Source: an uncultured Bacteriovoracaceae bacterium (GTDB lineage: Bacteria > Bdellovibrionota > Bacteriovoracia > Bacteriovoracales > Bacteriovoracaceae). From it: 27,580 nt of DNA. Positions 1 through 27,580 of this stretch are shown here, piece after piece. Below the pieces are notes generated by a model. The model was not told where the DNA came from. It was given only the letters and a program-made list of their open reading frames with translations, and searched no databases. Positions within the stretch are counted from its first letter, which is position 1, and each line of letters opens with the position of its first letter. Where the stretch lies: assembly GCA_964012805.1 (NCBI GenBank), contig CAXGUD010000046.1:1-27580 (forward strand), given 5' to 3'. The translations under genes and the position numbers were made by a program.

Positions 1-838
1 CTTCTTTTGCTTCTTTTGCTTTCTTTAATTCAATTTTCACAGCTTCTTGTTTTTTTATTTCTTCATCTTTAGAAGGAGCAATGAGAAACCTAGTTACCTT
101 CCCATCAAAAACCTGATTTTGATATGTTGAAAAAAGAGATGCACATCTTTCAAGTCCATTATTTTTAAGCGCAGTAAGAATAATATTTTCAACCTTTCCA
201 ACTATTAAAGACTCTCCTCTTTGAACCTCAATCAATGCCTCGCGCTCACTCTTTTCATTATGATTCCGCTTCCTTTTAGAAGTAAAAAACTCAAACAAAA
301 AGAAAGTCATTGTCATTACTATAAAAGGATAAAATAAGAAATTACTCCAGAGAATTCCAAACTCTATATTCTCTTTCATTATTCTAATTTCTTCTAATAA
401 GTGGTCATTCATTCCCTCAATTTCTTGAAACCTTGAACCTATATTTCCTTTCCCCTTAACAAGTTCTCCACCTTCAATTAAATTTCGATGAAGCCAGTGG
501 ATATTAGACGATAAATTATGAATTTTTTTGACAGAGTTTTTACCAAGAATTTTAAAGTTATCTTCCAAAACATAGGTTACATCGGCATAACACTCTTCAG
601 TCGCTTTCATAAATGAATTTGTTAGGTAGGGAGATCCCAAAGACCCCAGAAACCTCGCCGTAAAACTTTGGTTGACCCTTGAAAAACATGTGTGTAGTCC
701 CTCATTTATAACACTAGTTTTTACAACTTCCTTGGAGGAAAACTGTGAATAAATACTAAGAGCTACAAAGGATAAAAACACAAAAAAGAATGTGTGAAAC
801 CTAAACTTATGGATTAGATTTTTTATTTTTACCTGCAT
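1..838 (-). CDS. Partial membrane protein (runs off the left edge): TM1, ~130-aa periplasmic helical domain, TM2, cytoplasmic region; sensor/receptor-like topology
   Basis: Not in the ORF track. My translation from ATG 838 is open to base 1: MQVKIKNLIHKFRFHTFFFVFLSFVALSIYSQF...GILWSNFLFYPFIVMTMTFFLFEFFTSKRKR...KKAKEAKE. Purine-rich RBS (AGGAAAAGG) upstream. Confidence 0.85.
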   Translation of the reverse strand, partial: MQVKIKNLIHKFRFHTFFFVFLSFVALSIYSQFSSKEVVKTSVINEGLHTCFSRVNQSFTARFLGSLGSPYLTNSFMKATEECYADVTYVLEDNFKILGKNSVKKIHNLSSNIHWLHRNLIEGGELVKGKGNIGSRFQEIEGMNDHLLEEIRIMKENIEFGILWSNFLFYPFIVMTMTFFLFEFFTSKRKRNHNEKSEREALIEVQRGESLIVGKVENIILTALKNNGLERCASLFSTYQNQVFDGKVTRFLIAPSKDEEIKKQEAVKIELKKAKEAKE

Positions 839-930
839 ATTGCCTTTTCCTACAAGAGGTCCAGTCTAAATAAAATTAAAACGTTCCTACTATCTTTACA
901 TAACGCAACATAAACAAAAAGATAGGAAAA

Positions 931-1227
931 TTAATCAAAAGAAAAAATGCTCTTTTTCCGCCTAAATTGGTTCCAAATCTTCAAAATATTTATTTCCTCT
1001 TCAATTATGTCTTCTTTTAATACTTTAGGAATAAGAGATTCTAGCCTCTCTAACTCATTTCCATACTTAATAAAATAAGGCCTACACTTTTCACAGTTTT
1101 CATAATGCTCAGTTAAAAAATCTGGAGGATCTTTTTTCCCAACAGATTCACAATAAACTTCTATTTGCCTTGAGAATGGGCATAAATTGCTCACTTTTTC
1201 AGAATCTTCATCAAAAACTCTTTTCAA
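931..1227 (-). CDS. Zinc-binding anti-sigma (ZAS/zf-HC2-like) protein, soluble
   Basis: C16-x24-H41-x3-C45-x2-C48 (HYENCEKC); start overlaps the stop of the upstream ECF sigma by 4 nt; no TM segment. Confidence 0.7.
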   Translation of the reverse strand: MKRVFDEDSEKVSNLCPFSRQIEVYCESVGKKDPPDFLTEHYENCEKCRPYFIKYGNELERLESLIPKVLKEDIIEEEINILKIWNQFRRKKSIFSFD

Positions 1228-1679
1228 AGGGACTCCTCATTTGATTTTTCTAATTCAGAACCTGTAAGAAAATACCTTGAATTACTTAAAGCAGAGATTA
1301 CTTCATAAGAACTCATGTCAATGATGTGACTAATTTCAGCTATATCCAAACTCATTCTGTGCCTTAAAAAACAAATGGCCCTTTCAAAGTCACTTAAAAG
1401 GAAAAAACGGTCTTTCGCATCTTCTTCTTGGGATTTTTCTTCAATTGGCAAATCTTTTTTTGAAAGGTACCTTCCAAAAATTAGTTTCGAAATATCTCTT
1501 AAAAGATTTCTATTCCTTGTCTCATCGAATGTAACTTTTCCTTTGTCAAAAGAATAAGCAAGAATAGAATCAGCAACAATATCCTCACATTGCTGCATTT
1601 TTCCACTCAATGCGTATGAAAAACCTATCAGTTCATGAAGATGATTATTCAAAAATTGTTTAAGAAGTTTCGTAGACAT
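1224..1679 (-). CDS. Divergent ECF-type sigma factor (regions 2 and 4)
   Basis: Region-2-like LIGFSYALSGKMQQCEDIVADS; region-4-like LSDFERAICFLRHRMSLDIAEISHIIDMS...SALSNSR; followed by a ZAS gene. Confidence 0.7.
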   Translation of the reverse strand: MSTKLLKQFLNNHLHELIGFSYALSGKMQQCEDIVADSILAYSFDKGKVTFDETRNRNLLRDISKLIFGRYLSKKDLPIEEKSQEEDAKDRFFLLSDFERAICFLRHRMSLDIAEISHIIDMSSYEVISALSNSRYFLTGSELEKSNEESL

Positions 1680-1685
1680 ATCATA

Positions 1686-1714
1686 AAACTAGCAATCTAA
1701 TCCGGAGCATTCAA
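1686..1714 (-). promoter_or_regulatory. sigma70-like promoter for the ECF sigma gene, probably leaderless
   Basis: TTGAAT-N17-TAGTTT with extended -10 TG; ATG follows 6 nt after the -10; no SD. Confidence 0.5.
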
Positions 1715-1733
1715 TCTGTGGAAAAATAGACCA

Positions 1734-2690
1734 TCAGTCATAGTTAAGTACTATTTTTTGGGCAAGATTTTCCCCACAAGCTTCCGAAACTTCAACCATA
1801 AGTCCTGGACATGTTATATTAACTTCAGAAATGCAATCACCAATAATATCAAAGGCCACAAAGTAAACCCCTTCTTTCTTGAGGGTCGAAGTTATGTCCT
1901 TACAAATAGTTTTCAGAGAAGAGTTTAGTTCAAATTTTTCATAGCTTGCTCCTTGAGCAATATTTGCTAAAAACTCTCCCTTTGGTGGAACCTTTAAAAT
2001 AGTTCCCATCTCCAAACCATTAAAAAATAAAGACCGGATTTCTCCAGATTCGACCTTTTCATCGAAAGGTTGAACCACTATAGGACCTTTACACTCTTCA
2101 ACTTTTCTTTGAAATGTTTTTTCTACTTGATCAATATCGAGAAAAGGAACCTTTTCAATACCAAGGCCTTGATAGAGGTCTAATGGTTTATAAATAAAAT
2201 CCTTTCTTCCCCCCTCATGCATTTTCTTTATAAAATCTAAGAAAGCTTCTCTATCTTGCCCCACAAAACTTTGATGTGAAAATCTTCCCTCGTAAGCAGT
2301 TAGTTTTTCGTTATTATTTAAGATTCCTTTGGGAGAATTTAAAATATGTATGCCTCTTTTCTCAAATATACCTAATATCCATAAATACCTCAGGTAACGG
2401 GTATCGAAAGGTGGGTCAATTCTCATGTGAAGAAAATCCCCTTTTTCCAAAGTTGTATAAATAGGTTCCCTCAATTCAAATGAGTCAATATAAAAACTAT
2501 TTTTCTTAAAACTTCCTTCAAATGAGAATAGCTTTAGGTTTTCGGGTGTTTTATTTGTGAAAAACAAGTTTGGCTCAAAAAGTAAATAAGTTTCAATCCC
2601 CATCATTTTTAAAGTTAGGGCCAACATCAAACTAGAGTCTTTTTTAGGAAATAGCTTATCAAGTGGATCAATAAATAAAATATGTTTCAT
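1734..2690 (-). CDS. gshB: Glutathione synthetase (ATP-grasp)
   Basis: FIDPLD..KKDSSL, MRIDPPFD..Y, NSPKGI..NEKL, KPLD, EIR, ANIAQGA, SEVNITCPG motifs; 318 aa. Confidence 0.9.
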   Translation of the reverse strand: MKHILFIDPLDKLFPKKDSSLMLALTLKMMGIETYLLFEPNLFFTNKTPENLKLFSFEGSFKKNSFYIDSFELREPIYTTLEKGDFLHMRIDPPFDTRYLRYLWILGIFEKRGIHILNSPKGILNNNEKLTAYEGRFSHQSFVGQDREAFLDFIKKMHEGGRKDFIYKPLDLYQGLGIEKVPFLDIDQVEKTFQRKVEECKGPIVVQPFDEKVESGEIRSLFFNGLEMGTILKVPPKGEFLANIAQGASYEKFELNSSLKTICKDITSTLKKEGVYFVAFDIIGDCISEVNITCPGLMVEVSEACGENLAQKIVLNYD

Positions 2691-2727
2691 ATAATTTCCT
2701 TTAATCTTTTTTTAAAATGGAGGTTTA

Positions 2728-3807
2728 TTAGTCAAGAGAAGAAAACAAGTAAGTTGAAAAAGGAGTTTCAAGTTTATTTTCTAAATATTCTTTATGCTTA
2801 TTTTCAATATAGATATAAAAGTTTAAAAGGTTGAGGCCCAGTTTTCTCTCAAGATTTTCTATTTTTTGTGACTCTTCCTCATAGGTTAAAAATCCTGCAA
2901 ATGAAGCGTTATTCCATTTTCTTTGTAATGGATAACATCTATTTGGAAGTAGATCATTTGAGCTACAATAAGACCTAATTTTAGGTTCAAAATGATGCTC
3001 TAAAAAGCTCTTTAAGACCTCCTCAAACTTGGTCTTGTCTTTTTCTTGAACTCGACTATATTTATTTTCTAGTTTTTTTACCAAATGGACAATTAATTTA
3101 TCAAGTCCTTTGTACCTAGAACGTTCCCGAACTTTTTGATCTTTTCTAGCTTCTGACCAATTAAAATAAATAGCAACCAGTTTTTTTGAAAAAAAGTTTG
3201 CCAAATTTTCATTGAGCTGAACTTCATTCTCAATAAAAAAAAGTGAATGAAAGAGTTCGTGAAAAATTAATTCAGCTAAAACCTCATCATTATATCTAAA
3301 AAAACTCGAAAGTATGGGGTCGTTGAAATTGCCGAGAGTGGAATAAGCATAAACAGGTCTCACCCAGGTAACCCAATGATCCTTCTCTAATACATTTTTA
3401 TATTTGATGGCAGACTTTTTATCAAAAAAACCTAAATATGGAAAACAGCCAACAAAAGGAAAACACTCTTCCTTGGGTTCTATTTTATTAAATGGAGAAG
3501 CTGTCACCAAGTAGGTAACTGCCTCTCTATCTAAAATTGTGGTCTTTTCATAATGCCCCTTAGGAATTCTCTGAAAAAACTTATAAAAATAACTCTTATA
3601 CGCTTGAATTTGCTTTATCTTTTTCTTTACCTCTTCAGACGTTAGAGGATCTTCTAGTACGTCTTTATTCTTTTTTGCTTTTAAGAAAAGAGATGCTTGT
3701 CCCATCCCCTGCTCAACGAGGTATTGAAACTTGGAGCAACCACTAATAAGTAGAAAAATAAAGAAGATATTTAATAGCTTTAGAGTATTTTTTTTCAAAT
3801 AATCCAT
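2728..3807 (-). CDS. Putative zinc aminopeptidase lipoprotein (DUF2265/Aminopep family)
   Basis: Lipobox FLLISGC; CFPFVGCFPYLGFF, AYSTLG.FNDP, HELFH (HEXXH) and downstream NENLA. Confidence 0.85.
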   Translation of the reverse strand: MDYLKKNTLKLLNIFFIFLLISGCSKFQYLVEQGMGQASLFLKAKKNKDVLEDPLTSEEVKKKIKQIQAYKSYFYKFFQRIPKGHYEKTTILDREAVTYLVTASPFNKIEPKEECFPFVGCFPYLGFFDKKSAIKYKNVLEKDHWVTWVRPVYAYSTLGNFNDPILSSFFRYNDEVLAELIFHELFHSLFFIENEVQLNENLANFFSKKLVAIYFNWSEARKDQKVRERSRYKGLDKLIVHLVKKLENKYSRVQEKDKTKFEEVLKSFLEHHFEPKIRSYCSSNDLLPNRCYPLQRKWNNASFAGFLTYEEESQKIENLERKLGLNLLNFYIYIENKHKEYLENKLETPFSTYLFSSLD

Positions 3808-4430
3808 GAAAACCCGGCAAGATACTTAAGACTATTTTTAGCTTCATCCCATTCGAAAGCTTTAAAAACAGTATTAACCGATCCTGTAAGGGAAAGTCTA
3901 TTTGTGATGCGTAGTTGTAGCTGGATTGTCCCAAAAACCGAATCCTCTCTAGACTTTTGACTATTATGGGCAACATTTATCTGACTTCCATTATTATCAT
4001 GCTCAAAAATAGTGTTTCCAGAACTCTCTGTGAACTTTTTTGCGTAACCTAAGGATATTAGAGGTCTAACAGGGTAGCCTCTAGGAGCAAAAGCATGCTT
4101 CAGGCCTATTCCATAGGATTCATATTGAACTTCGCTATAAGACTGAATAACAGAGTAATCAGCAACACCTGTTATTTGATACTTTTCATTGGCCAATCTC
4201 ATATTAGTGGAATTGTAATAATTTAATTCAAAAGCCGTATTGCTAAAAAAATAAAATGCCATAGAAGAAGTATAACTTCTCGTCGTTAATGAGTTTTGTT
4301 TAGAACTTCCATATAACATTTTGTTGTAGCCAAAGTTACCACTAAGCTCAACGGCCCCAAACAAACTTGAAGTTGAAAATACCAAGAAGATAAAGACCGA
4401 GAAAAGATAAAGTTTAAAGGGTCTTTCCAA
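3795..4430 (-). CDS. Small outer-membrane beta-barrel protein
   Basis: Signal peptide, alternating amphipathic strands, C-terminal YLAGFSWII; TTG start; overlaps the aminopeptidase start by 13 nt. Confidence 0.65.
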   Translation of the reverse strand: MERPFKLYLFSVFIFLVFSTSSLFGAVELSGNFGYNKMLYGSSKQNSLTTRSYTSSMAFYFFSNTAFELNYYNSTNMRLANEKYQITGVADYSVIQSYSEVQYESYGIGLKHAFAPRGYPVRPLISLGYAKKFTESSGNTIFEHDNNGSQINVAHNSQKSREDSVFGTIQLQLRITNRLSLTGSVNTVFKAFEWDEAKNSLKYLAGFSWII

Positions 4431-4537
4431 GAATAAATGCCCCGGTAAAAGATAGTCTTACGTAAGGCTGAAGATCTTCCAACCTTAAGACTATACTAAG
4501 GGCTTTTTCTTATTTTTTAATGCCTTGCAAAATTTAC

Positions 4538-6007
4538 CTATCCTAAGGAGCATTGGAAGTCATGACTCTCTATTTTCTTTCCATGATCTTTTAATAATTT
4601 TCCCTGGCAACTTAACGCTGTTGCTGAAGTGATCTCAAGGTCAACCCAATGCCAAAGGTAGTTTTTATCGGCATCGACAGGTTCAAAGTGAACAATCCTG
4701 TTCCCATTGGTTCGACCCTTCCACTTTTTTATGCCTTTTTGATTACTTTGGCCGTCAACTAAGACTCTTAGAGTTTTACCCTTCAGTGGTGCCCTCAGTT
4801 TTTCTTGTATCTTTAATTGATAACTTTGAAGATACCTCAAACGCTCTCCCCTTATATCATCAGTAAGAGAATCAGGCATTTTAGCAGCTTTAGTGCCTTT
4901 TCTAGCAGAGTAAACATAGGAATAAATAAAATCAAACTGAGCTTCATCTAAAAGTTTCAATGTTGCTTCAAACTCTTCTTGTGTTTCATTTGGAAAACCA
5001 ACAATAATATCCGTCGATAAAATTATATTTGGATTTGCTTTTCTAAGTTTATTACACAAATTAAGAAAGTGCTCTGGAGTATATTCCCTTAACATTCTTT
5101 CTAAAACAGCTTTCGATCCCGACTGAACGGGTAAATGAAGATGATTCGATAGCTTTTTTGCTGTCCCATGCACTGCGATCAACTCGTCTGAGACATCATA
5201 GGGATGACTTGTCGTATATCTTATAAGTTCTAAACCTTCTATCTTATCAAGTTCAGTTATAAGCATGGCCAAAGATTCGTTATTCTCTTTCCCATAAGAA
5301 TTAACATTCTGACCAAGTAAAGTAATTTCCTGGATGCCTTGATACTTTACTAGTTTTCTTACATCCTCAACAACTTCCTTACACTTTCTCGAACGCTCTT
5401 TACCTCTTGTGTAGGGAACAATACAGTACGAGCAATATTTGTTGCAACCTTTAATAATATTAACAAAGGCCTGTGGAGAACCATGAGTAATCTTGGTTTC
5501 AATTGAAAAGTCCGTACTTCTATCCCAAGCATTCACTGAAAACTTTCCGTCTCCAGCATAAGATCTAAACACAAGGTCATTTATGGAATCAATCACATCT
5601 GTTCCAAAAGCAAAATCAAGATGCTTGTATTTCTTAACTAAAGCTTTTCCTTCAGTTTGAGCGACACATCCACCAACACCCACAACAAGCTTTTCATTTT
5701 TCTTTTTGTTATGCTTTATCTCACCTAGTTGTGAATAAAACTTTGTGTTTGCAAGGTCTCTAATTGCACACGTATTAAACAATATTAGATCAGCACTCTC
5801 TTTTTCTTCGGTATGACTAAAATTTAGATCTTTCAAATGAGACAAGATTCTTTCAGAGTCATGATAATTCATCTGACACCCAAAAGTTTTCATCCAAACT
5901 TTTCTTGGCGGAAACTCTAATCCACCCAGCTTTACAATTTTTTGACCTGTGACATTATCTATAAAAGAAGTTTCACCTGTATTTTGTCTCTTGCCTAAAC
6001 CAGCCAT
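4538..6007 (-). CDS. miaB: tRNA-2-methylthio-N6-dimethylallyladenosine synthase
   Basis: TFGCQMN..DSE, NTCAIR, GCVAQ, radical-SAM CNKYCSYC, LLGQNVNSYG, HLPVQSGS, C-terminal TRAM region. Confidence 0.97.
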   Translation of the reverse strand: MAGLGKRQNTGETSFIDNVTGQKIVKLGGLEFPPRKVWMKTFGCQMNYHDSERILSHLKDLNFSHTEEKESADLILFNTCAIRDLANTKFYSQLGEIKHNKKKNEKLVVGVGGCVAQTEGKALVKKYKHLDFAFGTDVIDSINDLVFRSYAGDGKFSVNAWDRSTDFSIETKITHGSPQAFVNIIKGCNKYCSYCIVPYTRGKERSRKCKEVVEDVRKLVKYQGIQEITLLGQNVNSYGKENNESLAMLITELDKIEGLELIRYTTSHPYDVSDELIAVHGTAKKLSNHLHLPVQSGSKAVLERMLREYTPEHFLNLCNKLRKANPNIILSTDIIVGFPNETQEEFEATLKLLDEAQFDFIYSYVYSARKGTKAAKMPDSLTDDIRGERLRYLQSYQLKIQEKLRAPLKGKTLRVLVDGQSNQKGIKKWKGRTNGNRIVHFEPVDADKNYLWHWVDLEITSATALSCQGKLLKDHGKKIESHDFQCSLG

Positions 6008-6264
6008 AGCCTATATCCCTAATTTACTAACCAAAAATTTAACCGAGTATTCAAATTTGACGCGTAAACTATCAATATAATAAATTTTTGTAAATAGAGT
6101 TTAGAATAAGAAATCCAAGAGAAAGACTCATAACTTACTGAAATCTCATTATTCTTGGGTCTATATCATTATTTTAAGTTAGAATTTAATAGTTCTTTAA
6201 GGAAATAACTCTTTTTAGCAATCCGTTTTTGACTTGAAAAAGGTCCTTAATCTCGGTTTTCTCC

Positions 6265-6292
6265 AAAAAAAAACCCTCCTTTTCAGGAGGGT
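6265..6292 (-). terminator. Intrinsic terminator of the histone-like gene
   Basis: Minus strand ACCCTCCT-GAAA-AGGAGGGT followed by a U run, about 30 nt after the stop codon. Confidence 0.9.
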
Positions 6293-6321
6293 CTTTAAAA
6301 AAATAAAATAAGTTTTGTTTC

Positions 6322-6612
6322 TTACTTTTTCTTTGCAGCTTTCTTAGCAGTTTTCTTCTTAGCTGTCTTTTTCTTAGCTACTTTCTTCTTTGTAGCTTTC
6401 TTAGCTGTCTTTTTCTTAGCTACTTTCTTTTTTGTAGCTTTCTTAGCTGTCTTTTTCTTAGCTACTTTCTTTTTTGTAGCTTTCTTAGCTGTTTTTTTCT
6501 TTGCTGTCTTTTTCTTTGCTGTTTTCTTCTTAGCTACTTTCTTTTTTGTAGCTTTCTTTGCTGTTTTTTTCTTTGCCGTCTTCTTCTTAGCAGCTTTCTT
6601 TTTTGTTGCCAT
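6322..6612 (-). CDS. Histone H1/Hc2-like basic nucleoid protein
   Basis: 96 aa, 55 Lys, no acidic residues; only K/A/T/V after Met; strong SD AGGAGG; own terminator. Confidence 0.9.
   Translation of the reverse strand: MATKKKAAKKKTAKKKTAKKATKKKVAKKKTAKKKTAKKKTAKKATKKKVAKKKTAKKATKKKVAKKKTAKKATKKKVAKKKTAKKKTAKKAAKKK
6346..6576 (-). repeat. Coding tandem repeat: 42-bp unit (AKKKTAKKATKKKV) x4 interspersed with 15-bp AKKKT units x4
   Basis: Read directly from the DNA and protein. Confidence 0.9.
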
Positions 6613-6821
6613 TCTAAATTCCTCCTGGTGTTCAGTAATTAATTTTTTTTAGAATAAACATAAAATTGTTTTAACGCAATTAAAAATCCACCTTTTCTCT
6701 CATTTCGAATATATTTTTTTTTTAGTTTCCTCTTTATATTTTTTTTTTATTTAAGTTTTTTTTACCAAAATTTTCGTTAAAGCCTTCTAGTAAAGGCTTC
6801 TTACTTCTAGTTCATCACTTG

Positions 6822-6849
6822 TTATCGAATAAAAATTAAAAAACATTAA
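6822..6849 (-). promoter_or_regulatory. sigma28 (FliA)-like promoter for the histone-like gene
   Basis: Minus strand TAATGTTT-N11-TTCGATAA versus consensus TAAAGTTT-N11-GCCGATAA; A15 and A8 tracts lie just upstream. Confidence 0.6.
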
Positions 6850-6959
6850 GAAGTTTTTTTTTTTTTTTGTTTTTTTTAAGGAGCGGAGTTGAAAAAAATG
6901 CCTAGATATTTCAGCAAAACTACAACAATTTTTGGCAGCAAAGGCTAATAAAGACCCTT

Positions 6960-9302
6960 TTAACCAAAAACAAAACCAATTTCATTTTCATTTTTGAGGT
7001 GAATTTTTATAGTTCCACCCTTTTCAAGATTCCCAAAAAGGACTTCTTTCGAAAGTGGACGTTTGATTTTTTCATCTATTAGTCGGCTTATTGGCCTAGC
7101 ACCCATTTTCGGATCATATCCATTTTCGGCCAACCATCTTTTGACCTGAGTCTCGACATTTAATTCAATTCCCTTTTGAGATAGCTTTTCTTCAATTTCT
7201 AAAAGAAATTTGTCGACGATCTTTATTATAAATTCAGGAGTTAACTTATTAAAATGTATGACACTATCCAAGCGGTTTCTAAATTCAGGTGAAAAGAAGT
7301 TCTTAATAACCTTATCTCTTTTTGAGCTTAAACCAACGGAGTTTCCATTGTTTAGACCAATGGAGCCCGAATCCATATCCTTTGCTCCCGCATTGGTTGT
7401 CATAATCAAAATAACATTTCTGAAGTCTGTTGAGCGGCCCTGAGAATCTGTCAAGATTCCTCTGTCCATGACCTGAAGTAAAATATTAAATAGATCTGGA
7501 TGAGCCTTTTCAATTTCATCAAGAAGAAGGACGCAGTGTGGACTCCTATGAATTGTGTCGGTAAGGAGCCCACCCCGGTCATAACCGACATAACCTGGAG
7601 GAGCTCCGATAAGTTTTGCAACAGAATGCTTCTCCATATATTCAGACATATCAAAGCATTCAAAATGAATTCCCAAACTAAGAGCTAATTGTTTAGAAAG
7701 CTCAGTCTTCCCAACCCCAGTAGGTCCTGCAAAAAGAAAGCTTCCCATTGGTTTTTCATTACTTCCAAGGCCCGATCTCGACATCAAAATTGAGTCAGAT
7801 ATGGAGTCTATTGCTTCATTTTGCCCATATATAAGTAATTTAAGACTTGCATTAAGTCTTTTTAATTTGTTTTTATCATCGCCAGCAACTGATTGCTTTG
7901 GAACCCTTGCTAAAGCAGAAATTGTATTTTCAACGTCATTAATAGTTATATTGACCCTTTTTCTCTTTTTATCTAGAAGCTGAATCGCTGCCCCTGCTTC
8001 ATCGATGACATCAATGGCTTTATCTGGCAATTTTCTGTCTGAAATAAATTTTTCAGATAAGTCTACTGCTGATTTTAAAACAGTATTTGAATACTTCACG
8101 CCATGGTGGTCTTCAAATTTATTTTTTAGCCCCTGGAGAATCTTGAGCGTTTCTTCATTGCTTGGCTCTTTAATATCAACTTTTTGAAACCTTCTGGTGA
8201 AAGCATGATCCTTTTCCACAAACTTCCTATACTCATCAAAAGTTGTACTTCCCATGCATCTTAAATCACCCGAGTTTAAAGCTGGCTTAAGAAGGTTCGA
8301 AGCATCCATACTTCCACTACCAGTAGAACCCGCTCCCATGACGGTATGAATTTCATCAATAAAAAGAAGTGTATCTTCATTGTTTTCTTTATTTTTTTTC
8401 CTTAAGCCATCAACAACACCTTTTACCCTCTCTTCAAAGTCACCTCTAAATTTTGCTCCAGCAAGTAAAGCTCCCATATCTAAAGAATAAATCACTGTAT
8501 TCTTTAAAGCATCTGGTACCTTCCCCTCAATAATTGACCAAGCTAAACCTTCTGCAATAGCTGTTTTCCCAACCCCTGCTTCACCAACCAAAATAGGGTT
8601 ATTTTTTCTTCGCCTACATAAAATTTGTGAAATTCTATGCATTTCCTCTTTTCTTCCAATAATTGGGTCAATTCTATTTTTTTTCGCCAACTCATTTAGA
8701 TTGAAAGTAAATTTATCTAAAAAACTACCATCTTTTGGACTTAAACCCGCTTCTCCTTCTTCAACCTTTTCCTTAATTCCTTCATTAACTGGTCCGTCCG
8801 CTCCATGAGCAATATATTTAACAACAGAGAATCTCGTCACACCCTGCTTTTCTACCGTGTAAAGGGCAAAACTTTCCTTTTCTTGGAAAAGAGAAACCAA
8901 CACATTAATTGCCTTAATGCTATCTTTTTGTGATGACTGAACATGAATCGCTGCTCTTTGAAAGACTCTATGAATAGATAAACTTATTTCAGGTTGATAT
9001 TTAATTCCTTTTCGCTTCGCCAATTCTTTTAATTCTTCTGAGTTGAATTGTTTTTCGGCAAGTTCCTGAATTTGGGTTTCACTCAAAATACTAAAGTTTT
9101 CATTATTCGATAAAAACTCTTCTAAATCTCTTTGAATATCTTCGACCTTACCTCCACAACTCTCAATAGTTTCTCTTACGTAAGAGTCATCCAAGAGAGA
9201 TAACAGTAACATTTCTAAGTTTAGATATTCATGTTTAAGGTCATTTGCTTTTTTAATCGCGTGATTAAAGATTTCTTCTAGTTTTTGACTCATCATTGGC
9301 AT
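6960..9302 (-). CDS. clpA: ATP-dependent Clp protease ATP-binding subunit ClpA
   Basis: Two AAA modules (GEAGVGKT, GPTGVGKT), LIGAPPGYVG, IGL ClpP-docking loop, no M-domain; downstream of clpS. Confidence 0.97.
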   Translation of the reverse strand: MPMMSQKLEEIFNHAIKKANDLKHEYLNLEMLLLSLLDDSYVRETIESCGGKVEDIQRDLEEFLSNNENFSILSETQIQELAEKQFNSEELKELAKRKGIKYQPEISLSIHRVFQRAAIHVQSSQKDSIKAINVLVSLFQEKESFALYTVEKQGVTRFSVVKYIAHGADGPVNEGIKEKVEEGEAGLSPKDGSFLDKFTFNLNELAKKNRIDPIIGRKEEMHRISQILCRRRKNNPILVGEAGVGKTAIAEGLAWSIIEGKVPDALKNTVIYSLDMGALLAGAKFRGDFEERVKGVVDGLRKKNKENNEDTLLFIDEIHTVMGAGSTGSGSMDASNLLKPALNSGDLRCMGSTTFDEYRKFVEKDHAFTRRFQKVDIKEPSNEETLKILQGLKNKFEDHHGVKYSNTVLKSAVDLSEKFISDRKLPDKAIDVIDEAGAAIQLLDKKRKRVNITINDVENTISALARVPKQSVAGDDKNKLKRLNASLKLLIYGQNEAIDSISDSILMSRSGLGSNEKPMGSFLFAGPTGVGKTELSKQLALSLGIHFECFDMSEYMEKHSVAKLIGAPPGYVGYDRGGLLTDTIHRSPHCVLLLDEIEKAHPDLFNILLQVMDRGILTDSQGRSTDFRNVILIMTTNAGAKDMDSGSIGLNNGNSVGLSSKRDKVIKNFFSPEFRNRLDSVIHFNKLTPEFIIKIVDKFLLEIEEKLSQKGIELNVETQVKRWLAENGYDPKMGARPISRLIDEKIKRPLSKEVLFGNLEKGGTIKIHLKNENEIGFVFG

Positions 9303-9703
9303 TATTCCGGTTCAAAAGTGCATCTTAGGGGATGACCATTTTTTTTAGACATTTGGTGAACTTTAGCTGTTTTGGACTCAGCTATTTCGTGAGTATAAAC
9401 CCCACAAACACCAACACCACTGTGGTGAACTTTAAGCATAATCTCTTGAGCTTCCTCTAGAGTTTTAGAAAAGCAACTTTGAAGAACGTAGATGACAAAT
9501 TCCATTGTTGTATAGTCATCATTATGGAGGAGGACCTTGAAAAGCTTCGGCTTTTTAGGTTGAAGCTTTACAGGGTTTTTCGTAAGAACGTCTCCTTGTC
9601 CTTCCCCGTCATTTTCCTGTTCCATTTTTATTACAGAAAAATTGACCTCCTGTCCAAATTCAACATTTTTTTCTCGAAATAAGTCCCTTAAAGAGTAAAT
9701 CAT
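9302..9703 (-). CDS. clpS: Clp protease adaptor ClpS
   Basis: KVLLHNDDYTTMEFV, VHHSGVGVCG, HPLRC; stop overlaps the clpA start by 1 nt. The true start may be the later Met (MEQEND). Confidence 0.97.
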   Translation of the reverse strand: MIYSLRDLFREKNVEFGQEVNFSVIKMEQENDGEGQGDVLTKNPVKLQPKKPKLFKVLLHNDDYTTMEFVIYVLQSCFSKTLEEAQEIMLKVHHSGVGVCGVYTHEIAESKTAKVHQMSKKNGHPLRCTFEPE

Positions 9704-9823
9704 AAATAACCTTTCATTTAATAAGTGACTAACCCCTCTTTATCTATAATATTATCTTTACCAAATTCTGAAAAGCTTTCGAAGCTTCAAAAACTTTAAC
9801 TCCTTATAATTAATGAGGTAATT

Positions 9824-10339
9824 ATGGCATTCTGGGATATTTTTAAAACAAAAAAGGCTAATTCAGAGGATTTAAGCACCATTCATCTTAAAATTAAGAA
9901 GCTTTTGCCAAACGAAAATGAAGACAAATTAATCAAAACTGCTTGTATTTCTGGACTCTTAGCGAGGGTTGCTACAATTGACTATGAAGTTCATAAAAAT
10001 GAAATGGAGCAAATGATCCATTCTCTGACAAAATGGGGCGAACTTACCAAACCAGAGGCAGAAAATGTTGTCAAAATTGCTCTAGAAGAAATTAATGACC
10101 TCGCAGGACTCGAAAACCACAAATATTGCCACCCCTTAAACGAAATCATGAAACCAGAGGATCGATATTCTATTTTGAAGGCCCTCTTTTCAATAGCCGC
10201 TAGCGATGGATCGGTTGATGAAAGTGAGTCAGAAGAAATAAGAGTTATTTGTATGAGCTTGAGGTTACAGCACAAAGATTTTATATCAGCAAGGGCCAGT
10301 GTTTTGGATAATTTAAGGGCCCTTAGAAAAGACCCTTAA
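9824..10339 (+). CDS. TerB family protein
   Basis: LLARVATIDYEVHKNE and LFSIAASDGSVDESE repeated helical motifs; SD GAGGT. Confidence 0.85.
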   Translation: MAFWDIFKTKKANSEDLSTIHLKIKKLLPNENEDKLIKTACISGLLARVATIDYEVHKNEMEQMIHSLTKWGELTKPEAENVVKIALEEINDLAGLENHKYCHPLNEIMKPEDRYSILKALFSIAASDGSVDESESEEIRVICMSLRLQHKDFISARASVLDNLRALRKDP

Positions 10340-10349
10340 ATCTCATTTT

Positions 10350-10742
10350 TTAGCTTGCTTTTTCCCAACCTTCCTTCAAAGGAAAGTGATCTTCTTCATA
10401 ATCGGTCCAAGCATTATCTGGATCTAATATCACCGGTTTATTATTCTTACGGTGCAGCTTATTTTTCATTTTCTCTTTCTTTTTTATTAGCTGACTCTCA
10501 AGCTTATAAATCGCCTTGTCCAATGATTTGTACAGACTATCTGATTTACCACTAGCGTGATAATCAAAAGTGGGGCCAATCAACTCAACATCTGCATAGT
10601 GTTGCTGATTTTTCACGTAGCAGGTCCATTTAACCTGACATTTTCCATCCAAATACTTTTCAATTTTTTGTGACTTTTCCCTTATTCTATCATCAAGAGC
10701 TGGAGTGTGTTGCAGGTGTTTAAAAGAGATCTTTACTTTCAT
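10350..10742 (-). CDS. hpf: Ribosome hibernation factor (HPF/RaiA)
   Basis: ISFKHLQHTPALD, SLYKSLDKAIYKLESQL; directly downstream of rpoN. Confidence 0.92.
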   Translation of the reverse strand: MKVKISFKHLQHTPALDDRIREKSQKIEKYLDGKCQVKWTCYVKNQQHYADVELIGPTFDYHASGKSDSLYKSLDKAIYKLESQLIKKKEKMKNKLHRKNNKPVILDPDNAWTDYEEDHFPLKEGWEKAS

Positions 10743-10797
10743 TCGTTCGACTCCCTATTAAATTGTTAATAAAACAAGATAAAGTTTACCTTTCTCT

Positions 10798-12288
10798 TTA
10801 TTTTATTTTCCTTTTAGATGAAGATGGATAGCCCATCACTTCTCTATATTTTGCTACAGTTCTTCTCGCTATTTTTATATTTTCTCTTGAGAGTAATTCA
10901 CCAATTTTTTGGTCAGAAAGAGGTCTCTTGGGATTTTCATTTTCCAAAAGGTTTTTTATTTTGATCTTTAAAACTTCGCTAGATATTTCCTCCCCCCCTG
11001 TCTTTCCACCTCCAAGGCCTGCATTGAAGAAAAACTTGAGTTCAAAAACACCAATGGGAGAATGAAGATATTTATTTGTTGTAACACGGGAAACCGTCGA
11101 CTCATGCATTCCAATTTCCTCAGCAATATTCCTAAGCACCATAGGTTTTAAATATTTAGGTCCTTTCCTAAAAAAATCTTGTTGTTTCCGCACAATCGCC
11201 TTAGCAACTTTAATAATTGTATTCTGCCTAGTTTGGATTGATTTTATCAACCAAAGAGCCGACTTAAGCTTTTCCTGAACATATTCTTTTGCCTCTTCAC
11301 TTCCCTTTAAATCACTACTATTTTGGGAAGATTGAAGCATCTCTTTGTAGTGCTTTGAAATACGAAGTCGAGGAATCCCTTCATCATTTACAACCACAGA
11401 AAACTCTCCACCAATCTCTTTAACGAAAATATCAGGTATTACGTATTGAGTATCGGTTGAAGAAACCAATCTACCAGGTTTAGGGTGGAACCTTTTAAGG
11501 ACCTGTCTCATTTCTGATATGAACTCTTCTGAAACCCCAGCTTCTTTTGCTATTTTTTGATAATTTTTATTTTGTAGATCGACTAAATGATCCTTAATGA
11601 TTTTTTCCAAAAGAGGAGTTCTTTCCTCCATAATAACTGCTTGAGCCAACAAGCAATCTTTTAAGTCCCTGGCTCCACAACCATTTGGGTCAAACCTTTG
11701 AATCATTCTAAGGACTTCTAAAGCTGTTTCTTCGCTGCATGAAACTTGGCAAACAATTTCGTCAAAAGGGATTGAAAGGTACCCATCATCATTAATATTT
11801 CCAATGATAAGTGATGCCAACTCAAACTCTTCTTCACTTAAAACTTCCATCCTTAATTGCAGCATAAGGTGGTCAGCTAAATCTCTCGAACCGGATACAA
11901 AATTTTCATAATTTGGTCCCTCTTCACCATCAAAGCTTCCAACACTTGAGCCAATTTCTCCCTTAGAGTTGTCAAAAGAATCGACGTACTTGCTCCAATC
12001 AAAATGATCTTCTTGAGTTGCCATAATCGGTTTTTCATCAAAATCTTCAGACTTTGTTTCGCGGTTCTGGTTCTCCATATTTGAAGCTATATACTCTGAA
12101 TTATCTGTTTCGTTTTGAGAGTTTCCGGAGTTATATTCTTCTAGTAAAGGGTTTTCAACCATCTCTTCAGAGATCGCATTTTGCATTTCCATATGGCTCA
12201 AAGTGAGAAGCTTAATAGCATGCTGAAGCTGCGGGGTCATCATAAGACCCTGAGATTGCTTCAAACTTTGGTTTATCTTTATTGCCAT
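10798..12288 (-). CDS. rpoN: RNA polymerase sigma-54 factor
   Basis: MTPQLQHAIKLL region I, HESTVSRVT, RpoN box ARRTVAKYRE. Confidence 0.98.
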   Translation of the reverse strand: MAIKINQSLKQSQGLMMTPQLQHAIKLLTLSHMEMQNAISEEMVENPLLEEYNSGNSQNETDNSEYIASNMENQNRETKSEDFDEKPIMATQEDHFDWSKYVDSFDNSKGEIGSSVGSFDGEEGPNYENFVSGSRDLADHLMLQLRMEVLSEEEFELASLIIGNINDDGYLSIPFDEIVCQVSCSEETALEVLRMIQRFDPNGCGARDLKDCLLAQAVIMEERTPLLEKIIKDHLVDLQNKNYQKIAKEAGVSEEFISEMRQVLKRFHPKPGRLVSSTDTQYVIPDIFVKEIGGEFSVVVNDEGIPRLRISKHYKEMLQSSQNSSDLKGSEEAKEYVQEKLKSALWLIKSIQTRQNTIIKVAKAIVRKQQDFFRKGPKYLKPMVLRNIAEEIGMHESTVSRVTTNKYLHSPIGVFELKFFFNAGLGGGKTGGEEISSEVLKIKIKNLLENENPKRPLSDQKIGELLSRENIKIARRTVAKYREVMGYPSSSKRKIK

Positions 12289-12328
12289 CTTTCAAAATAT
12301 CCTTTTCTCTTTAACTTCGAAGTAAAGT

Positions 12329-13069
12329 CTACATTTTAAATTCATCACCCAAATAAAATTTTCTAGCTATATCACTTTCAATTATTTCATTTGGTCTTCC
12401 ATCTAATAAAATTTCGCCATTATTTAAAAGATAAGCTCTATCAACGATTCCAAGTGTTTCTCTTACATTATGGTCCGTAATCAAAATACCTATATTTTTT
12501 TTCTTTAATCCTCTAATTATATTTTGGATTTCACTTACAGCTAGAGGATCAACACCTGCAAAAGGTTCATCCAGCAAAATAAATTTTGGTTTCAAAGCCA
12601 AAACTCTTGCAATCTCAACCCTTCTTCTTTCTCCCCCAGATAAAGTCCTTCCTTTTTCTTTTCTCACATGGTCCAAGCTAAACTCTTGAATGAGGTCTTC
12701 CATCAAGAGCTTTTTTTTAGACCTTGAAATATTCATCAACTCTAAAACTGAGTAAATATTAGCTTCAACTGAGAGCTCTCTAAAAATTGAAGCTTCTTGT
12801 GGTAAATAACCTATTCCCTTTGTGGCCCTTTTGTGAATTGGCTGCTCAGTAATATTTTCTTGACCTAAAAATATGGTTCCATCATCAGTCTTAACTAAAC
12901 CAACCATCATATAAAAACAGGTTGTTTTGCCAGCTCCGTTAGGTCCAAGCAATCCTACAACCTCACCTTCTTCTAACGAAACGCCAACCCCATTAACAAC
13001 AGTTCTTCCACCGTAGGTCTTTTTTAATCTGGATGACTTTAAACAAATTTTCGACATATCTTCAAACAC
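12329..13069 (-). CDS. lptB: LPS export ABC transporter ATPase
   Basis: GPNGAGKTT, GYLPQEASIFR, LSGGERRRVEIAR, ITDHNVRETL, YLG..F; upstream of rpoN. Confidence 0.97.
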   Translation of the reverse strand: MFEDMSKICLKSSRLKKTYGGRTVVNGVGVSLEEGEVVGLLGPNGAGKTTCFYMMVGLVKTDDGTIFLGQENITEQPIHKRATKGIGYLPQEASIFRELSVEANIYSVLELMNISRSKKKLLMEDLIQEFSLDHVRKEKGRTLSGGERRRVEIARVLALKPKFILLDEPFAGVDPLAVSEIQNIIRGLKKKNIGILITDHNVRETLGIVDRAYLLNNGEILLDGRPNEIIESDIARKFYLGDEFKM

Positions 13070-13093
13070 TACCTTTACAATTTATATATTTTT

Positions 13094-14086
13094 TTATTTT
13101 AATTTCAAATTTGAATTAGCATCTATAATCTCAAGGACCTCATTATTCCACCTTAAAATAATCTTATTTCCAATAATTGCATCCTGACCCTGCAGTACTT
13201 TGGGATATCCAGTTAAAACAATCAGTGAATTTTTTGGATATCCCTCTAATTTCTCCGAAAAAGCCTTTCTAATAACTTTCTTACCCTTCATTTTCAAAAC
13301 TTCTCTGACCTTTACATCATCATGTAAAACAAAATAATTAAGGTCCTTGTTGTAGTTTTCTAAAAAAATATCACCGCGTTGGGCTTTCCCCTCAAAGTTT
13401 CTATATTTCAAAGAAACCTTACCATTAAGTTTCGCTAAATTTTTTCTTGAAAAAAAGGTTAACTTATTAGATTTGAAGGACAAACTGTCTTCATAAATCC
13501 TCTTTCTTTTTACCTTACCTGCCACATTACCAAGGTATAGGTGTATATTTTCTTTATTTTTAAAATAAGAAACAAATTTGTTCGCATTTATAAAAACTCT
13601 ATCTCCTGTTTTCCTAGCGTATGTTCTCGTCTTAACTTTAGTGGTAGCTTCAAATCTCATCGAATCAAACGAATACTTTAACCTCTCAGAATTAAGTCTC
13701 GTATTTTTTGATTTAACAAGGACTGAATCTTCTAAGAAAAGAACATTTTCTTTTTCATTAAGAAAACCAGATTCTGCTTTATATGATACTTTGCTTCCTT
13801 GCTTTTGAAAGATCTTACCTTTGGGCTTTAAAAACTTAATAAATAAGCCATAATCTAATTCTATAAACTCAGCTTCAAGCAAGAAAGGACGTTGTCCTTG
13901 ATGTTGGTAATAGATCGAGTTGCGGAAAAAACTTTTCTCAACAGATTCCCTTCTCGACACACTTGTTTGAGTCATCATGGACGGGCTTACCCTCGGATTA
14001 TTAATGACTCCCGTCATTGTAATACCTAAAAGCGTTAAAACAAAGCCAATTACAATTAATTTATTCTTTAAATCCATCATGCTCAA
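13094..14086 (-). CDS. lptC: LPS transport periplasmic protein, LptC-like with LptA/OstA-like C-terminal part
   Basis: Single N-terminal TM, beta-jellyroll-like strands, C-terminal LIVLTGYPKVLQGQDAIIGNKI resembling LptA; occupies the lptC-lptA position. Confidence 0.75.
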   Translation of the reverse strand: MSMMDLKNKLIVIGFVLTLLGITMTGVINNPRVSPSMMTQTSVSRRESVEKSFFRNSIYYQHQGQRPFLLEAEFIELDYGLFIKFLKPKGKIFQKQGSKVSYKAESGFLNEKENVLFLEDSVLVKSKNTRLNSERLKYSFDSMRFEATTKVKTRTYARKTGDRVFINANKFVSYFKNKENIHLYLGNVAGKVKRKRIYEDSLSFKSNKLTFFSRKNLAKLNGKVSLKYRNFEGKAQRGDIFLENYNKDLNYFVLHDDVKVREVLKMKGKKVIRKAFSEKLEGYPKNSLIVLTGYPKVLQGQDAIIGNKIILRWNNEVLEIIDANSNLKLK

Positions 14087-14274
14087 TTAAATACCTTGCA
14101 TTACATGCAGACCAGCAACAGATCCATTTTATAAAGCTTACTTTACTTATAAAATTTATTTATGTTAGTGTCTTCTACCAATATTTGAAAATCAATACAT
14201 ATTATTTTCTGAGGCCCTTCCACCGGTCCTTTAAAGAGGTAAGAAAATCGATTTTTGTAAAAAGGAAGGCTGTC

Positions 14275-16959
14275 TTGTCCTCTTTAAAAGTGCTCCAAAA
14301 CATTCTCAATAATGGCGGCAAATTGACCCCCATGATGGATCAATACTTCAGTATTAAGAAAAACTATCCTGAAACTCTGCTTTTTTTTAGAATGGGGGAC
14401 TTTTACGAGCTTTTCTTTGATGATGCAGAAAAAGCATCAAAATTACTCAACATAACACTTACCCAACGTGGCAAGATAGGTGATGTCAAAATTCCAATGG
14501 CCGGTATACCTCATCATGCAGCAAGTGCTTATATCGATCGAATAACTGGGCAAGGTCTGAGAGTTGCCATATGTGAACAAACCCAAGATGCAAAAGATGC
14601 CGTGGGCATTGTAAAGAGGGCCGTCACCCAGGTTGCCACACCAGCAATACCTTATGACTTCGATAAAGCCTTAGGAAGAGAGAATCACTTCATTTCTTCT
14701 GCTGCTCAAATTGGAAACCGTTTTTTTCTGGCTTCCATTGACTTTACTAGTGGATCTTTCTTGGGCTCTATTTTTAATACGTTTGAGGAGCTTTTTGAAA
14801 AGGTCCAAAAAATATCTCCTAAAGAGTTTCTTTCTTCAATGGGTCAATGGGATCACTTCCCAATTTTAGATGAATATTTAGGCGCACAGGGAATTCTAAA
14901 AACCCATCTAAGCGAGGAATACTTTTTTCAAAAAAATACAGCGGTATACATTGAAAAACTTATTCCTAGCTTTAAAAATGATAAAACTTTAAACCGAGAG
15001 AAGGAGATCTTTTCTCCTTTAGGTGCTTTATCATACTACGTCTCCTCAACTCAAAATCAGGACCAGTTTATCCACCTCCACCCTTTTCGGCTTGATAGTG
15101 ACAGAGAAACTTTAAGGATGACCCTTGCGACTCTTCAGGGACTAGAAATTTTTCCAAAATCCAGGGACAACTATAAAGAATCTCTCTTAGGCTTTTTTGA
15201 TAAAACAAAAACTGCACTTGGTTCAAGGTATCTTAAGCACCTCTTTTTAAATCCTTTAACTGATCCTACTTTGATTAGAAATAGGCAAAAAATTATTTCT
15301 GAATTTATTAATGCACCTGACCTACTAGAATTTGTTAGAGAAGAGTTAAGCCCTGTTAGAGACCTTGAAAGAATCCTGGCAAAAGTTTCTACAAAGAAAG
15401 TTACTCCTAGTGATCTCATTAATATATCAAGAAGCATTACAACATATAAAAAACTCAAATTGAAATTAAAATCCTTTCCTAAAAAACTTTTAAAAACAAT
15501 TAATAGTAAAGACTTAGAGAAGCTTCAAAGTTTAGCTGAATCAATTGAAAAAGCCATCAATGATGAAATTGGGGCTTCATTAGATAAAGGAAACCTCATT
15601 AAAAGCGGTTTCAACAAAGAAAGAGATAAACTAGCTAAGCTTGCAAATAATTCAACTGATGAGTTATTGGCCCTTGAAAATAAGTATAGAAAAAAAACCG
15701 GCATTCTAAAACTTAAGTTAAAAACAAACAATATTGCAGGATACTTTATTGAAGTGTCTAAAAGTCATATAAATAAAGTACCAAAGAGTTTTCAAAGGAG
15801 ACAAACACTCGTCAACTCCGAAAGGTATACAACTGAGGAACTCATTGACTTTGAAAGAGGAATGATTACAGCGAAAGAGAAGCTCGAAAGGTTAGAAAAA
15901 ACTATTTTCAACGACCTCATTTGTGAACTATCCAATCAATCAAAATGCATTTTAAACTTAGCCAATTGTATAAGTGAACTTGATGTTTTTCAAAGTTTTG
16001 CCTGGAGTGCTCTTCAGGAAGGTTTTAGCTGTCCTCTTATTGAAGACAAAAAAATCTTAAAGATAAAAAATGGATGGCACCCGCTTATTAAAGCCCAACT
16101 CAAAGACGAATTTGTTTGCCATGATTTAAACCTTGATAAAAGCTCCTACTTTGGATTGATCACAGGTCCGAATATGGCAGGAAAAACGACTGTAATGAGA
16201 GAAGCTGCTATTATCCAGCATTTAACTCAGGTTGGAAGTTTTGTACCAGCAGAAAGTGCAGTCCTAGGTATTTGCGATACAATTTTTAGCCGCCTTGGAG
16301 CCAATGATAATATTCTAAAAGGACAATCTACTTTTATGGTAGAAATGTCAGAAACATCAGAAATTATACGCCACGCGACTGACAGGTCTCTCATCATTTT
16401 AGATGAAATTGGTCGCGGAACATCTACCTATGATGGTTTAAGTATTGCCTGGGCACTTGTTGAACACTTTTTAAAAAAAACAAAAGCCCTGACACTTTTT
16501 GCGACCCACTATCACGAACTTATTGATGTCGTTGAAAACCTAAAAGGTGGAAAAAACCTGACTGTAGAAACACTTAATCTTGATGGTGAAGTCCAGTTTC
16601 TTTACAAACTCATAGATGGCGGCGCTGCTCAAAGCTATGGAATTTATGTAGCAAAATTAGCTGGCCTACCTAAACAAGTACTTGAAAGATCTTCAGAACT
16701 TCTAGAAACATTTGAAAGTCATCAAGAAGTAAAAGCTCCTGAAGAGAAACCTCAAAAGTTAAAAATTGAAAAAGGCGTTGCTCCGAAACCAGGAACTCAG
16801 CTTTGCTTTTTCAACGATGAACAGGCCAATGAGGTTAAATTACCTAAACACCTTTCAAAAATTGAAGAGGAAATAAAGAAGCTTGATATCCTAACACTTA
16901 CTCCCCTAGATGCCTTCCAAAAGCTTCACAAATTAAAATCGTTTATGACTCTCCATTAA
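14275..16959 (+). CDS. mutS: DNA mismatch repair protein MutS
   Basis: TPMMDQY, FRMGDFYELF, TGPNMAGKT, STFMVEM, DEIGRGTST, FATHYHEL, C-terminal clamp motif QLCFF. Start placed at TTG 14275 (SD AGGAAGG); the ORF is open from 14185. Confidence 0.97.
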   Translation: MSSLKVLQNILNNGGKLTPMMDQYFSIKKNYPETLLFFRMGDFYELFFDDAEKASKLLNITLTQRGKIGDVKIPMAGIPHHAASAYIDRITGQGLRVAICEQTQDAKDAVGIVKRAVTQVATPAIPYDFDKALGRENHFISSAAQIGNRFFLASIDFTSGSFLGSIFNTFEELFEKVQKISPKEFLSSMGQWDHFPILDEYLGAQGILKTHLSEEYFFQKNTAVYIEKLIPSFKNDKTLNREKEIFSPLGALSYYVSSTQNQDQFIHLHPFRLDSDRETLRMTLATLQGLEIFPKSRDNYKESLLGFFDKTKTALGSRYLKHLFLNPLTDPTLIRNRQKIISEFINAPDLLEFVREELSPVRDLERILAKVSTKKVTPSDLINISRSITTYKKLKLKLKSFPKKLLKTINSKDLEKLQSLAESIEKAINDEIGASLDKGNLIKSGFNKERDKLAKLANNSTDELLALENKYRKKTGILKLKLKTNNIAGYFIEVSKSHINKVPKSFQRRQTLVNSERYTTEELIDFERGMITAKEKLERLEKTIFNDLICELSNQSKCILNLANCISELDVFQSFAWSALQEGFSCPLIEDKKILKIKNGWHPLIKAQLKDEFVCHDLNLDKSSYFGLITGPNMAGKTTVMREAAIIQHLTQVGSFVPAESAVLGICDTIFSRLGANDNILKGQSTFMVEMSETSEIIRHATDRSLIILDEIGRGTSTYDGLSIAWALVEHFLKKTKALTLFATHYHELIDVVENLKGGKNLTVETLNLDGEVQFLYKLIDGGAAQSYGIYVAKLAGLPKQVLERSSELLETFESHQEVKAPEEKPQKLKIEKGVAPKPGTQLCFFNDEQANEVKLPKHLSKIEEEIKKLDILTLTPLDAFQKLHKLKSFMTLH

Positions 16960-16975
16960 AAGTTGTTCTTTTCAA

Positions 16976-17003
16976 TCAAGTTTCCAAAACTTAATTCCGA
17001 AAA
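16976..17003 (+). promoter_or_regulatory. sigma28-like promoter for the RDD gene, probably leaderless
   Basis: TCAAG-N15-TCCGAAAA, then 8 nt to ATG; no SD. Confidence 0.55.
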
Positions 17004-17011
17004 ATTAGTTT

Positions 17012-17542
17012 ATGAGGAAAAGCAATTCTAGTTTTAATTTCAAAAATATACTCACAAAAAGAGTTGCCGCCTTTCTTATTGACCTAGGCTTAATTAAGTA
17101 CATTAACAAAGGGTTTGCCTTATCTTGGGAATCTTTTTTAAAAAGCTTTTTTATTTTACCACCTGAAATTTCACAAAAAATTGGTAACCTCTCAAAAAGT
17201 CTATCAATACTTATACTTCCTCTTATTTTTATTTCCTATTTCACATTCATGCACTTTCTAGGAAATGGAAAAACATTTGGTAAATTTATCTGCCAAATAA
17301 AAATAAAAGAAAATAACGGGGACGCTCCTAGTTTTATAAATTGTCTATTACGAAGCCTAGCCTATTCCCTATGCTTTTTTATTGGCCCCTTCCTTTTCTT
17401 GATCCCCTTCATTACAAAAGATGGCAAAGGAATACAAGACTGGGTTTCCAATACGGCGGTAACAGAAAGTACTAAATTAAAAAAAGAAGATATGCAAAAA
17501 GAAAGACAATTAGAACTTTTTGAAGAAGAGAGGGCCTCTTAA
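17012..17542 (+). CDS. RDD family membrane protein
   Basis: KRVAAFLID, GKTFGKFICQIKI, LLRS, QDWVSNTAV; hydrophilic tail ending QLELFEEERAS. Confidence 0.9.
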   Translation: MRKSNSSFNFKNILTKRVAAFLIDLGLIKYINKGFALSWESFLKSFFILPPEISQKIGNLSKSLSILILPLIFISYFTFMHFLGNGKTFGKFICQIKIKENNGDAPSFINCLLRSLAYSLCFFIGPFLFLIPFITKDGKGIQDWVSNTAVTESTKLKKEDMQKERQLELFEEERAS

Positions 17543-17551
17543 AAAAGGCCC
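17532..17551. terminator. Short hairpin between convergent RDD gene and aspS
   Basis: GGGCCT-N8-AGGCCC; pyrimidine run follows on the minus strand. Confidence 0.45.
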
Positions 17552-17560
17552 ATCACTAAA

Positions 17561-19360
17561 TCAACTTTTCTTATTTATCCAGTTAAAATGCAATTCCTCA
17601 GTTTGATCCTTTGATGGAGATGAGGGTGAGTTTGCCATCAAATCGGAAGCCGAAGTTGTTTTTGGAAAAGCGATAACGTCTCTTATACTGTCAGTTCCTG
17701 CTAACAACATGACAATTCTATCAAATCCAAAAGCAATACCTCCATGAGGAGGAGTTCCATATTGAAGGGCTTCAATAAAAAACCCAAATTGCCTCAAAGC
17801 TTCCTCTTCTGAAAACCCAAGGGCCTTAAACATATCGCTTTGAACACCTTGGTCGTGGATTCTTATAGATCCACCACCTAATTCATAGCCATTACAAACA
17901 ACATCATAAGCTTCAGCTAAAATATCTTTAAGAGGACCATTCTCATCATCAACTTTTCCAGACTTAAGCCACTCTAGATGCTCTTGTTTTGGCATAGTGA
18001 ATGGGTGATGCATGGATGTGTATCTTTTAGCTTTAGGGTTCCACTCTAAAAGAGGAAAATCATGAATCCAAAGGAAGCTATACCCTGGCCTTATAAGGTC
18101 AAATTTCTTTCCTAGAAAGCGCCTTACAGCATCAGCAGAGTTATGAACGACCATATCAGAAAGGTCAGCAAAGAACATCCAAACCCCATCTCCTTTTTCT
18201 AAGGATTCAAGCTTAGACATCATTTCATTATCTATAAACTTTGAAATCCCGCCACTTCTTTTTCCATCTTGGACCTTGAAAAAAGCGACTCCTTTTCCTC
18301 CATGAGGCTTCACAATATCAACAAAACCATCAAGGTCTTTACGGGATAAAGAACCTTTATCTGAGCCTAAAAACATTGCCTTAATAAGACCATTCTCACT
18401 TGATACTTTTTGAAAAGTTGCAAAGTTACTTTCTTTAAACAAAGAAGTTACATTGTAGTGAAAAAGGTCAAAACGATTATCTGGCTTATCGCTTCCATAT
18501 TTTTCTAAAGCTTCTTTATAAGTCATAGACTCTAATGAAAAATCATCAGCCATTGAAAATAATTTCTTCATTAATTTTGTGGCCAAAGCTTTTATAGAAT
18601 CGGTCGTAACAAAAGAGGCTTCTATATCTATCTGTGTGAACTCTGGTTGCCTATCGGCTCTTAAATCTTCATCTCTAAAACAGCGAGACATTTGAAAGTA
18701 TCGATCAGTACATCCAACCATTAGAAGCTGTTTTAGAGTCTGGGGAGACTGAGGTAGAGCATAAACCTGGCCTGGATGGACACGGCTTGGAACGATGTAG
18801 TCTCTCGCCCCTTCTGGCGTTGATTTATAAAGAATAGGAGTTTCTACTTCTACAAATTCTTCTCCCATCAAAACCTCTCTTACCTCAAGAGACTTTTTTG
18901 ACCTTAAAGCAAGAATATTTTGAAGCTTAGGACCCCTTAAATCCAAATATCTATACCTCAAGCGAAGATCTTCTGTAGCTTCTTTTGCACCTAGGGGTAA
19001 AAAAGGAAGCTTATCTTTATCAGAAATTGATAGAATTCGAAACTCGCTCACCTGAACTTCAACATAACCCGTATCCATTTTCTTGTTGATTGCTGGCTCA
19101 GGCCTTTTACAAACTTTCCCCTTAGCATAAACCACAGACTCTAAAGAGATATCTTTTAAAACTTGGAGGTCACCTTCATAGCTTGCAAAACCTAACTGAG
19201 TTAAACCATGCTTATCTCTCAAGTCGACAAAATGAAGTCCACCCAAGTTTCTATATTTATTTATCCATCCGCAAAGAGTTACTTCCTCTCCAACATTGCT
19301 ATCTCTCAATTGTCCACAGGTGTGAGTTCTCATGAGTCCTGGTAAATTATCCATTGCCAT
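17561..19360 (-). CDS. aspS: Aspartate--tRNA ligase
   Basis: RTHTCGQLR, RLRYRYLDLR, STPEGARDY, FRDEDLRADRQPEFTQID, PPHGGIAFGFDR, GAD insertion. Confidence 0.98.
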   Translation of the reverse strand: MAMDNLPGLMRTHTCGQLRDSNVGEEVTLCGWINKYRNLGGLHFVDLRDKHGLTQLGFASYEGDLQVLKDISLESVVYAKGKVCKRPEPAINKKMDTGYVEVQVSEFRILSISDKDKLPFLPLGAKEATEDLRLRYRYLDLRGPKLQNILALRSKKSLEVREVLMGEEFVEVETPILYKSTPEGARDYIVPSRVHPGQVYALPQSPQTLKQLLMVGCTDRYFQMSRCFRDEDLRADRQPEFTQIDIEASFVTTDSIKALATKLMKKLFSMADDFSLESMTYKEALEKYGSDKPDNRFDLFHYNVTSLFKESNFATFQKVSSENGLIKAMFLGSDKGSLSRKDLDGFVDIVKPHGGKGVAFFKVQDGKRSGGISKFIDNEMMSKLESLEKGDGVWMFFADLSDMVVHNSADAVRRFLGKKFDLIRPGYSFLWIHDFPLLEWNPKAKRYTSMHHPFTMPKQEHLEWLKSGKVDDENGPLKDILAEAYDVVCNGYELGGGSIRIHDQGVQSDMFKALGFSEEEALRQFGFFIEALQYGTPPHGGIAFGFDRIVMLLAGTDSIRDVIAFPKTTSASDLMANSPSSPSKDQTEELHFNWINKKS

Positions 19361-19389
19361 CCCTTTTAAAACTGGGTTAGATTGCTGTT

Positions 19390-19965
19390 ATGCGTATTTA
19401 TATACATCAAATCACAAAGAAGCTCATTAAAAAAAGGAACTCAAAAAGCCTTTTAATGATAGCCGCATCCATTCTCTGTTTGACACTAACAAGTTGCACA
19501 AAGCAAACTCTTTTAGAACTCTTTAATAAAAGAGATCCTTTGGAGACTGCAAAGATTAAACTTCCCTCTGGAGAGGTTATTAGAGTGAAGCTTGCGCTTA
19601 CAGAGGAAGAAAAAACAAAAGGGCTTAGTGGAGTCTCTGAAAATCAATTTAAAAAAGATGAAGGACTTCTATTTTTTTATTCAAAAAGAGGAAGAAGGTC
19701 GTTTTGGATGCCTGATACCTATTTTCCATTGGACCTCTTTTTCTTAGATAAAAAGCTTAAAATCGTCGATATCGTTAGAAATCTCCCGAATCACCCGGGC
19801 TTCCAGGAGCCCCCTCCAATTCCTAGGGCCAGAACGGTATTCGCTTTCCATGTTCTTGAAATGAGAAGCGACTCTCATTTGGCAAAAAAGCTAAGCCATG
19901 GGGATCAACTTCAATGGCTTTCTTCTATTTCCCTTTCTGAAATAGAATCAAAAATTCGTCCTTAG
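19390..19965 (+). CDS. DUF192 family lipoprotein
   Basis: GLLFFY, SFWMPDTYFPLDLFFLD, HVLEM, GDQL; lipobox LTSC suggests the real start is ATG 19456. Confidence 0.88.
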   Translation: MRIYIHQITKKLIKKRNSKSLLMIAASILCLTLTSCTKQTLLELFNKRDPLETAKIKLPSGEVIRVKLALTEEEKTKGLSGVSENQFKKDEGLLFFYSKRGRRSFWMPDTYFPLDLFFLDKKLKIVDIVRNLPNHPGFQEPPPIPRARTVFAFHVLEMRSDSHLAKKLSHGDQLQWLSSISLSEIESKIRP

Positions 19966-20911
19966 AAATAAAGCCCAAATGGTCCCTAACCAACTTTTTT
20001 TGATGGAATTTGTTATTTTTGATTAGGTTAATTTTCCTTTTTAAATCCAACTTGTGATCGTGCAAGTATGATAGTTTTTGTACTTTTTTTTCATAGTTTT
20101 TTTTCTGAGAAAAATAATCCAACACACCACGATCTGATAGAACAAGTCTTCCCAAAAGAAGAAAACAAACTAACCAAGATAACTTTTTAAAAAGCCTTAA
20201 CCATTTCTCCTTTGGGCCCAAAAAACTTTTTATTCCATCAATCCTTCTTTGAATAAATTCAGGAACCTTGAAAGTTTTTTTTTGCTGGTCTAAACGACCT
20301 GTCCGAGGTGGCCTGACAACTTCTTTTTTCGCACCTTCAAGGCTATGCTTTTTTGGTATTTCCCTTGTTTGCTTCTCTCGCCGAAGATTTCCCTGTGTAG
20401 CTTCAGCTCTCCTTGGAGGAGGTGGAGATGGCGGCATTGACCTGTCTCTTGCTTGTTGTCTTTGGGTTGACCTCATGGGTCTTTTTGGTCTACTACTTCT
20501 TTGGGTTCTAGGAGGAGTTGCTTGATTATATGACCTCTCACGTGGAGGCTCTTCAAAATCTTCCTCTTCAAAATCATCTTCTTCATCATAAACATCGAAG
20601 TCATCAAAGTTTTCTACTTCTTCTAAAGTATCTCTAAGATGATCAGGGTGCTTTGAAGGCATGGCCGTAGGTGCATGCGAGGGTGATCTTCTTGGAGGAA
20701 TCCTCCTCTGAGGGACCTGCCGATTTTGCTCAACTCTGGCAGTTCTCTTTGGGTTTTCCCGTGGTGGAGGTGGAGTTATTATAGCTTGATTAGAAGGCTG
20801 AGGGTTTTTCTTTGCTCTTTTAGCTCTGTTTCTTTCTATAGCCTTCCTCAGCCTATCTCCACTTGGAGAGAGACTTCCAGGGCCATGAGATGTCCGTAGA
20901 GATTGTTCCAA
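19925..20911 (-). CDS. FtsB/DivIC-like septum formation initiator with long disordered N-terminus
   Basis: TM (WLVCFLLLGRLVLS), DRGVLDY, coiled coil, LVRDHLGFISKDEFLI matching the DivIC-type AR..LG....E motif; TTG start. Confidence 0.75.
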   Translation of the reverse strand: MEQSLRTSHGPGSLSPSGDRLRKAIERNRAKRAKKNPQPSNQAIITPPPPRENPKRTARVEQNRQVPQRRIPPRRSPSHAPTAMPSKHPDHLRDTLEEVENFDDFDVYDEEDDFEEEDFEEPPRERSYNQATPPRTQRSSRPKRPMRSTQRQQARDRSMPPSPPPPRRAEATQGNLRREKQTREIPKKHSLEGAKKEVVRPPRTGRLDQQKKTFKVPEFIQRRIDGIKSFLGPKEKWLRLFKKLSWLVCFLLLGRLVLSDRGVLDYFSQKKNYEKKVQKLSYLHDHKLDLKRKINLIKNNKFHQKKLVRDHLGFISKDEFLILFQKGK

Positions 20912-21015
20912 AAAATTACTTCCTGCAAATTTTTCTAAACTTCCTGTCCTGAGTATTCTACCAAGATTAAAATTTTACACAATTAAAATAATAATACAGT
21001 TAAACCATTGGCTAT

Positions 21016-21237
21016 TTAGAACAAGCTGGCGACCATTTGAAGTAAAATCATCACAACAAGGGGGGAAAGGTCAAAGGGTAAGTCCTGAGGCATAAACTCT
21101 CTAACTGGTTTGCAAGTAAAGTCAGCTAACTTCTTTATCTGTTCTCTCCACTCTGCACCCCTAAACTGTGGCAAATAACTTAAAACAACATCGGCTATAA
21201 TTACAAAAACATAGGCTTCAATTAGAAACTTTATCAT
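21016..21237 (-). CDS. yggT: YggT family membrane protein
   Basis: VVLSYLP, TCKPVREFMP, FDLSPLVV; SD GAGG. Confidence 0.9.
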   Translation of the reverse strand: MIKFLIEAYVFVIIADVVLSYLPQFRGAEWREQIKKLADFTCKPVREFMPQDLPFDLSPLVVMILLQMVASLF

Positions 21238-21340
21238 CAGTACCCAACCTCTCTTAGACCAAACATCACACCATCTTCGTTGCAGATGTTCCTTTTTTTC
21301 AAGACTTTGCGCACAATAGCCACTCGAGTAACTGGAATTC

Positions 21341-21369
21341 TTGACTTAGAATAACTTTTTGATAAAAAT
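21341..21369 (+). promoter_or_regulatory. sigma70-like promoter for the tRNA
   Basis: TTGACT-N17-AAAAAT followed by GGGC, 15 nt before the tRNA. Confidence 0.45.
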
Positions 21370-21384
21370 GGGCTTCTTTTCCAT

Positions 21385-21460
21385 GGTCCTATAGTTAAAT
21401 CGGATATAACAGAGCTTTCCTAAAGCTCAGTCAGGGGTTCGAATCCCTTTGGGACCACCA
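21385..21460 (+). tRNA. tRNA-Arg(CCT)
   Basis: Acceptor GGTCCTA/TGGGACC, D arm GTTA/TAAC with A20, anticodon arm GAGCT-TTCCTAA-AGCTC, T arm AGGGG-TTCGAAT-CCCTT, encoded CCA. Confidence 0.97.
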
Positions 21461-21485
21461 TTTTCTCTAATCACCATATTTTAAA

Positions 21486-22622
21486 TTAACCACTATTTTT
21501 AGGAAGAATAATTGTAAACTCACTGCCTTCTCCAAACTTACTTTTCACCTCTATGCGGCCTCCATGAGCATCGACAATCTGCTTCGCAATATTTAAACCT
21601 AAGCCCAAACCTGGCTTTTCGTGATGTTCGTTTTCAACTCGACTAAAGTGCTCGAAGATGTAATCTAGTTTATCTTTTTCTATTCCTATTCCTGTGTCAG
21701 CTACGGTTATTAAGACCTCTCCTTTGGTTATTTTACAAAAAACCTTTACATGACCAACTTCAGTAAACTTCAGGGCATTATTGATAAGGTTAACTAGACA
21801 ATTCCTAAGCCTTGCTTCATCGATAATAAAGTTCTCACTTTTATCACAAAGTGATAGCTGATAATTTATATTCAATTTTTCTTTAGCAATAGGTACTGCT
21901 ATTAAATATGTATCTTTCAAAAATTCATTTACATCCAAATTATCTTTTCTAAGAACAATTTCATTTTTATTAAGCTCAACAGAGGTTATAAGATCCTGAA
22001 CCAATGAATTCATTAGCCTTGCATTCTTTCCAATAATTTTAAGAAACTCTTTTCCATCTTCAGAAACACTGCCAGAATCTTCAATCAGTTGATAAAAGCC
22101 TAAAATTGATGACAAGGGAGTTTTTAGTTCATGAGACACATTAGAAATAAAGCTATCTCTAATTTCGTTGTTAAAATACTTTTCTGAAAGATTTCTTGCC
22201 AATTGAATAATTTCAAAGCGGTGAAAAGGCTTTTTCAAGTAGAGAAACTTCTCTCTTTGCCTTGTTGACTTAAAAATTTTTTCAATAACTTTGTCAAAGT
22301 GGGCAGTAACAACAACTATTTCGATTTTAGAATCAATATCATGGATGCTTTTTACAACTTCATAGCCACTAATGCCTGATGACATCTTTAAGTCGACAAA
22401 ACAAACATGAATACAATCGCCTTCTTCCTTTTTTTTACGGACCAAAGAGAGACCACCCTCTCCACTTAACGATGTGTAAACAAAAAAGTTATCAATTAAT
22501 TCAACCTGGCTTGATAATTCTTTACTTTGTCTTTTGTCCCTATCCATATGCTCTTGAAAAAAAGCTTTATAATTTTCTAAGATTTCTGACTCATCATCAA
22601 TAAATAGTAAGTTTCTCTTCAC
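21486..22622 (-). CDS. Cytoplasmic hybrid histidine kinase (REC-HisKA-HATPase)
   Basis: LLFIDDE, FVDLKM, VTAH, KKPF receiver; SHELKTPL H-box; NLINNALKF, DTGIG, GLGLGL. Confidence 0.93.
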   Translation of the reverse strand: MKRNLLFIDDESEILENYKAFFQEHMDRDKRQSKELSSQVELIDNFFVYTSLSGEGGLSLVRKKKEEGDCIHVCFVDLKMSSGISGYEVVKSIHDIDSKIEIVVVTAHFDKVIEKIFKSTRQREKFLYLKKPFHRFEIIQLARNLSEKYFNNEIRDSFISNVSHELKTPLSSILGFYQLIEDSGSVSEDGKEFLKIIGKNARLMNSLVQDLITSVELNKNEIVLRKDNLDVNEFLKDTYLIAVPIAKEKLNINYQLSLCDKSENFIIDEARLRNCLVNLINNALKFTEVGHVKVFCKITKGEVLITVADTGIGIEKDKLDYIFEHFSRVENEHHEKPGLGLGLNIAKQIVDAHGGRIEVKSKFGEGSEFTIILPKNSG

Positions 22623-22720
22623 TTTTTATAACCTTAAGAAAAAGATAACAAAATAATCCTTTGCTAAAAAGGTTCCCCTATTTTAACAGCTAATTTTTCA
22701 AGAATAAAAAGTAATTGGTT

Positions 22721-23398
22721 CTAAGAAGCTTTTTTAATTAGCCTATAGCCTTCGGAGTAAACGGACTTTATTGAAAATTCAGATTCTTTAATCTTTTTTC
22801 TTATTGTAGAGATATGGGTGTCTACAATTCTTTCGTTTACATCATGACCTTCTATTTTAATTAGATCTAAAATCATATTCCTCTTAACCACATCCCCTTT
22901 ATTTTGAGCAAGAGTCGTGAGGATCTTAAACTCGCTTGATGTAAGAGATACATGTGTGCCAGCAATTTTGACCTCTTGTCTTGAAAGATCTATTTGTAAG
23001 TTCTCCAAAGAAATAATTTCTCCCCTTTCACCAGTTAAATTGGAAAAAACGCCGTCGACAATAACTGACAATTCATAAGGTTCAAAAGGCTTTTCTATAT
23101 AATTTATAGCGCCTAATTTATAGCCAATTGACCGTGAGGGACTACCAACTTTTGCTGAAAGGAAAATTATTGGAATATTTTTAGAGTGATCTTTAAGTTT
23201 TAGCTCAGAGGCAATATTATAACCATCCATATCAGGTAGCATGATATCTAGAATCAACAGATCAGGGGAAAAGTTCTGTATTTCATTTAAACAACCTTTT
23301 CCGGTCGATTCCAGCTTTACCTCATAACTTTTTTTCAAGGTCTCACTAACTAATCGTCTAATATCTGGATTGTCATCAACAACAAGGATTTTTTTCAT
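22721..23398 (-). CDS. OmpR/PhoB family response regulator
   Basis: ILVVDD, LDIMLP, KPF, LTSSEFKIL, VDTHISTIRKKI, SVYSEGY. Confidence 0.95.
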   Translation of the reverse strand: MKKILVVDDNPDIRRLVSETLKKSYEVKLESTGKGCLNEIQNFSPDLLILDIMLPDMDGYNIASELKLKDHSKNIPIIFLSAKVGSPSRSIGYKLGAINYIEKPFEPYELSVIVDGVFSNLTGERGEIISLENLQIDLSRQEVKIAGTHVSLTSSEFKILTTLAQNKGDVVKRNMILDLIKIEGHDVNERIVDTHISTIRKKIKESEFSIKSVYSEGYRLIKKAS

Positions 23399-23404
23399 GC
23401 CTCC

Positions 23405-23432
23405 ATTATAGATTGAAGAAAATTTTCTTCAA
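23405..23432 (-). promoter_or_regulatory. sigma70-like promoter overlapped by a perfect 20-bp palindrome
   Basis: TTGAAG-N16-TATAAT; palindrome TTGAAGAAAATTTTCTTCAA at 23413-23432. Confidence 0.65.
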
Positions 23433-23471
23433 AGACTTTTTTAAGTAATCTTCAATTTTCAATTCATTAAC

Positions 23472-23990
23472 CTAAAGAAAATCTATCTCTTTTTTGTAAA
23501 TTTCCAGTGTAGATTTATCAAAACAACAAAAAATCACTTTTTTTACACTGGTTGAATCTGGACTATTTAGGAGGCCGTAAATTGTTTTTATAGCAACCTT
23601 ACAAGCTTCTTTTTTTGGATATCCATAAATTCCAGTGCTTATTGCAGGAAAGGCAACTGTCCTAATTCCATTTTTTAAACAAAGTTTTAAGGTGGACTCA
23701 TAACAGTTTTGAAGAAACTTTTCTTCTCCCTTACTACCTCCTCTCCAAACAGGACCTACTGTGTGAATGACATGAAGTGCATTTAAATTATAACCTTTAG
23801 TTATCTTTGCCTCACCCGTCGAACACCCTCCTAAACCCCGGCACTCTTCCAAAAGTTCTTTACCGGCAGCTCTGTGGATAGCTCCATCAACACCCCCTCC
23901 CCCCAAGAGCGTTTCATTTGCTGCATTAACTATGGCATCAACTTCGAGAGTTGTAATGTCTCCTAAAATGGCCTCTAATCTTTCTTTCAA
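23472..23990 (-). CDS. ymdB: Macrodomain protein (YmdB-like O-acetyl-ADP-ribose deacetylase / ADP-ribosylhydrolase)
   Basis: GDIT, VNAAN, GGGGVDGAIH, HTVGP, PAISTGIYGYP. Start placed at TTG 23990 (SD AAGGAG); the ORF track begins at 24014. Confidence 0.92.
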   Translation of the reverse strand: MKERLEAILGDITTLEVDAIVNAANETLLGGGGVDGAIHRAAGKELLEECRGLGGCSTGEAKITKGYNLNALHVIHTVGPVWRGGSKGEEKFLQNCYESTLKLCLKNGIRTVAFPAISTGIYGYPKKEACKVAIKTIYGLLNSPDSTSVKKVIFCCFDKSTLEIYKKEIDFL

Positions 23991-24216
23991 TTTTTTTCTC
24001 CTTAATCCATACACCTTAAAAAAGGCATCAAATACAAAGAATCATATTGAAGTTTTTTTATTTAAACAAAAGTTATAAATTATGAGGCAAAAACGCATAG
24101 CAAAACAAAAAACTGCACTAAAAGAAGCTCCGCAGTGTTTACACACCTACTTAAAGAAAAGTATGAGAATTTAGTCTGGTTTATTTTATATTTGGTAGAA
24201 AAAAAAGGCCCTTTTT

Positions 24217-24753
24217 ATGATTCGTCAAAACCTTGCTGCTTTTTCTGTTATCGGTCTTATAAGTGGAGCTGCCATCACTTTTCTTTTTTGGCTCATTTAC
24301 TTCATGAATCCAGTTGAAGTTGGCCCAACCAACTTAGTTAAGAACCTGCCTTATTTAAATGCTTTTCTTAATTCTTGTAGTGCTATTTGCCTATTTTTAG
24401 GAGTGAGGTCCATAAAAAATGGTGATAAAGAAAAGCATATTAAGTTAATGATAAGTTCTTTAATTTTTTCAGCAGTCTTCCTTTTAAGCTACATTACCTA
24501 TCATACACTCCATGGAGACACCAAGTTTTTAGCAACAGGTGCAATTAGGCCTATCTATTTTTTCATCCTTATTTCACACATTGTTCTCTCCATTGGAGCT
24601 CTTCCTATGGTTTTAGGTACCTTCTATTTGGGTTGGCAAAAGAAATGGGAAACTCATAAAAAGCTGGCCAAATGGACTTACCCCATTTGGCTTTATGTTT
24701 CTGTTACGGGTGTTCTAGTCGTTGCAATTTTGAAAATATTCCAACCGGCTTAA
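24217..24753 (+). CDS. DUF420 family membrane protein
   Basis: LPYLNAFLN, HIKLM, FLLSYITYH, YFFILISHIVL, HKKLAKWTYPIWLYVSVTG. Confidence 0.92.
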   Translation: MIRQNLAAFSVIGLISGAAITFLFWLIYFMNPVEVGPTNLVKNLPYLNAFLNSCSAICLFLGVRSIKNGDKEKHIKLMISSLIFSAVFLLSYITYHTLHGDTKFLATGAIRPIYFFILISHIVLSIGALPMVLGTFYLGWQKKWETHKKLAKWTYPIWLYVSVTGVLVVAILKIFQPA

Positions 24754-27380
24754 ATTCTCTCTTCAAACCATTTAGCAAGTTCACCACTTTGGACAAGGTC
24801 AAACATTTTTGAGACATCTTCAATTTTTGATCCTCCACCTTGGGCAAAAACAGGCTTCCCACCTCCCTTACCTTCAATCGGAGTCAAAATTTTTCTTAAA
24901 AGGTCGGATGCATTAACCTTTTTGGAAAGTTCCTTCTTAACCCACACAAAGGTTCGGACAGACTTTTCCTCTACCCCAACAAGAGTCACAATATCCTGTT
25001 CACCCTTATCTATAAGTTGGTCACCAAGAGTCTTAAGTGCATTCTTATCCTGATCAAGTCTGGCCATCATAAACTTGGCACTATTTTTAAGAGTAAGGTT
25101 AAGATTTTCTTTATATTCAACTGAAGAGGAAGAAACATTCTCCCTGGCTTTTTTCTTCTCTTTAGACTTCTTTTGAAGTTGGGAAATAGAGTTAACAATA
25201 TCCTCTGGCTTTGCCGCTAACATTTTACTTGCTTGCTTTACAATCTTTGATCGACTTTGAAGCAATTTGAAAGCTTCAGCACCCGTTACGGCTTCAATTC
25301 TTCTTATCCCTTTCGCCACACTACTTTCAGAAGTAATAACAAAAAGTCCAATTTCACCTGTCGAAGGCACATGGGTTCCTCCACAAAGCTCAACAGAGTT
25401 TTCACCAAAAGTAACCACTCGAACTTTCTCTTCGTAATTCTCTCCAAAAAGAGCAAGAGCCCCAGCTTCAAGAGCGTCTCTATATTCTAGAACCTCAGTT
25501 TTTCCACTTGAGTTCTCTCTAATCCACTCATTAACAATATTTTCTATTTTTTCAATTTCTTCTTCAGTCAACGCCTTATTGTTTTGAAAATCAAAACGAA
25601 GCCTCTCATGATTAACAGCAGATCCTTTTTGAAGAGCATGCTTTCCGACAACTGCATGGAGAGCTGAATGAAGTAAATGGGTAGCTGAGTGGTTATTTCT
25701 TGTTTGAACTCTTGTGTCTTTATCTACAGAAAGTTTCACCTCTTCACCAATATTCATTTTTCCTTCTGTCATTTTGGCCTTGTGAAGATGAATCTTTTCC
25801 CACTTAATTGTATCAACAATTTCAGCTTTGCCTGAACCTGCTTCCACCCACCCAAAGTCCCCTGCTTGACCACCTGATTCGGCATAAAAAGGAGTCTGAT
25901 GGCAAACTAAAAGAAATTCATCATTATTCTTTACTTCAGAGACCTCATCGCCTTGGGAAAACATTTTAAGAACTTTTCCCTTATCTTCCATCTTTTCATA
26001 ACCGAGAAAGGAGGTGGCTTCTAAACCTTTAAGGGAAGATGCTAATTTTTCATCACTCGCTCCGCCAGCACCGGAGGTTGACTTAACAACTCTTGAGACT
26101 GAACGGTGTTTTTCATAAGCCTTTTCATAGGCATCTTGATCAAGGTTTAACCCCTTTTCGTTTAACTCTGAAAAAATCACATCTAGGGGTAAACCAAATG
26201 TGGTTACAAGATCAAAGGCAACCTCGCCTGGGAAAGTCTTGCCTTTTAAGTTTTCGCAAGCGTCTTCAATTTTATCTAGGCCCTTTCTTACGATAGGCAT
26301 GAAGTCAGTAATTTCCGTATTAATTTGATGGTAGACGTACTCACTATTTGATTTTATCTGAGGGTAAATCGGAGCAAGGATTTCTATAACTTTCCCAACC
26401 ACCTCATCAAAATTAACTTTCTCTACCTTACCCTTAACAAGTGCTGCTATACACTTTCTTAAAAGGCGGCGAGGAATATAGCCTTGTCCCTCATTTCCTG
26501 GCGCGACCCCTTCAGCTATAATAAAAGTCGCAGCTCTTAAATGATCTGTTAGCATTCTGCCAGTTGGCATATCCACTTTATATAATTTAAGACAGAGATC
26601 AAGGATGGGCTTTAAAAGATCAGTTTCATAAACACTTTCAAAGCCATTCATGATCATGGCCATTCTTTCTAGCCCAGAGCCTGTATCAACACTCTTTAGG
26701 GGCAAAGAGGTAAAAGTTCCGTCGGCATTTTTATTAAGCTCCATAAAAACGCCTGCATTCCAAATCTCTATATACCTTTTAGTCGTATCAAACTCTTGGC
26801 CTGGCTCCCATGCAGGACCAAACTCATCGCCACAATCATAGAAGACTTCAGTACAAGGGCCACATGGTCCCGTTTCACCAGCGGGTCCCCAAAAATTATC
26901 TTCCCCTAATTGAATGATATGAGCTGGGTCTATTCCAACTTTTTCCCATGCTTTTGCTGAAACAAGGTCAGCATCCAAACCTAAAGACTTACTTCCTTCA
27001 TAGACAGTGACGTAGAGCCTTTTTTTATCAAAACCAAGCCTATCAACAAGAAGTTCGTACGCAAGCTCAACGGCTTTTTCCTTGTAATAGTCTCCAATTG
27101 ACCAGCTTCCGAGCATTTCAAAAATTGTCAAATGATGACGGTCACCAACATCGTCAATATCTTTTGTTCTGATGCATGGTTGAAAATTACAGAGGCGTGG
27201 CGAAGGAGGCTCTTCTTTTCCTAAAAAGTACTTTTTAAGAGGGGCCATCCCTGAGTTTATAAAAAGAAGGGTTGGGTCATTATGAGGAACAACTGAAGAT
27301 CCACTAATTTTAAGGTGACTCTTTTCCTCGAAAAACTGAATAAACCTCTTTCTAATTTCCAGACTCGATAACTTTTCCAT
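24750..27380 (-). CDS. alaS: Alanine--tRNA ligase, full length but sequence-atypical
   Basis: DPTLLF, QPCIRT, FEMLG, GPCGPCTE, EIWN, DTGSGLER, TPFYAESGGQ, editing HSATHLLH...ELCGGTH, C-Ala GGG...AQGGG. Confidence 0.95.
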   Translation of the reverse strand: MEKLSSLEIRKRFIQFFEEKSHLKISGSSVVPHNDPTLLFINSGMAPLKKYFLGKEEPPSPRLCNFQPCIRTKDIDDVGDRHHLTIFEMLGSWSIGDYYKEKAVELAYELLVDRLGFDKKRLYVTVYEGSKSLGLDADLVSAKAWEKVGIDPAHIIQLGEDNFWGPAGETGPCGPCTEVFYDCGDEFGPAWEPGQEFDTTKRYIEIWNAGVFMELNKNADGTFTSLPLKSVDTGSGLERMAMIMNGFESVYETDLLKPILDLCLKLYKVDMPTGRMLTDHLRAATFIIAEGVAPGNEGQGYIPRRLLRKCIAALVKGKVEKVNFDEVVGKVIEILAPIYPQIKSNSEYVYHQINTEITDFMPIVRKGLDKIEDACENLKGKTFPGEVAFDLVTTFGLPLDVIFSELNEKGLNLDQDAYEKAYEKHRSVSRVVKSTSGAGGASDEKLASSLKGLEATSFLGYEKMEDKGKVLKMFSQGDEVSEVKNNDEFLLVCHQTPFYAESGGQAGDFGWVEAGSGKAEIVDTIKWEKIHLHKAKMTEGKMNIGEEVKLSVDKDTRVQTRNNHSATHLLHSALHAVVGKHALQKGSAVNHERLRFDFQNNKALTEEEIEKIENIVNEWIRENSSGKTEVLEYRDALEAGALALFGENYEEKVRVVTFGENSVELCGGTHVPSTGEIGLFVITSESSVAKGIRRIEAVTGAEAFKLLQSRSKIVKQASKMLAAKPEDIVNSISQLQKKSKEKKKARENVSSSSVEYKENLNLTLKNSAKFMMARLDQDKNALKTLGDQLIDKGEQDIVTLVGVEEKSVRTFVWVKKELSKKVNASDLLRKILTPIEGKGGGKPVFAQGGGSKIEDVSKMFDLVQSGELAKWFEERI

Positions 27381-27403
27381 GCTCTTCCTTTATGGGAGAC
27401 CCC

Positions 27404-27580
27404 CTAAAGGTCTCGCAGCTTTTTCCTAAGAACCTTGCCAATATTTGTCCTAGGAATAGCTTTAATAAATTCTATGTGCTCGGGAGCTTTACCGCCCTTT
27501 AAGTGTGTATCGCAATATAATCTAAGCTCATCTTCCGTTAAAGAAAAATCTTTCTTTACAACAAAAATTTTTACTACCTG
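27404..27580 (-). CDS. 3' end of an AMP-dependent acyl-CoA synthetase/ligase (FadD-like), partial
   Basis: Not in the ORF track. My translation: QVVKIFVVKKDFSLTEDELRLYCDTHLKGGKAPEHIEFIKAIPRTNIGKVLRKKLRDL*, an AMP-binding C-terminal domain with the A10 lysine (PRTNIGK). Confidence 0.9.
   Translation of the reverse strand, partial: QVVKIFVVKKDFSLTEDELRLYCDTHLKGGKAPEHIEFIKAIPRTNIGKVLRKKLRDL

Follow-up and report, generated by a model that had tools for sequence, protein, structure and literature searches.

A short gene next to clpA in a Bacteriovoracaceae genome encodes a protein made up largely of lysine; what might such a protein do, and from which promoter is it made? The gene lies on a contig of 27,580 nucleotides from an uncultured member of the family, and this whole stretch is referred to here as the window. 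A reading of its sequence alone had proposed that the gene is a stand-alone histone H1/Hc2-like gene behind a sigma28 (FliA) promoter and that it condenses the nucleoid in attack phase, in parallel to Chlamydia.

The lysine/alanine-repeat gene and its conservation

To describe the locus, we list the gene together with its signals and neighbors.

6322..6612, minus strand: 96-amino-acid (aa) Lys/Ala/Thr/Val repeat protein, 57% Lys, without acidic or aromatic residues (from the open reading frame [ORF] and its orthologues)
6621..6626, minus strand: Shine-Dalgarno (SD) sequence AGGAGG, 8 nt before the ATG; GGAGG is kept in orthologues
6265..6296, minus strand: intrinsic terminator with a GAAA loop and a T-run (-19.9 kcal/mol, z -3.1)
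6892..6937, minus strand: likely weak clpS-clpA terminator, TGCC...GGCA and then T7
6960..9703, minus strand: clpS and clpA, the upstream neighbors, with synteny conserved in the family
4538..6007, minus strand: miaB, the downstream neighbor, retained in only part of the family

Translation of 6612..6322 (minus strand) gave a composition of K55 A22 T14 V4 M1 with no D or E, which confirmed the 96-aa, 55-Lys, acid-free protein first described, and the perfect SD and the gene's own GAAA-loop terminator were also found, the latter as a hairpin plus T-run at about 6296-6265. The protein is built of units that are 4 to 5 residues long (ATKKK x5, TAKK x5, TAKKK x4, VAKKK x4, and AAKKK x2). These are of the pentamer type that characterizes HC2, in which positive residues are evenly placed and accompanied by Ala, Val, Thr, or Pro; most of the units hold three lysines, whereas those of Hc2 hold two. 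The repeat periods in the gene are 15, 42, and 57 nt. In the window protein and in complete orthologues, the repeats extend from residue 2 to the stop, and neither has a distinct C-terminal domain after them. The terminator hairpin was not flagged by a simple terminator scan, and terminator-like hairpins also lie 3' of the 12 orthologues examined. A TGCC motif past the clpA stop was considered as a factor site and rejected, as it is one arm of the terminator-like hairpin there. The mRNA of the gene is probably monocistronic and strongly translated.

Position-by-position comparison with a congener showed 85 of 96 residues to be identical, with 25 synonymous and 11 non-synonymous codon differences. 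Because of this synonymous excess, and because the frame is intact in 72 complete orthologues, we consider the ORF to be coding. A non-coding RNA was rejected: no Rfam family matched at its gathering score, the 9 weak matches all fell on the terminator, and the synonymous bias favors a protein. The window protein had no match in Pfam or NCBIfam, and neither a globular H1 winged-helix domain nor an Hc1 dimerisation domain was found in it; it also lacks a histone-fold match, as the sequence-only reading had held. AlphaFold2, run on the single sequence, returned one 94-residue helix (pTM 0.48, pLDDT 95) and not a globular domain, and this helix is most likely an artefact of the helix propensity of Ala and Lys. 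Elsewhere in the window, 19925-20911 (minus strand) encodes a DivIC/FtsB-like septum protein with a Pro/Arg-rich, acidic N-terminal extension of ~240 residues.

The family has 30 clpA loci in our collection, among which 25 carry an SD-led Lys/Ala-repeat (K/A) ORF within 1.5 kb, 4 are cut off by a contig edge, and 1 has the ORF beyond an inserted gene. Thus, the K/A gene follows clpA in 26/26 informative Bacteriovoracaceae loci, and the stand-alone gene 3' of clpA is real and conserved. The inserted gene (L118:5619-7964, minus strand, genome G005) encodes 781 aa, has no Pfam match, and sits between clpA and the K/A gene. Its locus adjoins a gene that is named as a Halobacteriovorax marinus protein in the collection, and therefore a cultured species carries the K/A gene. 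In a wider set of 80 loci, drawn from the first clpA set and from about 150 matches to the promoter pattern described below, 79 loci match that pattern, and a K/A ORF comes next in 79/79. The 72 complete orthologues are 20 to 180 aa long, contain 42 to 66% K+R and zero D/E, and average 53% K, 23% A, 11% T, 8% V, and 0.5% Pro. They use only M, A, T, K, V, R, P, and S, arranged in short K-bounded units. A length that is free while charge density is fixed fits action by charge, not by a folded site.

Two loci depart from this arrangement. At one orthologous clpA locus (L087:5158-5529, plus strand), the same promoter precedes a 123-aa K/A-SWIB fusion in place of a bare repeat, and this is either a natural fusion or an assembly join of two repeat genes. 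Genome G070 (L222) has a second, paralogous 82-aa K/A gene with a TTG-N17-TATCCT-like promoter and a FliA-type site upstream.

Predicted promoters upstream of the gene

The DNA between clpA and the gene holds the following predicted elements.

6651..6686, minus strand: predicted main sigma70-type promoter (T-tract 6686-6682, -35 TTGCGT 6679-6674, -10 TATTCT 6656-6651)
6702..6709, minus strand: TTCGAAAT, which may be what remains of the -10 half of a proximal FliA site as found in the family; no -35 half matches it
6780..6799, minus strand: hairpin in the putative distal transcript's leader; the congener has an altered version
6822..6848, minus strand: distal FliA-like site TAATGTTT-N11-TTCGATAA, genus-specific, with a predicted start near 6815

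The proximal promoter lies 67 nt upstream of the gene and was missed both by the sequence-only reading and by a simple promoter scan. Its TTGCGT and TATTCT are separated by 17 nt, including TGTT, and its predicted start is near 6644. Alignment of upstream DNA revealed a T-tract, TTGC(G/A)(T/C), exactly 17 nt, and TAnnnT in 25/25 loci, with the promoter ending 30 to 62 nt before the ATG. This pattern combined with an SD matched 150/201 family genomes, nearly all in single copy, compared with 2 matches for the reversed control; the count includes the training genomes, and the misses cover incomplete genomes and leaders that exceed the pattern length. The tRNA genes of the host genome are preceded by an identical layout (TTG-17 nt-TAnnnT), and we thus read the element as a sigma70-type promoter with an UP-like tract that RpoD itself probably uses. 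The invariance of TTGC, TG, and the T-tract goes beyond what RpoD would be expected to require and may mark a regulator site. Two other assignments were rejected here. A sigma54 promoter was suggested by GG-N10-GC at about 6689-6676 in the window and its congener, but the GG is lost in other loci; a DnaA box in the -10 region would consist of TTATCC without ACA after it.

The FliA-like motif that had been reported ~210 nt upstream is indeed present (6848-6822), ends 210 nt before the ATG, and is 1 of 4 sites in the window with at most 3 mismatches to the E. coli sigma28 consensus. The host genome encodes fliA and nine flagellin-domain genes. To score such sites, we used a FliA matrix trained solely on 51 flagellin upstream regions. 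It yields T(A/C)AAG-N16-CGA, which is close to the published Bdellovibrio motif, TTAAG-N16-CCGATA (PMC3627812). The distal site scored 10.9 bits, a value that 4.6% of 1,973 upstream regions from the genome attain, as do 3.4% of their antisense strands, and its shuffle p values were 0.049 and 0.016; the site is modestly above chance. It has the CGA core and the 11-nt spacer of a FliA promoter, and its -35 is TAATG, not the T[AC]AAG type. In the congener (the sole one with the locus), the -10 box and the 11-nt spacing are kept and the -35 is weaker, giving 6.3 bits (p 0.26-0.34). The leader hairpin may act either as a 5' stabiliser or as a terminator that blocks the distal promoter; in the congener, a U-run follows the hairpin between the distal site and the gene. 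The hairpin was also considered as a possible REP-like repeat; its strict form has 7 copies in 4.47 Mb.

FliA-type sites are also found closer to the gene in the family. T[ATC]AAG-N16/17-CGA occurs 15 to 70 nt upstream of the sigma70 -35 in 20/50 genera (shuffles, mean 0.4 and maximum 3; antisense, 3), a range that was picked after viewing the data and a count over related genera that are not independent; the strict site is missing in 30/50. Scored with the matrix at one locus per genus, 17/50 reached at least 9 bits (antisense, 5), and 14/50 had p<=0.05 against shuffles. On a ClpA tree, a quick one with 25 ingroup rows, both main branches include members with such sites. In the window, TTCGAAAT lies 22 nt upstream of the sigma70 -35, as FliA sites in relatives cluster at 22 to 25 nt, and it is lost in the congener. 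Judged from sequence, the window's genus is without the proximal FliA site, retaining at most a putative -10 remnant, and has the distal site instead. Only two spacings are seen among the family's sites, the longer in 16 and the shorter in 5, compared with 4 and 18, respectively, of the 51 flagellins; this reversed preference suggests a weaker promoter. Genera with long proteins (over 45 aa) have a FliA site in 19/33 cases, and those with short proteins have one in 0/13. We did not count this association, as genera that share the label group together on the tree (4 changes versus 8.4 when shuffled).

Collectively, these data make a two-promoter design likely, as opposed to one that depends on FliA only. 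The proposed sigma28 link thus survives in part: a FliA-type site exists at the family level (20/50 genera), and the distal site originally named is genus-specific and not the family's conserved one. The sequence-only reading had itself named a sigma70 promoter near the gene as an observation that would speak against its circuit, and such a promoter is predicted next to the gene in 25/25 loci. Among other genes of the host genome, a ClpP-like gene (by sequence; G000:C37:4255-4878) has one of the strongest FliA-type sites, at 15.7 bits; in B. bacteriovorus, clpP and clpA RNA are attack-phase enriched (PMC3627812 supplement).

Bd3800, the likely Bdellovibrio counterpart

A start-of-gene pattern applied to 301 genomes of the phylum revealed that other families, too, have stand-alone K/A genes, of 24 to 30 aa. 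In two families, the Bdellovibrio-type one among them, the K/A gene is flanked on one side by an mlaD/outer-membrane gene pair and on the other by a pair whose last member is a T2SSF-domain gene. This counterpart locus is present in 29/30 genomes searched, and 36/36 counterpart loci hold a K/A gene of 24 to 55 aa that has a strong SD and a terminator and usually also T-tract-TTGACG; 2/36 show the strict FliA pattern. Gene order in a published B. bacteriovorus table places Bd3800 at this position, and its length of 132 nt and GC content of 0.303 equal those of four counterpart loci. By synteny, length, and GC content, Bd3800 (43 aa, annotated as a hypothetical protein) is likely the K/A micro-protein of the Bdellovibrio family. 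Like the window gene, it has its own predicted T-tract plus TTG promoter, SD, and terminator; unlike the window gene, it sits at the mlaD/outer-membrane locus and not at clpA, is shorter, and has a -35 of TTGACG. The shared T-tract-TTG layout hints at a common origin of Bd3800 and the clpA-linked gene, for which low-complexity sequence cannot decide between orthologue and analogue, and the loci differ.

Several features were observed beside these micro-genes. In L236-L256, a conserved GCA-N7-TGC palindrome lies just upstream of the T-tract and is a possible regulator site, and a CAA-repeat leader, possibly a translation enhancer, precedes the SD. Stand-alone K/A genes (about 26 to 121 aa) occur in six further families of the phylum (L093, L095, L103-L105, L107, L110, L111, and L113) at unrelated loci, two of them with a TTGCGC-N17-TACAnT promoter.

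Published expression data are available for Bd3800 in B. bacteriovorus. By RNA sequencing (RNA-seq), its level was 6,803 RPKM during growth, compared with 270 in attack phase, a 24-fold difference, where the RPKM of a 132-nt gene can be inflated (PMC3627812 supplement). The same data gave 5,041 and 11 RPKM for the histone Bd0055 and 3,516 and 6 for HU (Bd0711), and the controls behaved as expected (growth/attack, fliA 104/990 and rpoD 1,834/19). Bd3800 is absent from the attack-phase transcription start site (TSS) table in the available part of that supplement. On microarrays, it was unchanged between attack phase and 30-min bdelloplasts (1.48, 1.03; p 0.45), with a slight decrease during host-independent growth (0.80, 0.78; p 0.053) (PMC2797640), a profile that fits constant expression better than growth-phase enrichment. 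RNA-seq and microarray disagree on growth enrichment of Bd3800, and neither shows it to be attack-phase specific. Bd3800 was not found in the supplementary data of PMC10627809 (7/10 files covered, part of them incompletely), and we found no mention of it in the literature outside subscription journals.

These data bear on two alternatives. The first is the original proposal of a FliA-only, attack-phase-specific condenser driven from 6848-6822, parallel to sigma28-hctB of Chlamydia. The 10.9-bit distal site, whose -10 box and spacing the congener retains, the enrichment of FliA-type sites at the family level, and the presence of FliA motifs in 92/140 attack-phase promoters of B. bacteriovorus (PMC3627812) are what it can draw on. 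Against these stand a universal sigma70-type promoter adjoining the gene, 30/50 genera without a strict FliA site, a hairpin that separates the distal site from the gene and in the congener is followed by a U-run, the weak 6.3-bit site of the congener, and the lack of attack-phase specificity of Bd3800 in either of two data sets, together with the absence of an attack-phase TSS for it. We consider this circuit very improbable, and its attack-phase-only component is not supported. The second alternative takes the protein to be a DNA-binding accessory comparable to Bordetella BpH1: minor, dispensable, constitutively made, and uninvolved in the life-cycle switch. The drift of protein length from 20 to 180 aa, the flat microarray profile of Bd3800, and the normal appearance of bpH1 knockouts (PMC2848022) speak for such an accessory, but the gene is found at every informative locus in two families, its single-copy promoter is nearly invariant, and a second, stage-specific promoter type is retained in many genera; we regard it as unlikely. 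If the gene is dispensable, it would be one more H1-like accessory of modest weight.

Known lysine-rich proteins, a proposed role in chromosome packing, and detection

Chlamydia hctB is linked to sigma28 in an organism that, like Bdellovibrio, has a condensed dispersal form. Its product, Hc2, resembles the window family in having Lys-rich, pentamer-like repeats with Ala, Val, and Thr and a length that varies by repeat gain and loss (PMC2848022). Unlike Hc2, with two positive residues in five, the window family has ~55% K/R; it is as short as 20 aa, lacks the C-terminal domain of Hc2, and has a main predicted promoter of the sigma70 type, unlike sigma28-linked hctB. Neither the window protein nor its L118 orthologue matched PF07382 (HC2; gathering score, 40 bits), and the L093 analogue reached 23.5 bits. 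This test is conservative because HMMER down-weights biased sequence; the Hc2-like label, taken as Pfam HC2 membership, is not supported. BpH1 of Bordetella and the Hc2-like proteins of Burkholderia and Ralstonia are likewise stand-alone, with lysine-rich pentamers and variable size, and BpH1 is expressed in growth (PMC2848022). The window family is shorter (Burkholderia, 149 to 231 aa; BpH1, 182 to 206 aa) and more highly charged, and it differs further in being acid-free in 72/72 complete members and in having a second FliA-type promoter in part, with homology compared by Pfam alone. The KPAA tails of Pseudomonas AlgP and PhaF are similar in that their K/A repeats resemble an H1 tail and attach to DNA or other polyanions (PMC9239181), but these are Pro-rich tails on folded N-terminal domains, whereas the window family has no folded domain and 0.5% Pro. 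Bd0055, the most abundant protein of attack-phase nucleoids (PMC10627809), is a candidate nucleoid packer in the same phylum whose RNA is growth-phase enriched, as that of Bd3800 is by RNA-seq; proteins of the Bd0055/Bd3044 type have a histone fold, which the window protein lacks. By analogy, then, the protein probably works like the bacterial H1-like repeat proteins (Hc2, BpH1, and the AlgP tail), yet it is not an HC2 member by Pfam.

The explanation that we favor, at somewhat better than an even chance, is that a bare K/A-repeat polycation probably binds chromosomal DNA irrespective of its sequence and probably contributes to its packing, and that it is expressed mainly from the predicted sigma70-type promoter, with a predicted FliA promoter second in part of the family. 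The packing function rests on composition and analogy, and the promoters are predictions. With a net charge of about +55 and no sequence-reading fold, the chain would attach to polyanions electrostatically and, like the tail of linker histone H1, would neutralise DNA phosphates and bridge segments. From the chemistry of H1 tails, it would be expected to become helical on DNA. Bulk synthesis would occur during intraperiplasmic growth, as for the RNA of Bd3800 and Bd0055, and the polycation would pass to progeny as nucleoids condense. The FliA site, where present, would keep synthesis on in attack phase, when rpoD RNA is low. Nucleoids loosen after prey entry and condense again at septation (PMC10627809), and therefore a packing protein must be made in growth phase. 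ClpS-ClpA, encoded next door, could remove the polycation on prey entry, an idea that is speculative because the gene is transcribed on its own and its likely counterpart in Bdellovibrio occupies a different locus.

Analogues provide mixed guidance on packing. Hc1 and Hc2 condense DNA in E. coli (PMC2848022), and KPAA peptides bind DNA in vitro (PMC9239181). Knockdown of chlamydial hctA/hctB left nucleoid condensation intact (PMC13317200), and Bordetella bpH1 is dispensable, with knockouts that look normal (PMC2848022). Thus, even close analogues are not proven condensers, and the analogy is weakened.

K/A repeats also occur as tails on other proteins. At least 8 other proteins of the host genome (G000 contigs C26, C7/C58, C8, C41, C89, C1, C49, and C86; L265-L272) have one, with several of these contigs breaking off inside the tail repeats. 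The set includes a histone-fold protein (on C26, with a weak PF00808 match), a SWIB protein (probably split over C7 and C58), and several with acidic C-termini and no Pfam match. Across these genomes, the commonest identified partners of the tail are histone fold and SWIB domains. The presence of the module on histone-fold and SWIB proteins, together with the SWIB fusion at the orthologous locus, points to chromatin.

A bare polycation, however, has no means to pick DNA among polyanions, and it might act mainly on RNA, ribosomes, or polyphosphate, as a translation damper or a condensate/granule scaffold, and not in chromosome packing. Hc2 has a stronger affinity for RNA than for DNA and is a repressor of translation (PMC2848022), AlgP, itself a K/A-repeat protein, organises polyphosphate granules (PMC9239181), and the tail is also found on non-chromatin proteins, such as an Fe-S fumarase (L090). 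The identity of the commonest tail partners argues the other way, and high growth-phase Bd3800 RNA is awkward for a translation inhibitor, which leaves this alternative rather unlikely, if less so than a dispensable accessory. Poly-lysine-like peptides damage Gram-negative membranes, and the host is a predator, so that a cationic membrane-active peptide aimed at prey was also considered. The protein has neither a signal peptide nor a hydrophobic face, and the module also forms the tail of cytoplasmic proteins; we consider a prey-directed peptide extremely unlikely. As separate observations, the fumarase of L090 (490-1809, minus strand; an Fe-S fumarate hydratase, PF05681), which is encoded in a relative, carries a long N-terminal K/A repeat, and a conserved 290- to 400-aa family (L265:154-1152, L206, L208, L209, L212, L214-L218, L221, and L223) combines a long K/A N-terminal tail with an acidic C-terminus, with no Pfam match in the two members scanned.

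Returning to the proposed chromosome-packing polycation, the histone Bd0055 is no more than a proposed contributor to the compact attack-phase nucleoid (PMC10627809), and the K/A protein would be a second candidate. In its strongest form, which we offer tentatively and consider doubtful, a protamine-like bare polycation (Bd3800 and the clpA-linked gene) would be a second major chromatin protein beside the histone, abundant and invisible to trypsin, that drives extreme attack-phase compaction, is sustained by FliA in lineages with long repeats, and is removed from the chromosome when prey is entered, with ClpS-ClpA as a possible agent. The gene is conserved in two predator families, the genetically tractable model has a locus tag for it (Bd3800), and growth-phase RNA of Bd3800 exceeds that of Bd0055. 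The predicted sigma70 and FliA tandem would show how a housekeeping gene stays on across the switch between growth and attack.

The original reading had anticipated that the protein would be missed by tryptic proteomics, and this was borne out: the longest tryptic piece of the window protein is 4 aa, and it has no aromatic residue. With pieces of at most 4 residues, the LysC/trypsin nucleoid proteome that found Bd0055 could not show the polycation, which places this second candidate beyond the reach of existing proteomics of that kind. No such protein is mentioned in the available portions of PMC11789641, PMC3526173, PMC13147790, and PMC12622784, and we found no description of such a gene family in the literature outside subscription journals. 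We therefore describe a real, conserved, and apparently undescribed H1-like polycation gene with a corrected regulatory model. Exact 57- to 102-nt pieces of the window gene occur in RNA-library contigs of 3 studies, which indicates presence only. Among the RNA pieces listed (7 distinct runs), none fits well within 6623-6914, where gaps carry no weight and the start cannot be placed; miaB is uncovered by RNA contigs in the 4 runs examined, and depth cannot rank genes.

The companion claim that annotation easily misses such genes was borne out only in part. Protein searches are nearly blind to them, with 26/151 genomes matched and known carriers such as G015 missed, but Bd3800 is annotated, and absence from a look-up is no proof. 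An exact look-up found 0/14 complete K/A genes (with starts as tried and one contig-cut sequence excluded), whereas it found 5/5 neighbors and the SWIB fusion; the missing genes may reflect a low-complexity filter of the collection. A search of 5.8 billion proteins gave 9 matches, 8 of which are K/A-SWIB fusions, and the clusters returned by the ESM Atlas were unnamed and of low recognition; HC2 was assigned to 15% of one of them. The near-invariant single-copy promoter provides a practical probe for such a gene where protein searches fail.

Follow-up and report, generated by a model that had tools for sequence, protein, structure and literature searches.

Short pentapeptides of the QL[S/D]LF type located near the C-termini of proteins bind the sliding clamp DnaN, and the same pocket of DnaN is used by the clamp loader and the polymerase. 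Known clamp motifs occur in pentamer and hexamer forms, with positions 1, 4 and 5 kept in the consensus (PMC3919608). The canonical cleft of DnaN is the place where Gln6 of Hda bonds to Met362 (PMC5397184). In Caulobacter, a clamp-binding inhibitor of replication, SocB, is removed by ClpXP via SocA (PMC7566177 and PMC5422525), and the ssrA tag is regarded as the model C-motif-1 degron (PMC12723719). The conserved site of RDD proteins is reported to face the cytoplasm (PMC12419801), and Na+(Li+,K+)/H+ antiport has been described for one representative from Halobacillus, with the residues R124, R129, D154 and D158 (PMC5996927). The attack-phase FliA consensus of Bdellovibrio bacteriovorus is TTAAG-N16-CCGATA, and according to Table S2 of the same paper transcription begins about 7 nt downstream of the box, which for at least 15 FliA rows is exactly the annotated start (PMC3627812). 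Literature searches on Bdellovibrio RDD proteins, RDD function and membrane clamp binders, with subscription journals mostly outside their scope, gave no link between RDD proteins and the clamp, judging from listings and abstracts; the initial annotation likewise knew of no RDD protein described as a clamp partner.

The window considered here, i.e., the whole analysed stretch of 27,580 nucleotides, belongs to an uncultured member of the Bacteriovoracaceae, a family of predatory bacteria, and contains an RDD gene located between mutS and aspS. The features of this locus are as follows.

14185..16959, + strand: mutS, the upstream neighbour, with the clamp motif QLCFF at 16798-16812 (sequence)
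16976..16980, + strand: putative -35 element TCAAG of the sigma28/FliA type (TTAA[A/G] enrichment at the offset; consensus from PMC3627812)
16997..17003, + strand: putative -10 element CCGAAAA, separated by 16 nt from the -35 element and by 8 nt from the ATG; the transcript is probably leaderless
17012..17542, + strand: RDD-family membrane protein of 176 aa with conserved R17, D24 and D143
17051..17449, + strand: RDD domain, residues 14-146 (Pfam PF06271, E 5.7e-16)
17507..17521, + strand: clamp-binding-type pentapeptide QLELF, residues 166-170 (sequence and motif statistics)
17532..17551, - strand: terminator-like hairpin that overlaps the RDD stop and is oriented for aspS (pattern match only)
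17534..17542, + strand: C-terminal AS and stop, a likely ClpXP C-terminal degron (AA/AS frequency in orthologues)
17561..19360, - strand: convergent gene downstream of the RDD gene, which we take to be aspS, encoding aspartyl-tRNA synthetase (ORF list; synteny)

QLELF, QLCFF of the directly adjoining MutS and the terminal AS were all confirmed at the positions given earlier. The start at 16976 was not retained as a coding start, because the reading frame opens at the ATG at 17012, just downstream of an in-frame stop, and 16976-16980 is occupied by TCAAG. The assignment to the RDD membrane proteins stands, with a PF06271 score of 59.5 bits against the Pfam gathering cut-off of 24.1. The closest relatives of MutS (56-73% identical) come from Bacteriovoracales/Bacteriovoracaceae. 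In the listed mutS ORF, about 45 codons separate the opening TTG from the MutS_I domain (window 14185-14330), and the true start is probably situated further downstream since the relatives align only from about residue 22-47. Pattern matching gave 3 terminator-like hairpins versus 1.3 in shuffles. An ordinary housekeeping context is formed by what are presumably a clpS-clpA-like pair (6960-9703) and an lptC/A-lptB-rpoN-hpf-like cluster (10350-14086), in the latter of which an LptC/LptD_N domain was found by family search. A DivIC/FtsB-like protein with a low-complexity Pro/Arg/acidic N-terminal extension of about 240 aa is encoded at 19925-20911.

The pattern of the RDD family, i.e., Arg before the first transmembrane helix, Asp in this helix and Asp near the C-terminus, is present in the protein. 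R17 and D24 are invariant and D143 occurs in at least 90% of 27 orthologues, with the Asp present in 135 of 150 proteins of a wider set; this core is fully conserved with or without the clamp-type motif. We infer that D143 is the equivalent of D154 of the Halobacillus antiporter, the Asp of the family. The AF2 model (mean pLDDT 88) contains helices 10-46 and 51-83 and a helical pair 108-134, corresponding to approximately three membrane helices, as well as strands 96-100 and 148-152, and hydropathy peaks are situated near residues 22, 74 and 126, the first one being weak. The tail appears in the model as a helix of lower confidence (pLDDT 65-79). The N-terminus carries five K/R and no D/E, and the membrane helices lie between R17 and D143. 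We infer from the model that the two strands pair, which would put the tail beside a K-rich loop and the basic N-terminus. A cytoplasmic tail, on which the earlier proposal had been made to depend, is thus likely, judging from the charge bias, the modelled secondary structure and PMC12419801.

The best fold match of the model (17012-17539) is the transmembrane domain of PEX2/PEX10/PEX12 (PDB 7t92; Z 10.8, rmsd 3.8 Å, 134 residues aligned), with the next unrelated match at Z 5.8; the Z of 10.8 falls below about 13, the level under which caution is advised for helical proteins. All three subunits also top the Foldseek list at E 0.14, and this search gave no match at E<=0.001. Sequence searches revealed no solved RDD relative and no match to PEX2/10/12, and the ESM Atlas yielded generic RDD clusters only. 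The likeness may serve as a lead for the poorly understood RDD family and would fit a theme of membrane protein quality control, as human FAM8A1, likewise an RDD protein, reportedly belongs to the HRD1 ERAD complex. RDD is not mentioned in the accessible part of the PEX paper PMC9279156.

The RDD protein matched 26 of 36 genomes of the same family, and the corresponding profile matched 176 of 236 genomes, some of these being weak paralogue matches. Two sets were used below, namely 107 genomic orthologues (27 copies from the protein search and 80 from the profile search, the latter picked for breadth across genera) and 149 proteins, most of them (nearly all) 50%-identity representatives, from which one match of 1920 aa and one with a tail shorter than 8 aa had been dropped. 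Within the short flanks fetched, at least 86 of the 107 orthologues adjoin mutS and/or aspS, and the divergent copies of genus g84 also follow mutS (3/3 fetched). Elsewhere in the phylum, RDD genes of other families have the same box and AA-like ends but are located at different loci (L234, L235, L236, L238 and L248). Five genomes of g117, by our guess probably Bdellovibrio, have an RDD match of about 200 aa with neither the box nor such a tail and with other neighbours, along with a second match of about 415 aa; no clear RDD orthologue was found in B. bacteriovorus, a member of another family. The tail, with a median length of 33 aa, is unalignable across orthologues, yet it has three recurrent features: an AA/AS-type end, the clamp-type motif and an N/K-V-I-x-L/F motif.

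As the gene itself has no Shine-Dalgarno sequence and TCAAG-N16-CCGAAAA (16976-17003) is only 8 nt away from the ATG, a leaderless mRNA is probable. The sigma28-like promoter proposed in the initial annotation is supported by its fit to the FliA consensus and by conservation of the box, since a CCGA box 4-9 nt before the start codon occurs in 71 of 107 orthologues and 42 of 54 genera, most often at 7 nt. As a background, a simple ORF model called 3871 genes in the own genome, and the same pattern precedes 105 of them. When 38 orthologue promoters, one per genus, were aligned on the box, TTAA[A/G] emerged 16 nt upstream. Box distances in the own genome peak at 7 nt (16 genes, or 25 at 5-9 nt), and none of these 25 genes has a Shine-Dalgarno sequence, compared with 1602 of the 3846 others. 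FliA is encoded in the same genome. The close box is absent in g20 (0/9), g79 and some other genera; a sigma70 scan gave no site upstream of the RDD gene, and a literature search for 'leaderless' with Bdellovibrio and FliA found no relevant paper. Judging from these sequence features, the RDD gene is probably leaderless and attack-phase specific. The RPKM of mutS in B. bacteriovorus is 0.36 in one column and 85 in another in Table S1 of Karunker, where no text 'RDD', 'dnaN' or 'clpX' occurs; in our reading, the columns are attack and growth phase, respectively. Since mutS is near zero in one of them, a separate promoter would decouple the RDD gene from mutS.

The 25 box genes of the own genome (G000), having CCGA[T/A]A 5-9 nt before the ATG and no Shine-Dalgarno sequence, are themselves probably leaderless sigma28 genes. 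Many of them look like large membrane sensors, and AA/AS ends are enriched among their products (4/25 vs 63/3846, p 0.0008).

The most conserved feature of the RDD tails is the terminal AA or AS, found in 107 of 149 representatives (2.2 in shuffles) and in 74 of 107 genomic orthologues; with VA/IA/VS/IS/SA added, the count rises to 133 of 149 (6 in shuffles), which gives a family-wide range of 72-89%. The tmRNA tags of the family likewise end in AA. ClpX is encoded in the own genome, where 67 of 3871 genes (1.7%) end in AA/AS, many of them apparently coding for signalling proteins. The earlier suggestion of a degron at the terminal AS has thus been strengthened by its conservation, and a ClpXP C-terminal degron is likely there, if AS is assumed to be as effective as AA. 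Among the 67 genes, C-termini of the KKAS/KKAA type recur in products that look like response regulators and kinases (in the window at 22721-23398 and 10350-10742), which suggests a family-wide ClpXP degron on signalling proteins.

The pentapeptide QLELF fits the QL[S/D]LF-like consensus. Its frequency was determined with a loose pattern (pentamer Q[LIMFV]x[LM]F, hexamer Q[LIMF]x[LM]x[LF]) and a strict one, Q[LI][SDE]LF. The loose motif is present in 41 of 149 tails, compared with a mean of 0.99 and a maximum of 6 in 1000 tail shuffles, i.e., about 40-fold over sequences of matched composition; the strict motif is present in 19 of 149 versus 0.05. A broad pattern increases the loose count to only 46/149. 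The 41 tails comprise 29 pentamers and 12 hexamers, and at least one (P0064) may be a chance match. Pentamers and Hda-type hexamers alternate at one place (QLDLF, QLELDF, QLTLPL), as they do among known clamp motifs. Among genomic copies, the motif was found in 36 of 107, from 15 of 54 genera, leaving out L014, the match of which falls in the membrane core. It is kept within certain genera (g16 7/7, g66 6/6, g12 4/4, g10 3/3) while the flanking residues vary, and is absent from others (g4 0/6, g84 0/3 and, by the patterns used, g20 0/9). On the tree it is clustered, but 11 (quick tree) to 23 gains or losses are needed, of which only 2 and 6 are required by branches with strong support.

Among the 1743 hydrophilic C-termini of the own genome, 10 (0.6%) match the loose pattern. 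Of the 148 membrane proteins with a hydrophilic tail, one has the motif, the RDD protein itself, and none of its four RDD paralogues in this genome has it. The pattern also marks the tails of two Y-family (IMS-family) polymerases, one with an identical QLELF, of DUF72 and of what we take to be a PolB-like protein. In MutS, used as a positive control, a clamp motif was recognised in 39 of 40 readable neighbours under a looser pattern. Four proteins with no Pfam family over the cut-off, L162 (G000:C12:25092-25262), L161, L160 and L163, have clamp-type tails (QLDLF, QLKLF, QLGLEF, QLKLF) and are possible further clamp partners.

It could be supposed that the motif arose by chance or is neutral, the tail being acidic and disordered, given that its distribution is patchy, the tails are rich in E/Q/L, and matches in a single genome do arise by chance, about 6 loose ones being expected among 3871 own-genome tails. 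The excess over shuffles largely refutes this explanation, and the retention within genera against a background of 0.6% also speaks against it; we regard it as very improbable. Several other ideas were rejected. PilM, with QLNLDF, was considered as a second carrier unrelated to DNA, but among its 24 readable orthologues (30 less 6 not extracted) just one keeps the motif. The motifs of MutS and RDD seemed mutually exclusive under a pattern unable to recognise QLxFF, which was an artefact. That the motif was copied from MutS is unlikely, MutS having mostly QLxF[FL] and RDD QLxLF. Mimicry of the tmRNA tag was dismissed, the own tag being devoid of the clamp-type motif. Family tags end in AA (18 of 20 called); no tag was obtained at 3 of the 23 loci, and two of the 20 look mis-framed, one of them containing QISLL.

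Summarizing these counts, the conservation of the motif across orthologues, which the initial annotation had named as a check, gives a mixed picture: the motif is non-random (41/149 vs about 1), but it is absent in about two thirds of the orthologues, including whole genera. Clamp binding cannot for this reason be the core function of the family. By sequence statistics, the motif is a non-random, lineage-specific extra. Because it is patchy (about 30%), but the AA/AS end is family-wide, the conserved core is probably a sigma28-driven and probably ClpXP-cleared RDD protein, to which clamp binding would be a lineage-specific addition.

Complex prediction, recommended earlier as a check, placed the tail in the canonical pocket. 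With the own-genome DnaN, residues 147-176 gave a complex score of 0.75 in three runs, the best control having 0.01; of 78 solved pairs, 51 attain the mark used, as do 2 of 108 mismatched ones. At least 80% of the contacts are shared between the runs (partner pLDDT 58-60), and only residues 163-170 touch DnaN, at 172-177, 247-252 and 365-371. The score indicates likeness and not binding, because many clamp-peptide structures have already been solved, and it may come from the memory of the predictor. In our opinion, binding of DnaN by the RDD tail in about a third of lineages is rather probable. Hda, another carrier of such a motif, was not found over the cut-off in the own genome.

Another reading of the same tail is that QLxLF is one of several interchangeable hydrophobic tethers for ClpX's N-terminal domain or for an adaptor, and not a ligand of DnaN, so that the tail would be purely a ClpXP module timing the removal of an attack-phase protein or bringing ClpXP to the membrane. 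In addition to the AA/AS-type ends, an N-VI-x-L motif is found in 39 of 149 N-terminal extensions (3.4 in shuffles), 23 of which fit [NK][VI][IV]xLxx[YFH] and resemble the ClpX tether of alphaproteobacterial SspB; no SspB was found in the own genome. In tails, N/K-V-I-x-L/F is present in 17 of 149, along with an IDI variant, and in some lineages an N/K-V-I-type motif replaces the Q motif at the same site before PEDP (KVTPLFPEDP vs QIELFPEDP). The two motifs co-occur less than expected (10/41 vs 52/108, Fisher p 0.009, uncorrected), but the association is not significant on phylogenetically independent pairs, and ten orthologues have both. Moreover, the Q motif is found in just 1 of 67 AA/AS-ending own-genome proteins, yet marks DNA polymerases; the Q and both clamp-motif lengths are conserved, and the tmRNA tags described above do not speak for a tether either. 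We consider this explanation, the main rival, rather unlikely.

Two side observations concern these motifs. L016, L018, L020, L023 and L025 are examples, from a clade devoid of the clamp motif, of RDD orthologues with an N-terminal N-V-I-x-L-x-x-Y/H motif, often accompanied by an I-D-I tail motif. A conserved block LFPEDP[VI], preceded by the Q motif or KVT[PSL], occurs in the tails of genera g4, g14, g16 and g81 (L006, L007, L052, L060-L063, L071, L079-L081, L103, L110).

If DnaN is the partner, the RDD protein may be an accessory, degradable, membrane-anchored brake on the start of replication in the attack phase; we prefer this reading tentatively, on the basis of the motif, the model and the promoter. 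The leaderless sigma28 transcript would lead to synthesis of the protein in the non-replicating attack phase, when the lack of a replisome would leave unloaded clamps with a free peptide pocket. The tail would fill the pocket of free DnaN at the membrane and compete there with the clamp loader and the polymerase. Since 14 of the 29 pentamers are situated at a distance of just 1-4 residues from the C-terminus, a bound clamp would also hide the degron. Inside the prey, sigma28 transcription would stop, and ClpXP would clear the protein, freeing the clamp. The function of the family-wide core would be separate and would not need the clamp. A stricter version, a developmental trap in which unloaded DnaN is held at the membrane, the degron is masked and proteolysis after prey entry licenses replication, appears doubtful.

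Several data count against the brake. The motif is absent from about 70% of RDD orthologues, compared with its presence in 39 of 40 MutS proteins. DnaN-GFP is diffuse and not membrane-bound in attack-phase B. bacteriovorus (PMC8445325 and PMC6606864), which argues against strong sequestration, although this species may lack the RDD gene. A membrane protein of low copy number may not be abundant enough for titration of the clamp, and the control of replication in obligate predators is believed to act at initiation (PMC6606864).

The relationship could also be reversed, with DnaN acting as the regulator: free clamp would shield the degron, and the membrane activity of the RDD protein, be it ion exchange, binding of lipids or ligands, or scaffolding, would last only while replication is off. 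The proximity of the motif to the C-terminus (no more than 4 residues in 14 of 29 pentamers), the R/D/D core conserved irrespective of the motif, the antiporter activity reported for an RDD protein (PMC5996927) and the presence of DnaN all through the attack phase of B. bacteriovorus (PMC6606864) are consistent with such a role. In 9 of 29 pentamers, however, the motif is 11-39 residues away from the end, too distant to mask the degron directly, and 8 of 41 motif tails have no AA-type end. This reading is compatible with that of an accessory brake, and taken on its own we consider it unlikely.

The locus is a candidate for the means by which predatory Bdellovibrionota refrain from replication during the hunt and switch it on inside the prey. 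Should clamp binding take place, an integral membrane protein would widen the set of DnaN partners and the RDD family would gain its first partner; should the trap exist, it would constitute a replication checkpoint anchored in the membrane and based on the RDD domain, with a fold perhaps related to the PEX2/10/12 retrotranslocon. Even without clamp binding, the locus would represent a conserved, sigma28-leaderless, degron-tagged attack-phase gene.

In comparison with known systems, the proposed logic of a clamp competitor under ClpXP control is shared with SocB of Caulobacter. SocB is a toxin requiring the SocA adaptor, whereas the RDD protein is embedded in the membrane, has a degron-like end of its own and would be developmental; instead of the two-gene socAB operon, mutS and the convergent aspS directly flank the RDD gene, with no partner ORF. 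With clamp-motif proteins (DnaE/PolC, Pol IV, MutS, Hda, DUF72), it shares QL[S/D/E]LF or QLxLxL/F in a flexible terminal segment, predicted to enter the same cleft, and differs from them in being an integral membrane protein with no DNA-processing domain and with the motif in about 30% of orthologues. The FliA regulon of B. bacteriovorus has the same geometry, TTAAG-N16-CCGATA, with many starts on the start codon (PMC3627812), whereas the promoter described here is deduced from sequence in another family. The RDD model resembles the transmembrane helical fold of PEX2/10/12; the RDD protein has no RING finger, and the likeness shows no function. Finally, YckC-like proteins and the Halobacillus antiporter have the same PF06271 domain, R/D/D residues and about three helices, to which the protein considered here adds a clamp-type tail, a degron-like end and a putative sigma28 promoter.

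Follow-up and report, generated by a model that had tools for sequence, protein, structure and literature searches.

A 27,580-nucleotide stretch of DNA from an uncultured Bacteriovoracaceae bacterium (GCA_964012805.1, contig CAXGUD010000046.1; hereafter the window) carries the only alanyl-tRNA synthetase (AlaRS) gene, alaS, of a 100%-complete genome. The encoded enzyme lacks the counterpart of E. coli Asp400, a residue called conserved throughout evolution and the positive G3:U70 determinant in bacteria (PMC6055181). This AlaRS belongs to the AcmD clade, was probably acquired horizontally and probably displaced the recA-recX-linked alaS of the family, and is predicted to charge G3:U70 tRNA-Ala without the Asp contact.

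A full-length AlaRS without Asp400

The alaS gene and its relevant parts are as follows.

24750..27380, minus strand: alaS, full-length AlaRS of 876 amino acids, AcmD-type ("EIWNAG") clade
26616..27380, minus strand: aminoacylation domain, residues 1 to about 255; catalytic residues kept; clade-fixed D80, H82, S92, W93 and S235
26751..26756, minus strand: Ala209-Gly210, one-residue insertion after EIWN; clade signature
26493..26495, minus strand: Asn296, equivalent to E. coli Asn303, the major-groove residue repelling G3:C70; kept
26202..26204, minus strand: Thr393, aligned with E. coli Asp400, the minor-groove contact to G3; Asp absent
25371..25691, minus strand: editing-domain zinc site (PF07973), HSATH (564–568) to ELCGGTH (664–670); intact
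24792..25070, minus strand: C-Ala/DHHA1 domain (PF02272), residues 771–863
27381..27403, minus strand: leader of 23 nt separating the upstream stop codon from the alaS ATG; contains a purine-rich, RBS-like stretch
27404..27580, minus strand: 3′ end only of a gene in the same orientation, which likely encodes an AMP-binding acyl-CoA ligase, as judged from neighbour clusters and PF00501 in locus L178

The whole protein scored 799.5 bits against TIGR00344 (cut-off, 457.05) and has the four-part AlaRS architecture, namely a catalytic part, a tRNA-recognition part, an editing part and C-Ala (PF01411, PF07973, PF02272). Its predicted structure (pLDDT 86.5; TM 0.86 to 3hxu), which serves as fold confirmation only and is of low confidence at residues 76–81 and 430–441, matches the fold of 3wqy/3hxu. 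The editing zinc ligands H564, H568, C666 and H670 and the DHHA1 domain are present, as expected from the sequence-only reading, which had described both domains, editing and C-Ala, as intact. The dN/dS value of alaS (0.031, versus genome G001) showed that the gene is under purifying selection. Its GC content (0.397) and GC3 (0.31) lie inside the genome range, with 11% of 479 long ORFs as high, and are thus uninformative about transfer. In one metatranscriptome (X13), contigs covered positions 25586–27580 and left the downstream genes uncovered, a weak hint of alaS expression, as DNA carry-over is possible. The C-terminal motif of the upstream gene is one that we take to be of the acyl-CoA ligase type; an AMP-binding neighbour also lies upstream of alaS in G001, G002, G009 and G019, and PF00501 matched the gene at the equivalent position in L178. 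Besides this AMP-binding gene, the alaS neighbours are a DUF420 gene and a macrodomain gene.

The sequence-only reading had placed Thr393 at E. coli Asp400 and Asn296 at Asn303, and alignment to E. coli AlaRS (PDB 3hxu; locus L141) bore this out. The motifs that it quoted were all found in the protein, namely FINSGMAPLK at residue 40, HHLTIFEMLGSWS at 82, EIWNAGVFM at 205, DTGSG at 232, PGNEG at 294, EGQGYIPRR at 297 and AFDLVTTFGLP at 388, with the Thr393 codon at 26204–26202. Thr also occupies this site in genomes of the same genus, through the codons ACC, ACG and ACA; an independent DNA run (X4) yielded a contig that spans 24431–27580 with five differences; and T, S or A stands at the site in 128/128 homologues of at least 50% identity, as compared with D in 21/21 canonical relatives. 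Thus, Thr393 is neither a sequencing error nor a chance substitution. The 249 rows of the clade have A (109), T (93) or S (47) at the Asp400 site and never D, and none of the 75 clusters that this Asp-less clade forms at 70% identity has Asp. With Asn303 present (N in 242/249 clade rows) and Asp400 absent, the enzyme is, by its sequence, not assigned to the canonical E. coli-type mode, in which Asp and Asn together read G3:U70.

The activation site had also been described as remodelled. This is true of its surroundings, but the core catalytic residues R71, H83, F87, W207, N208 and D232 are kept and invariant in our alignment (A1), and E205, G234 and R239 are likewise conserved. The Ala inserted after EIWN is A in 99% of the 249 clade rows and a gap in 148/148 canonical rows. 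Like canonical bacterial AlaRS (E. coli AlaS; TIGR00344; PMC6055181), the enzyme passes the equivalog cut-off and has N303, G403, and domains for catalysis and editing as well as C-Ala, but it differs in lacking D400 and Y399, in a shortened motif-2 loop, in the EIWN-AG insertion, in the changes N96S/F97W and L310P, and in a gene position away from the recA-recX locus.

Relationship to AcmD and possible inhibitor resistance

A tree of 38 rows placed the enzyme and AcmD in one 17-row clade (SH-aLRT 100), and the two enzymes share the signature DRHH, GSW, EIWNAG, DTGSG and YIPRR and the absence of D400. We identified P0303 (AJF34503.1, Streptomyces sp. JCM 9888) as AcmD because its length of 871 aa and its 43.9% identity to EQC50866 match Table 1 of PMC4257720. 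In a review (PMC12945691), AcmD, which belongs to the ascamycin cluster, is described as charging tRNA-Ala canonically and as more resistant to the alanyl-adenylate mimic ascamycin than is the canonical AlaRS of the producer; few bacteria are said there to let ascamycin in. AcmD, which has Ala at the Asp400 site, resembles the enzyme here in keeping N303 and the full four-domain architecture, at 43% overall identity. Over residues 5–255, identity to AcmD rises to 65%, as compared with 44–49% to three canonical enzymes of the family, but it is only 35% in the tRNA-recognition region, so that the behaviour of AcmD may not transfer to this AlaRS. The genetic settings also differ: AcmD is encoded as an additional AlaRS within a biosynthetic cluster, next to AcmE/AcmF, whereas the alaS studied here is the sole housekeeping gene, has no AcmF-like partner and does not lie beside AcmE/AcmF and sulfamate genes as a cluster self-resistance gene would. 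An aminoacyl transferase of the AcmF type (truncated; N219Q, D232E) was ruled out by the full length of the enzyme and its intact N208 and D232.

Inhibitor resistance of the enzyme here is plausible. In its stronger form, which is compatible with horizontal displacement and Asp-free charging and which we entertain only tentatively, the active-site changes of the clade would give tolerance of alanyl-adenylate-mimic antibiotics, and this tolerance would have driven their fixation, as with mupirocin-resistant IleRS2. In addition to the resistance reported for AcmD, the changes fixed in the clade are concentrated in motifs 2 and 3, around the adenylate-binding site, and D80, H82, S92, W93, A209, G210 and S235 are all common to AcmD. 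Moreover, the gene of a fused relative (L190) adjoins an S66 peptidase gene and another gene resembling a class II synthetase, and about 10 metagenome loci pair a shorter relative with an AlaRS-like gene that is degenerate. By contrast, the neighbours of other full-length members (74 ORFs, 19 loci) are mostly ordinary (aceE/fab, tgt, mnmA, pcrA, cinA), and neither an AcmF-like gene in the source genome nor AcmD's own changes (Q68-G for Q-P) in the enzyme were found. The limited entry of ascamycin and the fact that synthetase displacement can be neutral argue in the same direction.

tRNA-Ala genes retain G3:U70

Position 3:70 of tRNA-Ala, which the sequence-only reading had singled out for inspection, is G3:U70 in both tRNA-Ala genes of the source genome. 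G3:U70 and A73 were found in 13/13 tRNA-Ala genes from eight genomes with the variant AlaRS, 11 of which had been retrieved with a pattern that fixes G3 and leaves U70 free; a search for tRNA-Ala in G017 found none. Eleven other tRNAs of the source genome carry G3:C70, among them Val-TAC and one CAT tRNA that share G1:C72, G2:C71 and A73 with tRNA-Ala. Both tRNA-Ala genes have an extra G5:U68, which occurs in 9/13 tRNA-Ala genes of variant genomes and 6/13 of canonical genomes. Co-evolution of the tRNA with the AlaRS type was rejected, as G3:U70 is unchanged and G5:U68 is present in both groups.

These observations bear on the proposal of relaxed or altered tRNA or substrate specificity in the sequence-only reading. 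In the form considered here, loss of Asp400 would have relaxed 3:70 discrimination, with tolerated mischarging of G3:C70 tRNAs or reliance on another identity element, such as G5:U68. There is precedent for such an effect, since Asp loss permits G3:C70 charging by human D416A and archaeal D450 mutants (PMC6055181), and PMC6451123 names G5:U68 as the pair in human mitochondrial tRNA-Ala; also, 7/249 clade members lack N303 as well. However, G5:U68 does not track the enzyme type, near-perfect G3:C70 competitors persist beside the invariant G3:U70 genes, and the enzyme here has kept N303. Furthermore, an E. coli D400A mutant that keeps N303 leaves G3:C70 tRNA uncharged (PMC6055181), and the Tupanvirus AlaRS (P321/T416) is still G3:U70-specific (PMC10036535). 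We therefore regard relaxed discrimination as improbable.

Sole copy and probable displacement of the ancestral alaS

The source genome gave a single AlaRS match with tblastn and PF01411, and a search of it for a second alaS, AlaX or AcmF-like gene found none, which bears on the question, raised earlier, of a second canonical alaS. The 201 family genomes searched gave matches in 192, with the AcmD type only in 33, the canonical type only in 159 and both in none; G040–G043 had one AlaRS match each. The ancestral locus has the order recA-recX-alaS-SBP: alaS adjoins the SBP gene in 11/13 canonical family loci, and recX directly adjoins it, without alaS, in 9/10 variant genomes checked. In the source genome, this slot is assembled and empty (C22:14503-17984).

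The earlier suggestion of a paralogous AlaRS is thus not upheld. A specialised paralogue, acting on another amino acid, lactate or an AcmF-like small-molecule acceptor in a genome whose real alaS went unassembled, could be imagined in view of the 130 contigs and of an actinomycete (G044) in which the AcmD type is a second copy alongside canonical alaS. This reading is already largely refuted and very improbable, given the empty slot, the absence of a canonical copy in 33/33 variant family genomes, and the retention of N208/D232, of the editing domain and of C-Ala. Lactate or Ser/Gly as the main substrate was likewise rejected, on sole-copy status and on residues that appear to form an intact Ala-binding site.

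The suggestion of an acquired AlaRS fared better. In the AlaRS tree (LG+G4), the enzyme falls among sequences from actinomycetes, myxococci and clostridia in the AcmD-containing clade, apart from the canonical AlaRS of its family; a single clade for the family's AlaRSs is rejected (AU test, LG+G4, p=0.00018), and identities within the family are bimodal (at least 57% versus at most 44%). Within the family, the variant enzymes branch in the same pattern as RpoB, as would be expected if the family's own alaS had diverged fast and relocated. The grouping and the bimodal identities leave that reading scarcely credible, and as judged from these sequences it is refuted under LG+G4. In RpoB trees, genomes of the variant type are interspersed with canonical ones and the inner nodes are weakly supported, so that one or several transfers may have taken place, in various possible orders.

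An EIWNAG-clade AlaRS is also present in cultured Halobacteriovorax. A GTDB-wide scan, which returned at least 600 rows, mostly canonical AlaRS, yields examples rather than frequencies. With an exact pattern, which can miss variants, the AcmD type was found in 1/199 genomes of the phylum outside the family and in 1/401 genomes of G044's class, the latter being G044 itself. The EIWNAGVF pattern had no match in viral contigs.

Discussion

Ala charging of tRNA-Ala by this AlaRS can be inferred from its sole-copy status and the activity reported for AcmD, and the enzyme likely stays G3:U70-specific without Asp, as does the Tupanvirus enzyme, which has Thr at the same position. In the mechanism that we propose, the motif-2/3 core (R71, N208, D232), which is unchanged, would activate Ala, and the enzyme would select the tRNA by fitting the G:U wobble. 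Contacts from the backbone at T393, V392 and G396, together with the kept Asn296, would exclude G3:C70, so that backbone fit and Asn296 would replace the hydrogen bond from the Asp400 side chain to the 2-amino group of G3. In an E. coli model, the backbone carbonyls of 399/400 and the NH of G403 contact U70 (PMC6055181). The clade-fixed nearby changes P303, K309 and H425 are candidate compensators, and the editing domain, which is intact, would remove Ser/Gly errors. The costs of Asp loss elsewhere, a 24-fold decrease in kcat/Km for E. coli D400A (PMC6055181) and the G3:C70 charging by the human and archaeal enzymes, weigh against Asp-free reading of G3:U70.

The Asp-less exceptions that we met in the literature come from viruses or mitochondria. 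The Tupanvirus mini-AlaRS, with which the C. elegans mitochondrial AlaRS described in PMC10036535 is grouped for comparison, resembles the enzyme here in having Thr for Asp, but it is of eukaryotic descent, has neither an editing domain nor C-Ala, and has Pro in place of the Asn. Here, a bacterial Asp-less clade that includes a cultured genus serves as the sole AlaRS with normal tRNA-Ala, and its full-length enzymes allow a direct test of G:U reading without Asp. The clade moreover connects a synthetase of antibiotic self-resistance with the replacement of a housekeeping gene, which left a clean genomic scar. Synthetase displacement is nevertheless common, and Tupanvirus already shows that Thr works.

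A similar case of xenologous displacement is the mupirocin-resistant IleRS2, a divergent, inhibitor-associated synthetase that scattered lineages have as their only copy. Xenologous displacement of AlaRS was not found in the literature searched. It is speculative, and in our view rather unlikely, that an AlaRS type from biosynthetic clusters, hardened there against alanyl-adenylate mimics, was recruited several times over to be the single housekeeping enzyme, in Bacteriovoracaceae and in single lineages elsewhere, with a further Asp-free mode of reading G3:U70. If so, this type would be to AlaRS what IleRS2 is to IleRS, and its presence would flag alanyl-nucleotide antibiotics still to be discovered in marine microbial communities.

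The earlier caveat that some divergent housekeeping AlaRS clades also vary at these sites proved to be the right frame. The enzyme scored 553.5 bits (cut-off, 529) over residues 8–445 against the short AlaRS model PRK01584/NF002436, but the best stretch covers only model positions 5–450 of 595, and such enzymes have about 595 aa, as compared with 876 aa here. The Asp400 site varies among short AlaRSs, with D in 18/35 non-EIWNAG rows of 540–720 aa, and Woesearchaeota provide examples of short AlaRS outside the AcmD clade.

Results

The AlaRS of the window was described in the sequence-only reading as missing the Asp that reads G3:U70. When aligned by HMMER with the E. coli enzyme (3hxu), Asn296 paired with Asn303 and Thr393 with Asp400, and a multiple alignment containing the E. 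coli sequence L141 gave the same pairs. The Asp400 counterpart thus indeed lacks Asp, and every quoted motif was found in the translated ORF.

24750-27380 (-): alaS ORF, 876 aa, translated from the window
26204-26202 (-): codon of Thr393, aligned with E. coli Asp400

Thr at position 393 is real, since the compared genomes G001 and G002 write it with different synonymous codons, dN/dS between the window alaS and that of G001 is 0.031, and a contig from a separate run covers the gene (5 differences). The protein scored 799.5 bits against the alanine-tRNA ligase family TIGR00344 (cut-off 457), contains PF01411, PF07973 and PF02272, and gave an AlphaFold2 model (pLDDT 86.5) with a TM of 0.86 to the E. 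coli catalytic fragment. The activation core (R71, H83, F87, E205, W207, N208, D232, G234 and R239), the editing ligands, Asn296 and Gly396 are kept, and we predict that the enzyme works like a housekeeping AlaRS. By the respective tests it is neither a short AlaRS (PRK01584) nor of the type of AcmF, the degenerate AlaRS-like aminoacyl transferase. A convergent DUF420 gene shares 4 nt with alaS at the stop codons (24750-24753), leaving no terminator space between them.

PMC4257720 (Table 1) gives AcmD, the full-length AlaRS of the ascamycin cluster, as an 871-aa protein closest to EQC50866 of Bacteriovorax sp. DB6_IX (44%). EQC50866 is among the matches to the window protein (P0056), and we took another match, P0303 (AJF34503.1, Streptomyces sp. 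JCM 9888), as AcmD because it also has 871 aa and is 43.9% identical to P0056. It shares FINSGMAPLK, DRHH, GSWSI, EIWNAGVFM, DTGSG and YIPRR with the window protein and has Ala at the Asp400 site. The two proteins are identical at 43% of positions overall, a figure that rises to 65% in residues 5-255 and falls to 35% in residues 256-430; three canonical (Asp400-type) enzymes of the Bacteriovoracaceae are 44-49% identical to the window protein over residues 5-255.

A sequence counted as a clade member if it had the activation-site motifs and at least 800 aa, whatever its residue at position 400. The 249 resulting rows, which are mutually related and come from similarity searches with two clade members, had Ala (109), Thr (93) or Ser (47) at the Asp400 site and never Asp, and 242 kept Asn303; at 70% identity they formed 75 clusters, none with Asp. 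Canonical rows had Asp there in 141 of 148 cases. One genome, G045, supplied a single alignment row, and no conclusion depends on it alone. The window protein belongs to both TIGR00344 and the AcmD sequence clade. On four actinomycete-like contigs (L069:7878-10424, L165, L168 and L229), an AcmD-type alaS lies between aceE and fab genes; G044, the genome of L069, also has a canonical alaS.

Both tblastn and a PF01411 search found one alaS locus in the window's genome (G000, 100% complete), and an HMM from 13 degenerate AcmF-like sequences matched the window alaS alone in G000. The window alaS is the sole alaS of G000, and the suggestion of a paralogous enzyme is not supported. Among named proteins, its product is closest to those of Bacteriovoracales and Halobacteriovorax, which points to a host in the Bacteriovoracaceae. 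Our family survey covered 201 genomes, 192 with an AlaRS match. The AcmD-type variant was counted in 33, at identities of at least 57% to the window protein; these comprise every member of 10 genera (one gene is partial and one split across two contigs). For the other 159, the best E-values were no better than 1e-99 and identities at most 44% among the matches listed, and in none of the 192 did the matches listed include both types. Outside the family, an exact-pattern search found the variant in 1 of 199 phylum genomes. G040 belongs to another, distant family within the phylum, and its single AlaRS match is an AcmD-type enzyme (C1:2401843-2404440; L009). None of the other 15 genomes in that 16-genome family carries this type, so that an independent displacement is likely.

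In a 38-row AlaRS tree (IQ-TREE, LG+G4, quick search), the clade of the window protein (17 rows, SH-aLRT 100) also holds actinomycete, myxococcal, acidobacterial and clostridial proteins, the family's canonical enzymes lying elsewhere; forcing the tree's 14 family rows into one group was rejected (p-AU 0.00018). A 273-row FastTree recovered the same clade (92 rows, support 0.98), nested amid shorter EIWNAG proteins, some with Asp. In canonical family loci, alaS adjoins an SBP_bac_5 gene in 11 of 13 cases and recA/recX in 8 of 13, and recA also lies beside alaS in 4 of 8 canonical loci of other families. In G000, recA, recX and the SBP gene are contiguous and alaS is absent.

G000 C22:14503-17984 (L055:3504-6985): recA-recX-SBP_bac_5 scar, ~10 nt between the recX and SBP frames

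This gap is the scar at the alaS site of canonical relatives. Eight further variant genomes have the same alaS-less arrangement, a tenth has no alaS downstream of recX within 0.9 kb of sequence, and the canonical G013 still has alaS after recX. The window alaS was probably imported into the lineage: the separate clade, the rejected family grouping and the vacated locus support the proposal of an acquired enzyme. The sequence-only observation is thereby confirmed and its interpretation supported in part. Variant subgroups within the family agree with RpoB subgroups. Because an RpoB subclade (0.987) unites 11 variant with 5 canonical genomes, and neighbours of the variant gene differ from subgroup to subgroup, the variant gene was either gained once and lost differentially afterwards or gained more than once.

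Inspection of tRNA-Ala position 3:70 revealed ordinary G3:U70 in G000 and in variant genomes.

G000 C42:3-78: tRNA-Ala gene with a second wobble, G5:U68
G000 C129:1-76: tRNA-Ala gene with the same second wobble

Both have G1:C72, G2:C71, G3:U70, G4:C69 and A73. Eight variant genomes yielded 13 tRNA-Ala genes, all with G3:U70; the search pattern for 11 of these genes had G3 fixed and U70 free. Canonical relatives also have G5:U68, which does not track enzyme type (9/13 variant-genome versus 6/13 canonical-genome genes). Among the 34 tRNAs found in G000, G3:U70 is confined to tRNA-Ala and 11 have G3:C70; two of these 11, tRNA-Val(TAC) and a CAT tRNA, nevertheless match tRNA-Ala at G1:C72, G2:C71 and A73.

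Discussion

In E. coli AlaRS, according to PMC6055181, Asp400 hydrogen-bonds the G3 amino group, main-chain groups at 399, 400 and 403 contact U70, and D400A has 4% kcat/Km, still refusing G3:C70 while Asn303 is present; human and archaeal AlaRSs need no positive Asp contact, and specificity is lost without Asp. Tupanvirus AlaRS with P321/T416 keeps G3:U70 specificity, and T416A changes little (PMC10036535). With Thr393 for Asp400, the window protein differs from the E. coli Asp-plus-Asn mode. We consider it probable that it discriminates well: G:U would be chosen through fit, with help from backbone contacts, and Asn296 would shut out G:C. The clade-fixed P303, K309 and H425 are candidate compensators for the missing Asp. 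Good discrimination would be required of it as the cell's sole AlaRS, given the G3:C70 tRNAs that closely resemble tRNA-Ala.

The window AlaRS might also be resistant to Ala-AMS-type inhibitors, with resistance having driven the displacement. According to the review PMC12945691, AcmD shows canonical charging of tRNA-Ala, although Gly and Ser can be mischarged in vitro, and it is more resistant to ascamycin than the canonical AlaRS of the producer. Tolerance of such inhibitors by the window enzyme is plausible, since the clade-fixed adenylate-site changes (D80, H82, S92, W93, A209-G210 and S235) are all present in AcmD. However, no biosynthetic-cluster genes surround the window alaS, which does not share AcmD's role as a cluster gene, and neighbours among 74 ORFs from 19 loci were mostly ordinary; we regard resistance-driven displacement as possible but doubtful. 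That an inhibitor-hardened, Asp-free AlaRS class has been captured repeatedly as a housekeeping enzyme seems to us rather unlikely.

Natural fusions of 1,270-1,400 aa (P0095, P0123, P0134 and L190:6107-10057) join a degenerate AcmF-like AlaRS domain to a full AcmD-type AlaRS. The L190 gene adjoins an S66 peptidase, a class II synthetase-like gene and a methyltransferase, which suggests an unknown aminoacyl-nucleotide cluster. On low-GC contigs (L157, L163, L180, L186, L195, L203, L213, L214 and L226), a ~430-aa EIWNAG AlaRS forms a pair with a degenerate AlaRS-like gene.

In searches of the non-subscription literature, at the level of listings and opening lines of abstracts, and in passages of PMC9976931 and PMC9113183, we found no description of a bacterial housekeeping clade without Asp400 or of the displacement of a native alaS by an AcmD-type gene. 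The novelty is tempered by the short AlaRSs (~590 aa; Woesearchaeota, Pacearchaeota and others), a second, larger body of exceptions, in which Asp400 is often replaced by Gln, Glu, Ser, Thr or Ala (Asp in 18 of 35 rows; examples are L072, L101, L106, L114, L137, P0162, P0167, P0195 and P0204). It is tempered also by viral and mitochondrial precedents and by the fact that displacement of synthetases is common.

Two other window features were recorded.

6322-6612: Lys/Ala-rich repeat protein of 96 aa with KKTAKK units, which we take to be histone-H1/AlgP-like
19925-20911: ORF whose long, disordered N-terminus, rich in Pro and Arg, precedes a membrane segment and coiled coil; it presumably resembles an extended FtsB/DivIC
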